This document shows positions 1 through 64,000 of a stretch of 64,000 nucleotides of DNA, piece by piece. Within the stretch, counting starts at the first letter, position 1; every line of letters starts with the position of its first letter. Below the pieces are notes generated by a model. That model did no database searches and was not told the DNA's origin. It was given only the letters and a program-made list of their open reading frames with translations. This DNA comes from Escherichia coli (GTDB lineage Bacteria > Pseudomonadota > Gammaproteobacteria > Enterobacterales > Enterobacteriaceae). The DNA lies in NCBI GenBank assembly GCA_002099625.1, contig GCA_002099625.1_4857.1; one strand, 5' to 3'. The position numbers and the translations under genes are program-made.

Positions 1-257
1 CTCGGTGCGTATTCGGGGTCGCCTTTACCTTCCCAATAACCGACCGTTTGTGGATCGATGTAGAAGATTTCTTTTGCTTTTGCATCATTGGGGTCGATTT
101 TGTGGTAACATGAACCGATCATTTTCATTGTCGGAACATCGAATGCCACGTTTGCCAACGTTAAGATGTAGGCATCTGGACGTAAAGCCAGGGTCTCTAA
201 GTCCGTCCCAACAACAACGGTGGGCGTTAAAACAGGCAGAATTTTAGGATATGTCAT
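1..257 (-). CDS. partial CDS (N-terminal ~85 codons; gene continues past window start); possible DEDD-type 3'-5' exonuclease
   Basis: Minus-strand ATG near 257 preceded by GGAGAG RBS; translation MTYPKILPVLTPTVVVGTDLETLALRPDAYILTLANVAFDV... has a D-x-E (DLET) Exo-I-like motif; no stop before window edge; not in ORF track because truncated. Confidence 0.35.
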   Translation of the reverse strand, partial: MTYPKILPVLTPTVVVGTDLETLALRPDAYILTLANVAFDVPTMKMIGSCYHKIDPNDAKAKEIFYIDPQTVGYWEGKGDPEYAP

Positions 258-303
258 TTCAACTCTCCACGAGATTATATATCACACTATTGACTATTAA
301 CGT

Positions 304-340
304 AAAAAAGGAAATCCCCTCTTACCCGAAGGTAAGAGGG
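304..340 (-). terminator. rho-independent terminator (approx coords)
   Basis: 10-bp stem CCCTCTTACC/GGTAAGAGGG with CGAA loop, followed on the minus strand by a T-rich tract; directly after stop of lipoprotein gene. Confidence 0.5.
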
Positions 341-345
341 AGTTT

Positions 346-825
346 TCATTGCACAAGGCAACTACTTTTGTGCCGTTCGTAGGCATGATTAAAAGACTCT
401 CTGTCTTCGCGATAGCTGCGAATGAGAGACTTAATCTGTCGTGACAAATCACGACTAATGTCCTGAGGGCTACGAGAACCAGGGTCGAGATATATCCCGG
501 AGGGTATATCATGAAGAGTGGGGCGAATAAACTCTTCACAAAGCGGTGCGGCCATCGGGGTGCGCCACCCCTTAGCTTCTGCGTAATTGTTCAACGACTT
601 AGCGTACAGATAAACGTAATAAGCATAAGCGTTCACATCCGCAACAAACATTTTCCCTGCCAGCTTTTTCGCCTCAGGACTGTTCCCACCAGCATAAACT
701 GGTGGGTGTTCTAAAGGACGAAAAGGCCAATCTCCGGTTGAGGAGTAATCTGGGTCTACGTGACGGATGGCTCCAGGGCATCCTGTCAACAATAGCACCA
801 GTATCGCCACCAAAAATAACTTCAT
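346..825 (-). CDS. lipoprotein (candidate o-spanin-like / outer-membrane lipoprotein)
   Basis: N-terminus MKLFLVAILVLLLTGC with lipobox LTGC; GAGGAG RBS 6 nt upstream; start overlaps stop of upstream membrane-protein gene. Confidence 0.55.
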   Translation of the reverse strand: MKLFLVAILVLLLTGCPGAIRHVDPDYSSTGDWPFRPLEHPPVYAGGNSPEAKKLAGKMFVADVNAYAYYVYLYAKSLNNYAEAKGWRTPMAAPLCEEFIRPTLHDIPSGIYLDPGSRSPQDISRDLSRQIKSLIRSYREDRESFNHAYERHKSSCLVQ

Positions 826-834
826 GTATGCTCC

Positions 835-1350
835 TCATGGATTATTAAGCGTACTGATAATCTCCTGTCGGAAATCATTTGCCTCCTGCGACCCTACCGG
901 GCGAGAAGCGGCCTGGTATTTCTTGGCAGGTGGGCTAGACGGATTTAACGGTGCCGGCGGTGTTACCGGCTTGAGTTCTACAGGCGGAACCGCGGCCTCA
1001 GTGCCTGTTCCTGTTGGAGATTTGGTACCATCATATGGCGGTCGAGAACCCAGGCACGTGAAGAGACGATCGTACAACTTATTGTTCTCCACTTCGCCAT
1101 GATCGGACTTCTCTTTTAGCTCCTTATAGGATATCTCCAGATACTGAGTACGCGATTGAACGCTAACCAGTGTGTGGTATTGAACAATGTAGGCGTATGA
1201 GACAAATGCAGAGAACGCGATCAGTGCCACTATCACTAGTGTCACTATTTTCCCGGCTCGTGTTACTTTCTCCCCCTCGCCCGGTTTAAATGCTTCCCAC
1301 AGCATTTGTAAGAATGGAAGCAGTTTGAAAACTGATGCTATCATGCTCAC
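835..1350 (-). CDS. membrane protein with single TM and Pro-rich periplasmic tail (candidate i-spanin-like)
   Basis: Hydrophobic segment IVTLVIVALIAFSAFVSYAYIV, then charged helical region and PPAPLNPSSPP; GAGGTG RBS; translationally coupled to downstream lipoprotein; likely start at second Met (1344). Confidence 0.55.
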   Translation of the reverse strand: MSMIASVFKLLPFLQMLWEAFKPGEGEKVTRAGKIVTLVIVALIAFSAFVSYAYIVQYHTLVSVQSRTQYLEISYKELKEKSDHGEVENNKLYDRLFTCLGSRPPYDGTKSPTGTGTEAAVPPVELKPVTPPAPLNPSSPPAKKYQAASRPVGSQEANDFRQEIISTLNNP

Positions 1351-1368
1351 CTCGGAGAGTTTTTAATT

Positions 1369-2748
1369 ATGTATGATTTACAAGGCTTTATTCAAATAGC
1401 GGCTCTGATTGATAATGGCCCTGGCAACACCGCTCCGGTAGGTGAGTTGTCTGAGCTGTCATATTCGTTCGCTAAAAGCAAGCAGTATTTTACTAAAGAA
1501 AATCTGCAGGTGGAACTGGTTGCTTTTACTTCTAAACGTGACGAGTTGCCTATTAAGACCCCGGCCGTCTTTAGCGACCACGTTCTTACTGTTTCCCAAT
1601 GGATCTACCAACAGTCTATCCTGGGCAACTTAAGAAACGACGAAGTTGAATTCCAGCGTTTGCTGTTGGGGCAATTTAATAGTGTCATCAGCGGTGTTCA
1701 GTCTGGCGCGATGATTCAGACTAACAGTAACTGGTTCCCACGTTGGGTCAGTTGGAAACTTGAAACCACAGCAGATAAAGTCGAAGACCCATCTGATGTG
1801 AATAACCAGATTATTCTCTGGTTTGCTGATGAAGATTTCAATCAGGACTATACCGGATTTGAAATTGAAGTCCAAATGCCGATATTACCGGTTGATACTT
1901 TCTTGGCTGTGAAATCTGTAGTCGAAAAGGCAATGGAAGGGTTCAACCTTCCGGATCACCATAATAAGATTAACGAATTAGCTGACGGTTATCCGTACAC
2001 TAGCCTGATTACTAACATCTATACTTGGCACGACCAGGAAGACTTTGATTCCACCTTACCGATACCGATGTCGGCTATCATCTACGGACGCGCGGGTCGT
2101 AACCCGAGCAGGATTAAACAAGCGTTGCGTGATTACATTTTGGCAAACTCCAGTTTTACTGTGGCGTTGGGTGTCAAGGTGTTCCCAGAAATCTTTACGA
2201 CCACCAAGTTCACAATTGTTCCGGGTTGGTCAATTCGTGGGATTCCAAATGAGGAAGACGTTGCGGCATTATACTCGCCGATTCTCCCATATGATTTCTG
2301 GGTCAAAGCAATCTCCCGATTTGGGGAGTGGACTGTTCAAACCATTACGGAAAAAAATAGTGGAGCAATCTCAACTCCAACTACCGATGTAACGGATTTA
2401 CCGTCCATCTATAAATCACTAAACGCTGTAGTTATCGCAGGCCCTGAAAACGATTCACGCAAAACGACCCTGCACGATACGATTCCCGACTACGCATTAA
2501 TCGGCACTAACAATGCAGATATTGCGAGAATGTCGAAGAAAACCACCGAGTGGCTGGACCTGTTCTTCCAGGCGTTAATCGCAGCGGAAGAGTATCACCC
2601 ACATTCCACCCCGCTGGATATCGTGAAGCTCGTAGACGACGTTGATCCTAATGTTTACTTCTACGTCTTCGAATTCGATAACGTGGAGTATCGTGTCTTG
2701 GCCCGCAAAGCTGTTTGGGATGTCCCTGCGGCAGAGCCAGAAGCCTAA
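1369..2748 (+). CDS. hypothetical protein (459 aa)
   Basis: Long ORF, GGAGAG RBS ~8 nt upstream of ATG, tightly followed by next gene. Confidence 0.7.
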   Translation: MYDLQGFIQIAALIDNGPGNTAPVGELSELSYSFAKSKQYFTKENLQVELVAFTSKRDELPIKTPAVFSDHVLTVSQWIYQQSILGNLRNDEVEFQRLLLGQFNSVISGVQSGAMIQTNSNWFPRWVSWKLETTADKVEDPSDVNNQIILWFADEDFNQDYTGFEIEVQMPILPVDTFLAVKSVVEKAMEGFNLPDHHNKINELADGYPYTSLITNIYTWHDQEDFDSTLPIPMSAIIYGRAGRNPSRIKQALRDYILANSSFTVALGVKVFPEIFTTTKFTIVPGWSIRGIPNEEDVAALYSPILPYDFWVKAISRFGEWTVQTITEKNSGAISTPTTDVTDLPSIYKSLNAVVIAGPENDSRKTTLHDTIPDYALIGTNNADIARMSKKTTEWLDLFFQALIAAEEYHPHSTPLDIVKLVDDVDPNVYFYVFEFDNVEYRVLARKAVWDVPAAEPEA

Positions 2749-2758
2749 GGAGGGTTAA

Positions 2759-3382
2759 ATGGCACAACTGTTGCCTAACACGCCTCAGGTTAACCTTGAG
2801 GGGTTGTTCAAGGTTAAGGCACCTTATACGTTGCCGGATAAAGTGATTTATCGTGTTGACGCGGTACAGAACTTTCCGAAACTCCAACGTAACAACATTG
2901 ACGTTTATAACAAGTATTATAAACCTGTCGGCCTAACTCGTGACGACTATATCAGCGACGCTAATGTCGAAGCCTCGATTGTAACATTAAAGTCGAGGGA
3001 CGGTCAAGTCTACGAGTTGCCTGATACGTACATTGAGACGTATCCTGGACTGAACGGGTTAAATTATAGACGCAATGTGGTGGTTATTGACCTGGCATTA
3101 ATACCCGAATACGTCGATGTCACACTGCTAACGAACGACCTGAAAAGCATCTTAGAACGCGGTTTAGGAATCGATGCACGTGTGGACATCACATCGATGG
3201 ATTACGAAGGGACGGTGACGGAAGAAGAACACTTGCAAATGGAAGCGGTGCGTAAAGCCAAAATCCGTGAGCAGATTCCTCTGACAGAACAAGTTGCAAC
3301 ACTCACTAAGCAGAATCAAGAACTGCAGGCGTTGAATGATGCGATGTTGAAAATCCTGAAAGATAATGGGTTAACAAATTAA
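2759..3382 (+). CDS. hypothetical protein with C-terminal coiled coil (207 aa)
   Basis: Strong RBS AAGGAGGG before ATG; C-terminus heptad-like (LTEQVATLTKQNQELQALNDAMLKILK); followed by terminator. Confidence 0.7.
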   Translation: MAQLLPNTPQVNLEGLFKVKAPYTLPDKVIYRVDAVQNFPKLQRNNIDVYNKYYKPVGLTRDDYISDANVEASIVTLKSRDGQVYELPDTYIETYPGLNGLNYRRNVVVIDLALIPEYVDVTLLTNDLKSILERGLGIDARVDITSMDYEGTVTEEEHLQMEAVRKAKIREQIPLTEQVATLTKQNQELQALNDAMLKILKDNGLTN

Positions 3383-3394
3383 AGAAAAAAAGAA

Positions 3395-3436
3395 CTACCT
3401 ACTCCCAAGGGAGTAGGTAGGCTTTTATTTTTTTAT
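3395..3436. terminator. bidirectional rho-independent terminator (approx coords)
   Basis: Stem CTACCTACTCCC/GGGAGTAGGTAG with AAGG loop flanked by A-run upstream and T-run downstream; sits between convergent genes. Confidence 0.65.
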
Positions 3437-3440
3437 CGCA

Positions 3441-4574
3441 TTACTTGCCGATGATATCGCGGACCATTGCTTTGATTGTGGCAGCGGTACGTTTCTTTTT
3501 CGGCAGCTTGCGGATTTCTGCGTACAGTTTATCCAGGTTCAGCGTTTTCTGTACCTGCGCAACAATCTGCATTTGCTCTTCGTCGATCTTCACTTCGACG
3601 GTTTGTTCCTGCATTTTGCCCAGTTCCTGAATCACACTGGAAACCGATACCGGATAAGCTGTTGATTTTGGACGTTCGATACCGAGGGTGACAAAGATTT
3701 CGTCGTCAATAAACACATTTTCGATATCAACCAAGTTTTCCAGAATGATTTCATCGTGGCCTTCATCTTCCGACGCATTCGGGTATGGACGTTTGTAGGT
3801 GTAATCCCACACGTCATAACCGAGTTTATCTGCGAGTTGTACGAAACCTTCCCAGGTTACTTCGCCGGGGTTGATAGTCTGACCACGGAAACCGGGGTTG
3901 GCCGTAAAGACTTTCACCCAGTCGATGTTCGCGATGTTACGGCACTCTTCCAGCGGCGCGTAACGATCTCCCACTTCGTCATTGTCAGTCTCTTCAACAT
4001 GCTCTGCTTCACAACGCTCGAAAGTAACTGAGTGTGGTTTACCGTCACCGAAGATAACGGAGGCAGCACGCCAGTCTTCGATAGTCCACTGGACATGAGT
4101 CAATTCAATGTAACAATGCCCAACCTTAGCACGGCCCTGTGGGGCACTTACTGGTTTAATCAACTCACCTGGTTCGAAGAAGAATCCGTCAGAATGTGCA
4201 ATGGCATACCAGACACCATCAACACCTTCAACGAGAATAGACCAGTTATAAGGCGCGTGGCAATTTTGGAAAGCTACGCCCAGCATACTTCCCCAACGGT
4301 CATCTGGCGAATATTTCAGTGGCGGCAGGTTATCAAACTGAAGAGTTTGAGAAGAAAGGCACAACTTATTACGCAGGTGCGGCAGCGGCAGATAAGCCTC
4401 CACATTGTTATCGACCAGCGCATTGTAAAGATCCGGGTTGATAACACCGGTGCCAGTGACGTGTTGTGCAATCAGAGCTTCTGAATATGCACGAATACCC
4501 TCGTAGCTAAGCACATACGCACGGTCACGTACTACACGAGCCATATCTTCGATTACGGAAATTGGAAATTGCAT
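3441..4574 (-). CDS. hypothetical protein (377 aa from internal ATG)
   Basis: Track ORF 3441..4598 begins with a non-ATG codon; ATG at Met9 (MQFPISV...) has AAGGAC RBS; long acidic protein of unknown function. Confidence 0.65.
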   Translation of the reverse strand: MQFPISVIEDMARVVRDRAYVLSYEGIRAYSEALIAQHVTGTGVINPDLYNALVDNNVEAYLPLPHLRNKLCLSSQTLQFDNLPPLKYSPDDRWGSMLGVAFQNCHAPYNWSILVEGVDGVWYAIAHSDGFFFEPGELIKPVSAPQGRAKVGHCYIELTHVQWTIEDWRAASVIFGDGKPHSVTFERCEAEHVEETDNDEVGDRYAPLEECRNIANIDWVKVFTANPGFRGQTINPGEVTWEGFVQLADKLGYDVWDYTYKRPYPNASEDEGHDEIILENLVDIENVFIDDEIFVTLGIERPKSTAYPVSVSSVIQELGKMQEQTVEVKIDEEQMQIVAQVQKTLNLDKLYAEIRKLPKKKRTAATIKAMVRDIIGK

Positions 4575-4634
4575 GTTAATAGTCCTTATAAAAGTCAATG
4601 GTATTTTCAGATGATTAGTTACTGCTGTAAAAAA

Positions 4635-4901
4635 CTAGTTACGGTCGGAATTAAAGACGTGCCAGGTACTACGCCAGCGAAAGAATCGGGTTATGAAACC
4701 ACGTATGTGGTAGCCTGAGAACAACATCCAGATGGTAAGAAAGAGTTGCGCCCATGGAGACGTGAGTTCCATCAGATGCGCGACGATCGCACCGATCACC
4801 AACATTACCGTAGAGAATAACAAACTATACATCATCGGAATGTTGTGGCTATAGCGTTTCTCCATCCAGTAGAGAAAATTTATTAAACGTTTCACGAACA
4901 C
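4635..4901 (-). CDS. small membrane protein (two predicted TM helices)
   Basis: 88 aa with hydrophobic stretches LLFSTVMLVIGAIVAHL and LFLTIWMLFSGY; lies between a terminator and the next gene. Confidence 0.4.
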   Translation of the reverse strand: MFVKRLINFLYWMEKRYSHNIPMMYSLLFSTVMLVIGAIVAHLMELTSPWAQLFLTIWMLFSGYHIRGFITRFFRWRSTWHVFNSDRN

Positions 4902-4910
4902 ACACCCAAG

Positions 4911-4947
4911 AATTAAATAAAAGGTGGTCAGACCCGAAGGTCTGACC
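4911..4947 (-). terminator. rho-independent terminator (approx coords)
   Basis: Stem GGTCAGACC/GGTCTGACC, loop CGAA, followed on minus strand by T-rich TTTTATTTAATT. Confidence 0.5.
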
Positions 4948-4952
4948 GTTAA

Positions 4953-5546
4953 TTACGCTTCGGCCTCAAAGAACGGCTGGTTCGGTACCACTGCATATTC
5001 GAGCACGAAAAGATGTTCTGGGGCATCTTCTGCTCGCCACAGTTTGTGGCACGTTGCCAGTTTTTCCAGGATGGTCAACCAGCTGAGCTGGCAGAAAGCA
5101 CGATCGCCGAAGAACAGTTTCTGCAGTGCAATCGACACATCCATATACGCCTGTTTGAAGTCGAGTTCTTTATCGTAACCCGCCGACTGTCGCCACGTCA
5201 GCACGAAGCCTGCTTCGGTTTCGTTAATTGCTGGACGTAAACCACAAATCCACATCAGCGCCAGATTAACGTTCCAGTCGAATTCGATACCTTCGTCTTC
5301 GTCATCACCAAACGCCGCGTTTAACGCGTCGTAGAAACCGTGGTTCTCTGCGAACCATTCGCCGTACTCAACGTAGACAGGTGCTTCGACAGCTTCCCCA
5401 TCGGCTTCACCGATAGGACGCTCAACGTAGTTCGGATTGGTTTGAACGTGTTCCGCACCCGCGCGAATCAGTTCGTAAACGTCTTTGGCGGTGATTTGTG
5501 CGGCTGTTTTAAGACCTGGATACCAGGGGCGTGTTACGAGTGTCAA
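4953..5546 (-). CDS. hypothetical acidic protein (197 aa)
   Basis: ORF with AAAGGAG RBS 6 nt before a probable TTG start; overlaps stop of upstream gene by 4 nt. Confidence 0.55.
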   Translation of the reverse strand: MTLVTRPWYPGLKTAAQITAKDVYELIRAGAEHVQTNPNYVERPIGEADGEAVEAPVYVEYGEWFAENHGFYDALNAAFGDDEDEGIEFDWNVNLALMWICGLRPAINETEAGFVLTWRQSAGYDKELDFKQAYMDVSIALQKLFFGDRAFCQLSWLTILEKLATCHKLWRAEDAPEHLFVLEYAVVPNQPFFEAEA

Positions 5547-6265
5547 AGCAATGCTCCTTTCATGATAGTGTTATTTGCCAGTAATGTACCGGCCGCAGGT
5601 GATATTTTGGTGTACAGCGTATCCCAGATTTTCTGAAGTTCGGCGACGCGTTGGTCGTGGTCTTCCTTCGCAAAAGCAAGCTGACGTGTTTCAGCTTTCG
5701 GTGGTGTCATTTTCGCACCGTAGAATGCTGCGTCTTTTCGGTAGCTGGCCATCCAGCGTTTCCCGACCGGTGATTTCTTTTTAATCATCGCAACAGCAGC
5801 ACCCTCACCGAAGCGGTAGCCTAAAGCGATTTCGGCTGTGCTCGGCTTGCGTTTGAGTTGTTTTGTCAGATGATCCTCGATGTGTTTCATGTAAACGGCA
5901 GCAAGCTGTACAGCATACTTCGGTTTATTAAGGTCCGCATTCTTTGGGATGTTAAGTTGTTTCCCATACAGACGTATCATGGAGCGTTTAGTGCCTGTCG
6001 TCATTTGGACAACACTACTAGCACTGCTCGATTTATTCTTACCCACGTTTTTATTAAAACGGGATTCACGATAAATGGTGGTCGCGAGCATCCCGGCATG
6101 TACGCCTTGTTTTCGAGATGCGGTGACGATGAGAGGTTTAATCTCATTGAACTGGTCCTGGATAAGGACGAATTCTTTTTGGTGTTTGTTACTGGTGGTC
6201 TGGTAAGAAGCGTTGCTGTTGAACGTAGTCATTGCTACCAGAAGAAATAAAATGGTGCGAAACAT
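5543..6265 (-). CDS. secreted lytic transglycosylase-like protein (SLT-domain candidate)
   Basis: Signal-peptide-like N-terminus MFRTILFLLVAMTTFNSNA; motif IYRESRFN resembling the SLT catalytic E-S-x-F/W-N block; GGAGA RBS. Confidence 0.5.
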   Translation of the reverse strand: MFRTILFLLVAMTTFNSNASYQTTSNKHQKEFVLIQDQFNEIKPLIVTASRKQGVHAGMLATTIYRESRFNKNVGKNKSSSASSVVQMTTGTKRSMIRLYGKQLNIPKNADLNKPKYAVQLAAVYMKHIEDHLTKQLKRKPSTAEIALGYRFGEGAAVAMIKKKSPVGKRWMASYRKDAAFYGAKMTPPKAETRQLAFAKEDHDQRVAELQKIWDTLYTKISPAAGTLLANNTIMKGALL

Positions 6266-6364
6266 GGATGTATCTCCAAACGGATTTATACTTTTCCGTT
6301 CCCAATCCGGGAAGACGGCGCGGACGGCATTGTGCTCCTTTGTAATGTGCCCTGATGATAATAT

Positions 6365-6865
6365 CTATTTGAAACTATTTGGGATGATTTTCTCTGCTTC
6401 CTTTAGCAGTGTGTCCGGTAAATAGAATCGATAAGTCTGCTCCGTGTGTTGTAGTCGTTTCTGTAAGTGTATAAAGATTTCCAATCGCTCATGGTAACGT
6501 AACCAACCGTTAGCCATCCCTAGGGGCGGTATCGCAATCCCTCCTTCTAAGTCTTCCCCTAGTCGCGCCAGCGCATCAATGCCGGACGTGACATAGTAAA
6601 TCTGCGATTTATAGCGAAAATGGGTTTTAGTAGGAAGGAGTATTACCCCTTCCTCAGGATAACAATAGACCTCACCGATAACGATTTGCTCTTTACGACA
6701 TTTCTGGCGATAGTCATTATAAAGCGATGGGAAGCGTTCTCGGCACGCCAAAGCAATGCCCCTTCCCATTGCACCAACACAGTTAACTGTAACGACCTTG
6801 AAGCGCTCAGGCGCGTTAAACAAGTCGTGGGAGATAACGGCCTCGTCGATCAGTTCGAGTGACAT
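6365..6865 (-). CDS. macro-domain-like protein (candidate ADP-ribose binding/hydrolase)
   Basis: 166 aa; KVVTVNCVGAMGRGIALA resembles the macro-domain V-N-A-A-N...G-G-G-V block; assignment by eye only. Confidence 0.4.
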   Translation of the reverse strand: MSLELIDEAVISHDLFNAPERFKVVTVNCVGAMGRGIALACRERFPSLYNDYRQKCRKEQIVIGEVYCYPEEGVILLPTKTHFRYKSQIYYVTSGIDALARLGEDLEGGIAIPPLGMANGWLRYHERLEIFIHLQKRLQHTEQTYRFYLPDTLLKEAEKIIPNSFK

Positions 6866-7064
6866 CTATTGCCATACCCCATTGTGAAATAACCGGAGAC
6901 TGAAGCAACGATTCCAGCTCAGTAAGAACTCTGGCTTTTGCTTCTTCGCGCAACTTACGGACTTCCGGGTCAGGTTTTCCTGCGCCCAAATATTGGGGTT
7001 CTGTTTGTGGGGTAGGGAAGCCACAGAAAGAACCAACCGTTATTCCGATGATTGTTTTTTGCAT
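6816..7064 (-). CDS. hypothetical small protein (82 aa)
   Basis: Start abuts stop of upstream gene with AAGGAA RBS; 3' end overlaps macro-like gene by ~50 nt. Confidence 0.4.
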   Translation of the reverse strand: MQKTIIGITVGSFCGFPTPQTEPQYLGAGKPDPEVRKLREEAKARVLTELESLLQSPVISQWGMAIDVTRTDRRGRYLPRLV

Positions 7065-7487
7065 TTAGCTATTCCTTTTCACCCAGGCTTGTACCGCTGA
7101 CTCGAAACCTTCGTGTTCGATACCGAGTCGTTTCATTGCCAACATAGTGTTGAGGCTATTCGTAATTTCTTCACGGTAGCGATGGTCGTCCATCTTACGC
7201 CAACACTTCTCCGGGTCAACACCTAGGCGTTGGAGTAGATACGCCTCACGCACCATACCAGGCCGCCAGAACTTAGGACGGGTAATCGCAATTTCAATCA
7301 TCGGCGTCATGTCCAATGTGTGCGCGAGAATACTAACCGGCGTTTCCCCAACTTTATCACGTAGCGCTAAACGTAACCACCACTGAACATTTGCTTTGGT
7401 TTCAGGTAACAGGTCGTAGAATAAGGCTGTTTCTTCTTCTGATAAATGATCGTATAGTGATTTTGTTTCGCGAATAGCGGTAACCAT
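7065..7487 (-). CDS. hypothetical protein (140 aa)
   Basis: ORF in same-strand packed operon. Confidence 0.6.
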   Translation of the reverse strand: MVTAIRETKSLYDHLSEEETALFYDLLPETKANVQWWLRLALRDKVGETPVSILAHTLDMTPMIEIAITRPKFWRPGMVREAYLLQRLGVDPEKCWRKMDDHRYREEITNSLNTMLAMKRLGIEHEGFESAVQAWVKRNS

Positions 7488-7498
7488 TTTAATGCTCC

Positions 7499-7762
7499 TT
7501 AGGGTAAAGTTGCCTCCCAGTCGTGGTGGTGAGGCTCAGGCAGCGTACCAAGCGCTGCTTTAATACACGTACTCAGCGGAGTATCATCGAACGCAACACG
7601 CCCGATAGTACCCACGTTGATGTGTTTAGGATTTACGGGTAAGAACTCCTTCACCCGCTCGTACTCAGCCCAACAGACATCGGTGTTTAAAGCTGAAAAC
7701 CCAGGACGGTGAAACATAAATAGCACTCCTCGCGTAAAAATACCCCACTCATAGTGAGGCAT
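7499..7762 (-). CDS. hypothetical protein (87 aa)
   Basis: ORF in packed minus-strand operon. Confidence 0.5.
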   Translation of the reverse strand: MPHYEWGIFTRGVLFMFHRPGFSALNTDVCWAEYERVKEFLPVNPKHINVGTIGRVAFDDTPLSTCIKAALGTLPEPHHHDWEATLP

Positions 7763-7787
7763 AATCGTAAGGAGTGCTAAAACAGGA

Positions 7788-8303
7788 CTATGCTACCGCA
7801 GTCCTTAAAGGTTCATCTGCTTCCGCAGGAACCTGCTTCTTAAATTCAAGCCATTGTCCGTCTGTAGAGACGGTCTTGTCAAAACCGCGAGCGGTAAAGA
7901 ACGCAATACCAGCTTCCTGGCAAGCGTATATTCCCCCATGCGCACTGGTGAACTGTTCATTCACATCAAGCGCATCAAAAATCTGCGTCATCGTTTTACG
8001 ACGGCGTGCCATTTCAGACACGAACATCGTACGAATCTTCAGAACCCCAGCGATTACGCGATACAAACAGTAACCAACAGGGGTGCCCCCTTCCAGAGCA
8101 ACGCAAGCACGGTTCCCCGCCAACAGTTTCTCCAGAGTGAGGTTCGGAATCTCACCTTTTTCGATATGGAGTATGGTACGTTGGTGGTTCAGAAATTTAT
8201 AATGCAGCCCCAACAGCTGTTTATTTTGTGCTTCCGTTAAATCTGAAGATGAGGAAAGAATGACAATTTCGGCCATGAGCTGAATTCCTAAGTGAGCTTT
8301 CAC
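7788..8303 (-). CDS. hypothetical protein (171 aa; possibly starts at Met10, 8276)
   Basis: Minus ORF consistent with operon direction; first codon appears to be GTG; internal ATG at Met10 has AGGAA RBS. Confidence 0.55.
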   Translation of the reverse strand: MKAHLGIQLMAEIVILSSSSDLTEAQNKQLLGLHYKFLNHQRTILHIEKGEIPNLTLEKLLAGNRACVALEGGTPVGYCLYRVIAGVLKIRTMFVSEMARRRKTMTQIFDALDVNEQFTSAHGGIYACQEAGIAFFTARGFDKTVSTDGQWLEFKKQVPAEADEPLRTAVA

Positions 8304-8422
8304 CTGCGATGAAAGCGAGTAACGAAGAATTGCGTTTGTGTTTTCTTAAGTTTACCGGTAAAGCTTAGCGGTGTATACCGCTGCAGGTAAAGACCAGTTC
8401 TCTATCGGAACCGTGTCTTTAA

Positions 8423-8701
8423 TCAGCAACGTCGTTGAAAACGTCGCGATGCTGAGGTAACCTTCCGTCGCCACATTCGCTCATGGCGCTTCTGATTACC
8501 ACGCCAGTCTTCCCCGACTGTGCGTGAAACTGCAAAATCGTCCGGCCCGCAGACTTCCGCGATGTCTGCTAGAAGGTTCTTTGAAGACCCTATAGCCATC
8601 CCCACGCTCGAAAGAACGATACGCCGGGTTGGCTCGGCCGCCCCTGAACCCACGACCACGGGATCAGAGACTGTTTCACTGTCACATGATACTTCTCCCA
8701 C
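8423..8701 (-). CDS. hypothetical small protein (92 aa)
   Basis: GGAGGG RBS ~10 nt upstream of probable GTG start; basic C-terminus. Confidence 0.35.
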   Translation of the reverse strand: MGEVSCDSETVSDPVVVGSGAAEPTRRIVLSSVGMAIGSSKNLLADIAEVCGPDDFAVSRTVGEDWRGNQKRHERMWRRKVTSASRRFQRRC

Positions 8702-8929
8702 TTCGTAATTACCCTCCTGTTAAAACCAACCTTGCGTCAATGCAAGGATTGCGCCTAGGGCGTATGCGCCTGCTCCTAGTACCAGGCTACAGATGATACA
8801 CCCAACCCACTTCACTAAAATAACCATGATGCCAGAAATGCTCCGATTGCACAGATGATAATCGTAATGCCAAGGTCTGTCCAGGTGGTACCATCATACG
8901 CACCTGTTGCAATCATGGCTGCGTTGACA

Positions 8930-9133
8930 CTATTCACGACTGTCATAAGCCGGGTCCCTTAAACGCGGGGGCTTGCTCCACAGATTACCGAAGTAAACCC
9001 CTTCTAAGAACACCAAAACAACTAAGCCCCAGAAGGCAGGCGTGGCACGAGACAAGAAAATGCCCATCAGCACTACAGTGTGCATTACCACAACTGCCCA
9101 AAACTTTAAACGACCCGGTTTACGTGTTGCCAT
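8930..9133 (-). CDS. small membrane protein (67 aa from internal ATG)
   Basis: Track ORF 8930..9178 begins GTG; Met16 ATG has AAGGA RBS; two hydrophobic helices (FWAVVVMHTVVLMGIFL, FWGLVVLVFLEGVYF). Confidence 0.45.
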   Translation of the reverse strand: MATRKPGRLKFWAVVVMHTVVLMGIFLSRATPAFWGLVVLVFLEGVYFGNLWSKPPRLRDPAYDSRE

Positions 9134-9220
9134 GGAATGCCCATCCTTTCGTGCGGATAATCCAACCCCAGGCACCACGAATCAACCACAGTGCGATACC
9201 GGTTAGTACGATACCTTCAA

Positions 9221-9412
9221 TCATGTCCGTTCCCCTATATCTCGCCACTCACAACGCGTGTCAAAAAGACGTTCTTTAAGAGCAGAGGCTAAATACACAA
9301 CCGCAGCGATAACCACCACGGTTGCACAAAAGGAGAGGTACAGCACCATCACAACAAACTGAAGGAACTGAAAACCCCACCAAGCCCATAAGCGCCAACC
9401 TTTATGATGCAT
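9221..9412 (-). CDS. small membrane protein (63 aa)
   Basis: ATG start overlapping 3' end of upstream ATPase gene; hydrophobic core FVVMVLYLSFCATVVVIAAVVYLA. Confidence 0.45.
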   Translation of the reverse strand: MHHKGWRLWAWWGFQFLQFVVMVLYLSFCATVVVIAAVVYLASALKERLFDTRCEWRDIGERT

Positions 9413-11912
9413 ATTTGATTATTACCCCTTCGTTATACACCGGTGGAAGCGTCACACCTTCTGGTTCTACGACACAGTAGGTGGCTTCGTTAAGTTTAGA
9501 ATGAACTTCCGCTTCATGCGAAACGACCAGCAATTGAGAAAACTCTCCCGACAACGCCAACGATTTAATGAAGTTAACTAATCGGTTTTTGTGTTCTTCA
9601 TCCATGCCTTCAGATGGTTCATCCAATAACAAAGGATAGTTTTGTAAACCAAGTGCTTTATACGCCGTTAAACGAAACATCATGTTGAAAATAATGCGCT
9701 GTGCTTTTGAACCTTTCTTCACATCCGGCACCAGTTCTTCATGGTCTTTTAATCGCACTGGGAATGTATAATCCAAATCCCCGTCGGTTAAATCGCATGG
9801 AATAACCTGCATCGGATATGCCCACACCATCTCAATATACCGATTCATTAAATCCATGATGCGTGTAATCGCAGAATAGAAGTAACGTCTCAGTAAACCT
9901 TTTTCAGGAGAGACCGCGTTAATAATCAATCTGGCGTGGTGATGCTCTTTAAGCAATTCAGCTTGCTCTTTCTCCAGTTCCGCTAAGCGGGCAATAGCGC
10001 CTTCCATTTGTCGAAAACGTTCGCGCGCCGAGGTGTATGCATCTAACTTCGCTTCACGCCGGTTTAATAACTCGCGGACCACGACATTATTAACGGAAAT
10101 GTTCATTTCCGATATTAGATGCTCGTAACCTTTTTGGAAGCGTTCAATTGCATCCTTGGTTTGTTGCAACTGAGCAGTCTCACGTTCCAACTCACTGGCT
10201 TGTTTACGGTATTCTATTAACCGCCGATTAGCCCCATCCAGCTGTGACCGTACGTGTTCGATTTTCTGACTTAATGCGCCGTCGACGTTACCGACCGCAG
10301 CAACCGCTTCCTGCCACTCTCTTTCTGCTGTTGCAAGTTTTGCCGACTGACGTAGGTACATCATAGCCGATTCCATTTCTTCGGTAAAGGCACGTGCAAT
10401 AGCACCATAACGATCACGTGACGTAGTGAAGATATCCAACTCTTGCAGTTTGCGGAAGAACAAACCCACAACAGGATGATTGGAGTAAGACATGACGATT
10501 TCTCGAATCGTTCGTAAACTGCGAACGTCTTCTTCAATCTCTTTGCGGTCACGCAGAAGACTTTCCATTCCGACTTTCAGCTGTTTCTTCCAACCCTCGT
10601 TATCGTTGATCGCATTCTCAATTTCAGGTAGCGACTTGCGAATACCTGGACGGAATCGGTGGTTACATTGGGGGCAATCGACTTCTGCGGTTTCTAAGAA
10701 GTGCTGACGGTCGTGGTACAAACCGTGTAACACATTCTCGCAGCGCTGCAGTTTTTCAGATAGGTCTGCGGAGGTTAAATCCATACCCTGTAAACGTTTC
10801 TCTAACGCGCCCAGACGCTCTGTTGTCTTTAATTGGTCCAGATGCATAGACAACGGCAAGTTCCAGTTACAGGCGTCGTTTAGTGTGCTCTGAATGCTAT
10901 CCACGTCGATGCGGGTACCTTCAAACAGTTCAGGGAACAACCAATTTTGCTGGAATGTCGAAAGTTCCTGTTTTAAGCTGTCGATGGTTTGCTTTAGGCC
11001 GGCGTGATTACGCATCAGGTACGATTGTCGCGATTCCTCGTCCAGTAGCTGGGACAACTCTTTGTTGTACATACTGCATTCGGTCTCGGCTGAAGCTGCT
11101 TGTTCGCGCCATGCCACTACACGACTTTGAAACTCGTTAATCAGCTCGTCGGAAGGCAGTACACCGTACCGTTCCATGATAAGCTTTACAGCTGGCTGTA
11201 ATGACACAATACGTTTTCGGATACTATCAACCGAAACGGCGTTGTCTAGGCCAGGTCTCGCTTCAATTGTGCGGTTTAATTCCTGAAGCTCAGCATCGAG
11301 TTCTTTCAAACGAACTTCTAAACGTGCACGATCTTCTTCATCATCAACGACGCGCATTTTTGCTTCGCCGATTTTTCGTCCGGTGTGTTCGATGGCCCCG
11401 CTTAAACTGGAAGCGAGTTTACGCAAACGTCGATAGCAGCCAACGACATACGTTAAATCCGATTCTGACATTAACGTAAACCATTTGCGACGAACTTCGG
11501 TAGTGGCGTCAGTTAATAAGGTCTCGCCATTAATTAACTCTTTGATTTCTTTGGTGATTCCGGTTAACTGTTCCACCATGGAGTTGTAAACTTTGGCGTT
11601 TACCGAGTCCACAATAGGGACGCCTTTGGTGATATTGAAAATACTACAAGACAAAGAAGACCCACGTCGCAGGACTTCAAACTTAAGACGGTCGTCCCCG
11701 ACTAACGCGTAGTTAGTGTAAGAACCACCTTCACGGAATTCAGATTTTGCTGGAGCTAAGGGGAGAAAAACAGACAGGAGGCTTGTTTTACCGCAACCAT
11801 TGCCACCGAGGATGATGGTAACGGTTGACTTAAGGGTGAAATCAAACGTTTCGATTTCGTGTAACCCCATACCGGTAAATCCTTTCAAAATGATACGTTC
11901 GACCTTGAGCAT
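9402..11912 (-). CDS. Rad50/SbcC-like ABC ATPase with coiled coil and zinc hook
   Basis: N-terminal Walker A GGNGCGKTS; C-terminal signature/Walker B LLLDEPSEGMD and H-loop VVSHE; long heptad-rich middle; central CPQC (C-x-x-C) hook-like motif. Confidence 0.8.
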   Translation of the reverse strand: MLKVERIILKGFTGMGLHEIETFDFTLKSTVTIILGGNGCGKTSLLSVFLPLAPAKSEFREGGSYTNYALVGDDRLKFEVLRRGSSLSCSIFNITKGVPIVDSVNAKVYNSMVEQLTGITKEIKELINGETLLTDATTEVRRKWFTLMSESDLTYVVGCYRRLRKLASSLSGAIEHTGRKIGEAKMRVVDDEEDRARLEVRLKELDAELQELNRTIEARPGLDNAVSVDSIRKRIVSLQPAVKLIMERYGVLPSDELINEFQSRVVAWREQAASAETECSMYNKELSQLLDEESRQSYLMRNHAGLKQTIDSLKQELSTFQQNWLFPELFEGTRIDVDSIQSTLNDACNWNLPLSMHLDQLKTTERLGALEKRLQGMDLTSADLSEKLQRCENVLHGLYHDRQHFLETAEVDCPQCNHRFRPGIRKSLPEIENAINDNEGWKKQLKVGMESLLRDRKEIEEDVRSLRTIREIVMSYSNHPVVGLFFRKLQELDIFTTSRDRYGAIARAFTEEMESAMMYLRQSAKLATAEREWQEAVAAVGNVDGALSQKIEHVRSQLDGANRRLIEYRKQASELERETAQLQQTKDAIERFQKGYEHLISEMNISVNNVVVRELLNRREAKLDAYTSARERFRQMEGAIARLAELEKEQAELLKEHHHARLIINAVSPEKGLLRRYFYSAITRIMDLMNRYIEMVWAYPMQVIPCDLTDGDLDYTFPVRLKDHEELVPDVKKGSKAQRIIFNMMFRLTAYKALGLQNYPLLLDEPSEGMDEEHKNRLVNFIKSLALSGEFSQLLVVSHEAEVHSKLNEATYCVVEPEGVTLPPVYNEGVIIKYAS

Positions 11913-11964
11913 GTTTGCCTTCTAATGAGAAAGTATTAGTCGTTCATATCCAAAAGGCCATGCG

Positions 11965-11997
11965 TAAAAAAGAAGAAATGGAACCCCGAAGGGTTCC
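11965..11997 (-). terminator. rho-independent terminator (approx coords)
   Basis: Stem GGAACCC/GGGTTCC, loop CGAA, T-rich tail on minus strand. Confidence 0.5.
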
Positions 11998-12008
11998 AGA
12001 GAGGAGAG

Positions 12009-12635
12009 TTACTGCGGAATAAACTTACGGTGTCCGAGCGATTCCCAAAAACTGTCGGTGCGCTCTTTGGTTAATTCATACCACGCACGCCCGGCATCAG
12101 AATCGACAACCTTTAACGTTTCAGTAAGCAGGAATTTGAACAGTTCAGCGCTACGACCAGGTGCTACACCGTCGAGATATATCGGAATTAAATAACCGGT
12201 TTTGATTTCTTCGTACGGTTGCGATTGGTGCTGACCAACAACCCAGGCATCAGCAGCGCTACCGACCAAAGTGGTGTTTACAGTTAACTCATCAGAAATC
12301 CAGTTAACTGTATCAGCCATTATTGAATCGCCATTGACGTAGAAGAAAACTAAACGTTTAGGTTGTTCCACCGAACCAGCCAAATCTAATGCAGTAGTTC
12401 CGGTGAAGATCGTATTATTGGGATTACGTTCTGCAATAGGTAGAGCAAACCATGCTTCGAGCTGTTCCCAGCTACGTGGTAATGCTTCTTTAAACCACTT
12501 TACTAGCCGCGGGTATTCCAGAAACCCTTCGACTTCTTCTTCCATCAGATTGATACGCAGTTTGGTATCCTGACGATTCGCTTTCTGACACGTCACCATG
12601 TCGTCAATGAAACGAATCAGGGTAATCTCGTTCAT
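12009..12635 (-). CDS. hypothetical protein (208 aa)
   Basis: Long ORF between two terminators. Confidence 0.65.
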   Translation of the reverse strand: MNEITLIRFIDDMVTCQKANRQDTKLRINLMEEEVEGFLEYPRLVKWFKEALPRSWEQLEAWFALPIAERNPNNTIFTGTTALDLAGSVEQPKRLVFFYVNGDSIMADTVNWISDELTVNTTLVGSAADAWVVGQHQSQPYEEIKTGYLIPIYLDGVAPGRSAELFKFLLTETLKVVDSDAGRAWYELTKERTDSFWESLGHRKFIPQ

Positions 12636-12651
12636 GTTTAATCCTTCTTCA

Positions 12652-12681
12652 ACAAAAAAAGAAGGTAGCCTACGGGCTACC
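12652..12681 (-). terminator. rho-independent terminator (approx coords)
   Basis: Stem GGTAGCC/GGCTACC, loop TACG, followed on minus strand by T7 run. Confidence 0.55.
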
Positions 12682-12689
12682 TCTCGTAT

Positions 12690-13190
12690 TTACAGCCCCA
12701 TATGCATAAGGGAAATGATTGGGACCTTACGGCCACGAATCATTGCATACGGTTCGTACATTTGTGCGTTAGTTTCGAATAACTCACAGGCCGGAATGCG
12801 GTCACCGGTAGAGAGTTGTAAGACTTCAATTTGGTCGCCCCAGAAGTTATTCACTAATACATGGTCGACCGTGTTGTCTTCACGACCTTCTGGGGTGTTG
12901 CAATAAGTGGCTGCAGCGTACCAGCCCTTACGGTATGCTTCATAACCCGCATGAAGCATCCGGTAGTACGGGCGAAGTTGTGGGGCATTCAGAGTAGCAT
13001 CTAGCCACTCGCTGTGAATGGTGTTAATTAATACGGTTGCTTCTGCTGGCCAGTCGGTGCGGTTTAGGGTTAACTCGCCTAACAGCTTTAATTTCCAGCC
13101 AGTGGAAAGAATAGCACGGGTACGTTCGGGATTGACGTTCATCTGAGTAAAGAAAGAAGAACGGGTATCGTCGAGAATGTTCATGTTCAT
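12690..13190 (-). CDS. hypothetical protein (start placed at Met23 of track ORF 12690..13256)
   Basis: Track ORF first codon is non-ATG without RBS; Met23 (MNMNILDD...) has AAGGA RBS 8 nt upstream. Confidence 0.5.
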   Translation of the reverse strand: MNMNILDDTRSSFFTQMNVNPERTRAILSTGWKLKLLGELTLNRTDWPAEATVLINTIHSEWLDATLNAPQLRPYYRMLHAGYEAYRKGWYAAATYCNTPEGREDNTVDHVLVNNFWGDQIEVLQLSTGDRIPACELFETNAQMYEPYAMIRGRKVPIISLMHMGL

Positions 13191-13319
13191 TTGCTTAATC
13201 CTTACGAGTAATAGTCGATTAAAAAGGACCCTGCGGCTAAGTGTTGGGGATATCACCGCAGGGCCAAAGTGAGATGGGTCGTCATCTCACGTTATAACAT
13301 CAGTCTGAAAACTTTTCGG

Positions 13320-13703
13320 TTACTGGTCGAGCGCTACTGAACCACGCACCACCCCTTGCTGTTCAATAACCAGGAGGCGTTGTTTGGTTTTCGTATTGTA
13401 AGCGAGCGACGCGCGAAGCGTCGGGTCGCACGTTATTGTCTCTACTGGCACAATCTCTTGTGCCTTTGAGTTCAACAGAAAGTAGTAACCTGCCGGACAA
13501 GTTTCCTCGCCCTTTGCGTGGACTAGGATGTACTCGTCGTGCCGGCTGACTTCTTCACATCTACCATCGTCACCAGTACAGACTTCGAACGAAGGCGGAT
13601 TGTACTGATACGGTGTGCCTGGTAGTAAATCTTCTACGCTGGTTGTAGCTGAAGCAGAAGCGGTAAAGAACACCGCCACGATAATACCCATAAATCCACG
13701 CAT
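13320..13703 (-). CDS. small secreted protein (signal peptide, Cys-containing)
   Basis: N-terminus MRGFMGIIVAVFFTASASA; AAGGAA RBS; several Cys in mature part. Confidence 0.6.
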   Translation of the reverse strand: MRGFMGIIVAVFFTASASATTSVEDLLPGTPYQYNPPSFEVCTGDDGRCEEVSRHDEYILVHAKGEETCPAGYYFLLNSKAQEIVPVETITCDPTLRASLAYNTKTKQRLLVIEQQGVVRGSVALDQ

Positions 13704-13716
13704 GTTGTTTCCTTAC

Positions 13717-14127
13717 TTAAAAGTCGAGTTTATTGATACCTACGTTTTTCTTAATCGTAGGGTCGTACATGATAACCGTCAGGGCATTATCACCTGGGTC
13801 GCGAGTAAACTCAGCAACGGCTTCACCACTGCAGGCTTGGTTATCATTGTAGTTCATGGATTCGGCTTGCCCGGTTGCCATGTTAATAACCCCGTATTCA
13901 GGGTCGCCACATGCGACACCGCCCATCGTTTTCACTAACAGGTAACGGTTGTTATCGGACATCGCAACGATCTGGCAGCTACCGCCTTGTACGTCAGAGT
14001 TCTGGCACCAGAACGGCCCGCCGTATTCGTGATCGTTAACAACTTTTGGTAACTCGATACTTCCAGCGCGAGCGAAGAAACTAATGGCCAGAGTAGCAAG
14101 TAAAACTGGTAATAAAAAATGTTTCAT
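13717..14127 (-). CDS. small secreted protein (signal peptide, Cys-containing)
   Basis: N-terminus MKHFLLPVLLATLAISFFARA; GAGGTG RBS. Confidence 0.6.
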   Translation of the reverse strand: MKHFLLPVLLATLAISFFARAGSIELPKVVNDHEYGGPFWCQNSDVQGGSCQIVAMSDNNRYLLVKTMGGVACGDPEYGVINMATGQAESMNYNDNQACSGEAVAEFTRDPGDNALTVIMYDPTIKKNVGINKLDF

Positions 14128-14149
14128 AATAGCACCTCAATTTTTTGAG

Positions 14150-14641
14150 TTATTCTGAATAGTCGATTGTTTTGATGGTTTCCATACCGTAGTACATAGC
14201 GATGGAGGCCAGAGTTTTGGTATCCGGTCGCTGTACAAAACCGGCCCTGAAATCTTTGCTGCAAATTTTCTCCACTGATAGTTCATCACGATTAGGGATA
14301 AGCCATAACGCGTCACCATTGTGACGGTCGACTGCACCCCACCAACCACCTGGGCAATCTTTATCGCCAGGACGGTGTACGATAGCGACACGACCGTTGA
14401 AGGATATGTCAACTACACGACACTGTTTCTTAAGCAGCTTACGCGCATTGCACCAGAACGGCTTATCATTAAGATTGATGGTGCGGGTATATGCTGGAAT
14501 GCTGCCGTTAATACTGCCCTGGAACCCGCTGAATTCGTCAGCGTGTGCCTTAGAAATCCGTAGCCCAACAACAACTGCCATCAACAGCACAGTAAAAAGC
14601 ACCACTTTGGCCAAGTGGCGATTAACGTTATTGCATTTCAT
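14150..14641 (-). CDS. small secreted protein (signal peptide; start at Met16 of track ORF)
   Basis: Met16 MKCNNVNRHLAKVVLFTVLLMAVVVGLRISKAHA is signal-like with GGAGA RBS. Confidence 0.6.
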   Translation of the reverse strand: MKCNNVNRHLAKVVLFTVLLMAVVVGLRISKAHADEFSGFQGSINGSIPAYTRTINLNDKPFWCNARKLLKKQCRVVDISFNGRVAIVHRPGDKDCPGGWWGAVDRHNGDALWLIPNRDELSVEKICSKDFRAGFVQRPDTKTLASIAMYYGMETIKTIDYSE

Positions 14642-15029
14642 TTTTAATATCTCCACGATTAAGGGTGATGCGACCGACGAGCACATCGTTGTGATAAAAG
14701 CTCACAGCAACCATATTCGGTAATTCCAGTGGTGACACACTGACCGAGGTGACTTTTGGTTGATTGCACGATATGTCAATCAACCGCTGATACATTTTCA
14801 ATTTCTTATCAGCGATAACCAGCCCTGTGCAGTTCTTACCGTCCGTCAGTCTGTAGATTTGTAACTGTTCGACCTCACGCATCAGTTCTGGTTTTTCATT
14901 CGGCGCAATGCCATAATCCGAATCAGCTGATGTGTATTCAGTCACGTCTGGCTTATCGAAAGCATAAGTTGCTGCAATACCACATGCGGCCAGAACTACT
15001 ACTGCTTGTAAGAACTTCTTGATAGTCAT
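14628..15029 (-). CDS. small secreted protein / putative lipoprotein
   Basis: N-terminus MTIKKFLQAVVVLAACG with lipobox-like LAAC. Confidence 0.6.
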   Translation of the reverse strand: MTIKKFLQAVVVLAACGIAATYAFDKPDVTEYTSADSDYGIAPNEKPELMREVEQLQIYRLTDGKNCTGLVIADKKLKMYQRLIDISCNQPKVTSVSVSPLELPNMVAVSFYHNDVLVGRITLNRGDIKNEMQ

Positions 15030-15051
15030 GTTTTACTCTATAGTCGATTGG

Positions 15052-15083
15052 TTTAAAAAAGAATAGGCTACCCGAGGGTAGCC
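15052..15083 (-). terminator. rho-independent terminator (approx coords)
   Basis: Stem GGCTACC/GGTAGCC, loop CGAG, T-run on minus strand. Confidence 0.55.
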
Positions 15084-15134
15084 AGTTGAGTTAATCTCTT
15101 AACTCTCACCTAGGTAATATATATCTGAGATATT

Positions 15135-15722
15135 TTACAATGTGAAGGTTGTGTTAAGAATACGAAAACCCAATGCTCGCTTAGCGATTTGCATATTTGC
15201 AGGCGTGAAGTCCACCAGTTTGATTTGAACGATCGATAAATCGTAAAGCTTGTGAAGCACTTCGATTTTGTGTCGCCAATCTGTTTTTTGGTGCAGCTCT
15301 ATCGTCGTCGGTAACTCACCCAGTCTCGGCAACTGCGCCCCAAGTAAACGATGATGGACTTTACCGTTTATAGTTGGGGTGCCTTCCGTGACCATCAGTC
15401 GCGCATCGATGTAGTTATTTCGCTTAGCGTACTCCATAAAAGTTTTGACATTTATCTTTTCCTCGTATAGAATGCTGCGAAAGTATTCGTAAATGATGTG
15501 TCCTGCCTCCCTACCGCTTTCCGAGTCTGGAATAACCTTATCGATGAAAATCGCAGAGACCACTTCGCTCCCACGCGAATGCATTGTAATGACCCTATCC
15601 CCGTGCTCTGCGGCAGTTAATAATCCACTCACATCAAGCCCCACCGGAAACAAGCCACGACTACGCATTACGTGCAGGTCTTCTAACTTGTTCTCTTGCA
15701 GTCGTAAAATACGTTCTGTCAT
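15135..15722 (-). CDS. hypothetical protein (195 aa from Met4)
   Basis: GAGGTG RBS 6 nt before internal ATG; track start is GTG. Confidence 0.6.
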   Translation of the reverse strand: MTERILRLQENKLEDLHVMRSRGLFPVGLDVSGLLTAAEHGDRVITMHSRGSEVVSAIFIDKVIPDSESGREAGHIIYEYFRSILYEEKINVKTFMEYAKRNNYIDARLMVTEGTPTINGKVHHRLLGAQLPRLGELPTTIELHQKTDWRHKIEVLHKLYDLSIVQIKLVDFTPANMQIAKRALGFRILNTTFTL

Positions 15723-15754
15723 ATACCACACCTCAAATTAATTTGAGTTAAGTG

Positions 15755-15796
15755 TAAAAAATAAGAGGACTCCAGTAACCGCGAGGGTTACTGGAG
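15755..15796 (-). terminator. rho-independent terminator (approx coords)
   Basis: 11-bp stem CTCCAGTAACC/GGTTACTGGAG with GCGA loop and T-rich tail on minus strand. Confidence 0.6.
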
Positions 15797-15801
15797 ATAA
15801 A

Positions 15802-16329
15802 CTACACACTCAACGTTTCAATGAATTTGATGCGCGCTGGGTGAAATGTGTGATAAACAGTTACTGGCGCGTGCGGGCCTTCGGCTGCGTGTATTGCGCC
15901 ATCGTATCCGCTCAGCAACAGATGGTCATATATCGCACTACAGTTATACGCCACCGATGCCCATAGTGGTAACTTGTCAAACTCTTTAGGGTGTTGGTGG
16001 TAAACCTCCATCAAACCCTTTTCAGGATGACGCTCTTGGATACGCTCCCACTCATTTGTTTCAATGAGCAAGTTCCCTTTCTTCTGTGCAACTGTCTGGT
16101 ATTGATGCGGGGAAAGAATCTCGCGGAAATTACCGATATCGACGAACGGGTCAGTAGGATCGTTGATAAACGGATTGGTGATTTCCAAAGAAACGTGGTT
16201 GATTAGCCAGCTGGGATTCGCTTTAACAATTTCAGCAGGGACATCGATGTCTTTATAGACAACTTGAGAACGTGAAAGGTTAGCCTCAACAAACGGCTTA
16301 TCAGTAACAATATAACCTTCGAGTTTCAT
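15802..16329 (-). CDS. hypothetical protein (175 aa)
   Basis: AAAGGAG RBS; ATG overlaps stop of upstream gene (TAATG). Confidence 0.65.
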   Translation of the reverse strand: MKLEGYIVTDKPFVEANLSRSQVVYKDIDVPAEIVKANPSWLINHVSLEITNPFINDPTDPFVDIGNFREILSPHQYQTVAQKKGNLLIETNEWERIQERHPEKGLMEVYHQHPKEFDKLPLWASVAYNCSAIYDHLLLSGYDGAIHAAEGPHAPVTVYHTFHPARIKFIETLSV

Positions 16330-16892
16330 TATAAGGCTCCTTTAAAGTGATATGTTAAGCTTTCTACGAGATGGCAGGTTTGGCTTTCAAAGAAGTGTAA
16401 AATGGGCTCAATGGGCACACCGCCGAGATTATAGACTATTACGTCCTGCTTTAATCCGGCCTCGACTTCGCTAAGAAACGATTCGGTTGCGAGTTCACTC
16501 TCTGACGAGGAAAGGGTAATCGTTGTTTCCCCGTCGCCGCTGCTACCAGAGACATCCTGTAAACGCAAAACGGTCGGTACAGTTTTACTGATACGAATAT
16601 CTGGCGGGAGTGTAACCTCCAGTAGCGGTGTACGGACTTTACGCGCAAGATAGTTGGTGAATAGATTGGGATCAAGCTCACTGACGCCACAGCAAATGCA
16701 GTTCAGTAAGGTCGACAAGCTTGTCGTTTTGCGTTCAAATATCCCCTTGATCTGTTTGGCTTTATCGCTATAAAGGAACACCAACAGCTGGTCGGGGTTA
16801 TCCGGTAAATCACTTTCAACCCCTTCCCACTCCGGATCGTTGCGGATGTGCTCTTGCCAGATATCGTTTCGAATTTCTAGTAAACGGAACAT
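16329..16892 (-). CDS. hypothetical protein (187 aa)
   Basis: AAGGTG RBS; translationally coupled to neighbours. Confidence 0.65.
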   Translation of the reverse strand: MFRLLEIRNDIWQEHIRNDPEWEGVESDLPDNPDQLLVFLYSDKAKQIKGIFERKTTSLSTLLNCICCGVSELDPNLFTNYLARKVRTPLLEVTLPPDIRISKTVPTVLRLQDVSGSSGDGETTITLSSSESELATESFLSEVEAGLKQDVIVYNLGGVPIEPILHFFESQTCHLVESLTYHFKGAL

Positions 16893-16901
16893 ACGCTCAC
16901 C

Positions 16902-17483
16902 TTACGCAATGTAAATACCACGGTGGTTACGGAAACCGTGTTCTTCGGTAAGGTAACGCGCATAGGTGTGCTCAACGGATGGGGTGTAGCAAACCAGATG
17001 CAGTTCCTGACCTTCAGCTAGGCCCGGTAACATGACGTTTAGCCAATCCATCCCGCCGTTCTGCTGTAACGTATCTTGCGACAGCGTTAGTGGCTGAACA
17101 ATATGCGCTGGGTTACTGTCGTCTTCGCTTTTCGTAAAACGAAGAATAGCCGGACGGGAACCATCTACTAGTACCGTGCGTGGTAAGTCAAAAGCAACCA
17201 CCTTCGCTTTCTGTTCGTAGGATGATTTATAACGACGTAACAGTCCAATATCGGTATCTAGTACGGTAGCCATCACGTTATACAGCATCACTAGACGGTC
17301 GTCGTTATCGGTGGTGACGTGTTTTACGAACACCAACATCGGAACACCTTCGCGTTGGAATACCACGAAGTCTGCTTCTTTGTATTTCTCGCAACCTTCT
17401 ACTACCCGTGGGGCTTTCACGCGATAGCGGCGGGTCAGTTCTTCGTAGTTCATTTCATGTTGTTCAATAATTGGTTGTGGCAT
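16902..17483 (-). CDS. hypothetical protein (193 aa)
   Basis: ORF in coupled operon. Confidence 0.65.
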   Translation of the reverse strand: MPQPIIEQHEMNYEELTRRYRVKAPRVVEGCEKYKEADFVVFQREGVPMLVFVKHVTTDNDDRLVMLYNVMATVLDTDIGLLRRYKSSYEQKAKVVAFDLPRTVLVDGSRPAILRFTKSEDDSNPAHIVQPLTLSQDTLQQNGGMDWLNVMLPGLAEGQELHLVCYTPSVEHTYARYLTEEHGFRNHRGIYIA

Positions 17484-17504
17484 GGTTAAATACTCTTTAC
17501 GGTT

Positions 17505-17533
17505 AAAAAATAAGAAGGGGGTACAAGACCCCC
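17505..17533 (-). terminator. possible terminator hairpin (approx coords)
   Basis: GGGGG/CCCCC stem with 7-nt loop, T-rich tail on minus strand. Confidence 0.4.
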
Positions 17534-17543
17534 GATGACGAGA

Positions 17544-18782
17544 TTACAGTAAACGCAAATCAGCGACAAACAATAGTTGACGGCCGTACTTAGTCACTTC
17601 TTTCCAGCCATTGTTAACACCCCATTTGATGATGGCATCGTAATGCCACTGTTTCAGTTCGTTGGTACCCCACGCATCCCGTACCGCCTTCGCCGACATC
17701 AAATAAGCAGGTTCGGCAACGGAGCGCATTTCAGAATCTGGCAGGCGAGAAACAACGGAACTGTTCACACGTTGCAGTGTACCGGACACTTGCACCCAGA
17801 ATGCGGGCGATACCATATTTGTCGGTCGACAGTCAAATACCCAGGCCGTGTCATTTTCACTGGCCGGGGTCTTACGCTTATAGATGCTTAACAGTATTTC
17901 CGATTGGATAACTTCGCGGAAAACGTTAAGAAGGGTGACGACCTTCTCATTAACCACCTCACCCTTTTCGACCTTATAGTAATCTTTAAGGTTTCCGGGC
18001 TCTGTTATCGGCATTACTGACCAAACATCGGCGTCTAACATCTCACCGAAATAATGGTTAGCGTTTTCATCAGATGTCCAGAACATCGTATTGCCATCAT
18101 TGGCTATGGTGACTAGATCACGCAGTGCTTCCTTGGTGTCTTCGTCAATTTCCACAGGTTTGGCTGCTTCTCGCGGTGCGTTTTTCGTGTAGAATCTGCG
18201 CTTGCTTACCGCTCTATTCCATACGGTAGTAATTTGGTACGCAGTGAATTCGGGGAACTGCTGCACTAACACTTCCGCATCAACATCGAGTCGCTCTGAA
18301 TTAAAGTTTTGTAATTTCTCATTAAACCCTGTATTCAGCTCTCCGCCAGTCCACCAGTTGCTATCGCTTAGTGCAGGCATGTCAGGTGTTAACTCGAACA
18401 CCGGTTTACCGGTCAGCAGAGTAAGAATGTAGTGCACCCACATTGTGTTACCCTCAGCAATGGCGCGTCCGATGTTTTGATTACCCGATAGGTAAGCTAC
18501 CCGCGAATCCCCTTCGAATGTCATGGTTAACTCAACCCACGGCGCTAAGTCAGAGACGTGGTGGCCTAAACGGCACTTTACTTCCCCTTTGTCAAGCAGC
18601 CTCTTTTCGACAACGGTTGAGAGCTTTTGTGGCAGGTACGCACAATCCTGCCACGTTACGTCGCTGTAAGCCATACTCCGAACACTGAACTGCATTCCCA
18701 ACAGTACAATTGAGTTAGTAATTACTGCATTAAAGAATGCTTCTTTCGGTGTCTGGTAAACTAATTCGTATTCGTTATACAT
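17544..18782 (-). CDS. hypothetical protein (412 aa)
   Basis: Long ORF with AAAGGA RBS. Confidence 0.7.
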   Translation of the reverse strand: MYNEYELVYQTPKEAFFNAVITNSIVLLGMQFSVRSMAYSDVTWQDCAYLPQKLSTVVEKRLLDKGEVKCRLGHHVSDLAPWVELTMTFEGDSRVAYLSGNQNIGRAIAEGNTMWVHYILTLLTGKPVFELTPDMPALSDSNWWTGGELNTGFNEKLQNFNSERLDVDAEVLVQQFPEFTAYQITTVWNRAVSKRRFYTKNAPREAAKPVEIDEDTKEALRDLVTIANDGNTMFWTSDENANHYFGEMLDADVWSVMPITEPGNLKDYYKVEKGEVVNEKVVTLLNVFREVIQSEILLSIYKRKTPASENDTAWVFDCRPTNMVSPAFWVQVSGTLQRVNSSVVSRLPDSEMRSVAEPAYLMSAKAVRDAWGTNELKQWHYDAIIKWGVNNGWKEVTKYGRQLLFVADLRLL

Positions 18783-18849
18783 TTGGTATTTCCTTTAAAG
18801 TACACTAAAGTGACCAAAAACTGTTACTAAAGAACAGTTGGTGTTTAAG

Positions 18850-18890
18850 CGACTGTGGGTTTATACACAATGCTCACTAAGATGACATCT
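18850..18890 (-). promoter_or_regulatory. candidate sigma70-like promoter (approx coords)
   Basis: Minus-strand ATGTCA -17 nt- TATAAA in the ~120-bp gap upstream of the 412-aa gene. Confidence 0.2.
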
Positions 18891-18902
18891 ATCTGTAAAA
18901 AC

Positions 18903-19220
18903 TTAGTATACAACCAGTACGATGCAGTCATCGATAGCCAGATTCAGTAATGCGTAGTCGTTACTTAACCGCTGGTAACGCATCCCTTTTTCAAACTGAC
19001 TTAGTTGTTCAGTCGGCATGACGTATACCGCGCTTTGCACTACTCCCGTAAACAGTTCGTTGTAGAACTGGTCTACTTCCCCGACTTTGTAAAAGCGCAT
19101 TCTTTGATTGTTAGCAAAGACGCTGTCTAGCTTCCCGTTACTGGCTTTCTGTACCGCAGTAAAGGCACTGTCTGCATCATTACGCTCTAATGCACTTTTA
19201 ATGGTTTGAAATAAAGACAT
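18903..19220 (-). CDS. hypothetical protein (105 aa)
   Basis: GAGGAG RBS ~10 nt upstream of ATG. Confidence 0.55.
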   Translation of the reverse strand: MSLFQTIKSALERNDADSAFTAVQKASNGKLDSVFANNQRMRFYKVGEVDQFYNELFTGVVQSAVYVMPTEQLSQFEKGMRYQRLSNDYALLNLAIDDCIVLVVY

Positions 19221-19400
19221 GGTACTGCACTCCTCGTTAGGTTAAAAGTCAAGGTCAACTACAAAAAGGATGTCGGTATCCTACGGATACCTCCGTTTAT
19301 GTTCGCATCCAATACATAAACCCCCTTACCCCCGTACTCTCCTCGATTGTCAAACGATGAGATCGAAACGTAAAAAAGTGTAGTATGAGAGGAGGGTGGT

Positions 19401-20333
19401 ATGAATAAATCTAAGTCAGGGTTGCACATCTTCTCGATAGGTATCGTCGCGGAAGATAAACCTCGTGGTGCCACTCGAGTTAAAGTCATCCCTATCGAAG
19501 TTAACTTTATTAATCCTACAGCTGTCGATGCAACAGAGACACCTGTAGAGAAGCAACACAACAGTTTAAGTGGTACTGACAACCTTACTGTAAAGCAAGG
19601 TAATGCCATCACTGCAAAATGGATGAAGTCCAACAGCAACCGGGTTAACCCTCCGGATGTGAAAAAAGAAGACTACGTAAGAATCTGGCGTATCGGTGAA
19701 ACCGATATGTACTTCTGGGAAGATTTAAACAACAGTAACGTTAAGCGACTGGAAGATGGGGTATACGCCTGGTCTGCTGACCCAGTAAACCAGATGGCCG
19801 ATGACCTCTCTAACGCCTACGTACTGAATATCTCCCCGATGGATGGTCACGTTACTTTACGTACCAGTATGACTAACGGTGAGAAAAATGCGTATTTGCT
19901 CCAGCTGAATACCCGTGATGGGTTTTGCCAGTTAGTGGATGACGAAGGGCGTAAGTTCTACCTCAATTCTCCGGAGGATGACTTAGGGTTTGAAAACGCC
20001 TGCCGGTCGAAGATTAATATCAATAAAGAGGACGCTTTCATTTATGCTAAACGTTCTATTAATCTCGAGACAAAGACGATTAACGAGAAGTGCGAAACTC
20101 GCAACTCTACAGCGTCGAAAAACATGGCATGGACGACTGAAGACTGGAAGACCACATGCCCAACGAATCTATTTACCGGTAACCTGGAAGTAGGTAAGAA
20201 TTTCCTCTATAACGGCAAGGGTGAGGGTAAGGGCACATTCACAGTTACCGAATCGGTTATCGGCGGCATCACCTTTACTCTTCACGTACATACTGGCCAT
20301 GGTCCGGGCAACGACACCAGTACACCGCACTAA
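19401..20333 (+). CDS. hypothetical protein (310 aa)
   Basis: Strong RBS GAGAGGAGGG 5-6 nt before ATG. Confidence 0.7.
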   Translation: MNKSKSGLHIFSIGIVAEDKPRGATRVKVIPIEVNFINPTAVDATETPVEKQHNSLSGTDNLTVKQGNAITAKWMKSNSNRVNPPDVKKEDYVRIWRIGETDMYFWEDLNNSNVKRLEDGVYAWSADPVNQMADDLSNAYVLNISPMDGHVTLRTSMTNGEKNAYLLQLNTRDGFCQLVDDEGRKFYLNSPEDDLGFENACRSKININKEDAFIYAKRSINLETKTINEKCETRNSTASKNMAWTTEDWKTTCPTNLFTGNLEVGKNFLYNGKGEGKGTFTVTESVIGGITFTLHVHTGHGPGNDTSTPH

Positions 20334-20365
20334 GTTATTTACGTGTGTGGGGTATAATGTGACAA
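20325..20365 (+). promoter_or_regulatory. candidate promoter with perfect TATAAT -10 box (approx coords)
   Basis: GGGGTATAATG ~185 nt upstream of the small DUF1471-like gene; -35 region weak. Confidence 0.3.
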
Positions 20366-20540
20366 TAAACCCCTAACTGTAACGATAACCCGAATCGCTT
20401 GTGCACAGTTAGCCACTTTTTTCGCACAAAAGCCGGTTTATTGTCAACTAATTTACGAGTCGGGGCAGTTAATATGCCTCGAAGTACAAGTAGTTGAACA
20501 TAGGGTTCTTCTGCTATCATTTGTTAATGGAGATAAGTAA

Positions 20541-20750
20541 ATGAGCATTCGTGAAATCACCGCAGGCAGCGACGTTTCTGGTCTGGTAGAAGCAGGCACC
20601 GTTCAGGTTTCTGGACTGAGCACCGTTACCGAAGTTACCGAAGCGCTGGCTAAGAAAGCCGAAGCTGAAGGCGGCGTAGCATTTAAAGTTACCGCTTGCG
20701 GCGGCAACAACAAAATGTTCGGCAACGCCATCTATTACATAAACGCGTAA
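20541..20750 (+). CDS. small DUF1471 (YdgH/BhsA/McbA)-like protein lacking signal peptide
   Basis: 69 aa; by-eye alignment to BhsA-type mature domain: GTVQVSG...TEALAKKAEAEGGVAFKVT...NNKMFGNAIYY; in-frame stop immediately upstream of ATG excludes an N-terminal signal peptide; GGAGA RBS. Confidence 0.55.
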   Translation: MSIREITAGSDVSGLVEAGTVQVSGLSTVTEVTEALAKKAEAEGGVAFKVTACGGNNKMFGNAIYYINA

Positions 20751-20763
20751 TCGGCCTGCGGGC

Positions 20764-20820
20764 AAAAAAGATATAGGTACCCTACTCCCGTTGGGAGTAG
20801 GGTTTACCTTTTATTTTTTT
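20764..20820. terminator. bidirectional rho-independent terminator (approx coords)
   Basis: Stem ACCCTACTCC/GGAGTAGGGT, loop GTTG, A-run before and T-run after. Confidence 0.65.
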
Positions 20821-22073
20821 CGTGCTTTGTAGCGATGCATTTCAACAAATGGCTTACCCCAAGCCCCGAAAGGCCCGACGATTGCCTGCGCGTCGTTTAC
20901 CAAATTCTGGTTATACCAACGCGCGTTCCCCAACAAAAAGTTTTCCCGGTCGAAGAATGTGGTATTAAAGACCCACTCCCCTTCTTCCCAGGTCGGCCAG
21001 TACCCTACACATTTACCAATACGGTTAAAGATAGGACCTAGCGTCTTCTTCCCATCTGGGTCAGTCGGGTCTTTTAAATAGAACCGGCCCCAGATAGCGT
21101 TGTGGCTTATTCCGTGAATCTCTTTTTCGAGATACGGGTTGTCTATCGTAAAGATAAACGAGGATTCGTGCGTCAGCAACGCTTTTAACGTTTCTGAGTT
21201 ACGAATACGTTGAACGGACGTAGGCGTACTTAAATCACCTACACCGATGGCGTCCCAATCGTAATAGCGACGGGTTTCCAATACAATCTTCGCCACGCTA
21301 AGGTTTGGCAGACTCAGCATAATCGCACGGTCGCTGAAATAGCCCTGCGGTGGCAACCAATGCAGAATACCCCCGATGACGAACCCAACGGTTTTCCCTG
21401 TAATGGAATCGGGTAAGGTCAGCATTAACGAAGAATAGTAATCTCGCGTAGTATCGAGTTTGTTCATCGTTAAACTGGATATGGGGTAGGTCTTTACTTT
21501 ACCGATATTTGCCATCACCAGACAGCCAATGTCTGGCGTATTGGCACGCCGCACGATATTACCAGCGCCGGTTAAGCGAACGCCCACTGGGTCAGATTGG
21601 TGAGGTACCCACTGGCCATTGATGTTGTACAGCACCCCAGTACGGTATTTCTCTTTCCACTCATCGTCGCAGACTACAACAACGTCGTGTGCATCATCGG
21701 GATTGAAGTCCTGAGTGTAATGGTACCCAGGAGGGCACAGGTGCGTTTCTACGGGCACATCTGCATTAATAGACTGGTAGTGTGCCTCAACGAATTCGAG
21801 CTTCGGTAGGCCCTTCCCAAGCGTTGGAATCGCGATTCCTGACTTGGTGTTTAACCAATCTTGCAACGTGTCCGTACGGTTTTGTAAATCAGCCAGGTGA
21901 TACTGGCTATAGAAGGTATATTCAGCACCTAGTGCTTCTAGTCCTACTTCGAAAAAGTGGTAGTTAGCACAAAGGGTATTTAAGGGCTGCGTGACATCGA
22001 TGGTTCCCCAAGTTCGGGTGTCTCGAGAGAAGCCAAAAGCGCTGTCGGCCCGCACTTGATAAGCAGTAGTCAC
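20811..22073 (-). CDS. hypothetical protein (420 aa), divergent from the tail-fibre operon
   Basis: Long ORF with AGAGGA RBS. Confidence 0.7.
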   Translation of the reverse strand: MTTAYQVRADSAFGFSRDTRTWGTIDVTQPLNTLCANYHFFEVGLEALGAEYTFYSQYHLADLQNRTDTLQDWLNTKSGIAIPTLGKGLPKLEFVEAHYQSINADVPVETHLCPPGYHYTQDFNPDDAHDVVVVCDDEWKEKYRTGVLYNINGQWVPHQSDPVGVRLTGAGNIVRRANTPDIGCLVMANIGKVKTYPISSLTMNKLDTTRDYYSSLMLTLPDSITGKTVGFVIGGILHWLPPQGYFSDRAIMLSLPNLSVAKIVLETRRYYDWDAIGVGDLSTPTSVQRIRNSETLKALLTHESSFIFTIDNPYLEKEIHGISHNAIWGRFYLKDPTDPDGKKTLGPIFNRIGKCVGYWPTWEEGEWVFNTTFFDRENFLLGNARWYNQNLVNDAQAIVGPFGAWGKPFVEMHRYKARKK

Positions 22074-22140
22074 TGGCTGTTTCCTCTAAGGATTCGGGTC
22101 ATAGTATGAACTCGACGCCCTCAGAGAAAAGGAGTGTAAA

Positions 22141-25100
22141 ATGGCTGTCGTCCCTGACCCGCACTATCAAGAACCGGGGAATATGCAGACCGGTGAAGCG
22201 GTAACGCCGATCGGTACTAAGTACCGGATGTTGTTCCCCGCACACGCCCCCTTTTATACCACATCCCTGGTGGTCAAGAGTGGCGGCAAGAAATTAACAT
22301 TAGGTGATGATTACGTCATCACCCATGCGTACGTTACGGGCATGGCACGCACTGGCCATGTTTGTCATGGTGGTGTGTGGATTACCAACCCGAAATATCA
22401 GAGTGGCTTTACACTCGATTACCACGCAATTGGCATCGGTGAAGCCACTGCAGAAATGATCGCCGCAGAACGAGAAGCGAATAAAGATCGCTATCCCGTG
22501 GACTGCCAATGGGATAACGTCATTGGGGATTTATATTTCCCACCGGTCGATATTAAGTTCGACTGGGAAAACTGGCGTGGCGAATCCGAGTTGATGGAAG
22601 CCATTGTTGCGGTTGGCGCTAAGCTCGGTGAAGCGATCAGTCGCGTTGACCCGATTGCTCGTAACACGTTAGACCTTCAATATCGCGCCGGTGTCACGCT
22701 TATCACATCCGAGCAGTATGCGACGTACGACGGTACTGGCGGCTACACGTATAACGCGAAACGTCGTCGTTATTCGTTATCTTACCAGAACACGACGTTC
22801 AATGCGTATTCGTTAGCGGTAAAACACCGTTTACCGAGCATTCCACCGGAAACAACGTTAAACCCAGGCGAGTTGATCGATTGGATGCTCTGTTACGCAA
22901 ACGGTGGGACAAGTATCCTGCGTCTTCAGTTGAAGCAACGCGCGATTTATCTTACCTTAACGACGGCGATTGGTTCTGGTTCGTCTAATTACAGCTATAC
23001 GTTGACGACTGGCCTGACCGATACCGAGTTGGCGGGTGATATTGAGCTTAGCGTGGTCAGACGCGAAGGTAACGGCGTTTACGACATTACCGTTAAAACA
23101 AGCAAGCAAACCGTTAACTACAGCTTTAACGTTGACAACCCACCGAGCGAATTTGCACCAGGGTATCAGAAAACTGATGTCGCAAAATGGTTGAAGTTTA
23201 AATCGGGCGTCAACCTAAACTGGTGGGCAGGTGAGAACGATTACGTCCAGATTCGTTCATTACCAGGCGCACCGGCACCTGACGTTAACAACGACGTGTA
23301 CCAGCTGCTGGTAAAATATCACCAGATTGTCGATAAGCTGTACCGTGATGCACCGGCACATACGCACGTGCCGCGCAAGGATAACCCACATCGCGATTCG
23401 TGGGGCGCAATCCGTGCTTTGGAGAATAACGGTATTGCTTCGGACGCGACACTGGTATACGGAAAAACGCAACCGCAGCTGACAGATTACGTTAACAATC
23501 TGTTGCCGAAACTGTCAACGCTGGCGAATAAGCTTTTACGTTTACCGGCGGCTGCACAGTCTATCAACGGCACTTTCGGTATGAGGCCTGGCCTGACTTC
23601 GATAACGTCAGCAGTGGGTACCGATGAGTCTGAAGGAGTGGGTGCACAATTCACGGTTGACCCGAAGGTTATCCGTTTTATTGGACGCGATTCGCAAACC
23701 GTTAACGCCGGGAACAATCCGATTACATGGCAAGGTGGGGCTAACCAACTCATCCTTTATCCGGATTCCCGTGGATTGGAGTTCAACGGTAAGAAACTAT
23801 TGGACCCTACTACGGTCGGGCCGTACCTGCCGGGTAACGAGTCAGGTGGTGATGGACTGTTTTACGGAACATCCACAGCTACTGTAACCATTAACGGCAA
23901 CGGTATTCAGTCTGTTCCGTTCATTTGTACTTTTGTTCCACCGGAGTCCGACGACCTTGGCCTGATGGCTGTCCGTTTGTTGGCTACTGAATTCGGTGAT
24001 CGTGAGGACTTGGCCGCAACGCCGGCACTCATCAAGAAATTGGATCAGCAGTTTACGGGCAAGTTGGTTGCTGTTAAATCGTACATCAACGACATGCCAC
24101 TGACGAGTTCTATTTACATCGATAAAACTAACTTCGGCTTATCGAACGTACAGAACATCCCAGATGTGCAATTGCCGATTTCCCCGCTCCAACGAGCTGA
24201 GCTGGACAAGTACGCAGTCGTCGGTCACACACACACTCCTGCTGCGCTCGGGATTAAGCGTGCAACAACGACGGAGTTCGGTTTAGTACAGTTCGGCACC
24301 GCGGTTGACGATGCCACGCTGGCATTAGACGGCGGTGAGGTCATCCGACAGGCGGACGCCATCACAGAGATAGAGAAGGTTGCGAAGACAGTCGACTCTG
24401 GTGCTTCAATCAACATTATTCGTTACGGTTTACCCGGCACGGACATCATTGAAAACGGCATCACTTACACCGACTGGATGGTTACTATTAAAGCGAACGA
24501 TTATTTCGTTGGTCGCGAGTACAAAGTACCTCTCTCCACATTTAACTTGGCGGAGCTATTCCCAGCGACGCACGAAGATGCTGAGTTTGGCGTGTATGTT
24601 GACGCGGCGGGCGATGACGGCAAGTACATTATCTACGAAAATCCAAACACGGCAGAAACTGAGACGATGACCAAAATAGGTTCCATCATCACCAGTGAAA
24701 CCGGTGTGGTTTTTGTAGAAATCCGCAACGTGACGCGTTTAGGTGAGTTCCGTGAATTAGGCGAGCATATCGAGGATGATAACGCCCATATTCGTCGGGG
24801 CATGACGCAAGCTGAATTCGGATTTACTTACGGTACTGGCGGGCCTGTGTGGTCCACGGGCGCACCGGGTACAAAACGTATAGATGCCGATTGGCGTTAC
24901 GCGCAGGCTAGCAGCTATACACCTATGTTGAAAGCGGACTACGATCCGGCTGCTGATAAATGGACGTTTAAAACAACCAGTTTATCTGTAACCGATTATC
25001 GTTTTGTCCACAACACATTCCCGATGTTCCAGAATAACGGCATTACCGCAACGTGGACACCTTTAACCGCAACAGCGGACAGTGTGCTAGAAACGGTAAT

Positions 25101-25854
25101 TGGGTGTTGCCATCACTCGGCCACGTTCATGCACCGTATTTCTGTACTCGTCGCACGCACCGCAGGACGTATTACCACTCCAGGCGGCGTGAGCACGTAT
25201 GCGGGAATCGCGGTTAACTACGGACGTGCTGCACAGGTTGTTATTGGTCTGAATGGCGTTACTGGTGCCGGCCATGACTGGACGGCACTTAATCCATCGG
25301 TGCGTTTCAGCCACGCGCGAACAGCGGACGGTATTTCGTTCGTGGGAACGATTAACATCGATTCCAAAACGATTAACTTTGAGCTGACGCTAACCGCGAC
25401 AACAAAGACGCTGAAATACACCTTGCAGTCGACCGGCGAGTCGTGGACTGAGGATTTGTCTACCCGTCTCCGTCCTGACTATATCGACTTGACGAAACTG
25501 ATTACCGATCCGAGTACGCCGATTTATCACGGCGTGGGTGGTTTGTTTAGTTCCGACACAGAAGCGCGTTTGACTTACGCTAACCTGAACACGATGCCGA
25601 CAAAGAATCGTTATTACGCCACGTTCCTTGACTATGCGATTAACTATTCCGGCTTAAACCGCGCAAGATTCTTTACTGGCGTGGTGGATGCAGGTTCAAC
25701 GATCAATGAGATGAACAGCGCGATGTGCAACTATTCATACAGTTCGTTCCGACCAGTGGATACAGGTAAAATTCCACTGGTGGCACACCCGTCCAAGATG
25801 ATGACGTTCAATCCGAAAAACACGTCAGGTCGAACACTTATTATTCGTGATTAA
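22141..25854 (+). CDS. tail fibre protein 1 (1237 aa)
   Basis: AAAAGGAG RBS; HTHTPAALGIKRATTTEFGLVQFG resembles the T4-type fibre repeat H-x-H...A-S/T-x-x-x-G-V/L-V; shares N-terminal region pattern with the next three genes. Confidence 0.8.
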   Translation: MAVVPDPHYQEPGNMQTGEAVTPIGTKYRMLFPAHAPFYTTSLVVKSGGKKLTLGDDYVITHAYVTGMARTGHVCHGGVWITNPKYQSGFTLDYHAIGIGEATAEMIAAEREANKDRYPVDCQWDNVIGDLYFPPVDIKFDWENWRGESELMEAIVAVGAKLGEAISRVDPIARNTLDLQYRAGVTLITSEQYATYDGTGGYTYNAKRRRYSLSYQNTTFNAYSLAVKHRLPSIPPETTLNPGELIDWMLCYANGGTSILRLQLKQRAIYLTLTTAIGSGSSNYSYTLTTGLTDTELAGDIELSVVRREGNGVYDITVKTSKQTVNYSFNVDNPPSEFAPGYQKTDVAKWLKFKSGVNLNWWAGENDYVQIRSLPGAPAPDVNNDVYQLLVKYHQIVDKLYRDAPAHTHVPRKDNPHRDSWGAIRALENNGIASDATLVYGKTQPQLTDYVNNLLPKLSTLANKLLRLPAAAQSINGTFGMRPGLTSITSAVGTDESEGVGAQFTVDPKVIRFIGRDSQTVNAGNNPITWQGGANQLILYPDSRGLEFNGKKLLDPTTVGPYLPGNESGGDGLFYGTSTATVTINGNGIQSVPFICTFVPPESDDLGLMAVRLLATEFGDREDLAATPALIKKLDQQFTGKLVAVKSYINDMPLTSSIYIDKTNFGLSNVQNIPDVQLPISPLQRAELDKYAVVGHTHTPAALGIKRATTTEFGLVQFGTAVDDATLALDGGEVIRQADAITEIEKVAKTVDSGASINIIRYGLPGTDIIENGITYTDWMVTIKANDYFVGREYKVPLSTFNLAELFPATHEDAEFGVYVDAAGDDGKYIIYENPNTAETETMTKIGSIITSETGVVFVEIRNVTRLGEFRELGEHIEDDNAHIRRGMTQAEFGFTYGTGGPVWSTGAPGTKRIDADWRYAQASSYTPMLKADYDPAADKWTFKTTSLSVTDYRFVHNTFPMFQNNGITATWTPLTATADSVLETVIGCCHHSATFMHRISVLVARTAGRITTPGGVSTYAGIAVNYGRAAQVVIGLNGVTGAGHDWTALNPSVRFSHARTADGISFVGTINIDSKTINFELTLTATTKTLKYTLQSTGESWTEDLSTRLRPDYIDLTKLITDPSTPIYHGVGGLFSSDTEARLTYANLNTMPTKNRYYATFLDYAINYSGLNRARFFTGVVDAGSTINEMNSAMCNYSYSSFRPVDTGKIPLVAHPSKMMTFNPKNTSGRTLIIRD

Positions 25855-25866
25855 GGAGATTTTTGA

Positions 25867-28800
25867 ATGAAAACGTATCCTTACGATCCTCGGGGTGTAA
25901 ATCCTGAGTGTCACTTCATCGAGGAACGTATCATCGACTCCGACAATCCTAACGATCGGGTGGTGATGCTAGATCATCGCCCGTTTTTCGAAGGATTGGT
26001 GGTAAGGCTCGCCGGCTCGTCCATACCGCTTACCCGCGGGACGGACTATGAGCTGGAGTATGCTTTAACACCGTTGGACGACTCGGTGACGACCCCGGTG
26101 TTTTGCGGGGTGCATCTTATTAACCCTAAACTGCGTGGTGCGGTGGTCTTTGAAGGCCAGATGCTCGGGGGTACGTTTTACAGTGGTTTGATTGAGATGT
26201 TGGATGAGCTAGTTAAGGCACTCAACAATCCAACGGCTGCAGATTGGCTGCTTTTAGGTAATCGTCCTTCCCTGTACCCAGCCACTCCTGCAGCGGTAGC
26301 TTGGTCAGACATGCTGAATAAAAAGTATGTTGCCTCTGCAGTGCATGATGTGGAGTTAGATGCCGGGGCGGCCAACGAGCAGATCCGTGAAAAGCTTACT
26401 GAGCTGAAAGATGCGGTTTTGGGCTTAGGAACTGAAATCGCCACATTTAACTACCCCGGACACATTGCGTCCACTAACCCTCATGGGACTACCGCGGCGC
26501 AGGCCGGTGCGCATCCTGTCAACCTGAAAACGCCAGATACTTTCCTGGCGTATGGAAAGACGTTGCGTCAGTTAACCAACGAGGTCCGTGCACTGGGTCT
26601 GCAACAATCGGATATCGACAAGTACATTTCTAAATGGGTGTCGAAAGAATCCAAAGGGGTGTTTAATGCGACGATATCCGGTACTCGTGCCCTGTTCCGT
26701 TCTCCTGCTGGTGAATCCGAAATTGTGTTCTCTGCTGAGGCATTCACTCTTAAATCTAATGGCTCTGTTGTGTTGGCGTGTGGGTATGCCGACACTACTG
26801 GAACCGTCCGGTTTATGGAGTGGAAAGCAGGCATCAATACATTACGTATTGAGTCGACTGGCAGTGCCTTGGGGATGGATAAGCTGACGCTTAATGGTAC
26901 GACGTTACTGACCACAACTGCTCTCATGGGCTATCAACAAGACCCTGGTACCAGCGGTGGTACCGTTGACCCGGATGACAACAAACTGTACATTAGCGGG
27001 GTGAACGGCATTACTTTCACGGGTAAAGGGTCAAAAGCCGATCCCGTCACCGGGAAGGTCACAGCCAAACCCGCGACGACCTCTGAACCTGGCGTTGTGA
27101 CGTTGACCGATAAGCCGAGCGATGTAGTCAAAGGACAAGCAGCCACCCCGGCTTCGCTCTTACCATACGAGGGTGATCTGTCTTCGTACGTCAGGAAGAC
27201 AACGCTGCTGAATAACCAGCCGATGGACACCGGTAGCCGAACGCTAACGAAAAAGGATTTGGGTCTGGACTTGGCTGATAACACAGCTGACGTCGATAAA
27301 CCACTTTCTGATGCGTTGGCAGAAGCAGTTACCGATCTTAGTGATAAAGGTCACCATCACAACTTCGCCGATTTACAGATCCCAACGGCTTCTCAAACAG
27401 TTCCCGGTATCGCTCGATATTCTACCAACCTAAATAGCTTGTCGGATAATCGCGGCGTTACCCCGAACGTACTGAACGATTTGTCAAAACGTTTAGACGT
27501 AGTTGCAGCTGCGCTAGCAAACGCGAAAGAGGACACCGTGACCGATTTTGCCGCTGTGCGCGGTAAGACTTGGACTGTGGGATCTACACGTACCACAGTC
27601 GCCGTAACGGATTTGAATTATTTCTATCTGTTAAATGGTGCACGTAAAGAGGGGACGGTATCTGGTTCGATAGACCTGCAAACCACACCGATGTTCCAGT
27701 GGTTCTCTCCAGATAACCGTATGGAAAGAACGTGGCAGAACGCGGTAATTAATACCGGTGCCGGTATTGATTTTAGTGGGTTTGAGGTTGCCGTCCCGGA
27801 AACGAACTACGGTGCGCAGATTGGTTTAACGACAACCGGAATGGGTGATTTGTCAGTCGTTAACCTCTTGGCGAAAACGTGGGTTCGTTGCGACTCTGGT
27901 AAGCTGCGGATTTGGGTTCGTGGCGGTGGTGCTGTTTCTGTTTATCTGGACGGTGAAATTATCGGTGCGGGTATTACAGAAGCGGGGTATCTGGAGGCGA
28001 CTGTCAAGGAGGGATGGAAGCAACACTGCTTAGCGTTCCGTGCAGAGTGTAACGATAGCGCTAAAGCGGCTGCAATCCGTTTCACAATCTACGACGGTGA
28101 CTTTGCGGTTGGGGCCTCTGATAAAAACACCAAGGTTGCTCGCCTTCAGGAGTTTGTTAAGACTCCGAACGGTTTAAGGCATTACCTTTACGTGAACATG
28201 ATAACCGATGCGTTATATTCACGCGCCGAACCTATTGTGGACACGGAAGGTATTAACCTGGAACGTGGGTATATCGGCCACATTGATGTCCCTGACGCGG
28301 GATTGGTTGCAGGCACGACTTACGAGTTTGAAACGACATTTGATTTTGGCATGGCGTCCGAACTTAAACGGCACTTCGAAACACGTCTAGCACACGGGGT
28401 GAGTAACACCGACTGGTCGTTGACGGATAACCCGAAAATGCTGCCGTTGAATAAGGTTGATCCATTACCTAAACAATGGCTGTATGCGTATCCAACTAAC
28501 CCGTCTGTATCTGGGGATAACCTCGTTCGTTTAGATCGTGGGTTATTTGATTATAAATTCGTAAGTGCCACCTCGCTCAGGATTCTTCTTGCGGCGGTTG
28601 TTTCCACTGAAAACGCGTCCCCGTATTGCTGGTTTACACCAAGCAACCCGAAAGAAAATGGAATGGCGACATTCGAGGGTTCGGTGGTAATCGACACTGA
28701 TTATCCTGAAGTCCCAAAAACCTCGGACGTCGAAGTTTCATTAAACTTCATGGCCCCTTCTGCTGATGGGAAAGGTAAAACCAGAGTCCTGCGGTGGAGT

Positions 28801-29997
28801 AACTCCCACACCAGTTTAAACTGCGGCTTTATTGCTGCGCCGTACGATAAACCAACCGGAAGAATTGCCACCACACAATCCAGCGTTACTAATACGCTGG
28901 TTGATGCTCCTCGTGTAATCAAGAGCGTGGATGTTCAGTCGCCTGACTGTTTAGACTATCTCCCGGTTTCAATCGCTAGCGAGTTCGCAGCCATTGGTTC
29001 GCGCTGGCTTATTCGTTATCGCTATATTGTTGATACGCAGATACTGCGAATATCGTCGATTAGTAAGATAGGTGGGCAGGCTTCGGCGACTGTTCGTGAG
29101 ATAGAATACGACATTCCGTTTGACGCGATTGATTATTTTAAAGGTGGCGCTTTATCGATTGGTGTTACTGGCCTCGAAACTGGTGAAGGCGTCACAATCA
29201 ACCACGGTTTGATGGACCCTTCCACAACAGAAGTGGATTTAAATCGTTTCCATTATCTACGCTCGCTATTTGAGTCGTATATTGAGCGTTCTCCGGACAG
29301 CCAGTCTTCTGGGCATGAGGAGATGTCGATATCAACCGTCGCGTTCGCGAACTTTGGAGATAACGTCGATAACCCGGTTACGGAATACATCACGATGTCT
29401 GCTGCAAGTGAGGGTTATCCGGAACTTGCACCGAACGGTAAACTCCCCGCACCGTTTTACAAAGGGCTGCAGAAACGTGGTGCTCCGCTACTTGAGTCGG
29501 CTCCTGCAGACTATACGTCTAACGGTGGTGAATGGAAGTACGGCTTTATGCGGGCTTATCGCCCAACTCAAAATGAGCGTTTTGTGTCGGTAAATGGGAC
29601 AATGCTCTCTAACTACCCTGGATATATCATCGTGGGTAGTGAGAAAATTCCGGGTAATGTTATACCTTTCAGTGCATCGACAACAGCTGTTCAGATATCT
29701 GGGACTCTTGCCCGCACGAAACCGATGCAGCCAATTCACATCGTGTTCGTGCCTCCGGAAGGTTCTGTGCCGCCGCTGCAAGCGAAGTTCACTATTAACG
29801 GTGTGGGTAGTAGTGGTAATCCGATGTTCGTGATTACTGAAACGACACCGGTGGAACTTCGCACGGGTGGCGAGACGATTCTCATTGAGAAGCGTAATCC
29901 ATTCCACATCCCCACCAGGACATGGGATTGGATTTTACAAACGTTGGATACTGAACGTAGAAACGAAGGCAACAACTCGGGTGAGTGGGCCTCTTAG
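25867..29997 (+). CDS. tail fibre protein 2 (1376 aa)
   Basis: TAAGGAG RBS; motifs HHHNFADLQIPTASQTVPGIARY and KPATTSEPGVVTLT (fibre-repeat-like). Confidence 0.8.
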   Translation: MKTYPYDPRGVNPECHFIEERIIDSDNPNDRVVMLDHRPFFEGLVVRLAGSSIPLTRGTDYELEYALTPLDDSVTTPVFCGVHLINPKLRGAVVFEGQMLGGTFYSGLIEMLDELVKALNNPTAADWLLLGNRPSLYPATPAAVAWSDMLNKKYVASAVHDVELDAGAANEQIREKLTELKDAVLGLGTEIATFNYPGHIASTNPHGTTAAQAGAHPVNLKTPDTFLAYGKTLRQLTNEVRALGLQQSDIDKYISKWVSKESKGVFNATISGTRALFRSPAGESEIVFSAEAFTLKSNGSVVLACGYADTTGTVRFMEWKAGINTLRIESTGSALGMDKLTLNGTTLLTTTALMGYQQDPGTSGGTVDPDDNKLYISGVNGITFTGKGSKADPVTGKVTAKPATTSEPGVVTLTDKPSDVVKGQAATPASLLPYEGDLSSYVRKTTLLNNQPMDTGSRTLTKKDLGLDLADNTADVDKPLSDALAEAVTDLSDKGHHHNFADLQIPTASQTVPGIARYSTNLNSLSDNRGVTPNVLNDLSKRLDVVAAALANAKEDTVTDFAAVRGKTWTVGSTRTTVAVTDLNYFYLLNGARKEGTVSGSIDLQTTPMFQWFSPDNRMERTWQNAVINTGAGIDFSGFEVAVPETNYGAQIGLTTTGMGDLSVVNLLAKTWVRCDSGKLRIWVRGGGAVSVYLDGEIIGAGITEAGYLEATVKEGWKQHCLAFRAECNDSAKAAAIRFTIYDGDFAVGASDKNTKVARLQEFVKTPNGLRHYLYVNMITDALYSRAEPIVDTEGINLERGYIGHIDVPDAGLVAGTTYEFETTFDFGMASELKRHFETRLAHGVSNTDWSLTDNPKMLPLNKVDPLPKQWLYAYPTNPSVSGDNLVRLDRGLFDYKFVSATSLRILLAAVVSTENASPYCWFTPSNPKENGMATFEGSVVIDTDYPEVPKTSDVEVSLNFMAPSADGKGKTRVLRWSNSHTSLNCGFIAAPYDKPTGRIATTQSSVTNTLVDAPRVIKSVDVQSPDCLDYLPVSIASEFAAIGSRWLIRYRYIVDTQILRISSISKIGGQASATVREIEYDIPFDAIDYFKGGALSIGVTGLETGEGVTINHGLMDPSTTEVDLNRFHYLRSLFESYIERSPDSQSSGHEEMSISTVAFANFGDNVDNPVTEYITMSAASEGYPELAPNGKLPAPFYKGLQKRGAPLLESAPADYTSNGGEWKYGFMRAYRPTQNERFVSVNGTMLSNYPGYIIVGSEKIPGNVIPFSASTTAVQISGTLARTKPMQPIHIVFVPPEGSVPPLQAKFTINGVGSSGNPMFVITETTPVELRTGGETILIEKRNPFHIPTRTWDWILQTLDTERRNEGNNSGEWAS

Positions 29998-29999
29998 GA

Positions 30000-30074
30000 C
30001 GGACTGCCTACGGGCGGGTAGTCCGTAGGTAAACCGCCCTTCCGTTATTGGGAGGGCGGTCTCCGTTTTATTAC
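30000..30074 (+). terminator. tandem hairpins followed by T-run (terminator/attenuator, approx coords)
   Basis: Hairpin 1 CGGACTGCCTACGGGCGGGTAGTCCG; hairpin 2 CCGCCCTTCC-GTTATT-GGGAGGGCGG, then TCTCCGTTTTATTA. Confidence 0.5.
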
Positions 30075-30092
30075 AGATTAGGAGTGTTTGCA

Positions 30093-33000
30093 ATGCCGAG
30101 AGAAGATGCGGCGCAGTTTAACGGTACCCTCAGTACCGCTACTTACCCGAACCGTTATTCGACGGTCATTCCCGTCGAAGCACCGTTCTATCGCATCGGG
30201 TTAACGTTAACCGTTACCGATAAAACAACCGGAACCAAACGCAAGTTAATAGAAGGTCTTGATTATTTCTTAGGACATTACTTCCAGGAATTAGCCGAGG
30301 CTGAGAACGATGCAATATACGGCAGCATAATGCTGCTGAACGCCACAGAGGTAGAATACGAGTTGTTGTCGGTTGGTCGACAGTATCGCATCCCTGCTTC
30401 TGAAATCGGCAAGTATCTGGTTAAGACGGATATGAAAGACCCACGCAACTGCGATTGGTCTGAGCTGATGAAATATCCGCCGATTATCTCGCCAATCGAC
30501 CCGCCAAAAGATCTCGAAGAAGCCATCCTTCGCGATGAGATTGTAAAGGCGCTGGAAGATATCCGACTGGGCATTTTAGAACGTGCCCACGAACTGGATG
30601 AGGCTTTTGCCGAAGTTACCGATTTGATTTATCAGAACGGTAAAAAGGTGTTTGATGACGAAATGTATCAACACCATCTGATTAAAAATGCACATGGTTA
30701 CACCTGTGGCGATATCGGTGCACTCCCTGTGCTCGGTAAGGCCGTGGATGCGACTAAGGCGTTTGGACGTACACTGGCAGAGTTAGTGACGCTAATGTCT
30801 ACCAGCGGTATCCAACAGAAACATGTTGACATGCTTCTGGATAATACCCTGGGTGATTTACTGGGCCGTATGCGTGTTCTGAATAACGACGCGATTACGT
30901 TCCAAACAACGTCTGGCCACGTTATCAGCATGAAGGGTGAGAAGTTCATCATCACCTCGACAAAACCGCTGGTATTAAAAGCTGACCAGGATAACAACGA
31001 ACCGGGTATCGCTACGGAGTTCAGTGCTGGTCTGAACACGCTTTGGGTTCACTCGGGTAAAGCAGGTGACAAGTGGGGCGCTTATGATGCAGGTGTGCTT
31101 GCTCCTGTGTATAACAGCGTCTATCTCGTTACACCGGATATGGTTAAGATGTACTTGACCTCGGTGAAGATACTTCCAGCAAACGCCTACTTCAAGTCCA
31201 GCGACACGTTGAAGATTTACGGCTCTGGTAAAGAAACAAACAAAGTTTACATGAATGCGGAACTGCCTGCAGCAACCACAACTGTGCAGGGCTTGTTTGC
31301 GATTACTAACCTTTCGGCGTCCGCTGCAGCGTCCACAGCGATTTCCCAAAAAGCTGTTACTGACTTGAAGAACAAACTAGACGGATATGTGGACGACACG
31401 TATACGGTCAATGGTAAAGGGTTTGTGTTAGACGAAAACGGTCAAATGCATTTAACATTAACCGCGTCGGATTTCGGTATTGAGAAGATGAACAATACCG
31501 GACCGCTGGAGAAACCGGTTACTAATGCGTTGCGCACCGTGCTATCAGGCAAGGCACTCTCAACACACACCCACACCATTGCTGATCTCGATAACGTGCC
31601 GTACGCATCCACGTCTGTTACAGGTTTGGCTAAACTGTGGGATGCTATTGACACCACAACAGATAAGATGGTTACTGCCCGCCAGGGTTTCTTGCTCGAA
31701 CAGAAAATCGGTACACTGAATGACAAGATTGCTACGTTGTTGCCGGCATGGACCGTTGGCGGATCATCGTACGGCAACAATAACTTCTTGCCTATACCTG
31801 TCCAGGGGAACTACGAAGGGTACACCAAAAACCAAACTTGGCAAAAAGGACTGGCGCGTTACGAGGCTGGTAAGGTTTACTCGTTGCGTAATGGTTCCAA
31901 CGGGAACCCGCCAGGTGACTGGGCTATCTATTACGCCTATGCTGATGTGTCGCCAAGCAATACGCTGGAAAATATGCAGCAGACGTCCGTACGTTATCAC
32001 CCCGCTGGAATGTCGGCGTATCCTGGGGTGAATCTGGTTGCTATTCTGATTACCGGTACAGATGCAATGATCTGCTTAGGCAGTGACTATGCGTATTATC
32101 TGGTCATCTTTGACGGCACCATTGACCATGCAAAACATCATCGCGTTGTTAAAGTTTACTTGGGCGATTACCGAAATGGTAACGCGGCCGGTGTGATTAC
32201 AACCACACCATGGGTTGCCGATCCATCAACAAACGATTTGATCGTTTGCAACGATCGGGTTTATCTACTCCGCACTGTCCTTACCTCCGGTGACTATTTC
32301 GTGAGTATGCGTAGCATCGCACTCAACGAACTTAATCTGGGTGGTAGCAACACGTTTGTGGCGGATGTGTTAACAGGTGGGATGTTAACGTCGGGAGATA
32401 ATATCTACTTGCGTCAGGGTCAGAAACGTTCTGATACAGATGTGTTGGTAGCGCCAGTAACACAAATCTACGCAGATGCATCGGCGAAGTGGAATAGTGC
32501 GCGAAATTTCGTCCATGGTCCGGAATGTAATCACGCGATTGCTGTGGATGGGCTGAACTTTCGTGTTGGTTTAACGCCAACAGTCTGGTTTGCTTCTACT
32601 ACAGGGCAAACTATTAACTTTAAACAATGGGTGTCAAGCTTTGTTGTTGATTGCAGTTCAATGACGGTAACGCTGGAAGGTGCCGATCGATTCCCTATCG
32701 TGGCCGATCTTACCACGGTCCGTTATAACGGCGGGGCTGAGATTGGGATTCCGAGCCGGAAGTGGGGCGAAGGTCAAGCTAATAACCGAACCTTTGCAAC
32801 ATCGCAAGACAAGTATATTGTTTCGCAAGGACATGCAGGCGATCGCGACCTAATGCCTTATGTCACGATTACAACGTTAGATGACGGTGTGAGTTGGTAC
32901 GAGTACCTGTCGTGTGACTACAACTTCACTGCCAGAAGTTTTAGTGCGGTAATGTTAAACCAAGGTCGTGGTTCTATCTACGAGCTGGGTATGGCGTATC

Positions 33001-35276
33001 CGCTGACTCTGGGAGCGAATTCCAGACTTATCTGGTTGTCACAACCGCGTTCCCGTTTGGCAATTGAAGTTGAGTTTGATCCGAACACCACTTACTCAGG
33101 TAAGGCGGGGTATGGCCCAACTAACAATCGTCGTGTAGTAGATTCTATCACGTATGAGAATCTGTCGCAGATGTGCCACATTGTTACACCGGCGTCGCCT
33201 GGTACAGAGTTAAACGGCTGGTATTGCACAGGACCAGAAACATTCCCTTACCACAACGTTTCCGGCACTTTCACGATTCATGCCGATCGATTGACGCTGT
33301 CACAAGCTGAATGGGATAAGATGAAGCAGATGATCATCGACGGAGCACCGGCAGGCGCTGCGAATGGTTATGCTTCGGAATTTATCCTTGCTGCAAATAA
33401 CGCAGGAAAGGCATTGTTTTCCGTTTGGTTCATCGGCATCGGAACGGCCACACCGCTCACATTAGCACAAGTAGCATGTACACGTACTGTGAACAATGTT
33501 AACTTGTTAGATATCTACTACTTTACACTGAAACCAACAATCAGCAACGGGCAGGTAACATTCCCCGCAGCGATATTGGCACTGTTTGACTTCTATAACA
33601 ACCTCGACTATGGCTTGAACTATGCTACGTTGGGAGAGATAACGGGAGGAAAAACACGCCGGCCGGGACAACCTACCATGGTGTCGGTAGATGGTACGCA
33701 GTTCGGGTTGTATCTTCCACACACGTTAACCTTGCGCCAGATTGGCGACTTGGGTGCGCTTAACTACGCTGCTGGTCTTACGCTGTCTAATGGTACCTGG
33801 ACGCGTTCTTCTGCACCACACGGCGTTGGACGTATGGCACCGTCACACACTCCAGTCAGCCCAGCTTATCTGGCTCATCGTGATCAGGTGATGCTACACA
33901 ACTCATCTCTCGACTACGTCTATTGTGGTGGTATCGCAATGTCGTCGAGTGATTTTGTTGCACGTCCGAGTTTCGGTGGGGCGACTGAGACTGTTGTTAT
34001 CGCCGGTGTGGAAACAGCCGAAGGTTGGCTGGTATATGTGACTGAGGAAGTTAACCTGCGTTTCGGCTCGAGCACTTATAAGCTGCCTACGTGGTATATT
34101 GACCTCAGCGCAGCGTTTCCAACAAACCATCAGAACCGGACATTCTACCTGCACGCTAAGGTAGAAAATGGTACACCGAAGTACGTAATGGACGTGGTTC
34201 AACATCCAGACACTGAAACGGAACTCTACATCGGGTATGTTAAAACGGGCTCGTCGCGAGTCGTCGAGACTAACGTCGACCATGCTAAGCGATTGGGGGC
34301 GGTAAAACAGCTGTTGGAACACGCGGCGGTTGAGAATAAGCATGATGTGGAAGTGGGAAGGGATGCAGCAACGGGCAGACTGGCACCATTGCGTAAAGAA
34401 GCGATGGGTCCTTTGTCAGTCGATGCTACGAAAGGCTATCTGGATAGTCAGTTGCTTTATACCGTATCTGACGCACAGCGTCGCGGTAAAGCGATGGTGT
34501 CCAAACGTTTCGAAGGCTTGAAAACTTTGCCGGCGTTTACTCAGGCAAACAAGTCGGGGGCGTTTTGGAAACATCCTACAACAATCGCGACGGTAACGGC
34601 CGACGAGAACAGTGAAGCGACATCGTTGGGTATGGAGTGGGTAGGTATTCCAACGCCCGCTTTCGCTCCGACTTCAACAAACTTGATGGTGGTGGTGCAA
34701 AGTAAATTCGTCGTCCCAGGTACACTGGGAGTAGAAACGACCTTTAATGTCCACGTTGCCCCATGGGAGGCGGTGGATGGCTTTTTCTACAACGTCGAGG
34801 CGGAAGGTACGGATGTTAACATTGACGAAAATCCAGAAGTGTTATTGCCGTCACCACATACCGTGCACCACAAACAGCACTCTCTGCCAGCAGGCGTGCC
34901 GTGCACCTTTACATTTGTCGCGGCGGTAAGTTCTTCAGCGCTCGAAACAGCTAACCAGCATATTTGCTCTTGGCTTTTCACGGACGCTGGGGGTCTACCA
35001 ATCACCACCGATCTTTCGGATAGTAAGATTCAAATCTTACCACAGTCGGGAGAGACCAACGGCACACCAGTTGTTCTGAACAGTCGTAGCTACACGTTTA
35101 CGAATGTGACAGGTGCAATCCCGGTTGTTACCACGGGCGCTCAGGGTTTATTCCCACCACCGATCGTGGCGTGGGATGGCGATGATCTTACGTTAACGAT
35201 TGCGCACGATTGGGTGAACGAGAGAGGACGTCAACAGCCTGATATTATCCAGGTCAATCTTATGTTCCGTACCTAA
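30093..35276 (+). CDS. tail fibre protein 3 (1727 aa from Met16 of track ORF 30048..35276)
   Basis: GGAGTG RBS 6 nt before internal ATG; motifs HTHTIADLDNVPYASTSVTGLAKLW and PAATTTVQGLFAIT. Confidence 0.8.
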   Translation: MPREDAAQFNGTLSTATYPNRYSTVIPVEAPFYRIGLTLTVTDKTTGTKRKLIEGLDYFLGHYFQELAEAENDAIYGSIMLLNATEVEYELLSVGRQYRIPASEIGKYLVKTDMKDPRNCDWSELMKYPPIISPIDPPKDLEEAILRDEIVKALEDIRLGILERAHELDEAFAEVTDLIYQNGKKVFDDEMYQHHLIKNAHGYTCGDIGALPVLGKAVDATKAFGRTLAELVTLMSTSGIQQKHVDMLLDNTLGDLLGRMRVLNNDAITFQTTSGHVISMKGEKFIITSTKPLVLKADQDNNEPGIATEFSAGLNTLWVHSGKAGDKWGAYDAGVLAPVYNSVYLVTPDMVKMYLTSVKILPANAYFKSSDTLKIYGSGKETNKVYMNAELPAATTTVQGLFAITNLSASAAASTAISQKAVTDLKNKLDGYVDDTYTVNGKGFVLDENGQMHLTLTASDFGIEKMNNTGPLEKPVTNALRTVLSGKALSTHTHTIADLDNVPYASTSVTGLAKLWDAIDTTTDKMVTARQGFLLEQKIGTLNDKIATLLPAWTVGGSSYGNNNFLPIPVQGNYEGYTKNQTWQKGLARYEAGKVYSLRNGSNGNPPGDWAIYYAYADVSPSNTLENMQQTSVRYHPAGMSAYPGVNLVAILITGTDAMICLGSDYAYYLVIFDGTIDHAKHHRVVKVYLGDYRNGNAAGVITTTPWVADPSTNDLIVCNDRVYLLRTVLTSGDYFVSMRSIALNELNLGGSNTFVADVLTGGMLTSGDNIYLRQGQKRSDTDVLVAPVTQIYADASAKWNSARNFVHGPECNHAIAVDGLNFRVGLTPTVWFASTTGQTINFKQWVSSFVVDCSSMTVTLEGADRFPIVADLTTVRYNGGAEIGIPSRKWGEGQANNRTFATSQDKYIVSQGHAGDRDLMPYVTITTLDDGVSWYEYLSCDYNFTARSFSAVMLNQGRGSIYELGMAYPLTLGANSRLIWLSQPRSRLAIEVEFDPNTTYSGKAGYGPTNNRRVVDSITYENLSQMCHIVTPASPGTELNGWYCTGPETFPYHNVSGTFTIHADRLTLSQAEWDKMKQMIIDGAPAGAANGYASEFILAANNAGKALFSVWFIGIGTATPLTLAQVACTRTVNNVNLLDIYYFTLKPTISNGQVTFPAAILALFDFYNNLDYGLNYATLGEITGGKTRRPGQPTMVSVDGTQFGLYLPHTLTLRQIGDLGALNYAAGLTLSNGTWTRSSAPHGVGRMAPSHTPVSPAYLAHRDQVMLHNSSLDYVYCGGIAMSSSDFVARPSFGGATETVVIAGVETAEGWLVYVTEEVNLRFGSSTYKLPTWYIDLSAAFPTNHQNRTFYLHAKVENGTPKYVMDVVQHPDTETELYIGYVKTGSSRVVETNVDHAKRLGAVKQLLEHAAVENKHDVEVGRDAATGRLAPLRKEAMGPLSVDATKGYLDSQLLYTVSDAQRRGKAMVSKRFEGLKTLPAFTQANKSGAFWKHPTTIATVTADENSEATSLGMEWVGIPTPAFAPTSTNLMVVVQSKFVVPGTLGVETTFNVHVAPWEAVDGFFYNVEAEGTDVNIDENPEVLLPSPHTVHHKQHSLPAGVPCTFTFVAAVSSSALETANQHICSWLFTDAGGLPITTDLSDSKIQILPQSGETNGTPVVLNSRSYTFTNVTGAIPVVTTGAQGLFPPPIVAWDGDDLTLTIAHDWVNERGRQQPDIIQVNLMFRT

Positions 35277-35323
35277 CAGATAGCGCTATGGGGCAAGGAA
35301 GCCCCAATCAAAGGAGTTTGGCA

Positions 35324-36526
35324 ATGGCCGAAATCATTTATCAGTACCCGCTTGACCTTACCGGGACATTAACGTCGAACGCCGTTACGCGGCGTATTAC
35401 GTTAGGTTCTGGTAAAGTTAACCGGGCTTTTGCATTTCCTGACGGAGCTTTCTACGCGGATACCTTCCGCTTGGCGGCTGCGAATAAACCAGGTGTCTAC
35501 CCGTACAAACGCGGCACAGACTACGAACTGATTTTTGCACATACTGCATATCAGAAAATGACCAAGAACCGCGAAGTGGTCATGGGTGTGGTGGTAACTA
35601 ACTCGGCCATTCCTACTGATATCGAAGTCTCTGCGCAAGTCGTTGGTGGTTTTCAGTCCGCGAACGTCGAAGGTATCCGACAAGCGATTGCGTCGTTGAA
35701 AATTGAAGACCGTGTGGTGGACTTCAAGGATCTTCGAAACGTACCTGATACGTTCCCATCCGCCCCGACGTATAAAGACCTTGGCGATATCTACGGTTTT
35801 GAGTATATCATTACCGTACTCGCTGGGATTAAAGATGCGATTAACTCCGGCTCTGCAGTACAGCTGGAAGAAATCAAAGGTATTCTGGACGGTCTGAAAA
35901 ACGACTTCCTCGATGCCTTAAATGCCCACGTCAACGCCGAAGGTAACGTACACAATCTCGACATTCATCAGGTTAATGGCCTGACGGAGACGGAGATTCG
36001 TGCTCTGATTCAAAGTGTACAGACTGCCATTGACGCCACTATCAAAGATATCGGCGACTTAAGAGCAGCAGACACGGCGTTGGGACAACGCATCGATGCA
36101 GTTGTGGCTTCGTTAGCCGCGTGGAACGACCAGCTTAATGTAGTTGCTCAAAATTACCAGAAAATGTCGTTAGCATTAGCTAACCTTAATTCTCTGGTGT
36201 TGCAATTACAGAAGAAGGTTAACGATCTTCAGTCTGCGCTGAATGAAACAAATCAGCGTGTCACGGATCTTGAGAATCAGGGCAAAGACTTCCAACAGCA
36301 AATTGATAACCTGCAAGGACAAATCAACAGTCTTAAAACTCAGGTTGTAAACAACACCAACGCAATTTCGCAGGCAAACCAGAATCTGGCGAACCATGCG
36401 GCTGCGGATAACCCACACCCGAATTACCTCCATAAACAGTATGGCGGTGTTGTGCAGGCTGCTGTTCACGTCAACAACAACCTCACCTCGCGCGACGATG
36501 TTCAAGCTGAAGCGGGTACTAAGTAA
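35324..36526 (+). CDS. tail-fibre-associated coiled-coil protein (400 aa from Met13)
   Basis: AAGGAG RBS 7 nt before internal ATG; N-terminus resembles those of the three large fibre genes (RGTDYELIF...); long Q/N-rich coiled coil. Confidence 0.7.
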   Translation: MAEIIYQYPLDLTGTLTSNAVTRRITLGSGKVNRAFAFPDGAFYADTFRLAAANKPGVYPYKRGTDYELIFAHTAYQKMTKNREVVMGVVVTNSAIPTDIEVSAQVVGGFQSANVEGIRQAIASLKIEDRVVDFKDLRNVPDTFPSAPTYKDLGDIYGFEYIITVLAGIKDAINSGSAVQLEEIKGILDGLKNDFLDALNAHVNAEGNVHNLDIHQVNGLTETEIRALIQSVQTAIDATIKDIGDLRAADTALGQRIDAVVASLAAWNDQLNVVAQNYQKMSLALANLNSLVLQLQKKVNDLQSALNETNQRVTDLENQGKDFQQQIDNLQGQINSLKTQVVNNTNAISQANQNLANHAAADNPHPNYLHKQYGGVVQAAVHVNNNLTSRDDVQAEAGTK

Positions 36527-36539
36527 CTTGTTTACGAGC

Positions 36540-36580
36540 CGGACTATGTTTATGGACATAGTCCGCTCGTTCTACTTTTT
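36540..36580 (+). terminator. rho-independent terminator/attenuator (approx coords)
   Basis: 9-bp stem CGGACTATG/CATAGTCCG, 8-nt loop, then CTACTTTTTAA; lies between fibre operon and first Cys-rich peptide gene. Confidence 0.5.
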
Positions 36581-36591
36581 AAGGAAGCGTA

Positions 36592-36984
36592 ATGGCGATA
36601 TCTATTAAAGACGTCAGAAACCGCGTCCAGATAGTCGAAGCTAACATGGCGACAGGCCCCCGTATCGACGCGCAAGTGGCCTCTAAAGCCCATAATGCGG
36701 CAGACCGATTTGGGGGTTGGACGAAAGCACAGCTAGATTGCGGCGGGACATGTTCTTGGACGTGCTCTAACGGTTGCTCGCATGGCTGTTCGAGCTGTTC
36801 AGGAAGCTGTTCTGCTTCTTGTATCGGTAGCTGTTCTTCGACGTGTGGCGGTAACTGTTCTGGTTGCTCTGGTTGTTCTGGTGGTTGCAGTAGTAGCTGT
36901 ACCGGTAACTGTTCAGGTGGTTGCGGCGGCTCTTGTTCCGCAAACTGCTCCGGGGCCTGCTCCGGCGGCTGTTCAGGTCGCTAA
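36592..36984 (+). CDS. Cys/Ser/Gly-rich precursor-like peptide P1 (130 aa): ~50-aa leader-like N-terminus plus 21-Cys repeat core
   Basis: AAGGAAG RBS; N-terminus MAISIKDVRNRVQIVEAN...; core DCGGTCSWTCSNGCSHGCSSCSGSC... with Cys every 3-4 residues; ends CSANCSGACSGGCSG. Confidence 0.65.
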   Translation: MAISIKDVRNRVQIVEANMATGPRIDAQVASKAHNAADRFGGWTKAQLDCGGTCSWTCSNGCSHGCSSCSGSCSASCIGSCSSTCGGNCSGCSGCSGGCSSSCTGNCSGGCGGSCSANCSGACSGGCSGR

Positions 36985-36994
36985 GGGGGATTAA

Positions 36995-37399
36995 ATGGCA
37001 ATTGGATTAAAAGAACTGAATAACCGATTAAACACGATCGATGCAAACGCTTTAAAGAACACCACGAATGTGCAAAACTACATTCGCAATAAAGCTACGA
37101 ATAACGCCGACTTGTTCGCAGGTCAAGGCCGTTCGCACTATGACTGTGGCGGCACATGCTCTTTTAGTTGCTCGAGTTGTTCTGGCGGGTGTACTGGGTC
37201 CGCTACGGGTGGTTGTGGGTCGACTTGTTCCGCAAACTGTGTATCGGGCTGTAGCAGCAGCTGTACGGGCTGTAGCTCTTCGTGCTCGGGTGGTTGTAGC
37301 GGCACGTGCACAGGCAGCTGTTCTGGGGGTTGTGGTAAATCCTGCTCCGCAAACTGCTCAGGTGCGTGCTCTGGTGGTTGTTCAGGTCCTAACTCCTAA
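36995..37399 (+). CDS. Cys/Ser/Gly-rich precursor-like peptide P2 (134 aa)
   Basis: RBS AAGGGGG; N-terminus MAIGLKELNNRLNTIDAN... paralogous to P1; core about 21 Cys; same C-terminal CSANCSGACSGGCSG block. Confidence 0.65.
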   Translation: MAIGLKELNNRLNTIDANALKNTTNVQNYIRNKATNNADLFAGQGRSHYDCGGTCSFSCSSCSGGCTGSATGGCGSTCSANCVSGCSSSCTGCSSSCSGGCSGTCTGSCSGGCGKSCSANCSGACSGGCSGPNS

Positions 37400-37414
37400 C
37401 TGACGGAGGCTTAT

Positions 37415-37621
37415 GTGATCAGTCTCAAGGCTATTCGAAACCGTCTCGTTACGGCAGAAGGTTACATTACAACCGCACAGGCAAACAACTATATCGCTAA
37501 CCAGGGCACCGTGTCAACCACGAACAACCTGGCTGGTTTACCGCTTTCCCACTATAACTGTAATGGTGGGTGTAGCTGGTCCTGCAGCGGAAGCTGTAGC
37601 CGTGGAGCGGGGAATCGATAA
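37415..37621 (+). CDS. short precursor-like peptide P3 (68 aa, 4 Cys), probable GTG start
   Basis: RBS ACGGAGG; N-terminus (M)ISLKAIRNRLVTAEG shares leader motif with P1/P2; core NCNGGCSWSCSGSCS. Confidence 0.5.
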   Translation: MISLKAIRNRLVTAEGYITTAQANNYIANQGTVSTTNNLAGLPLSHYNCNGGCSWSCSGSCSRGAGNR

Positions 37622-37643
37622 CAGAAAACGTTCGGAGTATTAA

Positions 37644-38531
37644 ATGAAAAACGATTTGCATCTTGCGTATAAAACCACATTCAACCACCCGCTGCATCTA
37701 TCTTCCCCAGACTCGGTGCGTGCACACCTCGCTGACAAAGTCAGACTGATTGCACAGATTCCTGGTGAGTGGCCAAAGGTTCGTGGTCGCTTCTTGACCG
37801 ACAAGAAGAACTACACCGTAGAAAATACGTTTAAGATCCGTGATATGGTTGCAGAGGCCATCGTTATCTTTAACGGCGATGGTAACTCTCGCGGCGTGTT
37901 AGTCGACGGTAAGTATTTCTTCAGTGAAGGGATTTTGAACAACAGCGTCGATTTAGAACTGATGTTTACACCGTTTGACGAACTTGAAGCAAAACCGATG
38001 GCGCGCCGTTGGTGGAGTCCGGACTATCTGGGCTCGTTCCCTTACTACTTTGTACTGGTACCTGCCGATACGGAAACGTATTTCGACACCGAACCATACA
38101 TCGATATCGAGGGGTATAAAGAACTCGGCATCACCCGTTTAGCGGACATGATGGCGTATAGCTATAAGTTCGTGTGGGATAAAAAGCGTTCTGTCTGGTA
38201 TGCGCTGACTGACGATTTTGAAATCACCAAGCGTATTCGTAAGCCGTGGATGCAACACCTGGTTCAAACTCGATATGGGGATTACCCGGCGACAGAAGCG
38301 GATTTGAGTAAGCTGGTAAGTTTCCTCTTAACGAAGGTGGATTTAACGAAAGAAGAAGCAGAAGCTGTTTCTGAGATTCGTGGTCGTTCGGTAACGTTGG
38401 CCGATTTGAAACGTCTGAACGAAAGACACGCCGACCTGAACAAAATTTTAGCTGCCTATCACGACCCGATGTTACTGGTGCCTGGCGCTAACGTAGACGA
38501 AGATCCTTTATTCGCCATTGATTATATTTAA
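37644..38531 (+). CDS. hypothetical protein (295 aa) in peptide/rSAM operon
   Basis: ORF with RBS, between peptide genes and rSAM genes; no motif recognised. Confidence 0.65.
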   Translation: MKNDLHLAYKTTFNHPLHLSSPDSVRAHLADKVRLIAQIPGEWPKVRGRFLTDKKNYTVENTFKIRDMVAEAIVIFNGDGNSRGVLVDGKYFFSEGILNNSVDLELMFTPFDELEAKPMARRWWSPDYLGSFPYYFVLVPADTETYFDTEPYIDIEGYKELGITRLADMMAYSYKFVWDKKRSVWYALTDDFEITKRIRKPWMQHLVQTRYGDYPATEADLSKLVSFLLTKVDLTKEEAEAVSEIRGRSVTLADLKRLNERHADLNKILAAYHDPMLLVPGANVDEDPLFAIDYI

Positions 38532-38553
38532 AAATATACTGGAGCAACCTGCA

Positions 38554-39468
38554 ATGACAGATCAAGTAGAATCCAGGATCTCGTCTGAACTGTACGACAA
38601 ACCGTCAATTCTGTCGGTTGTCGCAACTTCTAAGTGTAACTTAGACTGTAGCTTCTGTGGAGGGGCTTATTACATGGATAGAGAAGATACTTCTCGTGAG
38701 TTTCAACGTGAAGAGATTCTCTCGATTTTAGAGAAGAATCCGGATATCGGTGAGATTCATTGGACGGGCGGTGAGCCGCTGTTAGCGCAGCGTAAGATTG
38801 AAGACTTCGTGAACGAGTTGAAGGAGTCTCATCCGAACCTCCGTCATCACATGTACACCAACGGTTTAAAGATGCGTAAATCACATCTGCCGTTGCTGAA
38901 ACAGTTCGACCTTATCTTTGTGTCCATTGACGGCTACAAGAAGTCGGAACGTCCGTTTATGAACTTTGTAAACGGTGGTAATCACGAAGCGCTGGAAGTG
39001 CTGTACGAGCTGGACAATTATTACACCTGGGGTGTGATGACGCGTGACCAGTTAGGCGATAAACGCTGGTACGAAGATTTCATCGAGCTGCACCGAGCAA
39101 TCTATCATTACCGTCCAGGTGGTGTGTCGTTGTTGTTTGATGCGATGATGCCGAAACCGTTATCGCCAGACCACGTCATGAACTTCATGTACGGGTATTG
39201 GAAAATACTCGACAATATCGAACGCCTTAACATGCAGAACGACTCTGAATGTGGGCTTGCGATCAGTAAAATGTTCGATACCGAGTGCAACACGTGCAGT
39301 GAAGTGCTGTGGCTTAACGCCGACGGTACGCAGGAGCAAATTCAGAACGCCCCAGAGATATTGGAAGTCGGCTGTAATCGCCTGGCGCGTTCTATCGGCG
39401 TTGATGCGTATAACTACATCAACCGTGTAATTTCTGCTAAGCGTAAACGGGCGGCGAACAATGAGTAA
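38554..39468 (+). CDS. radical SAM enzyme 1 (304 aa from Met13)
   Basis: CNLDCSFCGG (C-x3-C-x2-C) near N-terminus; WTGGEPLL glycine-rich SAM motif; additional C-terminal Cys (C-x12-C-x2-C...C) suggesting an auxiliary cluster. Confidence 0.75.
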   Translation: MTDQVESRISSELYDKPSILSVVATSKCNLDCSFCGGAYYMDREDTSREFQREEILSILEKNPDIGEIHWTGGEPLLAQRKIEDFVNELKESHPNLRHHMYTNGLKMRKSHLPLLKQFDLIFVSIDGYKKSERPFMNFVNGGNHEALEVLYELDNYYTWGVMTRDQLGDKRWYEDFIELHRAIYHYRPGGVSLLFDAMMPKPLSPDHVMNFMYGYWKILDNIERLNMQNDSECGLAISKMFDTECNTCSEVLWLNADGTQEQIQNAPEILEVGCNRLARSIGVDAYNYINRVISAKRKRAANNE

Positions 39469-40789
39469 TAGCGAACAGCAAATCCAGTACACACCACGCA
39501 CGTATCAGGTTGTGACTAACCTGTCATGTAACCTGGACTGCGAATACTGCTACGAGCGTAAATATCCGCGTAACAACAAAGTAGCAGACGTGATTGATTT
39601 TATCCACGCTTGTTTCGAGCGTGATAAAGATATCCCGAACGTTGAAGTCATCATCGATATCATCGGTGGTGAGCCGTTCATGCAGCCTAAACTTCTTTTG
39701 GCGGCCTTTGAAACCGCAGAGAAGTTATGCGCAGAACACAATCGCCCGTATATGTTCAGTATCTCCACGAACGGTACGCTTCTGGACCGTCCGCTGAACA
39801 AAGAAATTATCGAGCGCTGGAAAGACAAACTGTCTATTGGGGTCTCCATCGATGGTTTACCTGAAGTCCATGACAAATATCGTATCTTTACCACGACGCG
39901 TGAAGGGTCGTACGAAGCTGCGGTACGCGGTTACAATTATCTGAAGAGTGTTGGCATCGCTGAACTGGGCGTAAAAGCGACGTTTACGATCGATACATTG
40001 CCGCACTATGCCGCCAGCATGAAATCGTTAATTGACATGTCCGGCGGTGGTACCATTTCTGGTAATGTAACGTACGAAGATATCCTGCCGCGCCATATGG
40101 CGTTGGATATCGCGAACCAGATGATGGACGTGATGGACTACTGGATTGAGAAGGGTCTGCACACCAACCCGCGTAACACGATTACACACATCATCCCGGA
40201 TGGCCTGAACTTTATGGCAACTTGGGACCCGGATTGGCGTGACAAACTCTTGCACGACGACTCTGTTCGTCTCGACCCAGAACGCCTGAAACCGTACTGC
40301 GGTACGTTGACGCACATGACCTGTCTCGGCTTTGATCGCAAGATTTACGGTTGTAACCGTTTCATGTCCACGGTAACTTCCCGCTCTGCTGTAGCGGAAC
40401 TGGTCGGTCGTGAGTTTGTGAGTCTGGACGGTGGTAAGCTGTTAGAAGAGATTCAAACGCAGTACACCAACTACCCAGAAACCTGTTTAGGGTGTCCGAT
40501 GAAGCACAGCTGCGGTAGCTGCGCAGCAGCATCGTACGAAAACGGTGAAGGTACACTGGAAGACCGTAAAGCGTATCACGCCGAGCGTCGTCAGTGTGGT
40601 TGGACTACTGCGAAGCTGATGGCGGCGGAATATTGGTATCAAAAAACTGGTACGACTCGCGCATCAGATTTGCACGATAAATCCATGTGCTATTGTTCAC
40701 GTTGTGTACGCCAACGTGCCGAAGCAGAAAAATTACAAAACGGAGCCCAGAATGAAGTCAATACTGATTCACAATTTTACGAAGCGTAA
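39461..40789 (+). CDS. radical SAM enzyme 2 with SPASM-like C-terminal domain (442 aa)
   Basis: CNLDCEYC (C-x3-C-x2-C); IIGGEPF; C-terminal Cys cluster CGTLTHMTC...C...CLGCPMKHSCGSC typical of SPASM/twitch; start overlaps rSAM1 stop by 8 nt. Confidence 0.8.
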   Translation: MSNSEQQIQYTPRTYQVVTNLSCNLDCEYCYERKYPRNNKVADVIDFIHACFERDKDIPNVEVIIDIIGGEPFMQPKLLLAAFETAEKLCAEHNRPYMFSISTNGTLLDRPLNKEIIERWKDKLSIGVSIDGLPEVHDKYRIFTTTREGSYEAAVRGYNYLKSVGIAELGVKATFTIDTLPHYAASMKSLIDMSGGGTISGNVTYEDILPRHMALDIANQMMDVMDYWIEKGLHTNPRNTITHIIPDGLNFMATWDPDWRDKLLHDDSVRLDPERLKPYCGTLTHMTCLGFDRKIYGCNRFMSTVTSRSAVAELVGREFVSLDGGKLLEEIQTQYTNYPETCLGCPMKHSCGSCAAASYENGEGTLEDRKAYHAERRQCGWTTAKLMAAEYWYQKTGTTRASDLHDKSMCYCSRCVRQRAEAEKLQNGAQNEVNTDSQFYEA

Positions 40790-41318
40790 ACTGCACTTGG
40801 TCGATCGCTTCCTGCGCAAAAGCAAGCTGTACAATGTGCACGCAATTGTGGCAGGGGAAGACTTCACTGATGAAATCCAAAGCCTGTTGATTAAATACGG
40901 GCTGAATGTGATGATCCCGGTCTACTGCGTTGAGAAAGGACACGAGTCTGTCGCGGAAATCGAAAAGCGCAACCCTGGCTTTGAGAAGCGACTGCTTGCA
41001 TACCCACGCCACAAAATCGAACTGCTACGTCACTCTATTGATGAAGCCAGTCCTGAAAGTTTAGTGGCATTGGGCTTGTCATTCCCGCGGATGCGTATTC
41101 GTAACTTACGCTCCAATAACCCGGTTGACGCTTATTACACAGAACGTCAAATCTTCGAAGAACACCTGCTCCCGCAGTTGGAAGAAGAAGAGCAACACAA
41201 CATTTCTCTGTTGTGGGCCGGTAACCTCGATCAGGACTTCCAGATGCTGGACTTCGGTTTGTTGTTAGAACTTGGCCTGATTGAGGAGGACGAATGTCTG
41301 TTACTGACAAAAGCTTAA
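40752..41318 (+). CDS. hypothetical protein (188 aa from Met17)
   Basis: ACGGAG RBS before internal ATG; overlaps rSAM2 3' end. Confidence 0.55.
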   Translation: MKSILIHNFTKRKLHLVDRFLRKSKLYNVHAIVAGEDFTDEIQSLLIKYGLNVMIPVYCVEKGHESVAEIEKRNPGFEKRLLAYPRHKIELLRHSIDEASPESLVALGLSFPRMRIRNLRSNNPVDAYYTERQIFEEHLLPQLEEEEQHNISLLWAGNLDQDFQMLDFGLLLELGLIEEDECLLLTKA

Positions 41319-41965
41319 CGAACGAAGAGATCCGCGCCCGTTATTTCCAGCGCGATTTGCCGATTGATCGTCACGGTAATTTCATGGAACGAATCGGTGC
41401 GCAGGATCAGGGTCGTACTGGATTTTGTGCATTACTCCATTACCATCTCATCGAAGGGATGTCTGATAAAGAAGCCCTGGCACGCATGAAGCTGTATGAG
41501 ATGTCGGAGATTGAAGCTAACTTCACATTGAAACGCACGAAAGAGTTTATTGCTAATGTGCTGGAGATTGACCTCGACGAAATTCGCGGGAATCTGAAAT
41601 CTACCGCACGTTACATTTACGAAGACGTGCAGAAGATGCTGTTGGAACTTGACCATCGCTACGAAGATGAGCGCCATGGTTATATCGAGTTTGAAGGTAG
41701 CCACTTTCAAGCCGATGAATCGTCGCGTACCATCCTCGGTCAATATATTCAGGCGGATACCGCACCAGAATACTGGCTCGATACGCTGAATACTAAGCAC
41801 AGTCCGTTTACAGTAGACCAATGTAAAGCGTTGTTGGCCGCTATTGTTGCACGTGACCAAGTGTTGCACTCAGCAATGGCAGATAACAAACGCCAAATCC
41901 GTGAGTTGGCTGAAAAGCGCGATTACACTGGATTAAAAACATTGTCCGAATCTCTCGGCATGTAA
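41294..41965 (+). CDS. hypothetical protein (223 aa), last gene of operon
   Basis: GAGGAGGA RBS; followed by strong terminator. Confidence 0.6.
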   Translation: MSVTDKSLTNEEIRARYFQRDLPIDRHGNFMERIGAQDQGRTGFCALLHYHLIEGMSDKEALARMKLYEMSEIEANFTLKRTKEFIANVLEIDLDEIRGNLKSTARYIYEDVQKMLLELDHRYEDERHGYIEFEGSHFQADESSRTILGQYIQADTAPEYWLDTLNTKHSPFTVDQCKALLAAIVARDQVLHSAMADNKRQIRELAEKRDYTGLKTLSESLGM

Positions 41966-41967
41966 GC

Positions 41968-42024
41968 AAAGAAAATAAAGGCCCTACCTCCCCGAAGGGA
42001 GGTAGGTACCTTTTATTTATTTCT
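41968..42024. terminator. bidirectional rho-independent terminator (approx coords)
   Basis: 10-bp stem CCTACCTCCC/GGGAGGTAGG, GAA loop, A-run before and TTTTATTTATTT after. Confidence 0.7.
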
Positions 42025-42046
42025 TAGAAACTACTAAGTTGTTTTG

Positions 42047-42574
42047 TTAAACGAATCCGTCCAGTTCACCGTTGGTGGTGCTCAGGTCAGTTTTAACGAC
42101 TGGCTGCGTTACAGTATAAACTGCAAGGCTGGCAGGCTGGTATTTAATGTGGCCTTCTTTCACCTTAACAGTGATGATTTTCTCACCACTGTCGCCGTCC
42201 TCGCGTGTAATGGTGAGTTCAGACAATGCAAACGCATCTTCCGTTTTACCGGCAGCAATTAGATCTGCGTTGACAAAAGCAAGCACTTCTTCATCGGTAT
42301 CCCATTCTGCCTGGTCAGCGGTCACTGCTTTCGCACCGATAATGTTCAATGAATTGAGGCGGGTATAATGCAGCTCTTTCTCGCCAGTAAAGTTAGCGGA
42401 TTCCGCGGTGGCAGTGATGGTGAGTTTGGAGTTGCGAGTGTCTCCAGAATCTGCTGGTGAATAGTCGGCAACAGCGCCGAATGTAACGTCAGCAGAAGTT
42501 AACGGACTAGACAGTCCGCTGTTTGCAGCATTAAACAGCGCAACGAGTTGGTCTTTTGCAGAGATGACTGCCAT
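42047..42574 (-). CDS. small member of the fibre-like paralog family (175 aa) with C-terminal NGELDGF motif
   Basis: N-terminus MAVISAKDQLVALFNAAN resembles family N-termini; ends TTNGELDGFV; AAGGAA RBS. Confidence 0.65.
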   Translation of the reverse strand: MAVISAKDQLVALFNAANSGLSSPLTSADVTFGAVADYSPADSGDTRNSKLTITATAESANFTGEKELHYTRLNSLNIIGAKAVTADQAEWDTDEEVLAFVNADLIAAGKTEDAFALSELTITREDGDSGEKIITVKVKEGHIKYQPASLAVYTVTQPVVKTDLSTTNGELDGFV

Positions 42575-42697
42575 GGTTGTTTCCTTATAGTAGGTTTGTG
42601 GTGCATACTAAATCATTCTAAAAAATACATAGTGGGCTTAATATGACAGTAAAGTTGGCTGTTAAACAAGAAATTTTTTACCACTGAAAGGTACTCT

Positions 42698-43189
42698 ATG
42701 AAACGTCTATTTATCGTATTCGCGATTATAAACCTGTTGGCCGGTTGTGTTCAGTCGCCAAGCAACATAGGACAATTTAGCGCCACACCAGTAAAGAATC
42801 ACGACTTGGTGATTTATACATGCACAGGGACGCAGGAGAAGTTTATAGACTACCGTCCGGTTCTGGACAATCTACAGATGATGCCGCGGTCAGTAACAGT
42901 AATGGATGTGGGTGCAAACTGGGTAGCAACGTGGGACGGTGGCAAACTTGAGTCACCGATGATGTTTAAAGATGTGGTTGGCAAAATCGACGGGAATGTT
43001 AACACCACCACGGGCGAGCGTTATTACCGTATTAATAAAACAGCAAACGATAGCCCAACTTATTCTTTTTCGGATGTGAACCCACATACCGGGGAAGGTA
43101 AAGGGATGACATTCTTTCGCTGCAGCGCCGGCTTTATCGACGAAGTTCCTACGCCGATTATGATTGTTCCGTTAGAAGAAAATAAATAA
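42698..43189 (+). CDS. lipoprotein (163 aa)
   Basis: MKRLFIVFAIINLLAGC lipobox LAGC; isolated plus-strand gene with own terminator. Confidence 0.65.
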   Translation: MKRLFIVFAIINLLAGCVQSPSNIGQFSATPVKNHDLVIYTCTGTQEKFIDYRPVLDNLQMMPRSVTVMDVGANWVATWDGGKLESPMMFKDVVGKIDGNVNTTTGERYYRINKTANDSPTYSFSDVNPHTGEGKGMTFFRCSAGFIDEVPTPIMIVPLEENK

Positions 43190-43234
43190 TGCTTACCCAC
43201 TCCCGTAAGGGGAGTGGGTATGGGCTTTATTTAC
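43186..43234 (+). terminator. rho-independent terminator (approx coords)
   Basis: Stem ACCCACTCCC/GGGAGTGGGT, loop GTAA, followed by GGGCTTTATTT. Confidence 0.6.
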
Positions 43235-43239
43235 CCTCT

Positions 43240-43285
43240 AAAACGCTCTGTAACGCTCTCTAAACGCATTAAACGTCTTGGATGA
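43240..43285. repeat. four tandem ~10-bp direct repeats, core AACGC (approx coords)
   Basis: CTAAAACGCTCTG / TAACGCTCTC / TAAACGCATT / AAACGTCTTG in convergent intergenic region. Confidence 0.3.
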
Positions 43286-43314
43286 TAAATGATATTACTT
43301 TTGATTAAAGTGGC

Positions 43315-43830
43315 TTAGATTTTAACTAGCTTGCTCCAATCGATGGGTTGTTGTTTAACCACTTTAACGGTACCACGTGTCGGTGACCAGAAAGTGATAT
43401 CAGGCTGGTTGCGTACGTCAACATGCAGCCAGGTAATATCGCACTCGATAAAGTGAATAAACGGAAACTCGTTAGGGTTCGCGGCAATATAGTCGTGTAC
43501 TTTCTGCAACGGAGTATCAAGCATTGTTGCATCAAACGCATTGCCGAATTTATGCATACTGCCTGATTCCGCGTACAGTTTGTTTGCACGAGTTTGCCAA
43601 TCGCCACCCTTTGGTTTCTCTTGATTAATAAAGAACTGCAGGGTACGCAGACTACGCTGTTGCTGGGAACTGGTTAAAATCACCATCCGCCCAAAACGAT
43701 TACGAATCTGTTGGAGCGAGATTAGCAGTAACGGATTAAGGAAACGAATAGCACCTTCACCGTATTTCGCGATGTACTCCTGCGGCATCAACTCTTTTAA
43801 CGCGAAGTTGGCAGGATTCGGATGAAACAT
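43315..43830 (-). CDS. LAS-type zinc peptidase (peptidase M15-like; candidate endolysin L-alanyl-D-glutamate peptidase)
   Basis: SMHKFGNAFDA matches S-x-H-x-x-G-x-A-x-D zinc-binding block; downstream LHVDVR (H-x-D); AAGGAG RBS. Confidence 0.6.
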   Translation of the reverse strand: MFHPNPANFALKELMPQEYIAKYGEGAIRFLNPLLLISLQQIRNRFGRMVILTSSQQQRSLRTLQFFINQEKPKGGDWQTRANKLYAESGSMHKFGNAFDATMLDTPLQKVHDYIAANPNEFPFIHFIECDITWLHVDVRNQPDITFWSPTRGTVKVVKQQPIDWSKLVKI

Positions 43831-43839
43831 TTTCTCTCC

Positions 43840-44481
43840 TTAAGGGGTAGTCAGGAACGCACGTTTGATATTCAAATACTGCACGTTTACCGGTTGCCCA
43901 TTAGTAATGTCAACACGTTCGTGTTCAGGAATCGCTAACGTACGCGACGTTCTAAAGAACAGGTAGTTGCGATTATAGGACAACGTCTTTTCTACCGGCC
44001 GGCTATAAACCACCTTAGAGTTATCGTCTACATAGGACGGCCAACCAAACTCGTGAACGGCATGGTAGAAGGACTTACGAATAAAGGTATCAACGCCTAA
44101 TGCCTCCATGATACGTAAGAACATCAGGTCAGCGAATGTTTTGTCACATGCACGAGATAGATTACCTTCGACAGTGTCAGGGTAAAAGCCTACCGATGAA
44201 CGTTTCTGGTAAAACAAATCATGCACACAAGCGGCAGCGGCCCAAGGCCCATCCGGATGCAGGATAGGACGTAACGCTTCTGGAATGCTTGCCAGGTCCG
44301 TCACAAATCCTCTCGGTACCGTTACCCATAACGGGGTATCCGGATGCACACCTGCTAATGCTACCATCGCATCCATTCCGGTCTGTTCACGATAGAGGCT
44401 GCGCAACGTAAACTCGAAATGGAAATCATCCGTGAGGATAAACCACGGCTTCTCTAACAACTTATACTCAAGTGCTTCCAT
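43840..44481 (-). CDS. hypothetical protein, DUF1353-like (213 aa)
   Basis: Motif PRGFVTDLASIP...HDLFY reminiscent of DUF1353 phage proteins; GTGAGG RBS. Confidence 0.5.
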   Translation of the reverse strand: MEALEYKLLEKPWFILTDDFHFEFTLRSLYREQTGMDAMVALAGVHPDTPLWVTVPRGFVTDLASIPEALRPILHPDGPWAAAACVHDLFYQKRSSVGFYPDTVEGNLSRACDKTFADLMFLRIMEALGVDTFIRKSFYHAVHEFGWPSYVDDNSKVVYSRPVEKTLSYNRNYLFFRTSRTLAIPEHERVDITNGQPVNVQYLNIKRAFLTTP

Positions 44482-44488
44482 ACTGACC

Positions 44489-44581
44489 TCACGTCATATA
44501 ACGCACGAGCATCGTGAGGACCATTAATCCCAGTAAAATGGGCATTAAGCCTTTCGGCCAGTCGTCGTTGTCGTATTGCAT
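44489..44581 (-). CDS. possible small TM peptide (30 aa; approx coords)
   Basis: GGAGGG RBS 7 nt before ATG; MQYDNDDWPKGLMPILLGLMVLTMLVRYMT has one hydrophobic helix; below ORF-track size cutoff. Confidence 0.25.
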   Translation of the reverse strand: MQYDNDDWPKGLMPILLGLMVLTMLVRYMT

Positions 44582-44697
44582 GGCTTTACCCTCCGACAGA
44601 AGATCGCGCGTAATAGTTTGAAGAACCCAGAATCGTAATACGTTTCCGGAACGGTTTGTACTTCGGGGAACTTAGGCGGAGTTGGACGGTGGGTCAT
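44545..44697 (-). CDS. possible small protein (50 aa; approx coords)
   Basis: AAGGAG RBS 8 nt before ATG; overlaps neighbouring small ORFs out of frame. Confidence 0.2.
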   Translation of the reverse strand: MTHRPTPPKFPEVQTVPETYYDSGFFKLLRAIFCRRVKPCNTTTTTGRKA

Positions 44698-44773
44698 TAC
44701 GTTTTCTCCTTGCGGCAAAAACAAGGGCGCGCCAGATAGCTTTCATTAAGGCAGCAAACCAATTCTGTTTCAT
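44672..44773 (-). CDS. possible small basic/amphipathic peptide (33 aa; approx coords)
   Basis: ATG overlaps the lysozyme-gene stop (ATGA); MKQNWFAALMKAIWRALVFAARRKR. Confidence 0.2.
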   Translation of the reverse strand: MKQNWFAALMKAIWRALVFAARRKRNDPPSNSA

Positions 44774-45387
44774 TTGCACACCCCCAACTTAGCCACGTAG
44801 TCTGGCATTTCATGATAGACGCGGCCATACCAGCCGTAAGTAAACTCTTCGTTATCCTCACGCCCTTCACTGATTTCCGTGTAATACGCAACCTGATGAC
44901 AGGTTAAAGCGAACATCAGTCGATTCAGGCCCTCTTCCCCACGGGCTTTGATGAAGCCTTCTAACGCTGTTAACGTACGTGGCCCGATACCACCATCGGC
45001 ATCGATATCATCGTATAGTTTACCCTGACGGTTTAATACGTTCAGAATACGTTGCAGGGACTTGATACAGTTACCGCGTCCTGCGTTAATGCCGAAATCA
45101 AACATTCGGTCAGCTAGCAGGACATTCATTTTCATAATCTGGTCTAAACGCATTCGCTGCCACCAGAGCTTGTTGTAAATGTCTAACGCGATTTCTAAGC
45201 TCAGGTCACGCATATCCCCTTTATAGCCATATTCGCGCGCAGTGAGTTCGGTGACACCGCGGTTCGTTGCTTTGCCCAAATCTTTCGGGTTATTAACGTA
45301 ACCGGCTTCGATGTTTACTTTGGCACGAATAATGCCCTCTTTACTCCAACGATCGACCACGATAACCTCCTGAGTTGATAGGGTCAT
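44770..45387 (-). CDS. GH108-like lysozyme with C-terminal PG_binding_3-like domain (206 aa from Met13; candidate endolysin)
   Basis: EAGYVNNPKDLGKATNRGVTELT resembles the GH108 E-G-G-Y-V-N-D-P-x-D-x-G-G-x-T block; DADGGIGPRTLTAL resembles the D-G-x-x-G-P-x-T PG-binding motif; track start lies inside terminator hairpin, Met13 follows it. Confidence 0.65.
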   Translation of the reverse strand: MTLSTQEVIVVDRWSKEGIIRAKVNIEAGYVNNPKDLGKATNRGVTELTAREYGYKGDMRDLSLEIALDIYNKLWWQRMRLDQIMKMNVLLADRMFDFGINAGRGNCIKSLQRILNVLNRQGKLYDDIDADGGIGPRTLTALEGFIKARGEEGLNRLMFALTCHQVAYYTEISEGREDNEEFTYGWYGRVYHEMPDYVAKLGVCK

Positions 45388-45389
45388 AA

Positions 45390-45420
45390 AAAGAAAGCCT
45401 CTTCCCCACAGGGAAGAGGG
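45390..45420 (-). terminator. rho-independent terminator (approx coords)
   Basis: Stem CCTCTTCCC/GGGAAGAGG, loop CACA, T-rich tail on minus strand. Confidence 0.5.
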
Positions 45421-45465
45421 CATGGGTTATCTTCAGGCTTTAAACCCGTCAAGTTCCTCGTTAAA

Positions 45466-47643
45466 TTACGATAACGGTATCGTTGGCCGCACCCACGGTT
45501 TAGGGGCAGATTTGGTATACGGATTACATTCCATCATTTTACCGAGATACGCATCGTAATACACGAAGCGATCGACGTAGAACTTCTCCACCGGTGCACT
45601 ACTGGTAGCCGATTTCACCCGGTTGCGTTCCACAGCGAGGCTAATCGCCCCGGTAGGTGCGGGTTTTAGCGTGAACATTACCGCGCGGTTGTAACGCCAA
45701 GTGTCGTGCACAATATCAAACTCCGATACACAGTGTGCCATGATACCAAACAATGTGGTGGCTGGTAAGTTGGCTACAGCATCGCCGTATGGTGTTCCCA
45801 CCAAACCGCCGGGTATGTTTTGCTTTTTGAACAGCGTACCTGAAATAATCGTACCTAAGAACTCCACAACTACAGGTTTGGTTGGGTCGGTGACTTTATC
45901 TATCCCATCCGCACTGGCCAATCGGTTGGCATCTAAATCTGCGAGGTAGTCGAGGAACTCTTGGTACTCGTCGGTGACATTCGGTTTCACCGTTCCGACG
46001 GATACCCAGTTGACGATACTTTTATTCCCACCGACGGCTTCGCCTGCCATCCCAGGGCGAGTCCATGACATCCCGTCTTCACGACCGTAGACATAGACTG
46101 GCGAGCCGGTAGCCGGGGTGTTCCATTGCTCGAACGCTGTATATCGTCCCGGCTGGCCCCAATCCCCACCCGGACCGCCATAGTAGCGACTCTGGTAGCC
46201 GGTAAATTGTGCGACGACTAACTGGGTAGCACCGCCTTTGTCACGGGACCCAGCTAAGCCGTTACGGTTATTGGTGCCGCTGGGCACCGCCGCGCCTGGC
46301 CCGAGAGGCGCACCACCAGCTCCACCGATCTTGGTGGTGCTAAACGCATAGTAGTCGCCCCCACCCCCACCACCGGCGATGGTGCCGTAGTTTTCGATGG
46401 TGACTTTGCCGCGGAAGGTATCGGTAATGTGGATTGCGTCAGCTCCGTCTGCTGATGTGTTCGCAGGCAGAGAATAGACCATACCCGAACCACCACGACC
46501 AAGAATGGTTCCCCGGTTAACGAAGTTCCAAACCACCTCGCCAATTTGCGGCAATTCGTCGATAACGAACGTCGGTTTCAGGTTGCTGTCGCGATAAACG
46601 AAAGCCCCCGCATCTACGGTCACGTTAACAAACAAACGCCCGCACGCCGCATGGTTGGTCAACGTTGTGGCCCAGTAGCTGTCCGAAACTTGCGACGTGG
46701 TTGTGTAATTCAGGTTAAGGGTTTGCTCGTTATCTTGATAGCGTGCCACATTCAACGTGGCACTGCCCATGACTTTGTACGAACCCTCCACGGGTGCCAA
46801 TTGCACTTGTCTTGGCCACTCGCCTGTCAAGTTCTCTACAGGAGCAATTTCGTTTACATCAAAAACACTCCGAATGCCGAGTGTCTCGATGGCCAGAGCA
46901 TCGTGCAGGCTACCGGTGAAATCATCCGGGACGTATGTGGTTTTGCCTGCATATGTCTCGAGTTTGTTACGTGAAAAGAACACATACTTCGTCCCAAACA
47001 TCCCGCTCCCCGGTCTAGCGGTCAAAGCCACGACGCTGTTATACGCAGAGGTTTGGCCTATATCCTCCGGGGACATCGGGGCGCTGACATCGACTTTATC
47101 AAGATCCACGATCCGTTTGGCTGCATTAGAGTAGAAGTTAATCCACTGCTGTTTATTCGCAGCCTTTAGCGTGAGAATGATATTGGTAACAGTGTAGACG
47201 GTGTTGATATCCACGTCGCCGTTTATCACATCTAGCGTTTGGCTGCCGTACCAGACAAGACTTGTCTGTTTCGCCTGGAACGTGATGCGCGCAGCATTGT
47301 TTGTCCAAGTGATAGGCAGGTCTTCAAAGTCGTCGGTTAAAAAGGTAATCCCCAGTAAAGTGTCTAAATGCGGCAACAGTTCGTGAATGGATGCACAAGT
47401 GGGAATGGCATCCAACTTAACCTTAGCGAAATAATCAGCAATATTTTGCTTCGTGACTTGGGCCGTAATTTGACCGTAACTTGAATACCCCGGACCCCCT
47501 GTCAGTGTGACGTCTAGGGTTTTTTCGTCATGATGCTCCACGGACACCAGGCGAACGTTAGCGGGGTCTACTGCTTTGGCGACCGCGTTTTTACGGTTGA
47601 GCGACCGAATCACGGTCGCCACTAAATCAGGAGTGTAGGACAT
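45466..47643 (-). CDS. fibre-like paralog family member, long form with Gly-rich region (725 aa)
   Basis: AAGGTG RBS; family-type N-terminus; Gly-rich segment GGGGGGDYY...GGAGGAPLGPGAAVPSG. Confidence 0.75.
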   Translation of the reverse strand: MSYTPDLVATVIRSLNRKNAVAKAVDPANVRLVSVEHHDEKTLDVTLTGGPGYSSYGQITAQVTKQNIADYFAKVKLDAIPTCASIHELLPHLDTLLGITFLTDDFEDLPITWTNNAARITFQAKQTSLVWYGSQTLDVINGDVDINTVYTVTNIILTLKAANKQQWINFYSNAAKRIVDLDKVDVSAPMSPEDIGQTSAYNSVVALTARPGSGMFGTKYVFFSRNKLETYAGKTTYVPDDFTGSLHDALAIETLGIRSVFDVNEIAPVENLTGEWPRQVQLAPVEGSYKVMGSATLNVARYQDNEQTLNLNYTTTSQVSDSYWATTLTNHAACGRLFVNVTVDAGAFVYRDSNLKPTFVIDELPQIGEVVWNFVNRGTILGRGGSGMVYSLPANTSADGADAIHITDTFRGKVTIENYGTIAGGGGGGDYYAFSTTKIGGAGGAPLGPGAAVPSGTNNRNGLAGSRDKGGATQLVVAQFTGYQSRYYGGPGGDWGQPGRYTAFEQWNTPATGSPVYVYGREDGMSWTRPGMAGEAVGGNKSIVNWVSVGTVKPNVTDEYQEFLDYLADLDANRLASADGIDKVTDPTKPVVVEFLGTIISGTLFKKQNIPGGLVGTPYGDAVANLPATTLFGIMAHCVSEFDIVHDTWRYNRAVMFTLKPAPTGAISLAVERNRVKSATSSAPVEKFYVDRFVYYDAYLGKMMECNPYTKSAPKPWVRPTIPLS

Positions 47644-47657
47644 GGTGACACCTTAGT

Positions 47658-48977
47658 CTATAGCGGTGGATACCAAGGGACCGGGGCGGTTTTGCTATAT
47701 GGACTGTAGACCATATAGCCGCCTTTGCTTGGGTCGTAATAGATGAAATAGTTACAGTAATTCGAGTAAATACTCGTCATTTGTTTGGATTGGTATCCGT
47801 TACGGTATAGTCCCTGGTAAGTAATAGCTGATGTCGTGGTGGTGTAAGCAGTGTGGTACAGTACCCGACGCCGGTTAGCAATACTTTCTTGGAACATTTC
47901 TTCGGTCGGAAACGCGTGTTGCATCAGCCGTCGAATACTCCCGGTACAGTATCGAGTGCCATACGGGGAACCCGTTAAATCATCCGCTGTTTCAGGCGCT
48001 TCCGCCCGAGTCAACACGTACTCGTTTTGATACAACGTGACGCTCATCGAATTTGAGCTGGTTTCCCGGAACCTCATGTAACGCGCATAACGTTCGACGT
48101 CCTCTTCCTGCGCCAAATAGGCCACGTTATTTTTCGGACCAAAGTGCAAGAAGAACGGACGGCGGAGATTACCCATATCCTCAGGTGGCGTCAACTTCAC
48201 GCAGTAATTGTACTCCCCACGCATATCAGGGTCTAAGCCTGGGTTGTTATTGCGTGTAGCGACATACCCATAGAGGTCATACGGGTTATCAGTAGCAGCA
48301 TTACCGATAGTGAACGGGATGCCCGACCATGCCGACAGCGCCGCGATGAACTGGGTCATGTACGAGTTACTGTTTAGTCGCAGCGGGGTACCCATCGGGA
48401 TATTGATTATCTGTTGGGTGTACATGCTCCAGTCGAGTCGATAGACCGTGCTGTAAACATCCATGGGTTCCCAAGCTCCGGTTTCGGTGGTGTGGTACAA
48501 GTCGGCAAAGCTGGGCTCTTCACGAATAAAGCTAATTGGAATGTGACCCGTGAATGCGGGGTTATCCGATTTAATCGCCACCGTCCGATCGCCCGTTGCC
48601 ACAGTGATCATTGCAAACTGGCTGTCAGGATACGTTAAATCGTCAGCAGTAAGCACCAGCCCACAAGCTGCGGAAATCCGATCGATGATGTCGCGGTAGG
48701 ACGTCGCCCGATAAGGTACTTTAACCGGTACGCTGACGCCTTTAAAATACTGCGAAAGGTTTAAGCGGTCGTAGTAGATGTCCATCTTACCGCTGTAACC
48801 ACCACCCTGTAATCCGTTTACCACTATACGGCTGTTGCGGCCATCGCGCAAGGCATTGGTTAAAGGACCTTGTAATAACGCCACGTTGGTTGCGTTGAGT
48901 GGTTTCTTGAGCTGCGGGTTATCACGATTAATCTGATCCCAAACCAGCTGCATGACAGGTTTGTTATAGTTGATCAT
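47658..48977 (-). CDS. fibre-like paralog family member (439 aa)
   Basis: N-terminus MINYNKPVMQLVWDQINRDNPQL...GRNS...YYDRLNLSQYF carries the family NRDNP / YYDRLNL motifs. Confidence 0.75.
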   Translation of the reverse strand: MINYNKPVMQLVWDQINRDNPQLKKPLNATNVALLQGPLTNALRDGRNSRIVVNGLQGGGYSGKMDIYYDRLNLSQYFKGVSVPVKVPYRATSYRDIIDRISAACGLVLTADDLTYPDSQFAMITVATGDRTVAIKSDNPAFTGHIPISFIREEPSFADLYHTTETGAWEPMDVYSTVYRLDWSMYTQQIINIPMGTPLRLNSNSYMTQFIAALSAWSGIPFTIGNAATDNPYDLYGYVATRNNNPGLDPDMRGEYNYCVKLTPPEDMGNLRRPFFLHFGPKNNVAYLAQEEDVERYARYMRFRETSSNSMSVTLYQNEYVLTRAEAPETADDLTGSPYGTRYCTGSIRRLMQHAFPTEEMFQESIANRRRVLYHTAYTTTTSAITYQGLYRNGYQSKQMTSIYSNYCNYFIYYDPSKGGYMVYSPYSKTAPVPWYPPL

Positions 48978-48987
48978 TGCAACGTCC

Positions 48988-49028
48988 TAAAAAAAGAAAA
49001 TAGGCCCCGAAGGGCCTATTTTTAGCTG
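48988..49028 (-). terminator. rho-independent terminator (approx coords)
   Basis: Stem TAGGCCC/GGGCCTA, loop CGAA, flanked by A/T runs. Confidence 0.55.
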
Positions 49029-49051
49029 TTATGGTGAAGTACGCTATCCCT

Positions 49052-49144
49052 TTAACTCCAGCTGATTCGACCTGCGTGTTGGGGATTATCCCGCTGAATG
49101 AGCCGACACAACAGCTCAAGTGCAGTGGATGAGTAAAACCCCAT
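49052..49144 (-). pseudogene. decayed remnant of a paralog-family gene (N-terminal ~30 codons fused to degenerate 3' end; approx coords)
   Basis: Minus-strand RBS+ATG gives MGFYSSTALELLCRLIQRDNPQHAGRISWS-stop, matching N-termini of the 480/498-aa paralogs; the following ~35 nt resemble the 3' end of gene 59342..60169. Confidence 0.4.
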
Positions 49145-49155
49145 ATTAGCTCCTG

Positions 49156-50058
49156 TTAGCTAAGAACCAGTTCGATAACGTGGACTACCGACGCGCTATT
49201 GGTCGAAGAGGTGTACGATGGTAAGTCTGGTGAGCCGCTGCGATAATACCACGGGCTGGCGTTGTCATAACCGTTGGCAAACAATGTTGCGGTTGACTCG
49301 GTTGGACTACTGCCGGAGCGCGTCGGTAAGTCGCCAAAACGTCTTACGATGCCCGCGTACCGGAACAAGCTTGCGAACGTGTTGTGCCACTCGCCGTCTT
49401 GAAAATAACCACCGCTGCTTAGGTAGGTGCTGTGCCCATAACTGTAGTCTCCGAGTCGAGGCAAACGTACCACATACTCGTAACCGTCTTTATTAAATGT
49501 CCGACGCTGGTTAGTGGTAGTGACGCTCCGCGGCGGGAAACCGTAGTCATCTGTTCCCCAGGCCAGACCTTGCTGGTATTGTTCGTTCCACGTCGTCCCT
49601 AAACGGGTCACCGTGTCAGGAATGAACAGAATGCGTCCTTTGAAAACGAATTTATGGAACAATGTTGGAGCTTGGTTCCAGGCATTAAAGCCAATTAAAC
49701 CATTCAGCTCGGCATGGTTAAGAATAAATTCTTCGTTTGTCAGTGTGCCAAAGTAGCCACGATGCCAGTCGCCACGAATAAGTTCCTGTGGGCCGGGTCC
49801 TGTCATTGGAAAGTCGCCCTGTACAATCGGCAGCCCCATAACCTTTTCAGTGCCCTTTACCGCCACGATGCGATATTGATACGTTTTATACGCTTCGGTG
49901 GTCTTGTCCTCGTACGTCGTTGTGTTACCTGGTAGTGTTACAATAGGTTCCCCCGGTGCTACTGGGTTAACATTTTGTCTGGGGTTGTCGTAACGATAGA
50001 TTTCAATGGAATCCAAAGTCTGACCTGGCTGTTGTTTCCAGTTTAAGATAATCGACAT
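49156..50058 (-). CDS. module gene A1: fibre-like protein with FN3-like N-terminus (300 aa)
   Basis: GGAG RBS; motif FPMTGPGPQELIRGDWHRGYFGT shared with A2/A3 and the C genes. Confidence 0.75.
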   Translation of the reverse strand: MSIILNWKQQPGQTLDSIEIYRYDNPRQNVNPVAPGEPIVTLPGNTTTYEDKTTEAYKTYQYRIVAVKGTEKVMGLPIVQGDFPMTGPGPQELIRGDWHRGYFGTLTNEEFILNHAELNGLIGFNAWNQAPTLFHKFVFKGRILFIPDTVTRLGTTWNEQYQQGLAWGTDDYGFPPRSVTTTNQRRTFNKDGYEYVVRLPRLGDYSYGHSTYLSSGGYFQDGEWHNTFASLFRYAGIVRRFGDLPTRSGSSPTESTATLFANGYDNASPWYYRSGSPDLPSYTSSTNSASVVHVIELVLS

Positions 50059-50061
50059 GTT

Positions 50062-51060
50062 TTACTCCACTAACTCGATAACGAATGCGTACAAACCGAC
50101 CTTCTCAGCACTGTCAATTAACGTAACTTGGGAGAGGTTACGTTTCGACGTATTGGTTATACTTGAATCGATAGGCGCAGACCCACGAACCAGAACTAAT
50201 CCCGATTCAGGATCACGTTCCTGGCACAAGAAACCTTTGCCTTGGTAAGCGCCACCGCTCCCATAAATGGACGCTGGACTAATATTAGTCCAGTTAGGGA
50301 GCATTTGTTTGTTAGGGATGCAATCAGCGAACGGATAAACAAAGTCGTTATATTCGCAGCGACCATATTCCAAGTCATCATGGTCTGCGTTTCGTAACGA
50401 TTCATCCAACGTCATTACTGTCGGTTCGTCCCCGTCGGTTAAACCGCGCAGCAATCGCATCCGATAGGTGTCGCCTTGCCATTCAAACAACCCACTCTGG
50501 TCAACACCTGCCAGATCCCCACGTCCGTTATCAGGACCAAATCCGTCTACGCCGTATACAAGACCCGCGTTATAAATGTCATTCCACGAGTAAAGTGTAG
50601 AGTTAAATCGTCCGCCGTTGTACATCATGTAGTAAACTTTACCATGACGATAAAACTTGTTCATGATTAGCGTGCCCGTGCCCGATATCCCTGTTAATGC
50701 ACGAAAGCCTGCAGGCAACGCGTCATAGGTCATCTGTTCTTCGAACGGCAACTGCCCCAGAAACGCCAAGTCGTCAGTATCGGAATAGTTAATCTGGTCG
50801 ACGCCACCCACACCACGACGGTTTTTAATGACAATGGATTTTTGTGGACTACCTACGGTACGACCGTTAACAGTTACTGTTAAAAGATACCAGTAACGGG
50901 TGTTAAGAATAACGGTTTCGTCCGTCCATTCCGTTTCGCCATTACTTAAAGTTGCAATAGGGGCTGGTAATGCGGCTGTATTTATTTTAGCCGTGCCCCG
51001 ATAAATGTTAACAATTGAACCTGCCGGATTTTCATTTTTCCAGCGTAGTGTGAAAGCCAT
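50062..51060 (-). CDS. module gene B1: fibre-like protein (332 aa)
   Basis: AAGGAG RBS; N-terminus MAFTLRWKNENPAGSIVNIYRGT paralogous to B2/B3. Confidence 0.75.
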   Translation of the reverse strand: MAFTLRWKNENPAGSIVNIYRGTAKINTAALPAPIATLSNGETEWTDETVILNTRYWYLLTVTVNGRTVGSPQKSIVIKNRRGVGGVDQINYSDTDDLAFLGQLPFEEQMTYDALPAGFRALTGISGTGTLIMNKFYRHGKVYYMMYNGGRFNSTLYSWNDIYNAGLVYGVDGFGPDNGRGDLAGVDQSGLFEWQGDTYRMRLLRGLTDGDEPTVMTLDESLRNADHDDLEYGRCEYNDFVYPFADCIPNKQMLPNWTNISPASIYGSGGAYQGKGFLCQERDPESGLVLVRGSAPIDSSITNTSKRNLSQVTLIDSAEKVGLYAFVIELVE

Positions 51061-51070
51061 CTGTTACTCC

Positions 51071-52513
51071 TTAGAAGCCGTTCAACTCACCGTTCGCGGT
51101 TGCTAAATCTGTTTTAAGTGGAGGTTTTGCCTGAGTAGGCGGTAGTGGACGCGGTGCGTCGACGTGTGGTTCAAGTACAACCATCGGCCTAACTGTACCT
51201 ACGCTGTTCGACACTGTCGATAACGGCAGCGCAGTATCGACGTTTGGTTCACCCACCACAATCGGGCTGATAGGTTCTTCCACCTGTTCCGCAGTTGTTG
51301 CTAGAGGTCTCGGCGCATCTGTTGTCGCAACCACGACTGCAAGAGGGCGAATGCTATCAGGTTGTGGTGATGGTACATTAGGAATAACCCTAACGCGCCA
51401 CACAACATCCCCTTCCACATCAGCTAAAGGTAAGACGATGTCGTCCTTATTGATTTCCTCTAAAACAGGCCACCAGTAAGTGGTATCTGTAAGGGTTACC
51501 CATTCAACTGAGCCACCGCGCATATTGCAACGTTGTACTTTAACAGGGTTACCCCCGGTTAACAGTTGTTGCGTGAAGAAGACGGTGGTTCTGGTTAACG
51601 TGGTGTCATTTGCCCAGTCGCCGCCCGTAGAACCGTCACCGAGTTGTGAAATAAGCCACAACGGTGTGGCCTTTGATAAATCAGGGCTAACCGGAACGGA
51701 GACGCGGTAATAATGCGTCTTGTTATTCTCAGTTTTCGTGACAATCAAAGCCTGGTCAACAGGTTCGATACCGTCTGGATACGGACCAGCGTCACCTGTA
51801 CCGAAAATGGCACCCGCTTGATAAAGGGCCGTCCAGGTTGCTGTTAACGTTCCGGTAGTCGGTAGATAAACAATCTTACCATCCTTGAAAAATTTCAACC
51901 ATTCGAAAGTCATTTTCGTTGGGGCAACATCAGGACGAATTAGGTTGTTTAGTTCAGCAAAGGTAAATAACTCTTGCTGAGAAACGTGGCCGAAGTATCC
52001 GTTTGTGCTGTCCCCTGCCAACAAATATTTATTGCCTGGCCCAGAATCTGGATAGTAGCCCACGGCTTCATTCAAATAATCGACCGGGATATAGCCGCGA
52101 TAGCATACGCTATTATACACGGTTAAATTAATACGTGTTGGCGTTGCCAGCGATTTGATAGGCGCGTCTACCGACTGTACACTGCTATCAGATAACCAAA
52201 CACCGTATAAATCGCGTAGAGCTGGGAGAAGATCCCGCACGGTCTTGGCCGTTTGTGGTACGTAGATGCGCGGAGCTATTTTAAATAGATCTGATAATGT
52301 TAAACGGTCGTAATAAACCGTGCACTCCCCAGAGAAACCTTTACCGGGTTTTCCTACCAACGTAATTACCGTGTTACGACCATTCTTAGTGGTCTCGGCA
52401 GGAATACCCCTCACCCCAATCGAATCAGCGCTGATTCTTCCTGCGAGTTCAGGGTTATCCCTTACGACTTGCTGGCAGAGTAATTCCAGTTCGGGTGCGC
52501 TATACAATCCCAT
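51071..52513 (-). CDS. module gene C1: fibre-like family protein with C-terminal NGELNGF (480 aa)
   Basis: AGGAGA RBS; N-terminus MGLYSAPELELLCQQVVRDNPELAG...YYDRLTLSDLF; PRPL repeats near C-terminus. Confidence 0.75.
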   Translation of the reverse strand: MGLYSAPELELLCQQVVRDNPELAGRISADSIGVRGIPAETTKNGRNTVITLVGKPGKGFSGECTVYYDRLTLSDLFKIAPRIYVPQTAKTVRDLLPALRDLYGVWLSDSSVQSVDAPIKSLATPTRINLTVYNSVCYRGYIPVDYLNEAVGYYPDSGPGNKYLLAGDSTNGYFGHVSQQELFTFAELNNLIRPDVAPTKMTFEWLKFFKDGKIVYLPTTGTLTATWTALYQAGAIFGTGDAGPYPDGIEPVDQALIVTKTENNKTHYYRVSVPVSPDLSKATPLWLISQLGDGSTGGDWANDTTLTRTTVFFTQQLLTGGNPVKVQRCNMRGGSVEWVTLTDTTYWWPVLEEINKDDIVLPLADVEGDVVWRVRVIPNVPSPQPDSIRPLAVVVATTDAPRPLATTAEQVEEPISPIVVGEPNVDTALPLSTVSNSVGTVRPMVVLEPHVDAPRPLPPTQAKPPLKTDLATANGELNGF

Positions 52514-52524
52514 GAAGTCTCCTG

Positions 52525-53424
52525 TTAAGGCAGAACGAGTTCAAGTACCGCAATGGAGCGTATTGTAGTGGTACCGTAGTTACTCCACGACGGCGACTCA
52601 GGGTAAGGTGGACGGTTGTACCACTGACTGGACGTGTTATTCATAGCCGCAAAGAATGCAGATTGTTGGGCAGTAACCGAATCGATTGGACCGACCGGAA
52701 GGTCGTCAAAGCGCGGAAACTGCCCACTGTAGTTGTACAGGCGCGCGAAGGTGTTAAACCACTCACCGTCGAGATACAACTCAGTGTTACCGCTTCCAAC
52801 GTAAGACGTCCAGTATTTGTAGTCGAACAAATACGGCAAGCGCACCACGTATTCGTAACCGTTCTTCGCCACCGTGCGGCGTTGGTTACGTGCAGTAGCC
52901 CAGCCCGGTACATATCCATTGCCATCCTGGCCGTACATCATCCCCTGGTTATAAATGAACTGCGGGCTAGCGTTTATTATCGAGTTATCGGACATAAACA
53001 GAATACGGTTTTTGTAAATGAATTTATGCCAGGCACCAACGGCGGAACTGAACATATTCACCACGAGGCCGTTCAGTTCCGTGTTAGTGAATAACTCTGC
53101 CGGCGTTACTGTTCCAAAGTATCCAGCGTGCCAGTCGCCGTATAACAGCTTCTGGGGGCCAGGCCCGGTGTCTAAAAAGAACCCTTGGGCGGTAGGGGTG
53201 TTGAAGACACGCTCACCGTCTTTAACCGCAGCTATCCAATAACGGTAAGTGGTGTTGTTTTCCACAGCGTTGTCTTCGTACGATGTAGCGTCACCCGGAA
53301 GGGTTGCCAGAGGCGTTCCCGGTGCATTAACATCAATGGTGGCGTTGCCAGGCGTCTTGCGATAGATTTCGATGTTATCGAGCGCCTGTGGCTTCCGTTG
53401 TGCAAAGTTTAATGTAATAGGCAT
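52525..53424 (-). CDS. module gene A2 (299 aa from Met13 of track ORF)
   Basis: GAGGA RBS before internal ATG; LDTGPGPQKLLYGDWHAGYFGT. Confidence 0.75.
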   Translation of the reverse strand: MPITLNFAQRKPQALDNIEIYRKTPGNATIDVNAPGTPLATLPGDATSYEDNAVENNTTYRYWIAAVKDGERVFNTPTAQGFFLDTGPGPQKLLYGDWHAGYFGTVTPAELFTNTELNGLVVNMFSSAVGAWHKFIYKNRILFMSDNSIINASPQFIYNQGMMYGQDGNGYVPGWATARNQRRTVAKNGYEYVVRLPYLFDYKYWTSYVGSGNTELYLDGEWFNTFARLYNYSGQFPRFDDLPVGPIDSVTAQQSAFFAAMNNTSSQWYNRPPYPESPSWSNYGTTTIRSIAVLELVLP

Positions 53425-53426
53425 GA

Positions 53427-54416
53427 TTAATCCTCGATAAGCTCGATTACTGGAATCCAAATACCGCCCACGGTCGCACCAGGGACATGTTGTATACGCT
53501 GGAGGTTATCCACGGTATCAGTGGAATCCGCCGCCGCCCATCCGCGCGTCAGCCCCAACTTACTGTCTGGGTCAAACTCCTGACAATGCGCCCCACGGCC
53601 TGCCACCAGCGATCCGTTTCCGAATATGCTGGAGTTCGACCACTTTATCAGGGACATCACTTTTTTCTTTTCTGGGAACCAGCTACTTATCCCATAGATG
53701 AGTCGGTTGTATTCGCTATCGGCAGTATACGGTGACGCGTCATGGAGTTTACCGTTCCACTGTGCGTCGAGTGTCATGACCGGGCTTTCACTGTCGAGCG
53801 TTAACCCGCGCAGCAGGCGCATCCGATAGCGGTCACCCAACCACGTAAACTCCCCAGCCTGGTCAACGTCAGGTAAATCACCATGACCGCCTTCCGGACC
53901 AGGTCCCGCCACACCGTACAGCAAACCCGCGTTATAAATCGCATCACGGCTATACAGCGTGTTGCCGTTCACACGAAGACCACTAAACAGATACAGAATT
54001 TTACCGTCTAGCTGGAACTTCATCAAGCCCGGCTTAACAGTTGGGTCGTATCCAGAAAGGGCCACAAACCCTGGCGGATAATCACCCGCGCTAGGTAATT
54101 CACCGTACGCCACGTACCCGTAATACGCAAAGCGGTCATCACCGTACAGTGGAGCCACGATGCCGATACCGCGACGGTTCTGAATCAGAATTGATTTCTG
54201 CGGACTGAACAGTGTCCGACTTCCCACTGTCACGGTGGTCATGTAGTAATACGTTGTCCCCAGTATCGCTGTTCGGTCAGTATACTCAGTTTCCCCGTTA
54301 GTGAACGTTGCCAGGGGTTCAGGTAATGCCGTACGCACCAGAGGTTTGGTGTCGCGGTACAGCTTCACGGTCGAAGCCCCAGGGTTATTGTTCGTCCAAC
54401 GAATTGTAAAAGCCAT
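53427..54416 (-). CDS. module gene B2 (329 aa)
   Basis: Paralog of B1/B3 (MAFTIRWTNNNPGASTVKLYRDT). Confidence 0.75.
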   Translation of the reverse strand: MAFTIRWTNNNPGASTVKLYRDTKPLVRTALPEPLATFTNGETEYTDRTAILGTTYYYMTTVTVGSRTLFSPQKSILIQNRRGIGIVAPLYGDDRFAYYGYVAYGELPSAGDYPPGFVALSGYDPTVKPGLMKFQLDGKILYLFSGLRVNGNTLYSRDAIYNAGLLYGVAGPGPEGGHGDLPDVDQAGEFTWLGDRYRMRLLRGLTLDSESPVMTLDAQWNGKLHDASPYTADSEYNRLIYGISSWFPEKKKVMSLIKWSNSSIFGNGSLVAGRGAHCQEFDPDSKLGLTRGWAAADSTDTVDNLQRIQHVPGATVGGIWIPVIELIED

Positions 54417-54428
54417 TGTCGTTACCTC

Positions 54429-55925
54429 TTATTGGAATCCATCCAACTCACCGTTAGTATCGCCCAGAGTAATTTTTGAAGGTTGGGCGATTTGGTCAGT
54501 CGTGAGAATAATCGGTCTAATCTTAACGCTAGCCATACCTGTTACCGCGACGGAATATGCACGTTCATCATTGTCCGTCGTGGCAAGCAGAGGACGTGGT
54601 GAGTCTGATGACGCTTCCCGCACCCAGGCAGGGGTGGCAGTTTCGGTGTTGTCGGTGTTGAAAACTAACGGACGTGGATTCGCTGCGGCGGAGGTTTCCG
54701 TAATAGGCACCACACGAAGCGATTCATTTTGGTCGATGTCCGTCAGAGTAACCACGGACGGTGCCCATGTTAGTTCTGCACCTTCGTCAATCAACGGCAC
54801 AGGTTCATTGGCAATATCAAACATCTCCAGGATTGGCCAAAAGCCAGAAGAGGTGTAGATGTAGGTGTTTGAACGATAGCTCCCACTGATAGACTGGTAA
54901 TACGCTTGGTCGGCACCGAACTGGTGTCGTAACCACACGTAATCCAGGAAGTTAGCATCAGTCGTGCTAAGAGTTCCCCATTCCCCATATACGTTCACCG
55001 ACCCCAATTTGCTGGTCAGTGACAGGATAGAGGTGATTGACGGCGGTTTACTCCAATCAGGCGCGGCGGCGTTCTCGGTGTAATACGGGATAGACATTCT
55101 GAAATAATGCGTTCCTTCATCATCCCGTTTTACCATGTATTTCAACTGTTCAACATCGACAGGTGTGTAAGTCGACTTCGGGCGAGGTCCTGCGTCTCCG
55201 GAATCAAATATTGCACCCTTGTTGTACAGGTCTGCCCAGGTAACGTTGCAAATCGCACGGGTCGGAACAAACACTACCGCCCCATTCAGAAAGAATTTGA
55301 GCCACTTGATAGCGTAGCGGTTAGGCCAGTTGGTGCCGTTATAAAGGGCATACACCATTTCATCAGATGTGAATAACTCTTCCGCGCTTACCAGCCCAAA
55401 GAATCCGTATAACTCATTACCAGCCATTAATCCTTTTGGCCCAGGACCCGACTTCGGATACATCGCAATCGGTTCGTAAACATAGGTCATCTTGCATGAC
55501 CCGGTATAGCACAAGGAGTTAGCGTGCGCCGTCAGAGTTACAGTTTCCGGCGTAGCGTATTTCATTAATGCAACGTTTGGACTGGTGATATCACTCGCGG
55601 TTAAGTTCAACCCATTCAATTCATTGAACGCCGGTAACGCTTCCGCATGGGTTTGTGCGCTACGTGGAATACTCACCATATTCGGGCCAGACTTAAATAG
55701 ACTGGCCAGATTCAACCGGTCGTAATATACCGTTATTTCCCCAGCAAATCCTTTACCGGGTTTTCCTACCAACGTAATCTGTGTGTTTCGTCCGTTAACG
55801 TTTCTCGCAACAGGAACACCCCTGACCCCAACGGAGTCAGCGGTGATTTTTCCTGCTAAACTGGGATTGTCACGCACAATTTGTTGGCAGAGCAGTTCCA
55901 TTGAAGGTTCTGTATACAACCCCAT
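54429..55925 (-). CDS. module gene C2 with C-terminal NGELDGF (498 aa)
   Basis: ACGGAG RBS; N-terminus MGLYTEPSMELLCQQIVRDNPSLAG; SPRPL repeats. Confidence 0.75.
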   Translation of the reverse strand: MGLYTEPSMELLCQQIVRDNPSLAGKITADSVGVRGVPVARNVNGRNTQITLVGKPGKGFAGEITVYYDRLNLASLFKSGPNMVSIPRSAQTHAEALPAFNELNGLNLTASDITSPNVALMKYATPETVTLTAHANSLCYTGSCKMTYVYEPIAMYPKSGPGPKGLMAGNELYGFFGLVSAEELFTSDEMVYALYNGTNWPNRYAIKWLKFFLNGAVVFVPTRAICNVTWADLYNKGAIFDSGDAGPRPKSTYTPVDVEQLKYMVKRDDEGTHYFRMSIPYYTENAAAPDWSKPPSITSILSLTSKLGSVNVYGEWGTLSTTDANFLDYVWLRHQFGADQAYYQSISGSYRSNTYIYTSSGFWPILEMFDIANEPVPLIDEGAELTWAPSVVTLTDIDQNESLRVVPITETSAAANPRPLVFNTDNTETATPAWVREASSDSPRPLLATTDNDERAYSVAVTGMASVKIRPIILTTDQIAQPSKITLGDTNGELDGFQ

Positions 55926-55938
55926 GGCTTTTACTCCG

Positions 55939-56862
55939 TTACGGTAAGACTAATTCGAAAGCAAAGAAAATTGTTACAGCAACACCCACTCCTGATGAGT
56001 TGGTAATCCCCGCCGGGGCATAACCGTACGCATAAGCGAAAAGGTTGCTGTTCCATAAAGGAGCTAGCACGGCTGCACCTGTTTCGTTAGGCTGGGCAGT
56101 TGAACCTTGCGGCGGTATTGAATCGATGGCACCAAGACCAATAGGCGGGAACTGTGCACCGACAGGATACAAACGGCCCATTGTGTTTCGCCATTCGCCG
56201 TTGTTGTAATCCTGTCCTGAGAGAGCCGCGTCGTACGGGACTGCGTAAGGTAATCGGATACGGTACGTACGACCATCCTTCGTGACCTTACAATCTTGTT
56301 TAGTCGCCGTGGCTCCCTGCGGGACTATGATCCCGTTATCATCGGTCCCGTACATCATCCCGTACTGATACGCCATCTGTACCGAGTTGGTTTTCGAATG
56401 CATCGTCGCTGGGAAGAAGACAATTCTCCCACGGAAAATAAACTTGTGCCATTCCTGAGGGTCGTAGGTAAACATGTTTCCCTGCTGCGCAGTTAACATG
56501 AGTTTTAACTCGGCAGTATTAAAGAACTCTGTATTCGGTACTGTACCGAAATAACCTGAAGCCCAGTCACCTCGCAAAATAGTTTGCGGTCCCGGTCCAG
56601 TGTCTGGATAGAACCCTTGCGTAATCGGATTGCCGATAAGTCGTTCACTGTCTTTTACAGCAGCTACCCAATAACGATAAGTTGTATTCTTCGTCAGAGT
56701 ATCAATATCGTCTACGAACTCTACCGCGTTGCCTGATAAAGTTGCGTGGGGCGTGCCTGGATTGTAAACGTCGATTGTTGCGTTCCAACCTTCCTTGCGG
56801 TAGATTTCAATCGCGGTAAGACCTTTGCTGGCTTGGGACGGCCAGCTTAACCGTATAGTCAT
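55939..56862 (-). CDS. module gene A3 (307 aa)
   Basis: AAGGGG RBS; YPDTGPGPQTILRGDWASGYFGT. Confidence 0.75.
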   Translation of the reverse strand: MTIRLSWPSQASKGLTAIEIYRKEGWNATIDVYNPGTPHATLSGNAVEFVDDIDTLTKNTTYRYWVAAVKDSERLIGNPITQGFYPDTGPGPQTILRGDWASGYFGTVPNTEFFNTAELKLMLTAQQGNMFTYDPQEWHKFIFRGRIVFFPATMHSKTNSVQMAYQYGMMYGTDDNGIIVPQGATATKQDCKVTKDGRTYRIRLPYAVPYDAALSGQDYNNGEWRNTMGRLYPVGAQFPPIGLGAIDSIPPQGSTAQPNETGAAVLAPLWNSNLFAYAYGYAPAGITNSSGVGVAVTIFFAFELVLP

Positions 56863-56871
56863 GACTGCCCC

Positions 56872-57870
56872 TTACTCGACCAGTTCAAAGATAGGGTAGT
56901 AACGCCCTTTCGTGGTGGGTGATAAATAGTTTATACGCTGAATCGCTGATACGGGTGTTCCACCGGCATTGTTAAAGATACCACGATGGAGCACACGGTC
57001 TTCCGCGGTGTCGTGTTCCATACAGAGAACTCCGGCACCGAAATACGTTGCCGAGGTTCCCAAATTAGCCTGTCCCAGATAAGTATAACCGATTGTTGCC
57101 CAGTTAGCCCAACGTTGTTTCTTCGGCACCTCGTTAACCATCGTGTAAAGTAAATCGTTATACTCGCACGGGTTGGTTAGAGAAGCGATTTCATCGTGGG
57201 TTTTCCCATTGTAGTCAGCCACGAAAGGATACGCAGGAGACTCGCTAGACGTCGTCAGGCCGCGAGGAAGACGCATAATGTACGTATCCCCTTTGTGGAC
57301 TATCTTAGCGTCTTGTGGAGTGGCCGGTAGCGTTCCATGGCCGTTCTCTGGGCCAGCATCGCCTGTACCATAGACTAAACCAGCTTGATAGAGGGAAGCC
57401 CAGTCCACAGGCGTATTCGGGAACTGCGACGTATTAGATAGCATGTAATAGATCTTCCCGTTTCGGGTAAATTTATACAACGCCACACGATCGGTTAATA
57501 GATTAGGGAACATCGCCAAAAATGCAGGTGGCATTTGCGACGGAAGCCATTGTTCGTCGTAAGGAACCGCACCCATAAACCCTAAACGGTCGTTACCGTT
57601 TAGAATAGTCATTGGGCCAATCCCACGCTTTATCTCAATGGTGTATTTCTGGCTAGACGATGCCACTGTTTTACCGTTGGCGGTTACCGTCAGAAGGTAA
57701 TAATAGGTTGCGCCTGGTGCGGCGGTGGTATCACGCCATTCTGTCTCGCCATTTGAGAGCGTTGCAATCGGTTCAGGCAAAGCGCTCGGTGTGATATCTT
57801 TAACGTCACGGTAGATTTTTACTACCGTAGAGATTACGTTTGGATTTTTCCAACGCAAAGTAAAAGACAT
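56872..57870 (-). CDS. module gene B3 (332 aa)
   Basis: Paralog of B1/B2 (MSFTLRWKNPNVISTVVKIYRDV). Confidence 0.75.
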   Translation of the reverse strand: MSFTLRWKNPNVISTVVKIYRDVKDITPSALPEPIATLSNGETEWRDTTAAPGATYYYLLTVTANGKTVASSSQKYTIEIKRGIGPMTILNGNDRLGFMGAVPYDEQWLPSQMPPAFLAMFPNLLTDRVALYKFTRNGKIYYMLSNTSQFPNTPVDWASLYQAGLVYGTGDAGPENGHGTLPATPQDAKIVHKGDTYIMRLPRGLTTSSESPAYPFVADYNGKTHDEIASLTNPCEYNDLLYTMVNEVPKKQRWANWATIGYTYLGQANLGTSATYFGAGVLCMEHDTAEDRVLHRGIFNNAGGTPVSAIQRINYLSPTTKGRYYPIFELVE

Positions 57871-57881
57871 GGATGATACCT

Positions 57882-59294
57882 CTACTTAAAGCCGTTCAGT
57901 TCACCGTTAAGAGACGTTAACGATGTCTTGTCGGGTGGCGTATACATTTCAGCGGTAGCCGCAATGGGTTGGAAGTCGACTGTCTTCGGCAGCATTAAAG
58001 CAGGCGGATGCAGTGCGAAACTGTTTTCTGAAGTAACAACTACCGGTTCGAAATCGGTAGTATCTGGATTACCGAGCACCAACGGCTTGAGACTAAACGT
58101 GTTTTCTGCGGACACGCTGCACGGTTGGAGACTGTAATCTACCGCACCATGGATATCTTCTAAACCCAAGGTAACTGTGGACTTATCCACCAACTCTAGC
58201 ACCGGGAACCAGTAGTAGTTGCCTGCGCTCGATGATTTTCCTAAGTTTGTCCAACTGGCTCCAGACAACGTCGCCATGCGATGATTGGCGACGTTGGTGT
58301 TCAGTGTATCTTTCAATAAACAGAACAGCGTCCAGTAACTGTTAATCGGTTTGTCCCACGTTCCATTATACAGAAAGTTGAACATCTCAAACTCACTACC
58401 TGCTAACTCAGCGGCAGTTGGGGTGCCGCTGACGTATGGGTCTTTCCCGGCACTAGGTAGACGAACACGGAAGTAAAACCTTTTGTTGTCTGCGCCTGTA
58501 AAGCTAATGATGCGTCCCTGGTTAACGGGCGTCGCCGCAGGGTATTTACCATTATCGTCTGTTCCGTAAACGAGTCCGTTTGTATATAACGTATTCCAGG
58601 AGATGGAGCTAGCGACAGGACTAATCGGGAGGTAAATAACCCTACCCTGGTAAAAGAACTTGTACCAACCTTCGGCACCAGAATGTACCGGTGGTAACGC
58701 ACCGGCCGATATAGTGGCATTAAGAAGTTGAGAGTGTGTAAACAACTCTGCAATTGTGGTTGTTCCGAAATAACCCGCGATAGTGTTACCTTGCAGCAAC
58801 GTTTTAGGGCCAGGTCCAGAATCGGGGTAAATTGCACCACTCGGGACGGTATAACGTATCGTTAAGCTGCCTGTAAACGCAGGGCAATTACCTGAGATAT
58901 TTAATTTCAACGTCTGCGGCGAAGCGCTCGGTTTAGGTAAACTTGCGTCAGGTGACTGCAAATCAGAAGCAACTAATGTAAGCCCCAATGCGTCGTTTAT
59001 TGCAGGTAGCGCGTCTCGTACCGTTAAGACTGTATCTTTGATAGCCACAGTCGGCACAAAATTAAATAAAGTGGCCAGGTTAATCCGGTCGTAGTACACG
59101 GTAACATTACCTTGTACACCTGTCCCTGGATACCCGGTGAAAACAGCTTTGGTGTTACGTTGGTTTAACGTAACTGAAGTTGGGCCGCTGGTTAAAGCAG
59201 CGATAGCCGGCGTCAGCTTAACAACTAAATCAGGATTATCCCGATTGACTTGGTCGTATACAAGCAGTGCCGACTCCTTCGAGTAAAATAGCAT
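57882..59294 (-). CDS. module gene C3 with C-terminal NGELNGF (470 aa)
   Basis: CGGAG RBS; N-terminus ...VYDQVNRDNPDL...YYDRINLATLF. Confidence 0.75.
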   Translation of the reverse strand: MLFYSKESALLVYDQVNRDNPDLVVKLTPAIAALTSGPTSVTLNQRNTKAVFTGYPGTGVQGNVTVYYDRINLATLFNFVPTVAIKDTVLTVRDALPAINDALGLTLVASDLQSPDASLPKPSASPQTLKLNISGNCPAFTGSLTIRYTVPSGAIYPDSGPGPKTLLQGNTIAGYFGTTTIAELFTHSQLLNATISAGALPPVHSGAEGWYKFFYQGRVIYLPISPVASSISWNTLYTNGLVYGTDDNGKYPAATPVNQGRIISFTGADNKRFYFRVRLPSAGKDPYVSGTPTAAELAGSEFEMFNFLYNGTWDKPINSYWTLFCLLKDTLNTNVANHRMATLSGASWTNLGKSSSAGNYYWFPVLELVDKSTVTLGLEDIHGAVDYSLQPCSVSAENTFSLKPLVLGNPDTTDFEPVVVTSENSFALHPPALMLPKTVDFQPIAATAEMYTPPDKTSLTSLNGELNGFK

Positions 59295-59310
59295 AGGGAC
59301 TCCGCATCGC

Positions 59311-59340
59311 CAAAAGATGGGGCTCCGAAGAGCCCCTACA
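59311..59340 (-). terminator. possible terminator hairpin (approx coords)
   Basis: Stem GGGGCTC/GAGCCCC, loop CGAA; weak T tract on minus strand. Confidence 0.3.
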
Positions 59341-59341
59341 C

Positions 59342-60169
59342 TTAGCTGTTATAGTGGTAGTACGCCACGCCTTTCACGCCTTCCTCATCGATACCCGTTT
59401 GGATAACCACGCGGTCGTACGATTTGTTAGCGAACTGTGCGGTGGAAGTCGGCACATCCTGAACGGTGTTACTGTTCAGTGGCCCCGCGTAGTTCGGAAT
59501 ACCCAGGTCATCCAACACCTTACGCAAACCAGCCCACTGCGGTAGGCCAGAAGCATCTACTGTCAGTAGGTTTTTATACGCGGTAAAGTCAATACCGTAC
59601 GTCAACAAATCAATACACTTCTTACCGAGAGACGGTGAAATAGGCTCTTGAATCGCATTCAAGACATCTGATTTCACCGAAGTGTCTAGTACCGGTAAAC
59701 CACGGTTATAACGCAACGTCGCAGAACCGATATAAGCCGGAGATGTCGATAGCGCTGCAATGGTCTGTGTATTGGTGTAATTTGGGGTATTGGCACCCGC
59801 CAGTGAGTAGTTTTGGATATCGATTGCGGAGAAGTTTACTCCGTAGGTATCCAAGAGCACCGAAAAGGCTGAGTGGAGGTTGGGAGCGTCAAACGTGACG
59901 AACTGCGCCTGGACGGAAGGACCCCACGGCAATAACCGCGCTAAGTTCACACGGTCGTAGTAAACGGTGATTGCGTCTCGAAATCCGGAACCCTGAATAC
60001 CGCGCAAGCGTGCCGACGTATTGCGGTTGTTGGAAGCTGCATTAACGGGAACCTGTGTCACTTTCTCCACGTAGCAGTTTGCCGGCGACGCTTTAATAGG
60101 TAGGTTTGGGTTATCCCGGTTAATGAGGTCAAAGACCAACTCGTTTGACGGCTTAGCATAGTTGATCAT
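59342..60169 (-). CDS. fibre-like paralog family, short form (275 aa from Met2)
   Basis: GAGGT RBS; N-terminus MINYAKPSNELVFDLINRDNPNL...YYDRVNLARLL; C-terminus ...YYHYNS. Confidence 0.75.
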   Translation of the reverse strand: MINYAKPSNELVFDLINRDNPNLPIKASPANCYVEKVTQVPVNAASNNRNTSARLRGIQGSGFRDAITVYYDRVNLARLLPWGPSVQAQFVTFDAPNLHSAFSVLLDTYGVNFSAIDIQNYSLAGANTPNYTNTQTIAALSTSPAYIGSATLRYNRGLPVLDTSVKSDVLNAIQEPISPSLGKKCIDLLTYGIDFTAYKNLLTVDASGLPQWAGLRKVLDDLGIPNYAGPLNSNTVQDVPTSTAQFANKSYDRVVIQTGIDEEGVKGVAYYHYNS

Positions 60170-60172
60170 CAA

Positions 60173-61060
60173 TTATACCTCGCTTGGATCGTCCAGATCG
60201 TTGAACTGGAGATACAACGTTCCGACGATGGTGGTACAAGTAACAGGCAGTTTCAACACCAGCGCATACTTGTACTTCGCGTTTGTCGGCATTGCAACAG
60301 GGTCATTCAAACCAACGCTGACAACCTCCGCGCCCGCCAAACCGTAGGAAGCGGAGGTGGTCGCTACCCATGCAGTACCCGTGATATCTTTCAGCAGGTT
60401 AACCATATCCGTTAACGGCTGTCCGGACAGAATACCCGGCACGTATGCCAGCAACTCATCACGGTATTTGGTGAAGTTGTACGGGTAGGAATAAACCTCT
60501 GCAATGACCGCAGTAACGGTTTCGGAACCCATCTGACCGTTCGGGTATTTCAGACCGGTCAGGACGTTAGTGGTGACTGCAGAGACTAACGACTCATCGC
60601 CTTTCACGACTTTAAATGTCGCCTGTCCAACCCAACCGATAGACTCAGGATGTGCAACAACACGCACAGTTCCTTCGGTCTTATCACCGTTCCATTCGAT
60701 ATCTGCGTCCTGCAGGTCAGCTTCTTCCAGAACAAAACCGTAACGTTGGTTCAGTCCAGGAATGGCCGCATACAAGGTTTCGTTGGATGGGCCGATCGCC
60801 AACGTGTCACCAATCAGCACTAACAAGTCTTCGATTTTCATGCGGTTGTAGAAGACATTTTTCTTACCCGACCAGGTAGAGCCCGTTACCCCATCTGCCG
60901 TAATTTTAATTTGCGTGTTACGGTTAGTCAGCGTTTCCTTCTCCGTACCACGGATGTCCTTTGGCGAGGACCAGATGATGTCAGTCATCTTAACAGCAAG
61001 CGAGTTCTGTGCGTTCACTGCTGCCAACAGGACGTCTTTAGAAGGTTGATAAATAGCCAT
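60173..61060 (-). CDS. fibre-like paralog family, short form (295 aa)
   Basis: AGGAA RBS; family N-terminus MAIYQPSKDVLLAAVNAQN; C-terminus ...LYLQFNDL. Confidence 0.75.
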   Translation of the reverse strand: MAIYQPSKDVLLAAVNAQNSLAVKMTDIIWSSPKDIRGTEKETLTNRNTQIKITADGVTGSTWSGKKNVFYNRMKIEDLLVLIGDTLAIGPSNETLYAAIPGLNQRYGFVLEEADLQDADIEWNGDKTEGTVRVVAHPESIGWVGQATFKVVKGDESLVSAVTTNVLTGLKYPNGQMGSETVTAVIAEVYSYPYNFTKYRDELLAYVPGILSGQPLTDMVNLLKDITGTAWVATTSASYGLAGAEVVSVGLNDPVAMPTNAKYKYALVLKLPVTCTTIVGTLYLQFNDLDDPSEV

Positions 61061-61070
61061 TCGCTAATTC

Positions 61071-61910
61071 CTAGTTGTTGTAGTGCAACATACACTCGCC
61101 GATTACTTTCGGGTCGTTCTGAATGCCGGTAATCAGCAATACGTTATCGTACGCTTTATTGGCGGTCGCCAACTCACTCGTTTTGTAGCGGGTAATTGTG
61201 CAGTTCGTCGGATCAAACGACGGTACCCCACGTGCGACCAATGTGGCCATCAGATTGGACGTGTAACCCAAATCAAAGTTACTTCCTACGTCCATTCGTC
61301 CGTTCTTAAACGAGGCCATAACCTGCACTTCATCAGTAAAGTCTTCCCCGTACGTCAAGAAGCCCATGTATTTCTTACCAGTGCTTGCTGCTGCAGGGTG
61401 GTTCAAAGCCGACAAGATGTCGTTTACCACGAGGTCTTCGAGACTATTCTTACCCCGGATAGACATAAAGGTGATGCTGCCAGTGTATTGGATACAGCTA
61501 GCGTTAATACGCATCGTGTTGTTTACGTTCAGATAAACGTATTGTTCTGGGATATCGTCTGCAACCAGGTTTAATCCATAACGACCGTTCAGGTTCTGCG
61601 CAAACGCAGTACGTTTCGACTCCACGTTCAACCAACCGTAGGCATTCGGTGCAGTTACCTGAGGTGTCATGTTCTTAAATAAGTCGTTCAGCGACAAGCG
61701 CTTATAACGGAACGTCTGAGGACCGATATAGCCACGACCTTGACGACCACGAATGATAATCTCAGTATTGGCACCGCTTGCTGTCGGTGTGATTGCTTTC
61801 GGCGTACCGATGATAGCATTGTCTAAACCCATCGGTAGAACAGCATCCGGGTTTTCGGCATTAATCGCATCGTACAGATATTGTCGCTGAGACAGACTAT
61901 ATAAAGCCAT
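61071..61910 (-). CDS. fibre-like paralog family, short form (279 aa from Met7)
   Basis: GAGGAGG RBS 6 nt before internal ATG; C-terminus ...CMLHYNN. Confidence 0.75.
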   Translation of the reverse strand: MALYSLSQRQYLYDAINAENPDAVLPMGLDNAIIGTPKAITPTASGANTEIIIRGRQGRGYIGPQTFRYKRLSLNDLFKNMTPQVTAPNAYGWLNVESKRTAFAQNLNGRYGLNLVADDIPEQYVYLNVNNTMRINASCIQYTGSITFMSIRGKNSLEDLVVNDILSALNHPAAASTGKKYMGFLTYGEDFTDEVQVMASFKNGRMDVGSNFDLGYTSNLMATLVARGVPSFDPTNCTITRYKTSELATANKAYDNVLLITGIQNDPKVIGECMLHYNN

Positions 61911-61979
61911 AATAGCCTCCTCGGCCAAAAAAGAAAGGAGTAGCCAGGAGGAGGATTTCCTCCTCCCAGCGAGGCCTAA

Positions 61980-62891
61980 TTAGGCATTAAAGTGCAGGTA
62001 CATGACGCCCTGGAAGTTGGTGCACAGAGTGTCATCCAGCTGCAGCAGCAGAACCTGGTTGTAAGCAGTGTTTGCACCTTCAACCGGTTTCTTAGGATCG
62101 TCGCCTGAAGCGGTGCCGTCGTCAGCAGTAGAACCAACGTACAACACGTTAGCACCTTTCAGGTTATAATCCGCAGGCTCATCAGATGCAACCCACAGTT
62201 CCGGCACAACTTTATTCAGCTCAACCGGGAATGCAGAGTCGCCAGCGATAACACCTTTCGTCTGTACTTTCAGGAATGCTGCGATTGCTGTGCAGTCTAC
62301 ACCGTAAGAGTAGATGTAACCCTGACCCTTCGCTTCGCTTGCACCATCTGGGTAAACCAGGCCGTCGAGCTTGGTTTGTGTTACCACCAGATTCAGACGT
62401 TCACCAACTTGAGGCTTAGCACCGATTTTAACCGGGATGCTGCCCAGATAAGCATAGCAGTCTTCTTTGAAGGTAATGACGTGGTCAACCGGTGCTGGGT
62501 CCGGATCGTTCGGGTTAGTCAGCGGCGGGTTGGTATTTTCCGGAATAGCCGCCGGAACGATATCGTCTTCGGTCAGCTTCAATCCGTATTGGGTGTTCAG
62601 GGTCGTCAGCAGGTCGGTGGTGGTTTTCGGCAGTTTAACGTCGAGGTATGCTGTTACATTACGGAACAGCGCACTGCCTTCCAGGCGATTATAAGTCACG
62701 TCCTGAGTACCGATGTACCCGGAGTTCTTTTTCGCAGTCAGGGTCATGCTGGTATTGCGATCGGCACCTCCATCGACAATAGGGGTCGGTGTGCCGAGCG
62801 TTATTTTAGAAAGTTCCAGTTCTGCGTCTGGGTTTTTCTCATTAATAAAATCCAGAACCAGCTGATCGGACGTTTTGTTTAAAGGTTTCAT
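61980..62891 (-). CDS. fibre-like paralog family, short form (303 aa)
   Basis: AAGGAAG RBS; C-terminus ...VMYLHFNA. Confidence 0.75.
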   Translation of the reverse strand: MKPLNKTSDQLVLDFINEKNPDAELELSKITLGTPTPIVDGGADRNTSMTLTAKKNSGYIGTQDVTYNRLEGSALFRNVTAYLDVKLPKTTTDLLTTLNTQYGLKLTEDDIVPAAIPENTNPPLTNPNDPDPAPVDHVITFKEDCYAYLGSIPVKIGAKPQVGERLNLVVTQTKLDGLVYPDGASEAKGQGYIYSYGVDCTAIAAFLKVQTKGVIAGDSAFPVELNKVVPELWVASDEPADYNLKGANVLYVGSTADDGTASGDDPKKPVEGANTAYNQVLLLQLDDTLCTNFQGVMYLHFNA

Positions 62892-62912
62892 TCTTACTTC
62901 CTTTACTCAGGA

Positions 62913-63758
62913 TTAATCAGGGTCGTTGTAGTGCAAATACAAACGCCCGCCAAAATTCAGACAGTACAACGACAGCTCCACAATCAGCACGTTGTCGACT
63001 GCTGGGTTGGTTGGTAATTCCGCTTTGTTACGCCCGTTATAGACGACGACAGCTTCACGAAGGTTAAAGTCGATTGGGTTACGGTACGTTGTCCAGTTAT
63101 CACCGGTGACCGTTTTGAGAATCTGCGCCAGACGTTCTGCGGTTATCGCAGCACCTAGTCGTTGAAATTCCTCCGCGAAATTATCAAAGCGCCAGGGATA
63201 CGAATAAACTGCACCTTGACCGACCTTGATGTTGAAATACGGATACTCGTAAGGTGTCACTGTTAAGGGTTCGAAGTTTGCAGGAAGCAACGCATCGCCT
63301 GGTAACAGCTGTACCTGTTGTTGCCCTATCCAACCTAAAGAAGTGGGCGTGGCAATCAGATCCACACGCCATGTCTTCCTGTCGATTTCGGTATTCACCA
63401 CATCTGCGGGTTTAAGGCTGAGACCGTAATACTGGTTAATTAACCCGACCACGTCATGCATCTGGTAAACAGCGTCGAGACGTGCAGGAACACGTAGAGG
63501 TTGAATCCCGTCTGGGTCGGTAAACATGTCTGCGAAGTCAACACGATCGTAATACACGGTAGTGGCACCGATAGCATTAGCGGTGGCCAAAGCCTGAATG
63601 CGCACCATCGCGTTATGACCATTGGCTTTTGCCAGGTCTTCGTCAGACGTCGGTATCGCAGGGACACCGAAAACCACATCTTCGACTTTTAAATCGAGAT
63701 TGTTTTCGACGTTAACCTCCGCGATAATAATCTTTTCAGCAGTGGCTAAAAGTGGCAT
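62913..63758 (-). CDS. fibre-like paralog family, short form (281 aa)
   Basis: AAGGA RBS; ...TTVYYDRVDFADMF; C-terminus ...RLYLHYNDPD. Confidence 0.75.
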   Translation of the reverse strand: MPLLATAEKIIIAEVNVENNLDLKVEDVVFGVPAIPTSDEDLAKANGHNAMVRIQALATANAIGATTVYYDRVDFADMFTDPDGIQPLRVPARLDAVYQMHDVVGLINQYYGLSLKPADVVNTEIDRKTWRVDLIATPTSLGWIGQQQVQLLPGDALLPANFEPLTVTPYEYPYFNIKVGQGAVYSYPWRFDNFAEEFQRLGAAITAERLAQILKTVTGDNWTTYRNPIDFNLREAVVVYNGRNKAELPTNPAVDNVLIVELSLYCLNFGGRLYLHYNDPD

Positions 63759-63768
63759 GTCAAAATCC

Positions 63769-64000
63769 TTATATCGGGAGATAGTGAAGGATGAGATTAC
63801 CGGCGTAGTTGCTGTCCGCAGCTAGCTTGATAATCGCCACACGCTGATAATCGGGGTTGTAACTATCGTTCGGTGTGACTGAAGTTATCCCCATATATCG
63901 TGCACCTTGAAGCGCAATTTGTTCAGGTTGCGCAGTCGCCCCCGTCACATATGCAAACTTTAATGGCACCACTTCGTTAAGCAATTCAACATCCGCCGCG
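63769..64000 (-). CDS. partial CDS: 3' end of a further short-form paralog (start beyond window end)
   Basis: Stop at 63769; C-terminal residues ...AGNLILHYLPI match the family L-H-Y-N-type C-terminus; open to window edge. Confidence 0.6.
   Translation of the reverse strand, partial: AADVELLNEVVPLKFAYVTGATAQPEQIALQGARYMGITSVTPNDSYNPDYQRVAIIKLAADSNYAGNLILHYLPI

Follow-up and report, generated by a model that had tools for sequence, protein, structure and literature searches.

Macro domains occur in ~56% of jumbo phages (PMC9503650). A phage-encoded family of this kind, the "anti-DarT factor macro" (AdfM), was characterised by Morgan et al. (Cell Rep 2026, PMC13309987), who reported it in about half of the chimalliviruses and used four reference proteins, i.e., PhiKZ gp104, PhiPA3 gp108, Goslar gp83, and Asesino gp217. 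In that work, PhiKZ gp104 strips DarT2-made ADP-ribose off a TNTC single-stranded DNA oligonucleotide, rescues E. coli from DarT2 toxicity and protects the phage against DarTG2; N23 and K78 are given as its active site, and activity is lowered in the N23A mutant (PMC13309987). On DarTG2 hosts, adfM deletion mutants suffer a loss of titre and have ADP-ribosylated phage DNA and empty capsids; on most hosts, PhiKZ adfM is dispensable (PMC13309987). Localisation to the phage nucleus was observed for the AdfMs of PhiKZ, PhiPA3, and Erwinia phage Asesino, with a dependence on PicA in the case of PhiKZ gp104, and DarG2-type macrodomains are considered by the same authors to act exclusively on DNA (PMC13309987).

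The bacterial counterpart of these proteins is the macrodomain of the antitoxin DarG, which alone suffices to neutralise the toxin DarT, while the C-terminal domain of DarG adds DarT sequestration (PMC5179494). In the DarG of Thermus aquaticus (TaqDarG), ADP-ribose is contacted by N8, L9, T20, N22, V31, Q34, T79, G117, G119, N120, and G121; the K80A variant is inactive, and N22A, K29E, and G119E are impaired (Jankevicius et al. 2016, PMC5179494). Here, we compare with these systems a gene found in a stretch of 64,000 nucleotides (hereafter the window; GenBank assembly GCA_002099625.1), for which a preliminary description made by eye had proposed a macro-domain protein.

Alignments and residue numbering

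Profile searches and counts of invariant residues were based on an alignment of 57 homologs that are 28-83% identical to the query protein, and the residues of TaqDarG were mapped onto the phage protein via sequence alignment. The DarG sequences in this second alignment are fragments ending at approximately residue 127 and are uninformative on the C-terminal helix of the phage protein. The features of the locus are listed in Table 1.

Table 1 Positions of the macro gene, its main motifs and the overlapping upstream reading frame in the window
Feature	Position	Strand	Description
adfM-like gene (SPN3US_0196 / ACQ60_gp070 ortholog)	6365..6865	minus	166-aa stand-alone DarG2-type macrodomain
Residues 24-38, VVTVNCVGAMGRGIA	6752..6796	minus	beta-strand end and ADP-ribose-binding loop 1
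P78-T79-K80 motif	6626..6634	minus	K80 codon 6626-6628; then H82, F83
Residues 113-122, PPLGMANGWL	6500..6529	minus	diphosphate-binding loop 2
C-terminal residues ~146-166	6368..6430	minus	last beta strand (145-149) and extra helix (151-160)
Upstream 82-aa ORF, SPN3US_0195	6816..7064	minus	overlaps the start of the macro gene; context, outside the enzyme

The locus and its place among jumbo phages

The region 5000-9000 of the window shares 97-99% DNA identity with ~30 jumbo phages of the SPN3US type, with Salmonella, E. coli, and Proteus as hosts, and, judged by this identity, the window comes from a Salmonella jumbo phage like SPN3US (Seoulvirus). A diverged homologue of chimallin (gp244) and a matching lattice are known from SPN3US (PMC9365700), which is for this reason regarded as a nucleus-forming chimallivirus; by its genomic similarity to SPN3US, the window phage can be placed in the same group. 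According to the ORF list, the macro gene lies on the minus strand, with the ATG start at 6865, the coding part at 6368-6865 and the TAG stop at 6365-6367, and the position of the first binding loop within the 166-aa ORF was confirmed codon by codon in the window sequence. Dozens of genomes, which belong to at least 5 genera, have the ORF intact and at full length.

The gene is not new as such. Its product has 98.2% amino acid identity to SPN3US YP_009153490.1, which is annotated as "hypothetical protein" in GenBank (SPN3US_0196) and as "macro domain-containing protein" in RefSeq (ACQ60_gp070), while other records carry the labels "phosphatase", "Appr-1-p processing protein", or "protein-ADP-ribosylation protein". 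The literature search on SPN3US gp196 found nothing relevant, and the 2026 characterisation of the family included an ortholog with 70% identity. This ortholog, Asesino gp217 (YP_009290835.1), is 70.5% identical to the window protein at 100% coverage, and SPN3US and Asesino have a common gene order around it (SMC protein, acetyltransferase, macro, SLT transglycosylase, virion structural protein). The window protein finds one locus each in PhiKZ (gp104), PhiPA3 (gp108), and Goslar (gp83), and in the reverse search PhiKZ gp104 matches only the macro locus in the SPN3US-like genomes. By bit score, the SPN3US-type proteins reach 82 against PhiKZ AdfM vs. a median of 87 (best 99) against bacterial DarG macrodomains. 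When 8 chimallivirus proteins were joined with 40 bacterial ones in a crude neighbour-joining tree, the eight grouped in 39 of 50 bootstraps, which may point to a common descent of all proteins named AdfM. Judged by similarity and gene order, the macro gene is an AdfM ortholog.

Domain assignment and predicted fold

The preliminary description had started from the V-V-T-V-N-C-V-G-A-M-G-R-G-I-A block, which resembles the ADP-ribose-binding loop of macro domains, and had suggested that Pfam be searched. The Pfam profile PF01661 (Macro) does match the 166-aa protein over profile positions 2-105 of 118 (E=2e-4), with a score of 21.7 bits that stays just under the gathering score of 22; a precomputed PF01661 match is present in several homologs with 60-65% identity. 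As Pfam alone is borderline, the assignment was settled by the DarG-specific models, the PDB sequence and profile searches and the fold search. Antitoxin_DarG (NF048014) was the sole family match in the NCBIfam search (E=7e-31), the PADLOC DarG model was matched at E=3.5e-32, and PHROG 335, labelled "phosphatase", at 1e-29. Against PDB sequences, a single-sequence phmmer search found the DarG macrodomains of M. tuberculosis (1.9e-20) and T. aquaticus (8.7e-19), and the 57-homolog profile reached 3.6e-55 for the M. tuberculosis protein (MtbDarG), 9.9e-52 for TaqDarG and 2.8e-35 for the Thermosipho DarTG fusion, followed by TARG1 at ~1e-11 and by the macrodomains of alphavirus nsP3, Poa1p, and SCO6735 at 1e-6 or worse. 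With the DarG models and the DarG structures in the PDB, the resemblance noticed by eye is far beyond chance, and the product of 6365..6865 belongs to the DarG subtype of macrodomains.

The AlphaFold2 model, built from the 57-homolog alignment, has a pLDDT of 93 and a pTM of 0.89, with six strands and five helices and low confidence for the last ~6 residues. Its top Foldseek match in the PDB is TaqDarG (5m3e/5m31, TM 0.76/0.83, rmsd 2.2 Å), followed by MtbDarG (5m3i) and the T. africanus DarTG (7omu), all ahead of TARG1 and the viral macrodomains; 182 structural matches were obtained at E<=0.001, and the best 50 of these 182 are either macrodomains or engineered proteins with a macrodomain-like scaffold. 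The predicted fold is thus the three-layer alpha/beta/alpha sandwich that had been anticipated, with a mixed beta sheet at its centre and nearest to DarG, and neither of the two outcomes named beforehand as speaking against a macro domain, i.e., a missing macro-domain match and a missing sandwich fold, was encountered. In the alignment, the C-terminal helix (151-160) reaches past the PhiKZ and PhiPA3 AdfMs, whose ends come ~8 residues earlier.

The ADP-ribose pocket

Most ADP-ribose contacts of TaqDarG have an identical or similar counterpart in the phage protein. In the part that includes the first loop, N8 corresponds to D14 (Asp is also found in MtbDarG), L9 to L15, T20 to T26, N22 to N28 (codon 6782-6784; N23 in PhiKZ AdfM), K29 to R35, V31 to I37, and Q34 to A40. 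Further along, T79 is retained as T79, the catalytic lysine K80 as K80 (K84 in TARG1 and K78 in PhiKZ AdfM), and H82 as H82, W83 is replaced by F83, and the second loop aligns G117 with G116, G119 with A118 (PhiKZ AdfM, which is active, has Ala here as well), N120 with N119, G121 with G120, and G122 with W121. The glycine-rich loops GAMGRG (31-36) and PPLGMANG (113-120) coincide in the alignment with the loops of DarG hydrogen-bonded to ADP-ribose, and both are conserved in the 57 homologs, among which T26, N28, G31, M33, G34, G36, A38, T79, K80, G116, and G120 are invariant and P113, P114, and L115 nearly so. The position of the second catalytic residue of TARG1, D125, is occupied by G120, as in DarG. 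On the other hand, the pocket changes A40, A118, W121, and F83, together with the extra C-terminal helix, mean that the substrate preference could differ from that of DarG.

Cellular relatives and the missing toxin

The 80 closest cellular relatives, taken from one-genome-per-species contigs, are 31-43% identical to the phage protein. The macro ORF has at least 280 aa, in agreement with the two-domain DarG architecture, in 71 of them, and a DarT gene recognised with an iterated DarT profile is directly adjacent in 72; the Pfam domain PF14487 ("ssDNA thymidine ADP-ribosyltransferase DarT") was present in all six neighbours sampled, three per gene order. The phage protein covers only positions 7-154 of the 338 in the DarG model NF048014 and scores 107.7 bits vs. 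an equivalog cutoff of 250. No DarT was detected in the window with the DarT profile (754 ORF segments, E<=10), nor DarT2 in the SPN3US-like phage records by tblastn, the sole match in the phage collection being Thermus phage phiMa, and the macro gene has as neighbours an SLT transglycosylase gene and small ORFs that match nothing in Pfam. As both the C-terminal DarT-binding domain and darT are lacking, the macro gene is orphan antitoxin-like: a DarG macrodomain detached from its toxin and from the toxin-binding domain. With no C-terminal domain, toxin sequestration is not to be expected of the phage protein, and its action would be enzymatic only.

A functional DarTG that modifies TTT/TCT is carried by enteropathogenic E. 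coli (EPEC), and DarT2 homologs were found on Escherichia, Citrobacter, and Klebsiella replicons. With these, a threat of this kind is present in the host range.

Upstream overlap and flanking sequence

The overlap of ~50 nt with the upstream neighbour that had been noticed earlier proved to be exactly 50 nt. In 6 genomes from 2 genera (the window, SPN3US, SPAsTU, pEa_SNUABM_29, Asesino, and Stratton), the upstream frame is open over 82-126 codons and stops at the same place, +50 from the macro ATG; in ChrisDB the two frames share 20 nt, and in Kwan and Derbicus they do not overlap. The products of the upstream ORF in the window and in Asesino are 43% identical (E=7e-15), and no Pfam match was found for the 82-aa product; from this conservation, the ORF is probably a real gene, and the 50-nt overlap may reflect translational coupling. 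The overlap has no bearing on the macro-domain assignment.

Two other arrangements were considered and dropped. An alternative neighbour ORF at 6866..7036 (minus strand, TTG start), which abuts the ATG of the macro gene, has its frame closed in Asesino, Stratton, and pEa_SNUABM_29. An internal start of the macro gene that avoids the overlap would remove the N-terminus MSLELIDEAVIS, which is conserved and with which the first residue of PhiKZ AdfM aligns just 5 residues inwards; for these reasons, we consider the start of the macro gene as fixed.

Scans for sigma-70 promoters and terminators around the macro gene gave nothing above the shuffled expectation on its strand, and no credible Rfam match was obtained for 6000-7200. 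The conserved intergenic motifs were met nowhere else in the window and are thus not a repeated promoter or terminator motif. Downstream of the gene, an intergenic hairpin had weak covariation support (RNAalifold on a MAFFT alignment), and the same hairpin appeared in 7/7 single-sequence folds, with weak z-scores.

Proposed function and alternatives

Taken together, we consider it probable that the gene product is an orphan antitoxin-like DNA ADP-ribosylglycohydrolase, i.e., an AdfM ortholog consisting of a stand-alone DarG2-type macrodomain. During infection of a DarTG2 host, DarT2 would move ADP-ribose from NAD+ onto thymidines of the single-stranded phage DNA, and this modification would block phage replication and packaging. 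The phage macrodomain is predicted from its aligned motifs to grip the ADP-ribose via the two glycine-rich loops, and K80, with N28 placing the substrate, would by analogy cut the thymidine-ribose bond and give back unmodified DNA. Given that chimalliviruses form a nucleus, the enzyme of this phage would probably be imported into it, the site of DNA replication, in the same way as the Asesino AdfM. By analogy with the studied AdfMs, we infer for the window ortholog the enzymatic activity, the thymidine-linked ADP-ribose substrate, the nuclear localisation and the protection against DarTG2. Of the two roles put forward in the preliminary description, the reversal of an ADP-ribosylation-based host defence gains support from the orthology to an AdfM proven in PhiKZ, with DNA and not protein as the substrate, while the processing of NAD-derived signals was unsupported by any test run.

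The other readings are disfavoured by the ranking of the matches, by the G120/D125 difference and by the genomic associations of the relatives. A DarG-derived enzyme could have been retargeted to another host ADP-ribosyltransferase defence, with a different nucleic-acid target or a broader specificity (e.g., RNA ADP-ribosylation or guanine-linked ADP-ribose), and W121 at a position where both DarG and PhiKZ AdfM have Gly, the exchange of W83 for F83 and the extra C-terminal helix would be compatible with this, as would the further nucleic-acid ADP-ribosylation systems and macrodomains reversing them that are being described; we nevertheless hold it to be distinctly unlikely, given that the catalytic residues are all DarG-like and the ADP-ribose contacts mostly so, that the nearest cellular relatives are overwhelmingly DarGs adjoining a Pfam DarT specific for thymidine in single-stranded DNA, and that in DarTG1 the known reversal of guanine-linked ADP-ribose is carried out by NADAR domains and not by macrodomains (PMC11825919). 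That the protein is a de-ADP-ribosylase of the TARG1 type, undoing on proteins the marks of a host defence ADP-ribosyltransferase or of a phage-encoded one, is very unlikely: TARG1 is the next-best relative after DarG in both structure and sequence, it shares the catalytic lysine, and some records bear the "protein-ADP-ribosylation protein" label, but the 57-homolog profile ranks DarG at 1e-55 and TARG1 at 1e-11, the aspartate of TARG1 is an invariant glycine here, and the exclusive action of DarG2-type macrodomains on DNA, as held by the AdfM authors, argues against a protein substrate (PMC13309987).

A housekeeping enzyme acting on small molecules, i.e., an ADP-ribose-1''-phosphate phosphatase, an O-acetyl-ADP-ribose deacetylase or a degrader of NAD-derived immune signals, is what the name of PHROG 335 and the "Appr-1-p processing protein" or "phosphatase" entries of many GenBank records would imply, and a weak N-terminal match to Poa1p points in this direction. 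These labels are, however, inherited from the generic macro-domain name, the Poa1p match covers only residues ~5-59 with a profile E-value of 3e-5, ~50 orders of magnitude below DarG, no NCBIfam model of the MacroD/YmdB type was matched at E<=10, and no gene that makes or uses such metabolites was found among the immediate neighbours scanned, all of which renders such a role highly improbable. Extremely improbable, finally, are an ADP-ribose reader or sponge that has no catalytic role and a gene in decay that has lost its function; macrodomains can be pure binders and the PhiKZ gene is dispensable on most hosts, but the catalytic asparagine and lysine and both loops are invariant in homologs as distant as 28-83% identity, and the ORF has remained full-length across the genomes and genera mentioned above.

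Beyond the AdfM reading that we prefer, what is new at this locus is confined to the pocket differences of the window clade (W121, F83, and the extra C-terminal helix), and a different specificity, as suggested by these positions, is unlikely. We likewise give a low probability to the proposal that the macrodomain of the Seoulvirus/Erskinevirus type is not equivalent to PhiKZ AdfM and has been retargeted, being tuned to enterobacterial DarT variants (TTT/TCT) or to another ADP-ribosylated nucleic acid; if this were the case, its basis could be the tryptophan of the diphosphate loop (W121), the phenylalanine where base stacking has been proposed (F83), the C-terminal helix and raw scores that are as high with bacterial DarGs as with PhiKZ AdfM, and expression of the macro gene might then depend on the upstream ORF that overlaps it and on the downstream hairpin, both of which are conserved.

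With the DNA ADP-ribosylglycohydrolase reading, an SPN3US-like Salmonella jumbo phage carries an AdfM counter-defence, which fits the recent view that the phage nucleus alone is not a full protection for phage DNA. The labels "phosphatase", "Appr-1-p processing", and "protein-ADP-ribosylation" are misleading for this protein and would be better replaced by "DarG-like DNA ADP-ribosylglycohydrolase (AdfM)". A further prediction is that SPN3US-like phages, which are candidate agents in the biocontrol of Salmonella and E. coli, should form plaques on hosts that carry DarTG2; in practical terms, the gain is modest.

Comparison with described systems

Among proteins outside the DarTG context, the human TARG1/OARD1 (4J5R/4J5S) belongs to the same macrodomain subclass and has its catalytic lysine at the same position, but it is ~16% identical to the phage protein, uses a Lys-Asp dyad (K84/D125) in place of K80 and Gly, and acts on protein-linked ADP-ribose. 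AdfN and AdfB resemble the window protein in being antitoxin-like or antitoxin-mimicking factors carried by phages against DarTG, and neither has a macrodomain: AdfN has a NADAR fold and is an orphan antitoxin vs. DarTG1 that removes DarT1-made ADP-ribose (PMC11825919), and AdfB (ICP1 Gp145) inhibits DarT, probably by direct interaction (PMC11481870).

DarG of DarTG2 (T. aquaticus, M. tuberculosis, and EPEC; 5M31/5M3E/5M3I) is the best match in both sequence and structure, with the catalytic lysine in common and the ADP-ribose contacts mostly shared. It differs in its full length of about 330-380 aa, of which ~170-200 aa form the C-terminal DarT-binding domain, and in its partner darT, both of which the phage protein is without; moreover, the latter is phage-encoded and would serve in counter-defence, not as the antitoxin of its own toxin. 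The AdfMs are of the same make as the window protein, being stand-alone DarG2-type macrodomains of ~160 aa encoded by chimalliviruses with the same catalytic Asn and Lys. The window protein is only 30-35% identical to the biochemically tested proteins of PhiKZ and PhiPA3 and is set apart by W121 (Gly in PhiKZ AdfM), F83, its extra C-terminal helix and a genomic neighbourhood that differs from that of PhiKZ.

Conserved intergenic element downstream of the macrodomain gene

The spacer of approximately 100 nt that separates the macrodomain gene from the following gene, encoding a lytic transglycosylase, is unusually highly conserved over four genera (Seoulvirus, Erskinevirus, Machinavirus, and Wellingtonvirus). 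In its layout, the motif GGGCAC..ACA.AGGAG is followed by GTCCGCGCCG, a hairpin, CGGAAAAG-TATAAAT, and finally the RBS. The hairpin was found at the identical location in all folded sequences (7/7) and has a constant outer stem (CCG/CGG), while the sequence of the inner stem varies (UCCC/GGGA, UUCUC/GAGAA, UUCU/GGAA, CUC/GAG, and CGAA/UUCG). The z-scores of the single-sequence folds were weak and the covariation computed with alifold was modest. No further copies of the element were detected in the window, where it occurs once, and no match was obtained in Rfam. The element may represent a phage promoter or a 5′-UTR element of the transglycosylase gene. In the RefSeq/GenBank annotation of SPN3US, a short ORF (SPN3US_0197) is called on the opposite strand, where it spans the conserved element as well as the beginning of the transglycosylase gene; this call is probably spurious.

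Features surrounding the macrodomain gene (window coordinates unless stated otherwise)
Feature	Location	Strand	Remarks
SLT-domain lytic transglycosylase	5543-6265	minus	'putative endolysin' in some records
SPN3US_0197 (ACQ60_gp069)	~6224-6355 (4224-4355 in the SPN3US locus, L001)	+ (opposite strand)	43-aa RefSeq/GenBank ORF
Conserved intergenic spacer	6266-6364	minus	macrodomain stop to transglycosylase ATG at 6265
Overlap of SPN3US_0195 (upstream small ORF) with the macrodomain gene	6816-6865	minus	50 nt, out-of-frame
87-aa ORF	7499..7762		
Indel site	~7500-7540 (5500-6050 in the SPN3US locus, L001)		38 nt in the window vs. 551 nt in SPN3US
GNAT acetyltransferase	7788-8303	minus	weak Pfam matches, E about 3e-4

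Gene neighborhood and variation among isolates

The macrodomain gene adjoins the transglycosylase gene in every related genome examined (9/9). At its other end, the stop of the SPN3US_0195-type ORF lies at the same position in six genomes belonging to two genera, and the overlap is reduced to 20 nt in phage ChrisDB and to zero in Kwan and Derbicus. This small ORF was left uncalled in the GenBank annotation of SPAsTU and Asesino. Further upstream, Seoulvirus isolates differ by an indel polymorphism, and as a consequence of the shorter version the window lacks SPN3US_0193 (172 aa) and carries the 87-aa ORF in place of the 69-aa SPN3US_0192. The arrangement without the insertion is common to the window and to the SPLA and SPFM phages, while the insertion is present in SPN3US, phage 1252, EC001, and others.

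DarTG loci in cellular genomes and related genes in other phages

The genome contigs carrying the 80 best cellular relatives of the macrodomain protein (loci L013-L092) revealed two arrangements of DarTG. In one of them darT is followed by a darG of ~340–430 aa, while in the other a shorter macro protein (~290–330 aa) precedes a longer DarT-domain protein of ~340 aa (e.g., L014, L017, L029, L035, L036, L067, and L072). No DarT was detectable near the short cellular macro ORFs of 146–166 aa, about six in number (e.g., L032, L044, L057, and L089).

The only record of a DarT2 homolog in the phage collection came from Thermus phage phiMa (MH673674.1, 26364-26957; 39.7% identity, 97% coverage, E = 1e-33), where it is annotated as hypothetical; this phage is a bearer of the toxin and not of the antidote. 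Stand-alone DarG-like macrodomains were also among the phage-collection hits in E. coli phages of ~54–78 kb, including SU10, MN03, and EcoN5, genome sizes far below those of chimalliviruses. These proteins share about 41–42% identity with the PhiKZ AdfM, to which the SPN3US-type protein is less close. Their presence in such phages indicates that AdfM-like orphan antitoxins are not confined to nucleus-forming phages.

Follow-up and report, generated by a model that had tools for sequence, protein, structure and literature searches.

The 836-aa protein encoded on the minus strand at 9402..11912 is very probably the SbcC/Rad50 subunit of a phage Mre11-Rad50-type (SbcCD) complex, and it belongs to an SPN3US-like, phiKZ-related jumbo phage. 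The window, i.e., the whole 64-kb stretch of DNA that was analyzed, is by its ~94% DNA identity a piece of a phage of this type (Seoulvirus). The gene starts with ATG and encodes an SbcC/Rad50-like ABC ATPase, orthologous to gp186 of SPN3US and orf165 of phiKZ. The profile of phrog_77, annotated 'SbcC-like', matches the protein across aa 1-835 at E = 3.9e-95. Seoulvirus orthologs are ~97% identical at the amino acid level (97.0-97.1% for SaP7, SPFM17, and SPLA5c), and identity to phiKZ165 is 22% over the full length.

This is not a new gene but the ortholog of the already-described SPN3US gp186. The protein of SPN3US, a giant phage of Salmonella, is deposited as SPN3US_0186, a 'putative SMC domain-containing protein', and was found to be essential by amber mutation and named the SbcC subunit by Thomas et al. 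in 2016 (PMC5105663). Both proteins have 836 aa, and their genes have identical neighbors, gp187-gp189 among them; the distance to the gene of SbcD (gp27 in SPN3US) is also shared within the Seoulvirus group. In phiKZ, orf165 is among the core-genome genes that give a phenotype on ASO knock-down (PMC12571901) and is without transposon insertions (PMC12676376). SbcC and SbcD occur in practically all jumbo phages, where they count as core recombination apparatus (PMC7824862). The discovery value is thus small, as the gene, its essentiality, its motif content, the distant SbcD, and the downstream transmembrane ORF are already published for SPN3US (PMC5105663), and the SbcCD pair is already recognized as a core recombination module that nearly all jumbo phages share. 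The window differs from SPN3US by ~6% DNA divergence and by ORFs of 34, 35, and 92 aa that are absent from the SPN3US annotation. The gains are at the level of annotation: two conserved small ORFs (34 and 35 aa), a corrected 92-aa basic protein, a small hydrophobic cluster that is clade-specific, and a viral Rad50 branch with a degenerate signature.

Motif conservation was scored on an alignment of 11 divergent homologs with identity down to 19%. The Walker A motif (P-loop), GGNGCGKT, is located at aa 36-43 (11784..11807, minus strand) and aligns to the N-lobe of PfRad50. Its residues G36, N38, G39, G41, and K42 are invariant. The Walker B motif LLLDE (aa 761-765), the D-loop SEGMD, and the H-loop S798-H799 are encoded within 9516..9632 (minus strand), and D764, E765, S798, and H799 are likewise invariant. 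Between the two ATPase lobes is an insert of ~510 aa with a putative zinc hook, C-P-Q-C, at its midpoint (aa 413-416; 10665..10676, minus strand). C413, P414, and C416 of the hook are invariant, and the arms on either side of it are ~253 and ~252 aa long. The insert is mostly helical by prediction, and confidence in the single-sequence AlphaFold model is low (pLDDT 47, pTM 0.27). In the PDB, the Rad50 zinc-hook structures 1L8D (E = 0.0043) and 6ZFF (E = 0.0067) are matched by positions ~366-462 of the family profile. T4 gp46 has a helical insert that is shorter by ~300 aa, and no BLASTP-level similarity to T4 is reported (PMC5105663).

The ABC signature is degenerate. It reads G-S-K-A-Q (aa 734-738; 9699..9713, minus strand) and aligns to SGGER of PfRad50, with S735-K-A-Q-R where Rad50 has S-G-G-E-R and Ala in place of the second Gly. 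Across the family, the signature ranges from SGGE, found in Aphrodite1, to SKAQ, and S735 is invariant among the 11 homologs. No clear Q-loop Gln could be seen by eye in the homolog alignment. At the expected place is N128-G129, ~13 residues before the invariant R141; G129 is nearly invariant, and the preceding residue varies between N, T, L, and S. With the SKAQ signature and no identifiable Q-loop Gln, ATPase kinetics may differ from those of canonical Rad50. An earlier note on this DNA had credited the protein with the full Rad50 architecture. This holds for Walker A, the hook, Walker B, and the H-loop, whereas the signature is only partly canonical. A degenerate signature motif is carried by this viral branch of Rad50 proteins.

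Database searches place the protein in the same family. A single-sequence phmmer search matches both ATPase lobes to Rad50 (E = 9e-5), and with a family profile searched against the PDB, Pyrococcus furiosus Rad50 is matched on both lobes at E = 6.8e-15. The archaeal protein is the best solved-structure match for both lobes and the hook (PDB 3QKU/3QKT for the heads and 1L8D for the hook). It differs from the phage protein in having SGGE instead of SKAQ and in the Q-loop Gln, and the phage protein does not reach the curated Rad50 cut-offs. The best Rad50 model among the NCBIfam Rad50/SbcC equivalogs scores 54 bits against cut-offs of 700-1087, and for Pfam SMC_N the score is 28.1 bits, with a cut-off of 40. 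These scores mark the protein as a divergent viral branch, whose place in Rad50/SbcC is based on phrog_77 and the profile-to-PDB matches. Together with the motifs, these bear out the assignment to Rad50/SbcC with a zinc hook that was made from the DNA letters. The SbcC-like proteins of phiKZ (orf165) and other Chimalliviridae are homologous to it over their full length (19-22% identity, ~820-836 aa) and share the CPxC hook and the ATPase motifs, which are invariant.

The predicted partner is the SbcD/Mre11 nuclease, which is not encoded in the window. The best tblastn match to an SbcD-like gene in the 64 kb has E = 0.56, and the genes that flank the SbcC-like gene are without nuclease similarity. 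The upstream gene (12009..12635) belongs to phrog_9964, of unknown function, and has no Pfam match; downstream are small hydrophobic ORFs only. The lack of an adjacent Mre11/SbcD gene reported earlier is thus confirmed. In T4 and E. coli, the ATPase and nuclease genes are adjacent, whereas in SPN3US-like relatives they are far apart. SPN3US has its SbcD-like gp27 at 21020..22168 and gp186 at 168900..171410, a distance of ~147 kb, and SPLA5c has the two genes at 33135..34283 and 178935..181445, ~145 kb apart. The SbcD-like gene is found in all close relatives, including 23 records at >=99% protein identity, from which we infer that the source phage of the window has it too. By the gene order of these relatives, it would lie roughly 95 kb beyond the window end and not just outside it. 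This agrees with the suggestion in the earlier note that the nuclease is encoded elsewhere. SPN3US gp27 has been named the SbcD partner, its gene and that of gp186 have been described as "drastically separated", and gene dispersal is a general feature of phiKZ-like genomes (PMC5105663). The ATPase gene is without an adjacent nuclease gene because phiKZ-like gene order is scrambled, not because its function has changed; 'orphan' fits the local gene order only.

The SbcD-like protein of the relatives matches phrog_100 at E = 8.5e-64, so that both phage subunits fall in PHROG families named for SbcC and SbcD. The Mre11 metal-binding motifs D-x-H, G-D, G-T-x-x-H-D, H-G, and H-x-H are invariant in the family. 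A profile of seven sequences matches only Mre11/SbcD structures in the PDB, across the phosphoesterase domain (E = 8.9e-8). The profile is needed, as a single-sequence phmmer search of the PDB returned nothing and Pfam gave only a sub-threshold match to Metallophos (E = 0.032). Among Chimalliviridae-type phage records, 300 have the SbcC-like gene and 290 the SbcD-like gene. The counts are equal for phages of Pseudomonas (81/81), Erwinia (62/62), Serratia (21/21), Aeromonas (19/19), Klebsiella (16/16), and Ralstonia (13/13).

The proposed mechanism follows the established biochemistry of Rad50/SbcC and of T4 gp46/gp47. T4 gp46/gp47 and E. coli SbcCD have the same two-subunit logic, a coiled-coil ABC ATPase and a calcineurin-like nuclease. 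Each ATPase head would be built from the two lobes, N- and C-terminal, of a single chain, and two heads would dimerize around ATP. Antiparallel coiled-coil arms of ~250 aa would be joined at a Cys4 zinc hook, to which each of the two chains contributes one C-P-Q-C. The SbcD/Mre11 nuclease (the gp27 ortholog), whose gene lies at a distant site in the genome, would bind to the head as a dimer. The complex would clip and resect DNA ends and hairpins, and this end processing may feed recombination-dependent replication and repair of the phage genome.

Downstream of the SbcC-like gene are five small ORFs, all on the minus strand and with overlapping start and stop codons. The earlier note had counted two to four hydrophobic ORFs here; they are present, but there are five, and the 34-aa ORF had been missed. 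Four of the five have a Kyte-Doolittle stretch above 1.6, and the 34-aa ORF is borderline. The first (9221..9412) encodes a 63-aa hydrophobic protein of phrog_16515, of unknown function. Its ATG overlaps the SbcC stop by 11 nt, its hydrophobic stretch spans aa 13-47, and it is 61% identical in pEa_SNUABM_29, with a pN/pS of 0.39 in frame vs 1.7-2.0 off frame. It is the ortholog of SPN3US gp187, a 63-aa transmembrane protein encoded downstream of gp186 (PMC5105663). The 34-aa protein (9120..9224; phrog_13448), without annotation in SPN3US, has an ATGA overlap with the 63-aa ORF, is 82% identical in pEa_SNUABM_29 and 54% identical to Wellington gp209, and has a pN/pS of 0.16. The 67-aa protein (8930..9133; phrog_18173) is the SPN3US gp188 ortholog, has two hydrophobic segments, and is found in the Salmonella-phage clade only. 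The 43-aa protein (8815..8946; phrog_29196) is the SPN3US gp189 ortholog, has a C-terminal hydrophobic segment, and is 63% identical in pEa_SNUABM_29, with a pN/pS of 0.28. The last, a 35-aa hydrophobic peptide (8720..8827), is without annotation in SPN3US, and its C-terminal ALTQGWF is kept in pEa_SNUABM_29 and Wellington gp212. By the pN/pS values of 0.16-0.39, the small ORFs are real genes. The gapless pN/pS of the SbcC-like gene itself was disregarded, since an indel shifts the register after ~aa 326.

The block continues with a 92-aa ORF (8423..8701, minus strand; phrog_15402), which has a GTG start behind AGGAGG and a conserved Arg-rich C-terminus. It probably closes the co-oriented block that includes the SbcC-like gene. 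Its C-terminal 42 aa differ from pEa_SNUABM_29 by 12 synonymous and 2 non-synonymous changes (pN/pS 0.05). The strongly conserved region 8423-8560 was also considered as a non-coding RNA or DNA element and rejected. Rfam was empty at E up to 1, there are no tRNAs, and the region is a protein gene because its substitutions are strongly codon-periodic in one frame. In SPN3US, this conserved basic gene is mis-annotated as gp190, in another frame.

Terminator-like hairpins are present at both ends. The first, GGAACCC-TTCG-GGGTTCC followed by a T-run (11979..11998, minus strand; consensus scan only), separates the upstream gene from the start of the SbcC-like gene, and suggests that a new transcription unit begins at SbcC. 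The second (8730-8747) lies within the last codons of the 35-aa ORF. Phages of the SPN3US-like group use their own RNA polymerases. For this reason, and because a sigma-70 scan showed no enrichment over shuffles (6 found vs 7.1 expected), no promoter is claimed.

This layout raises an alternative that is unlikely: the SbcC-like ATPase is part of a membrane-associated module, in which one or more small hydrophobic proteins tether or regulate SbcCD at the cell membrane or another lipid structure. A membrane tether has reportedly been proposed for T4 gp46/47 with gp47.1. In the window, the chain of overlapping start and stop codons begins inside the SbcC stop codon and is bounded by the hairpins, and the small ORFs are under purifying selection. 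A hydrophobic small ORF is directly 3' of SbcC in Seoulvirus, Wellingtonvirus, and Derbicusvirus. However, this first downstream ORF has no detectable homology between the Seoulvirus phages, Wellington, and CR5/Phobos. In phiKZ, RSL2, Aphrodite1, Ea35-70, Goslar, and PCH45, there is no small-ORF cluster 3' of the ortholog; unlike in the window, a baseplate gene adjoins the SbcC-like gene, divergently transcribed upstream of it. Phages of this group replicate their DNA in a proteinaceous nucleus, and this places replication away from the membrane. Thomas et al. raised the membrane idea for gp187, but in phiKZ-like genomes, function is poorly predicted by which genes are adjacent (PMC5105663). 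The small ORFs and the 92-aa ORF are co-oriented, probably co-translated, and limited to the SPN3US/Wellington/CR5 clade, and most likely they are not obligatory parts of the SbcCD machine. It is similarly doubtful that the five small ORFs, perhaps with the Arg-rich 92-aa protein, form a clade-specific accessory module that localizes or regulates the phage Mre11-Rad50 complex. As one example, it could anchor the complex to a membrane or, in a nucleus-forming phage, to the early infection vesicle. If true, it would be the first concrete handle on the site of DNA-end processing in these phages.

Recruitment of the ATPase to a nuclease-independent SMC-like or defense/counter-defense role, e.g., LmuB-like DNA-end sensing or genome organization, is very improbable: PADLOC LmuB models match the protein at E = 1.6e-19 and the JetC, DndD, and PtuA models of SMC-like defense ATPases match weakly, no nuclease gene adjoins it, and its signature and Q-loop motifs are degenerate, but the phrog_77 match (4e-95) is far stronger than those to LmuB, which any coiled-coil ATPase of the Rad50 type is expected to give. 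In Lamassu, LmuB is encoded with genes for the LmuA effector and the LmuC partner; here, none of the adjoining genes is of the LmuA or LmuC type. They are phage genes without an assigned function plus small hydrophobic ORFs, and no effector is among them. The ATPase gene belongs to the core set of the family, and the phage cannot do without it (PMC5105663, PMC12571901, PMC12676376). The nuclease-free role proposed in the earlier note finds no support, as the SbcC-like gene co-occurs genus by genus with that of an SbcD-like predicted nuclease whose catalytic motifs are intact.

Two minor observations concern the same region. Tiny tblastn matches in SPFM1, SPFM6, and SPFM20 looked like a paralog of the hook region or a diverged allele of it, and BLASTP of SPFM1 showed otherwise. 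The SPFM1 CDS is the same protein cut into ~20-aa blocks whose order is reversed, the mark of a scrambled GenBank deposit and not of biology; from the match pattern, we infer the same artifact in SPFM6 and SPFM20. The GC skew is negative at 8-10 kb, because the hydrophobic minus-strand ORFs use G/T-rich codons.

The SbcC-like gene (9402..11912, minus strand) lies in jumbo phage DNA. By megablast against phage genomes, positions 8300-13300 of the window match 37 records, the best of which are all ~240-kb Seoulvirus jumbo phages. The closest, Proteus phage 7 and Salmonella phage SPN3US, are ~94% identical over the full 5 kb. SPN3US (genes 174-202) and SPLA5c, another Seoulvirus relative, share the gene order around the SbcC-like gene; if collinearity is assumed, the window corresponds roughly to SPN3US 117-181 kb, reverse-complemented.

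The gene, its "orphan" aspect, and a membrane peptide beside it are already in the literature, since the gene, its partner, and the peptide are covered by work on SPN3US, and the gene also by work on the distant relative phiKZ. The SPN3US ortholog, gp186, was named the SbcC subunit, with ORF165 as its phiKZ homolog and gp27 as the SbcD subunit; it has a split ATP-binding cassette with an insert of >600 residues, an amber mutant was isolated, and the gene is listed as essential (Thomas et al. 2016, PMC5105663). Directly 3' of gene 186 lies the gene for gp187, which is 63 aa long and predicted to contain a transmembrane domain; gp187 was compared with T4 gp47.1 (PMC5105663). In phiKZ, orf165 is among the core-genome genes with a phenotype on antisense knock-down (PMC12571901) and is without transposon insertions (PMC12676376). 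Among jumbo phages in general, both SbcC and SbcD are nearly always present and are regarded as belonging to the core recombination apparatus (Iyer et al., PMC7824862).

The 836-aa product matches phrog_77, "SbcC-like subunit of palindrome specific endonuclease", over its whole length (E = 3.9e-95). The PADLOC LmuB models match far more weakly (1.6e-19), as would be expected of any Rad50-like ATPase. Pfam gives SMC_N and AAA at sub-threshold level only, and the NCBIfam Rad50 equivalogs match at 1e-11 to 1e-15, far under their cut-offs. Pyrococcus furiosus Rad50 is the first PDB match of the single sequence (E = 9e-5) and is matched across both lobes by an 11-sequence profile (E = 6.8e-15); at the CPxC, the profile also matches 1L8D and 6ZFF, structures of the Rad50 zinc hook in isolation. 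A single-sequence structure model (pLDDT 47) was too poor to use.

The protein contains Walker A (GGNGCGKT, aa 36-43), Walker B (LLLDE, aa 761-765), a D-loop (SEGMD), an H-loop (S798-H799), and a single CxxC, C413-P-Q-C416. A largely helical insert of ~510 residues separates the two ATPase lobes, with the CxxC at its midpoint. The arms on either side are ~253 and ~252 aa, the near-equal lengths required by an antiparallel coiled coil that folds back on itself. When 11 homologs with identities as low as 19% are aligned, G36, N38, G39, G41, K42, C413, P414, and C416 do not vary, nor do S735, D764, E765, S798, and H799 in the C-lobe; these are the catalytic and hook residues. Motifs, alignment, and PDB profile matches thus bear out the earlier note's description of an ATPase with Walker A, CPQC hook, Walker B, and H-loop. 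Its signature claim holds for the invariant serine, but the rest is non-canonical, S735-K-A-Q-R compared with S-G-G-E-R in P. furiosus Rad50; the homologs range from SGGE (Vibrio phage Aphrodite1) to SKAQ. No Q-loop glutamine was identifiable by eye.

As the earlier note observed, neither flanking gene has nuclease similarity, and when the SbcD-like protein of the relatives was searched over the entire window by tblastn, nothing matched (best E = 0.56). Judging from the relatives, the suggestion that the partner is encoded elsewhere is correct. In SPLA5c, an "SbcD-like" CDS (33135..34283) is ~145 kb from the SbcC-like gene (178935..181445), and in SPN3US, gp27, "putative nuclease SbcCD D subunit", is at 21020..22168 and gp186 at 168900..171410. 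Thomas et al. called the two SPN3US genes "drastically separated" (PMC5105663). The 382-aa SbcD-like protein belongs to phrog_100 (SbcD-like, E = 8.5e-64). The motifs of the Mre11 metal ligands, D22-x-H24, G57-D58, G97-T-x-x-H101-D102, H180-G181, and H212-x-H214, do not vary among seven divergent homologs. The profile of these homologs matches only Mre11/SbcD structures: Thermotoga maritima Mre11 (2Q8U, E = 8.9e-8, whole phosphoesterase domain) ranks first, ahead of E. coli SbcD, P. furiosus Mre11, and human MRE11.

Phage records number 300 for the SbcC-like and 290 for the SbcD-like protein. Counts agree for Pseudomonas (81/81), Erwinia (62/62), Serratia (21/21), Aeromonas (19/19), Klebsiella (16/16), and Ralstonia (13/13) hosts, whereas Salmonella phages have 35 and 24. 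Given this co-occurrence, there is no sign that the ATPase was recruited to another role.

By analogy with Rad50/SbcC-Mre11/SbcD and T4 gp46/gp47, whose biochemistry is established, ATP would drive dimerization of the SbcC-like heads, the putative zinc hook would join the coiled-coil arms, and the ATPase would bind an SbcD dimer. The complex would process DNA ends and hairpins, leading to recombination-dependent replication. For the phage protein, the data establish homology, conserved motifs, a co-occurring nuclease, and, from published work, essentiality; the scheme itself is inferred from the known systems. Overall, the observation in the earlier note is confirmed and its interpretation is partly supported.

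A 63-aa ORF has the SbcC stop codon within its start region, and an overlapping start/stop chain then continues on the minus strand. It is composed of the 63-aa ORF (9221..9412, 11-nt overlap with SbcC), a 34-aa ORF (9120..9224, ATGA overlap of 4 nt), a 67-aa ORF (8930..9133, 14 nt), a 43-aa ORF (8815..8946, 17 nt), and a 35-aa ORF (8720..8827, 13 nt). The hydrophobic ORFs expected here are present, but they number five, not two to four; hydrophobic segments are clear in four and borderline in the 34-aa ORF. The SPN3US reference record leaves the 34- and 35-aa ORFs unannotated. All except the 35-aa ORF fall in PHROGs of unknown function.

Erwinia phage pEa_SNUABM_29, with an SbcC of 75% identity, has the 63-, 34-, and 43-aa ORFs at 61-82% identity. 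In frame, pN/pS for these three is 0.39, 0.16, and 0.28, respectively, compared with at least 1 in other frames. The 34- and 35-aa peptides are kept in this phage and in Wellington (gp209 and gp212, respectively). The C-terminal ALTQGWF of the 35-aa ORF is invariant, and its codons also form a putative terminator-like hairpin (8730-8747); another is found just upstream of the SbcC start (11979-11998). The 67-aa ORF is limited to the Salmonella-phage clade. CR5 and Phobos also have a hydrophobic small ORF 3' of SbcC, with no detectable sequence similarity to those of the window, and phiKZ, RSL2, Aphrodite1, Ea35-70, Goslar, and PCH45 have no small-ORF cluster 3' of the SbcC ortholog. From the in-frame purifying pattern, the homologs, and the limited clade range, the small ORFs are genuine genes, specific to the clade and probably expressed together with SbcC.

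Their tie to SbcC function is one of position only. The ORFs lie ~2.5 kb from an endolysin gene, and a lysis-related role, holin or spanin-like, is conceivable. The one interpretation that would be somewhat new, in which the chain serves the phage SbcCD complex as an accessory module, is very improbable.

In the six distant Chimalliviridae that lack the cluster, the SbcC-like gene adjoins a baseplate gene transcribed divergently from it; five of the records call this neighbor "baseplate assembly protein", and in PCH45 it has no annotation. The SPN3US/Wellington/CR5 clade has lost this micro-synteny. Goslar has a RuvC gene two genes downstream of the SbcC-like gene.

The next gene after the 35-aa ORF is a 92-aa ORF (8423..8701, minus strand), with a GTG start 9 nt after AGGAGG. 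It belongs to phrog_15402 and has GEDWRG[NT]Q[KR]RH in common with Wellington gp213. Its Arg-rich C-terminus (CGPDDFAVSRTVGEDWRGNQKRHERMWRRKVTSASRRFQRRC) is near-identical in pEa_SNUABM_29, with 12 synonymous and 2 non-synonymous changes (pN/pS 0.05). SPN3US instead annotates the 40-aa gp190 in another frame (window 8352..8474) and pEa_SNUABM_29 a 74-aa ORF in the third; both are probably mis-calls. Further downstream on the minus strand are a GNAT acetyltransferase (7788..8303), a macro-domain protein (6365..6865, phrog_335 "phosphatase"), and an SLT-type transglycosylase/endolysin (5543..6265), the ortholog of SPN3US gp198.

In the Salmonella phage SPFM1 record (LR535901.1, 72167..74674), the gp186 ortholog is deposited as an 835-aa CDS in which ~20-aa (60-nt) blocks of the true protein stand in inverted order. 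The deposit's sequence lines were apparently reversed without reverse-complementing, and the CDS is a scrambled database entry and not a divergent allele. Matches of the neighboring genes are similarly fragmentary, and LR535905.1 (SPFM6) and LR535917.1 (SPFM20) have the same hit pattern. Such deposits may account for the Salmonella SbcD-like deficit.

On the plus strand, GC skew is strongly negative (-0.136) and AT skew positive at window 8001..10000. G/T-rich codons in the minus-strand hydrophobic ORFs, and not a replication feature, are taken to explain the GC skew.

Follow-up and report, generated by a model that had tools for sequence, protein, structure and literature searches.

Small genes arranged in tandem that share a short sequence upstream of their start codons raise two questions: what the shared sequence does, and what the encoded proteins have in common. 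An earlier note described such a run at this locus, comprising four or five small exported, cysteine-containing proteins with a shared upstream motif. The 64-kb window (the whole stretch of DNA that was analyzed) is DNA of a nucleus-forming jumbo phage of Salmonella that closely resembles SPN3US (about 97% identity), and four adjacent minus-strand open reading frames of 127–163 aa, denoted here as genes A–D, are the equivalents of SPN3US gp180–gp183. The operon layout, the export signals (as identified by a heuristic), the paralogy among the encoded proteins, and the genome-wide recurrence of the upstream motif are the descriptive parts of this analysis, and we hold them with high confidence. 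Both the secreted-protein operon and the motif are undescribed, but neither is a new type of thing.

Organization of the Locus and Predicted Protein Export

The genes of the locus and the element that follows them are:

14628–15029, minus strand: gene A, 133 aa, equivalent of SPN3US gp180; exported (heuristic), two conserved Cys
14150–14641, minus strand: gene B, 163 aa from an ATG with a GGAG Shine-Dalgarno sequence, equivalent of gp181; exported (heuristic), four conserved Cys
13717–14127, minus strand: gene C, 136 aa, equivalent of gp182; exported (heuristic), four invariant Cys
13320–13703, minus strand: gene D, 127 aa, equivalent of gp183; exported (heuristic), four invariant Cys
12690–13190, minus strand: gene E, 166 aa, equivalent of gp184; without a signal peptide, unrelated to A–D, preceded by the motif (boxed)
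12662–12683, minus strand: intrinsic-terminator-like hairpin 3' of E (terminator scan)

Genes A–D are tightly packed, with a 14-nt overlap between A and B and gaps of 13–22 nt elsewhere; an alternative, upstream ATG would extend the product of gene B to 178 aa. The gene 5' of the A leader encodes a gp179 homolog, and its stop codon adjoins an early-promoter-like element. The layout is that of a single transcription unit, and it lies in the early or accessory part of the phage genome. The junction upstream of A is a hot spot of gene gain and loss, where an ~80-aa open reading frame, a 428-aa gene, and a 524-aa gene are variously present or absent among genera.

Export via Sec and cleavage by signal peptidase (SPase) I were evaluated with heuristic criteria, namely a positively charged n-region, an h-region of 10–15 residues, and small residues at positions −3/−1. 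The signal peptides of A–D have a net charge of +1 to +3 and a 12-residue hydrophobic core (Kyte-Doolittle mean of 2.5–3.2), and are followed by predicted cleavage sites of the A-x-A type (TYA↓F in A, AHA↓D in B, ARA↓G in C, and ASA↓T in D). The products of E, gp185, and gp179 fail the same heuristic. The proposed run of four or five exported proteins is therefore reduced to four, since the fifth gene, E, lacks a signal peptide. The mature proteins contain two (A) or four (B, C, and D) cysteines, in agreement with the several reported previously.

A lipobox had also been noted in one of these proteins. For assignment to SPase II, we required that the signal peptide end in [LVI][ASTVI][GAS]C and that orthologs keep this pattern. 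The tetrapeptide LAAC is indeed present in A of the window, but it is absent from the orthologs, which makes the lipoprotein call doubtful: the SPAsTU protein has LAFLG and no Cys at this position, in those of Asesino, ChrisDB, and Machina, position −1 is V, after which come further hydrophobic residues and then an A-x-A site, and some orthologs have a Cys in a non-lipobox context. The feature that is kept among orthologs is the SPase I site, TYA↓F. By this criterion, A is probably not a bacterial lipoprotein.

An Undescribed Family of All-Beta Proteins

Proteins B, C, and D are paralogs and form an undescribed, unannotated all-beta family with four invariant cysteines. With C as the reference member, BLASTP aligned B at an E-value of 4e-9 and D at 0.007; the corresponding PHROGs (phrog_17072, phrog_8968, and phrog_5248) yield mutual profile matches with E-values of 3e-8 to 1e-3. 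The four cysteines are invariant in 15 sequences of the family, and genes B and C have in common an exact 13-nt DNA repeat that encodes PFWC. The AF2 model of C is all-beta (pLDDT 85). That of A, which is of low confidence (pLDDT 60), has seven beta strands, like C.

Protein A belongs to phrog_9424, to which PHROG assigns no function. A BLASTP search with A gave no match, and hhalign against the B/C/D family gave a probability of only 5.5% (E 0.007) in an alignment that pairs the two cysteines of A with Cys3 and Cys4 of the family. Gene A may encode a remote relative of the family, and BFVD matches 6 and 7 (125–126 aa, TM about 0.5) may be A-type proteins. Paralogy within the run thus extends to B, C, and D on the basis of BLASTP and PHROG profiles; it is not demonstrable for A, and E is an unrelated, cytoplasmic protein.

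Homologs of B/C/D were found only in Seoulvirus-like and Erwinia jumbo phages and in the chromosomes or islands of E. coli, Shigella, and Edwardsiella. Protein C is 45% identical to an E. coli island protein, and the E. coli homolog is encoded in a CP4-like island, where it adjoins genes for an OLD-family/TOPRIM protein and a UvrD-type helicase (a Gabija-like pair). Searches of Pfam, NCBIfam, and PADLOC returned no match of the locus proteins to known exclusion, lysozyme-inhibitor, or defense families, and a sequence search of the PDB returned no match. Membership in the Ivy, PliC/MliC, PliG, or T4 Spackle families was rejected, given the lack of a sequence-family match in these four resources.

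Collectively, these features suggest that A–D would be small all-beta proteins that, after synthesis in the cytoplasm, pass through Sec into the periplasm, where the four cysteines of B, C, and D could form two disulfides. The proteins may bind an envelope or periplasmic target and, most plausibly, would block the entry of competing phages or mobile elements. We nonetheless regard the putative exclusion role as rather unlikely on balance; the homologs on enterobacterial mobile islands are the only supporting hint for exclusion or receptor masking. Several lytic phages encode periplasmic or envelope proteins that function in superinfection exclusion, such as Spackle and Imm of T4 and Llp of T5. 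Like these, A–D are small signal-peptide proteins encoded in the early or accessory region of a virulent phage; unlike these, they exhibit no similarity to them in sequence or fold. Spackle is helical whereas the model obtained here is all-beta with four conserved cysteines, and the lipobox of A that would parallel Llp is not kept among orthologs. The B/C/D family represents a compact, confidently modeled, predicted periplasmic fold without known relatives. Encoded by lytic jumbo phages as well as by E. coli, Shigella, and Edwardsiella islands, the family is a sensible choice for testing in assays of entry exclusion.

A Strand-Specific Box Upstream of Start Codons

The following copies of the shared motif, which had been placed before four gene starts, were evaluated at the locus:

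15040–15049, minus strand: box copy 1, AATCGACTAT; intergenic, ends 10 nt before the ATG of A
14159–14168, minus strand: box copy 2, AATCGACTAT; within the last codons of B (T-I-D-Y of TIDYSE-stop), ends 31 nt before the ATG of C
13720–13729, minus strand: degenerate match, ACTCGACTTT; within the last codons of C (KLDF-stop), ends 16 nt before the ATG of D
13211–13220, minus strand: box copy 3, AATCGACTAT; intergenic, directly after a T-run, ends 20 nt before the ATG of E

The 64-kb window contains exactly three copies of AATCGACTAT (13211, 14159, and 15040), always on the minus strand and only at this locus, compared to an expectation of 0.17; three copies were reached in 0 of 100 shuffles. 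The degenerate form MMTCGACTWT has eight matches in the window versus 0.97 expected. The motif is thus present as an exact copy before A, C, and E, but the match before D has two mismatches and scores 9.9 bits, which is in the range where chance matches abound. That match is not conserved in SPAsTU or Asesino and is probably not a real copy.

At the position of copy 1, related phages carry AATCGACTGT (SPN3US), AATCGACCAT (SPAsTU), and ATTCGACTAT (Asesino), and the position of copy 3 is also occupied by a box in SPAsTU, Asesino, Kwan, ChrisDB (CTGACCAT), and Machina (TTGACTAT). Copy 2 is specific to the SPN3US clade and is absent in SPAsTU and Asesino. Copies 1 and 2 have 20 of 25 flanking bases in common, suggesting that one of these local copies may stem from recombination.

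Screening of the whole SPN3US genome revealed that the motif, denoted here as the CGAC box (consensus AATCGACYAT, with the core TYGACYAT in other genera), occurs exactly eight times versus about 0.5 (0.54) expected, in each case on the local coding strand. A position weight matrix with a threshold of at least 13 bits identified 17 matches on the main coding strand, compared to 2.0 expected, and 13 of these are located 10–31 nt upstream of a start codon. The box precedes about 13–16 genes and in most copies lies 1–9 nt 5' of the Shine-Dalgarno sequence, usually as the final module of a leader cassette before the ribosome-binding site (RBS); in Machinavirus it abuts the Shine-Dalgarno sequence (TCGACTAT-CGAGGAG). 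The box is kept upstream of gp184 orthologs in five genera and also recurs in other genera, in leaders beyond those of SPN3US. No structural gene is preceded by any of about 15 copies, and the small box regulon includes an HTH protein, an HD-domain protein, and the secreted-protein operon. A genome-wide, strand-specific box at the starts of unrelated genes, with its position kept in five genera, supports, more strongly than the window alone could, the shared regulatory or translational element that the earlier note proposed, and the same distribution argues against its other proposal, a duplication footprint, as a general explanation.

Leader Cassettes with Early-Promoter-Like Elements and Hairpins

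Upstream of the box, the leaders of A and E contain the following elements:

15106–15129, minus strand: class-I early-promoter-like element, CTCAGATATATATTACCTAGGTGA, immediately following the gp179 homolog's stop codon
15088–15105, minus strand: A-leader hairpin 1, GAGTTAA-GAGA-TTAACTC
15055–15083, minus strand: A-leader terminator-like hairpin, GGCTACCCTCGGGTAGCC plus a T-run, between hairpin 1 and the box (terminator scan)
13290–13313, minus strand: degenerate early-promoter-like element, AGTTTTCAGACTGATGTTATAACG, just after the stop codon of D
13269–13290, minus strand: E-leader hairpin 1, GTGAGATG-ACGACC-CATCTCAC (from sequence)
13221–13265, minus strand: E-leader terminator-like hairpin 2, GGCCCTGCGG...CCGCAGGGTCC, with a 19-nt loop that contains TCCCCAAC, followed by TTTTT

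The class-I 24-mer, with at most 1–2 changes, occurs seven times in SPN3US, every time upstream of genes, and was identified in 40 distinct jumbo-phage leaders in IMG/VR. A hairpin occupies the position of hairpin 1 in 33 of the 40 (dG ≤ −4 kcal/mol, mean z of −2.7), with stem sequences that differ among leaders. All seven class-I elements in SPN3US are followed by a box. In total, about 20 sites in SPN3US resemble (C/G)AGATAGATATTAT or CAGATATATATTAC, and all precede genes. The repeated leader cassette comprises a putative phiKZ-type early promoter (CAGATATATATTAC-YTAGGTGA), a hairpin of variable sequence, the box, and the Shine-Dalgarno sequence. Boxes without any early promoter were identified before gp251, gp182, and the genes at 112267 and 114807.

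The layout of the A leader (hairpin 1, terminator-like hairpin, box) is repeated in SPAsTU. Upstream of E, Kwan has a clear GAGATAGATATTAC version at the position of AGTTTTCAGACTGATGTTATAACG, and an early-promoter-like sequence upstream of the hairpin is absent in Asesino, ChrisDB, and Machina. Hairpin 2 of the E leader is kept in six phages from five genera, with compensatory changes at 6 of 11 stem pairs and almost none broken. A GC-rich hairpin with a T-run, as in intrinsic terminators, is present at 15083–15066 and 12683–12662 (both from the scan) and at 13265–13227 followed by TTTTT; the hairpins of the A leader, of the E leader, and after E are accordingly terminator-like and represent putative terminators. 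An Rfam search of positions 11800–16000 of the window returned only a sub-threshold snoRNA match (25.5 bits versus a gathering score of 75).

The T4-type PeSLs (promoter-early stem-loop elements) are reportedly mobile regulatory cassettes. As in PeSLs, an early promoter and a stem-loop are repeated here between small accessory genes, and the cassettes are located at junctions of gene gain and loss, for example at the A junction in relatives. In contrast, PeSLs use host sigma-70 promoters whereas the cassettes described here would be read by a virion-borne phage RNA polymerase (RNAP); the latter also carry, between stem-loop and RBS, a further conserved box that can occur alone. Hairpin-plus-box signals function in antitermination in lambda nut (boxA/boxB) and in rrn leaders, which likewise combine a promoter-proximal, structure-conserved hairpin with a short, conserved, single-stranded box. 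However, the box in the A and E leaders follows the terminator-like hairpin rather than preceding it and has no sequence similarity to boxA, and an N-like or Q-like factor was not identified.

Early promoters of the phiKZ type are AT-rich, about 10 nt long, and centered near −10 (PMC7598289); the putative CAGATATATATTAC element resembles them in being AT-rich, highly repeated, and placed before operons. The order of elements in the A and E leaders (promoter, hairpin 1, hairpin plus T-run, gene), as read from the DNA, is similar to that of loci in jumbo phage 201phi2-1 where 5'UTR-derived small RNAs arise via premature termination (PMC11512511). If the terminator in these leaders works, an early RNA of about 60–85 nt would be released.

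Competing Explanations for the CGAC Box

The reading we favor, with a little less than an even chance, is that the CGAC box is a second, start-site-proximal phage promoter. The box would be read by a phage multisubunit RNAP with a transcription start site 1–2 nt after it, and boxed genes would be transcribed both from the early promoter and, past the hairpin or terminator, from the box itself; we infer the timing of their expression. At the E locus, the box lies directly after the covariation-supported GC hairpin and T-run in six phages from five genera, nothing else is conserved before the Shine-Dalgarno sequence in these leaders, and three of them have no upstream early promoter. Most copies of the box are followed by a pyrimidine-purine step. 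In addition, the box ends in ACTAT and thereby resembles a TAGTATG/ACTATG motif that is up to 28-fold enriched upstream of genes, precedes tail-sheath and baseplate genes, and fits the phiKZ late promoter T−3 A−2 T−1 G+1, all four bases of which are needed by the non-virion RNA polymerase, nvRNAP (PMC7598289). The box itself lacks the strictly needed G+1 and was rejected as a phiKZ late promoter since it ends in TAT or CAT and the next base is T, C, or A, and rarely G. Compared to the AR9 late promoter (A−11 A−10 C−9 A−8, N6, T−1 A/G+1; PMC7598289), AATCGACYAT-TA matches at AA (−11/−10) and TA (−1/+1) in 7 of 14 SPN3US copies but has TC, not CA, at −9/−8, and the AR9 enzyme additionally needs uracil-containing DNA. 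The box is short, directional, and near the RBS, like nvRNAP promoters, which span only −11 to +1, but its conserved CGAC core is in neither the phiKZ nor the AR9 consensus. With the phiKZ middle motif (an A-rich stretch plus TACT at −22), transcription here would begin no earlier than the start codon. Tandem early and middle promoters have been described for PHIKZ054 (PMC8244752) and for the ‘continuous’ genes of AR9 (PMC7598289).

Several observations argue against a promoter. The 5'UTRs of phiKZ are mostly 31–40 nt (PMC8244752), whereas a promoter at the box would give leaders of only about 13 nt, and the tight spacing between box and Shine-Dalgarno sequence is at least equally compatible with an RNA element linked to the RBS. 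With only about 15 copies and none before a structural gene, the box cannot be a general middle or late promoter. Moreover, in SPAsTU, Asesino, Kwan, and ChrisDB an ~80-aa open reading frame follows the same terminator-like hairpin without a box, indicating that read-through of the hairpin must occur anyway. No mapping of the transcription signals of enterobacterial nucleus-forming jumbo phages (SPN3US, Erwinia phages) was found in the literature searched.

The main rival, which we consider possible but somewhat unlikely, is that the box is an mRNA operator just 5' of the Shine-Dalgarno sequence, mostly in early transcripts. It would be recognized by an RNA-binding protein or endoribonuclease, encoded by the phage or the host, resulting in translational repression like that by T4 RegA, in cleavage of the leader that removes the 5' hairpin or attenuator, or in a mark for mRNA export or translation. 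The 1–9 nt distance to the Shine-Dalgarno sequence in most copies, its reduction to direct abutment in Machinavirus, the strict strand specificity, and the adjoining hairpin that is conserved in structure and variable in sequence are consistent with such an operator, as are the location of 9 of 12 SPN3US copies within the transcribed leader of an early promoter, the box after seven of seven class-I promoters, and the read-through transcription implied by the ~80-aa open reading frame in relatives. Between 8 and about 70 nt separate the box from the early promoter; this variable distance also suits an operator and shows that the box is not part of the early promoter. Conversely, no partner was identified, complementarity to 16S rRNA was not above that of shuffled controls, no Rfam family matched, and it would have to be coincidental that the 3' half of the box resembles ACTATG, the late-promoter-like sequence. 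At E in ChrisDB, Machina, and Asesino, there is no promoter-like sequence 5' of the hairpin and T-run, such that an RNA copy of the box would be made only via terminator read-through.

It is improbable that the box is a functionless remnant in mobile cassettes spread by recombination or duplication, as in T4 PeSLs, with the local copies as duplication footprints. From the box up to and including the Shine-Dalgarno sequence (AATCGACTATTAATCTAAAGGAGTATT), the gp66 and gp101 cassettes hardly differ, and the shared flanks of the copies before A and C (20 of 25 nt) and the gene gain and loss at the A junction point in the same direction. Yet the box is kept at the gp184 position in five genera while flanks, spacer, and stems have diverged, it occurs alone without a promoter or hairpin, and the hairpin sequence varies freely where that of the box does not. 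A DNA operator for a phage factor that switches off or roadblocks early units appears more improbable still. The Cro/CI-type HTH protein gp101 (HTH_3 and HTH_26 domains) could serve as such a factor, and the perfect cassette before its gene would permit autoregulation. However, the box is non-palindromic, single at each site, and strand-specific, which is unusual for a dimeric Cro/CI-type HTH protein, and where it sits follows the RBS and not the promoter. Members of this phage family carry out early transcription inside a membrane vesicle (bioRxiv 10.1101/2023.09.20.558163), and access of a cytoplasmic protein to DNA in the vesicle is doubtful. Lastly, chance combined with coding constraint is a very improbable source of the local pattern. 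The paralogs end in similar residues (..IDY.., ..LDF, and ..LDQ) whose ATC-GAC or CTC-GAC codons give TCGAC, the copies before C and D fall within the codons for the C-termini of B and C, chance alone could yield the one before D, and four other MMTCGACTWT matches occur elsewhere in the window when counted irrespective of gene starts. Copies 1 and 3 are intergenic, which refutes this explanation for both; three exact 10-mers compare with 0.17 expected, and across the genome the motif is enriched only at positions immediately 5' of the start codons of unrelated genes.

Implications for Gene Expression in Jumbo Phages

These observations point to three candidate signal classes, namely an early promoter with two subtypes, the TAGTATG late-like motif, and the CGAC box. 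A more far-reaching interpretation, which we regard as speculative and unlikely, is that early promoter, hairpin, and CGAC box constitute a dedicated leader code for a regulon of ~15 genes in enterobacterial nucleus-forming jumbo phages, in which the box is a new class of RNAP promoter or an RNA tag, and that B, C, and D are new disulfide-bonded, periplasmic, entry-blocking effectors shared with mobile islands. In the RNA-tag version of such a code, a phage factor would control the export, processing, or translation of mRNAs made in the early infection vesicle or the phage nucleus. If the box is a promoter, the known promoters of non-canonical multisubunit RNAPs, a poorly understood set, would gain a further class. 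If the box is instead an RNA operator, early mRNAs would be under post-transcriptional control in a phage whose transcription and translation are kept apart.

Phage Identity and Operon Organization

Positions 12600-15200 of the window share 97% identity with Salmonella phage SPN3US and about 40 related phages (Seoulvirus; 240-kb genomes). As phiKZ-like jumbo phages, these have two multisubunit RNA polymerases, one virion and one non-virion (PMC7598289). Five minus-strand genes, denoted A to E, match SPN3US gp180 (A), gp181 (B), gp182 (C), gp183 (D), and gp184 (E), each of them annotated as 'hypothetical', and no mention of gp180-gp184 or of promoters was found in the SPN3US literature that could be searched. 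Genes A-D and their boundaries are arranged as follows:

15083-15055, minus: upstream operon boundary, hairpin and T-run
14628-15029, minus: gene A
14150-14641, minus: gene B, ATG start with GGAG on its 5' side, 14-nt overlap with the end of A
13717-14127, minus: gene C
13320-13703, minus: gene D
13265-13221, minus: downstream operon boundary, hairpin and T-run

Gaps of 22 nt and 13 nt separate B from C and C from D, respectively, and a scan for terminators between A and D returned none that was credible, a match within the signal-peptide codons of B being probably spurious. The tight packing and the lack of a credible terminator between the genes indicate that A-D form one operon. A sigma-70 promoter scan of the locus yielded zero minus-strand sites, with total sites below those in shuffled sequences. 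Synteny of the operon is kept in all phage genera compared, and the number of small genes varies from three to six.

Among the genomes of SPFM6, SPFM7, SPFM8, SPFM10, SPFM12, SPFM15, and SPFM20, several have gp180-gp183 split into 3-6 tblastn pieces, with annotated proteins of odd length; this most likely reflects frameshift sequencing error rather than biology. A few kilobases from the locus, RefSeq records a small DUF1471 (YdgH/BhsA/McbA-like) protein at SPN3US 160063-160272 (window ~20540-20750), which would be another phage-encoded host-type periplasmic protein.

Export Signals and Protein Family

Signal peptides were evaluated with a simple heuristic comprising n-region charge, a 12-residue hydrophobic core, and the -3/-1 rule. 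A-D are each predicted to carry a typical Sec signal peptide, cleaved at TYA|F, AHA|D, ARA|G, and ASA|T, respectively, in agreement with the earlier note on this DNA, which had assigned signal peptides to the genes at 13320, 13717, 14150, and 14628. The possible fifth exported protein of that note, E, fails the same heuristic, as do both flanking genes, and the locus therefore encodes four exported proteins, not five. The lipobox that had also been proposed is present in A of the window (LAAC), but the lipoprotein call is unsupported, as orthologs lack the lipobox (LAFLG in SPAsTU, V at -1 in others). Since the lipobox is not conserved, A is read as an SPase I substrate.

Pairwise alignment, which had been suggested as a check on paralogy, supports it for B, C, and D. 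B, C, and D match one another's PHROG profiles and align pairwise, and all four cysteines are invariant across an alignment of 15 B/C/D homologs; B and C also have in common a 13-nt exact DNA repeat coding PFWC. A, on the other hand, falls in a separate PHROG and has no BLAST similarity, and a profile-profile comparison aligned its two conserved cysteines with Cys3 and Cys4 of the family at a probability of only 5.5%. For C, AlphaFold gives a confident all-beta model (pLDDT 85) of seven strands; the model of A is weak (pLDDT 60) but likewise seven-stranded.

Sequence searches of Pfam, PHROGs, NCBIfam, PADLOC, and PDB provided no functional name, and those of Pfam, NCBIfam, PADLOC, and PDB were empty. 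A BFVD structure search returned only proteins of Erwinia jumbo phages. The family profile also matched two large multi-domain proteins, P0048 and P0065, but these carry Ig/fn3 repeats and the matches were discounted as spurious. In searches of 5.8 and 1.8 billion proteins, the family comprised about 40 clusters at 50% identity, with named members from Seoulvirus, Erskinevirus, Machinavirus, and Wellingtonvirus phages and from chromosomes of E. coli, Shigella, and Edwardsiella tarda, including one E. tarda genome with three copies. One E. coli homolog (45% identity to C, with a predicted signal peptide) was identified in 78 of 5,426 complete E. coli genomes. It is encoded inside a CP4-like integrative island (GCA_031915785.1 contig, L002:1-16411) with AlpA, a YeeP-like GTPase, DUF932, an antirestriction protein, RadC, DUF987, CbeA/CbtA, and an Mrr-like nuclease; OLD-family/TOPRIM and UvrD-type helicase genes (a Gabija-like pair) directly adjoin the island. 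The family itself is absent from the libraries and literature that could be searched, and it belongs to a known kind, the secreted accessory proteins of phages.

A Box Upstream of Start Codons

A 10-mer, AATCGACTAT (the CGAC box; consensus AATCGACYAT), occurs exactly three times in the window (15040, 14159, and 13211, all minus) against 0.17 expected, a count reached in 0 of 100 shuffles. Its end lies 10 nt upstream of the ATG of A, 31 nt upstream of that of C, and 20 nt upstream of that of E. Four copies had been claimed in the earlier note; those before A, C, and E are exact, but the copy before D, ACTCGACTTT, which falls within the final codons of C, departs from the motif at two positions, shows no conservation, and has a score within the range of chance.

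For motif counts, the SPN3US genome was assembled from five fetched pieces. The exact 10-mer was found eight times (0.54 expected), always on the local coding strand. A weight matrix at ≥13 bits gave 17 matches on the main coding strand against 2.0 expected, 13 of which lie 10-31 nt upstream of a start codon, so the genome-wide motif search that had been called for shows enrichment at gene starts. Boxed genes comprise gp5, gp30, gp55, gp56, gp66, gp101, gp135, the genes at 112267 and 114807, gp180, gp182, gp184, gp249, and gp251; weaker copies precede three further SPN3US genes. The boxed genes are mutually unrelated (gp101 is a Cro/CI-type HTH protein and gp251 is annotated as an HD domain protein), which argues against the box being a duplication footprint of paralogs, as had been entertained, although the copies before A and C have 20 of 25 flanking bases in common. 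The other reading put forward there, a regulatory element, holds up and can be refined to a leader cassette that recurs throughout the genome. The earlier observation is thus real, with four corrections. The box is absent from the libraries and literature that could be searched (a search for the string TATATTAC was uninformative) and belongs to a known kind, phage promoter or leader cassettes.

Two annotated starts next to a box are probably wrong. For gp30 (RefSeq gp236; SPN3US 23859 versus 23886), the true start is probably 27 nt upstream of the annotated one, at an ATG that has a GGAG Shine-Dalgarno and lies 18 nt past the box. In the Machina gp184 ortholog (gp195), annotated with a TTG start, the likelier start is an ATG 21 nt further downstream, preceded by the box and a GAGG Shine-Dalgarno.

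The Leader Cassette

An AT-rich element lies 5' of the box in 9 of 12 SPN3US copies and recurs about 20 times, in the form (C/G)AGATAGATATTAT-CTnnGTGA and in a tighter form, CAGATATATATTAC-YTAGGTGA. It fits the description of the early (virion RNAP) promoter of this phage group (PMC7598289) and is a putative early promoter. All seven tighter-form sites in SPN3US are followed by a hairpin and then the box. In 33 of 40 distinct IMG/VR leaders, the sequence immediately 3' of TAGGTGA has a fold of -4 kcal/mol or better (mean z -2.7), with differing stems; the leader hairpin is conserved in structure, not in sequence. The cassette of A and the leader of E, which have the same order of elements, are as follows:

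15129-15106, minus: A cassette, putative early promoter
15105-15088, minus: A cassette, hairpin
15083-15055, minus: A cassette, terminator-like hairpin and T-run
15049-15040, minus: A cassette, box
15029, minus: ATG of A
13313-13290, minus: E leader, degenerate promoter
13290-13269, minus: E leader, hairpin
13265-13221, minus: E leader, hairpin and T-run
13220-13211, minus: E leader, box

In these two leaders (15055-15129 and 13221-13313), the elements run promoter, hairpin, terminator, box, RBS, whereas at other sites in the genome the terminator comes first, ahead of promoter, hairpin, and box. If the terminator works, the A and E leaders would release early RNAs of ~60-85 nt, and 5'UTR-derived small RNAs have been reported in the related phage 201phi2-1 (PMC11512511). 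Between D and E, the terminator-like hairpin (13221-13265, minus) has a 19-nt loop whose C-rich motif, TCCCCAAC, is conserved in six phages of five genera. The hairpin may do more than terminate, for instance as the body of a small RNA derived from a 5'UTR or 3'UTR.

At the end of many terminator T-runs stands TTTTTTAC, as upstream of window 11912, 15722, and 4574 (minus) and at SPN3US 165052, 168841, 176689, and 181012. The string is weakly enriched (13 versus 7.3 expected, 12 on the main coding strand), and six phages conserve it ahead of the SMC and gp179 genes. With its TTAC end in common with the early element, it could represent an additional type of promoter. The tighter (class-I) element at window 15106-15129 and at SPN3US 56293, 65412, 94238, 113985, 165686, and 223276 contains TTAGGTGA, an 8-nt stretch that also occurs in the promoter of SP6 RNA polymerase (ATTTAGGTGACACTATAG). 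Around its box, gene A has CGACTATAGAG, which resembles the ...CACTATAG initiation region of T7 and SP6 promoters. To our knowledge, SPN3US-type phages have no single-subunit RNAP, and this likeness is therefore probably coincidence.

Conservation Across Genera

In the leader of the gp184 ortholog, the box lies directly 3' of the T-run in all six phages compared, as AATCGACTAT in the window and SPAsTU, ATCGACTAT in Asesino, AATCGACTTT in Kwan, CTGACCAT in ChrisDB, and TTGACTAT in Machina. Spacer and stem sequences differ among these leaders, with compensatory changes in 6 of 11 stem pairs, and no early-promoter-like sequence was found in the gp184 spacer of Asesino, ChrisDB, or Machina. At five or six Machina genes, the box (TCGACTAT or TTGACTAT) lies immediately next to the Shine-Dalgarno (CGAGGAG), an arrangement also found in ChrisDB, Huxley, and uncultivated relatives.

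The box also stays with gene A. SPAsTU, Asesino, ChrisDB, and Kwan have an extra ORF of ~80 aa (MELV...DxYRVIxCS..LGDV) that lacks a signal peptide and separates the terminator-like hairpin from the box. This ORF is located at (L009:2345-2584, L010 ~2335-2580 [unannotated], L011:2848-3099, and L012:2761-3006) in the pieces from relatives and is missing from the window, SPN3US, and Machina. Asesino and Kwan have an additional 428-aa or 524-aa gene at the A junction, which makes this junction a hot spot where genes are inserted and deleted.

How the Box May Work

That the box is itself a promoter is a tentative reading, to which we give a little less than an even chance. Nothing else in the gp184 leader is conserved from the canonical hairpin and T-run to the RBS, some boxes lack an early promoter, and the box ends in ACTAT, like a TAGTATG/ACTATG motif. 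In a k-mer screen of SPN3US, TAGTATG(A)/ACTATG was enriched up to 28-fold in the interval 10-55 nt ahead of start codons. The motif is found in front of virion genes, including those for tail sheath and baseplate (SPN3US 161426, 158704, 229224, and 64407; window ~19386 and 22108), matches the phiKZ late promoter TATG, and looks like its counterpart (PMC7598289). The 12-mer AATCGACYAT-TA likewise fits the AR9 late promoter, with AA at -11/-10 and TA at -1/+1 (PMC7598289), and PHIKZ054 has tandem early and middle promoters (PMC8244752). However, the box keeps close to the Shine-Dalgarno (1-9 nt away, in one case 20 nt), so a promoter there would give leaders as short as 13 nt. Further, structural genes lack the box, it occurs mainly within early-promoter leaders, and transcription must cross the terminator-like hairpin anyway, since the ~80-aa ORF lies 3' of it in relatives.

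The short distance to the Shine-Dalgarno, the preference for early-promoter leaders, and the absence from structural genes would each suit an RNA operator, yet the box has no rRNA complementarity and no Rfam family, and we consider this reading, the main rival, somewhat less likely than a promoter. A functionless remnant of the cassette is improbable, and an HTH operator slightly more so. An Rfam scan of window 11800-16000 gave no match above threshold. Pairing of the box with 16S and 5S rRNA was no better than that of shuffled boxes, and a 9-bp match to 23S rRNA (p ~0.02) was judged to have no bearing. TTGACT in the Machina box was ruled out as a -35 element, as the -10 would fall inside the gene. 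The phiKZ middle promoter has TACT at -22 (PMC8244752); applied to the box, this model was rejected because the start site would fall at or beyond the ATG despite the conserved Shine-Dalgarno between them.

Role of the Exported Proteins

The features of the A-D proteins that bear on their role are predicted export, four invariant cysteines (B-D), a compact beta fold, and tandem expansion with variable copy number. Their operon sits behind an early-type promoter, and homologs are found on bacterial mobile islands. We infer that the proteins contain periplasmic disulfides and bind a target in the envelope. Superinfection or entry exclusion would be their most plausible role, by analogy with the small proteins that phages and conjugative elements export.
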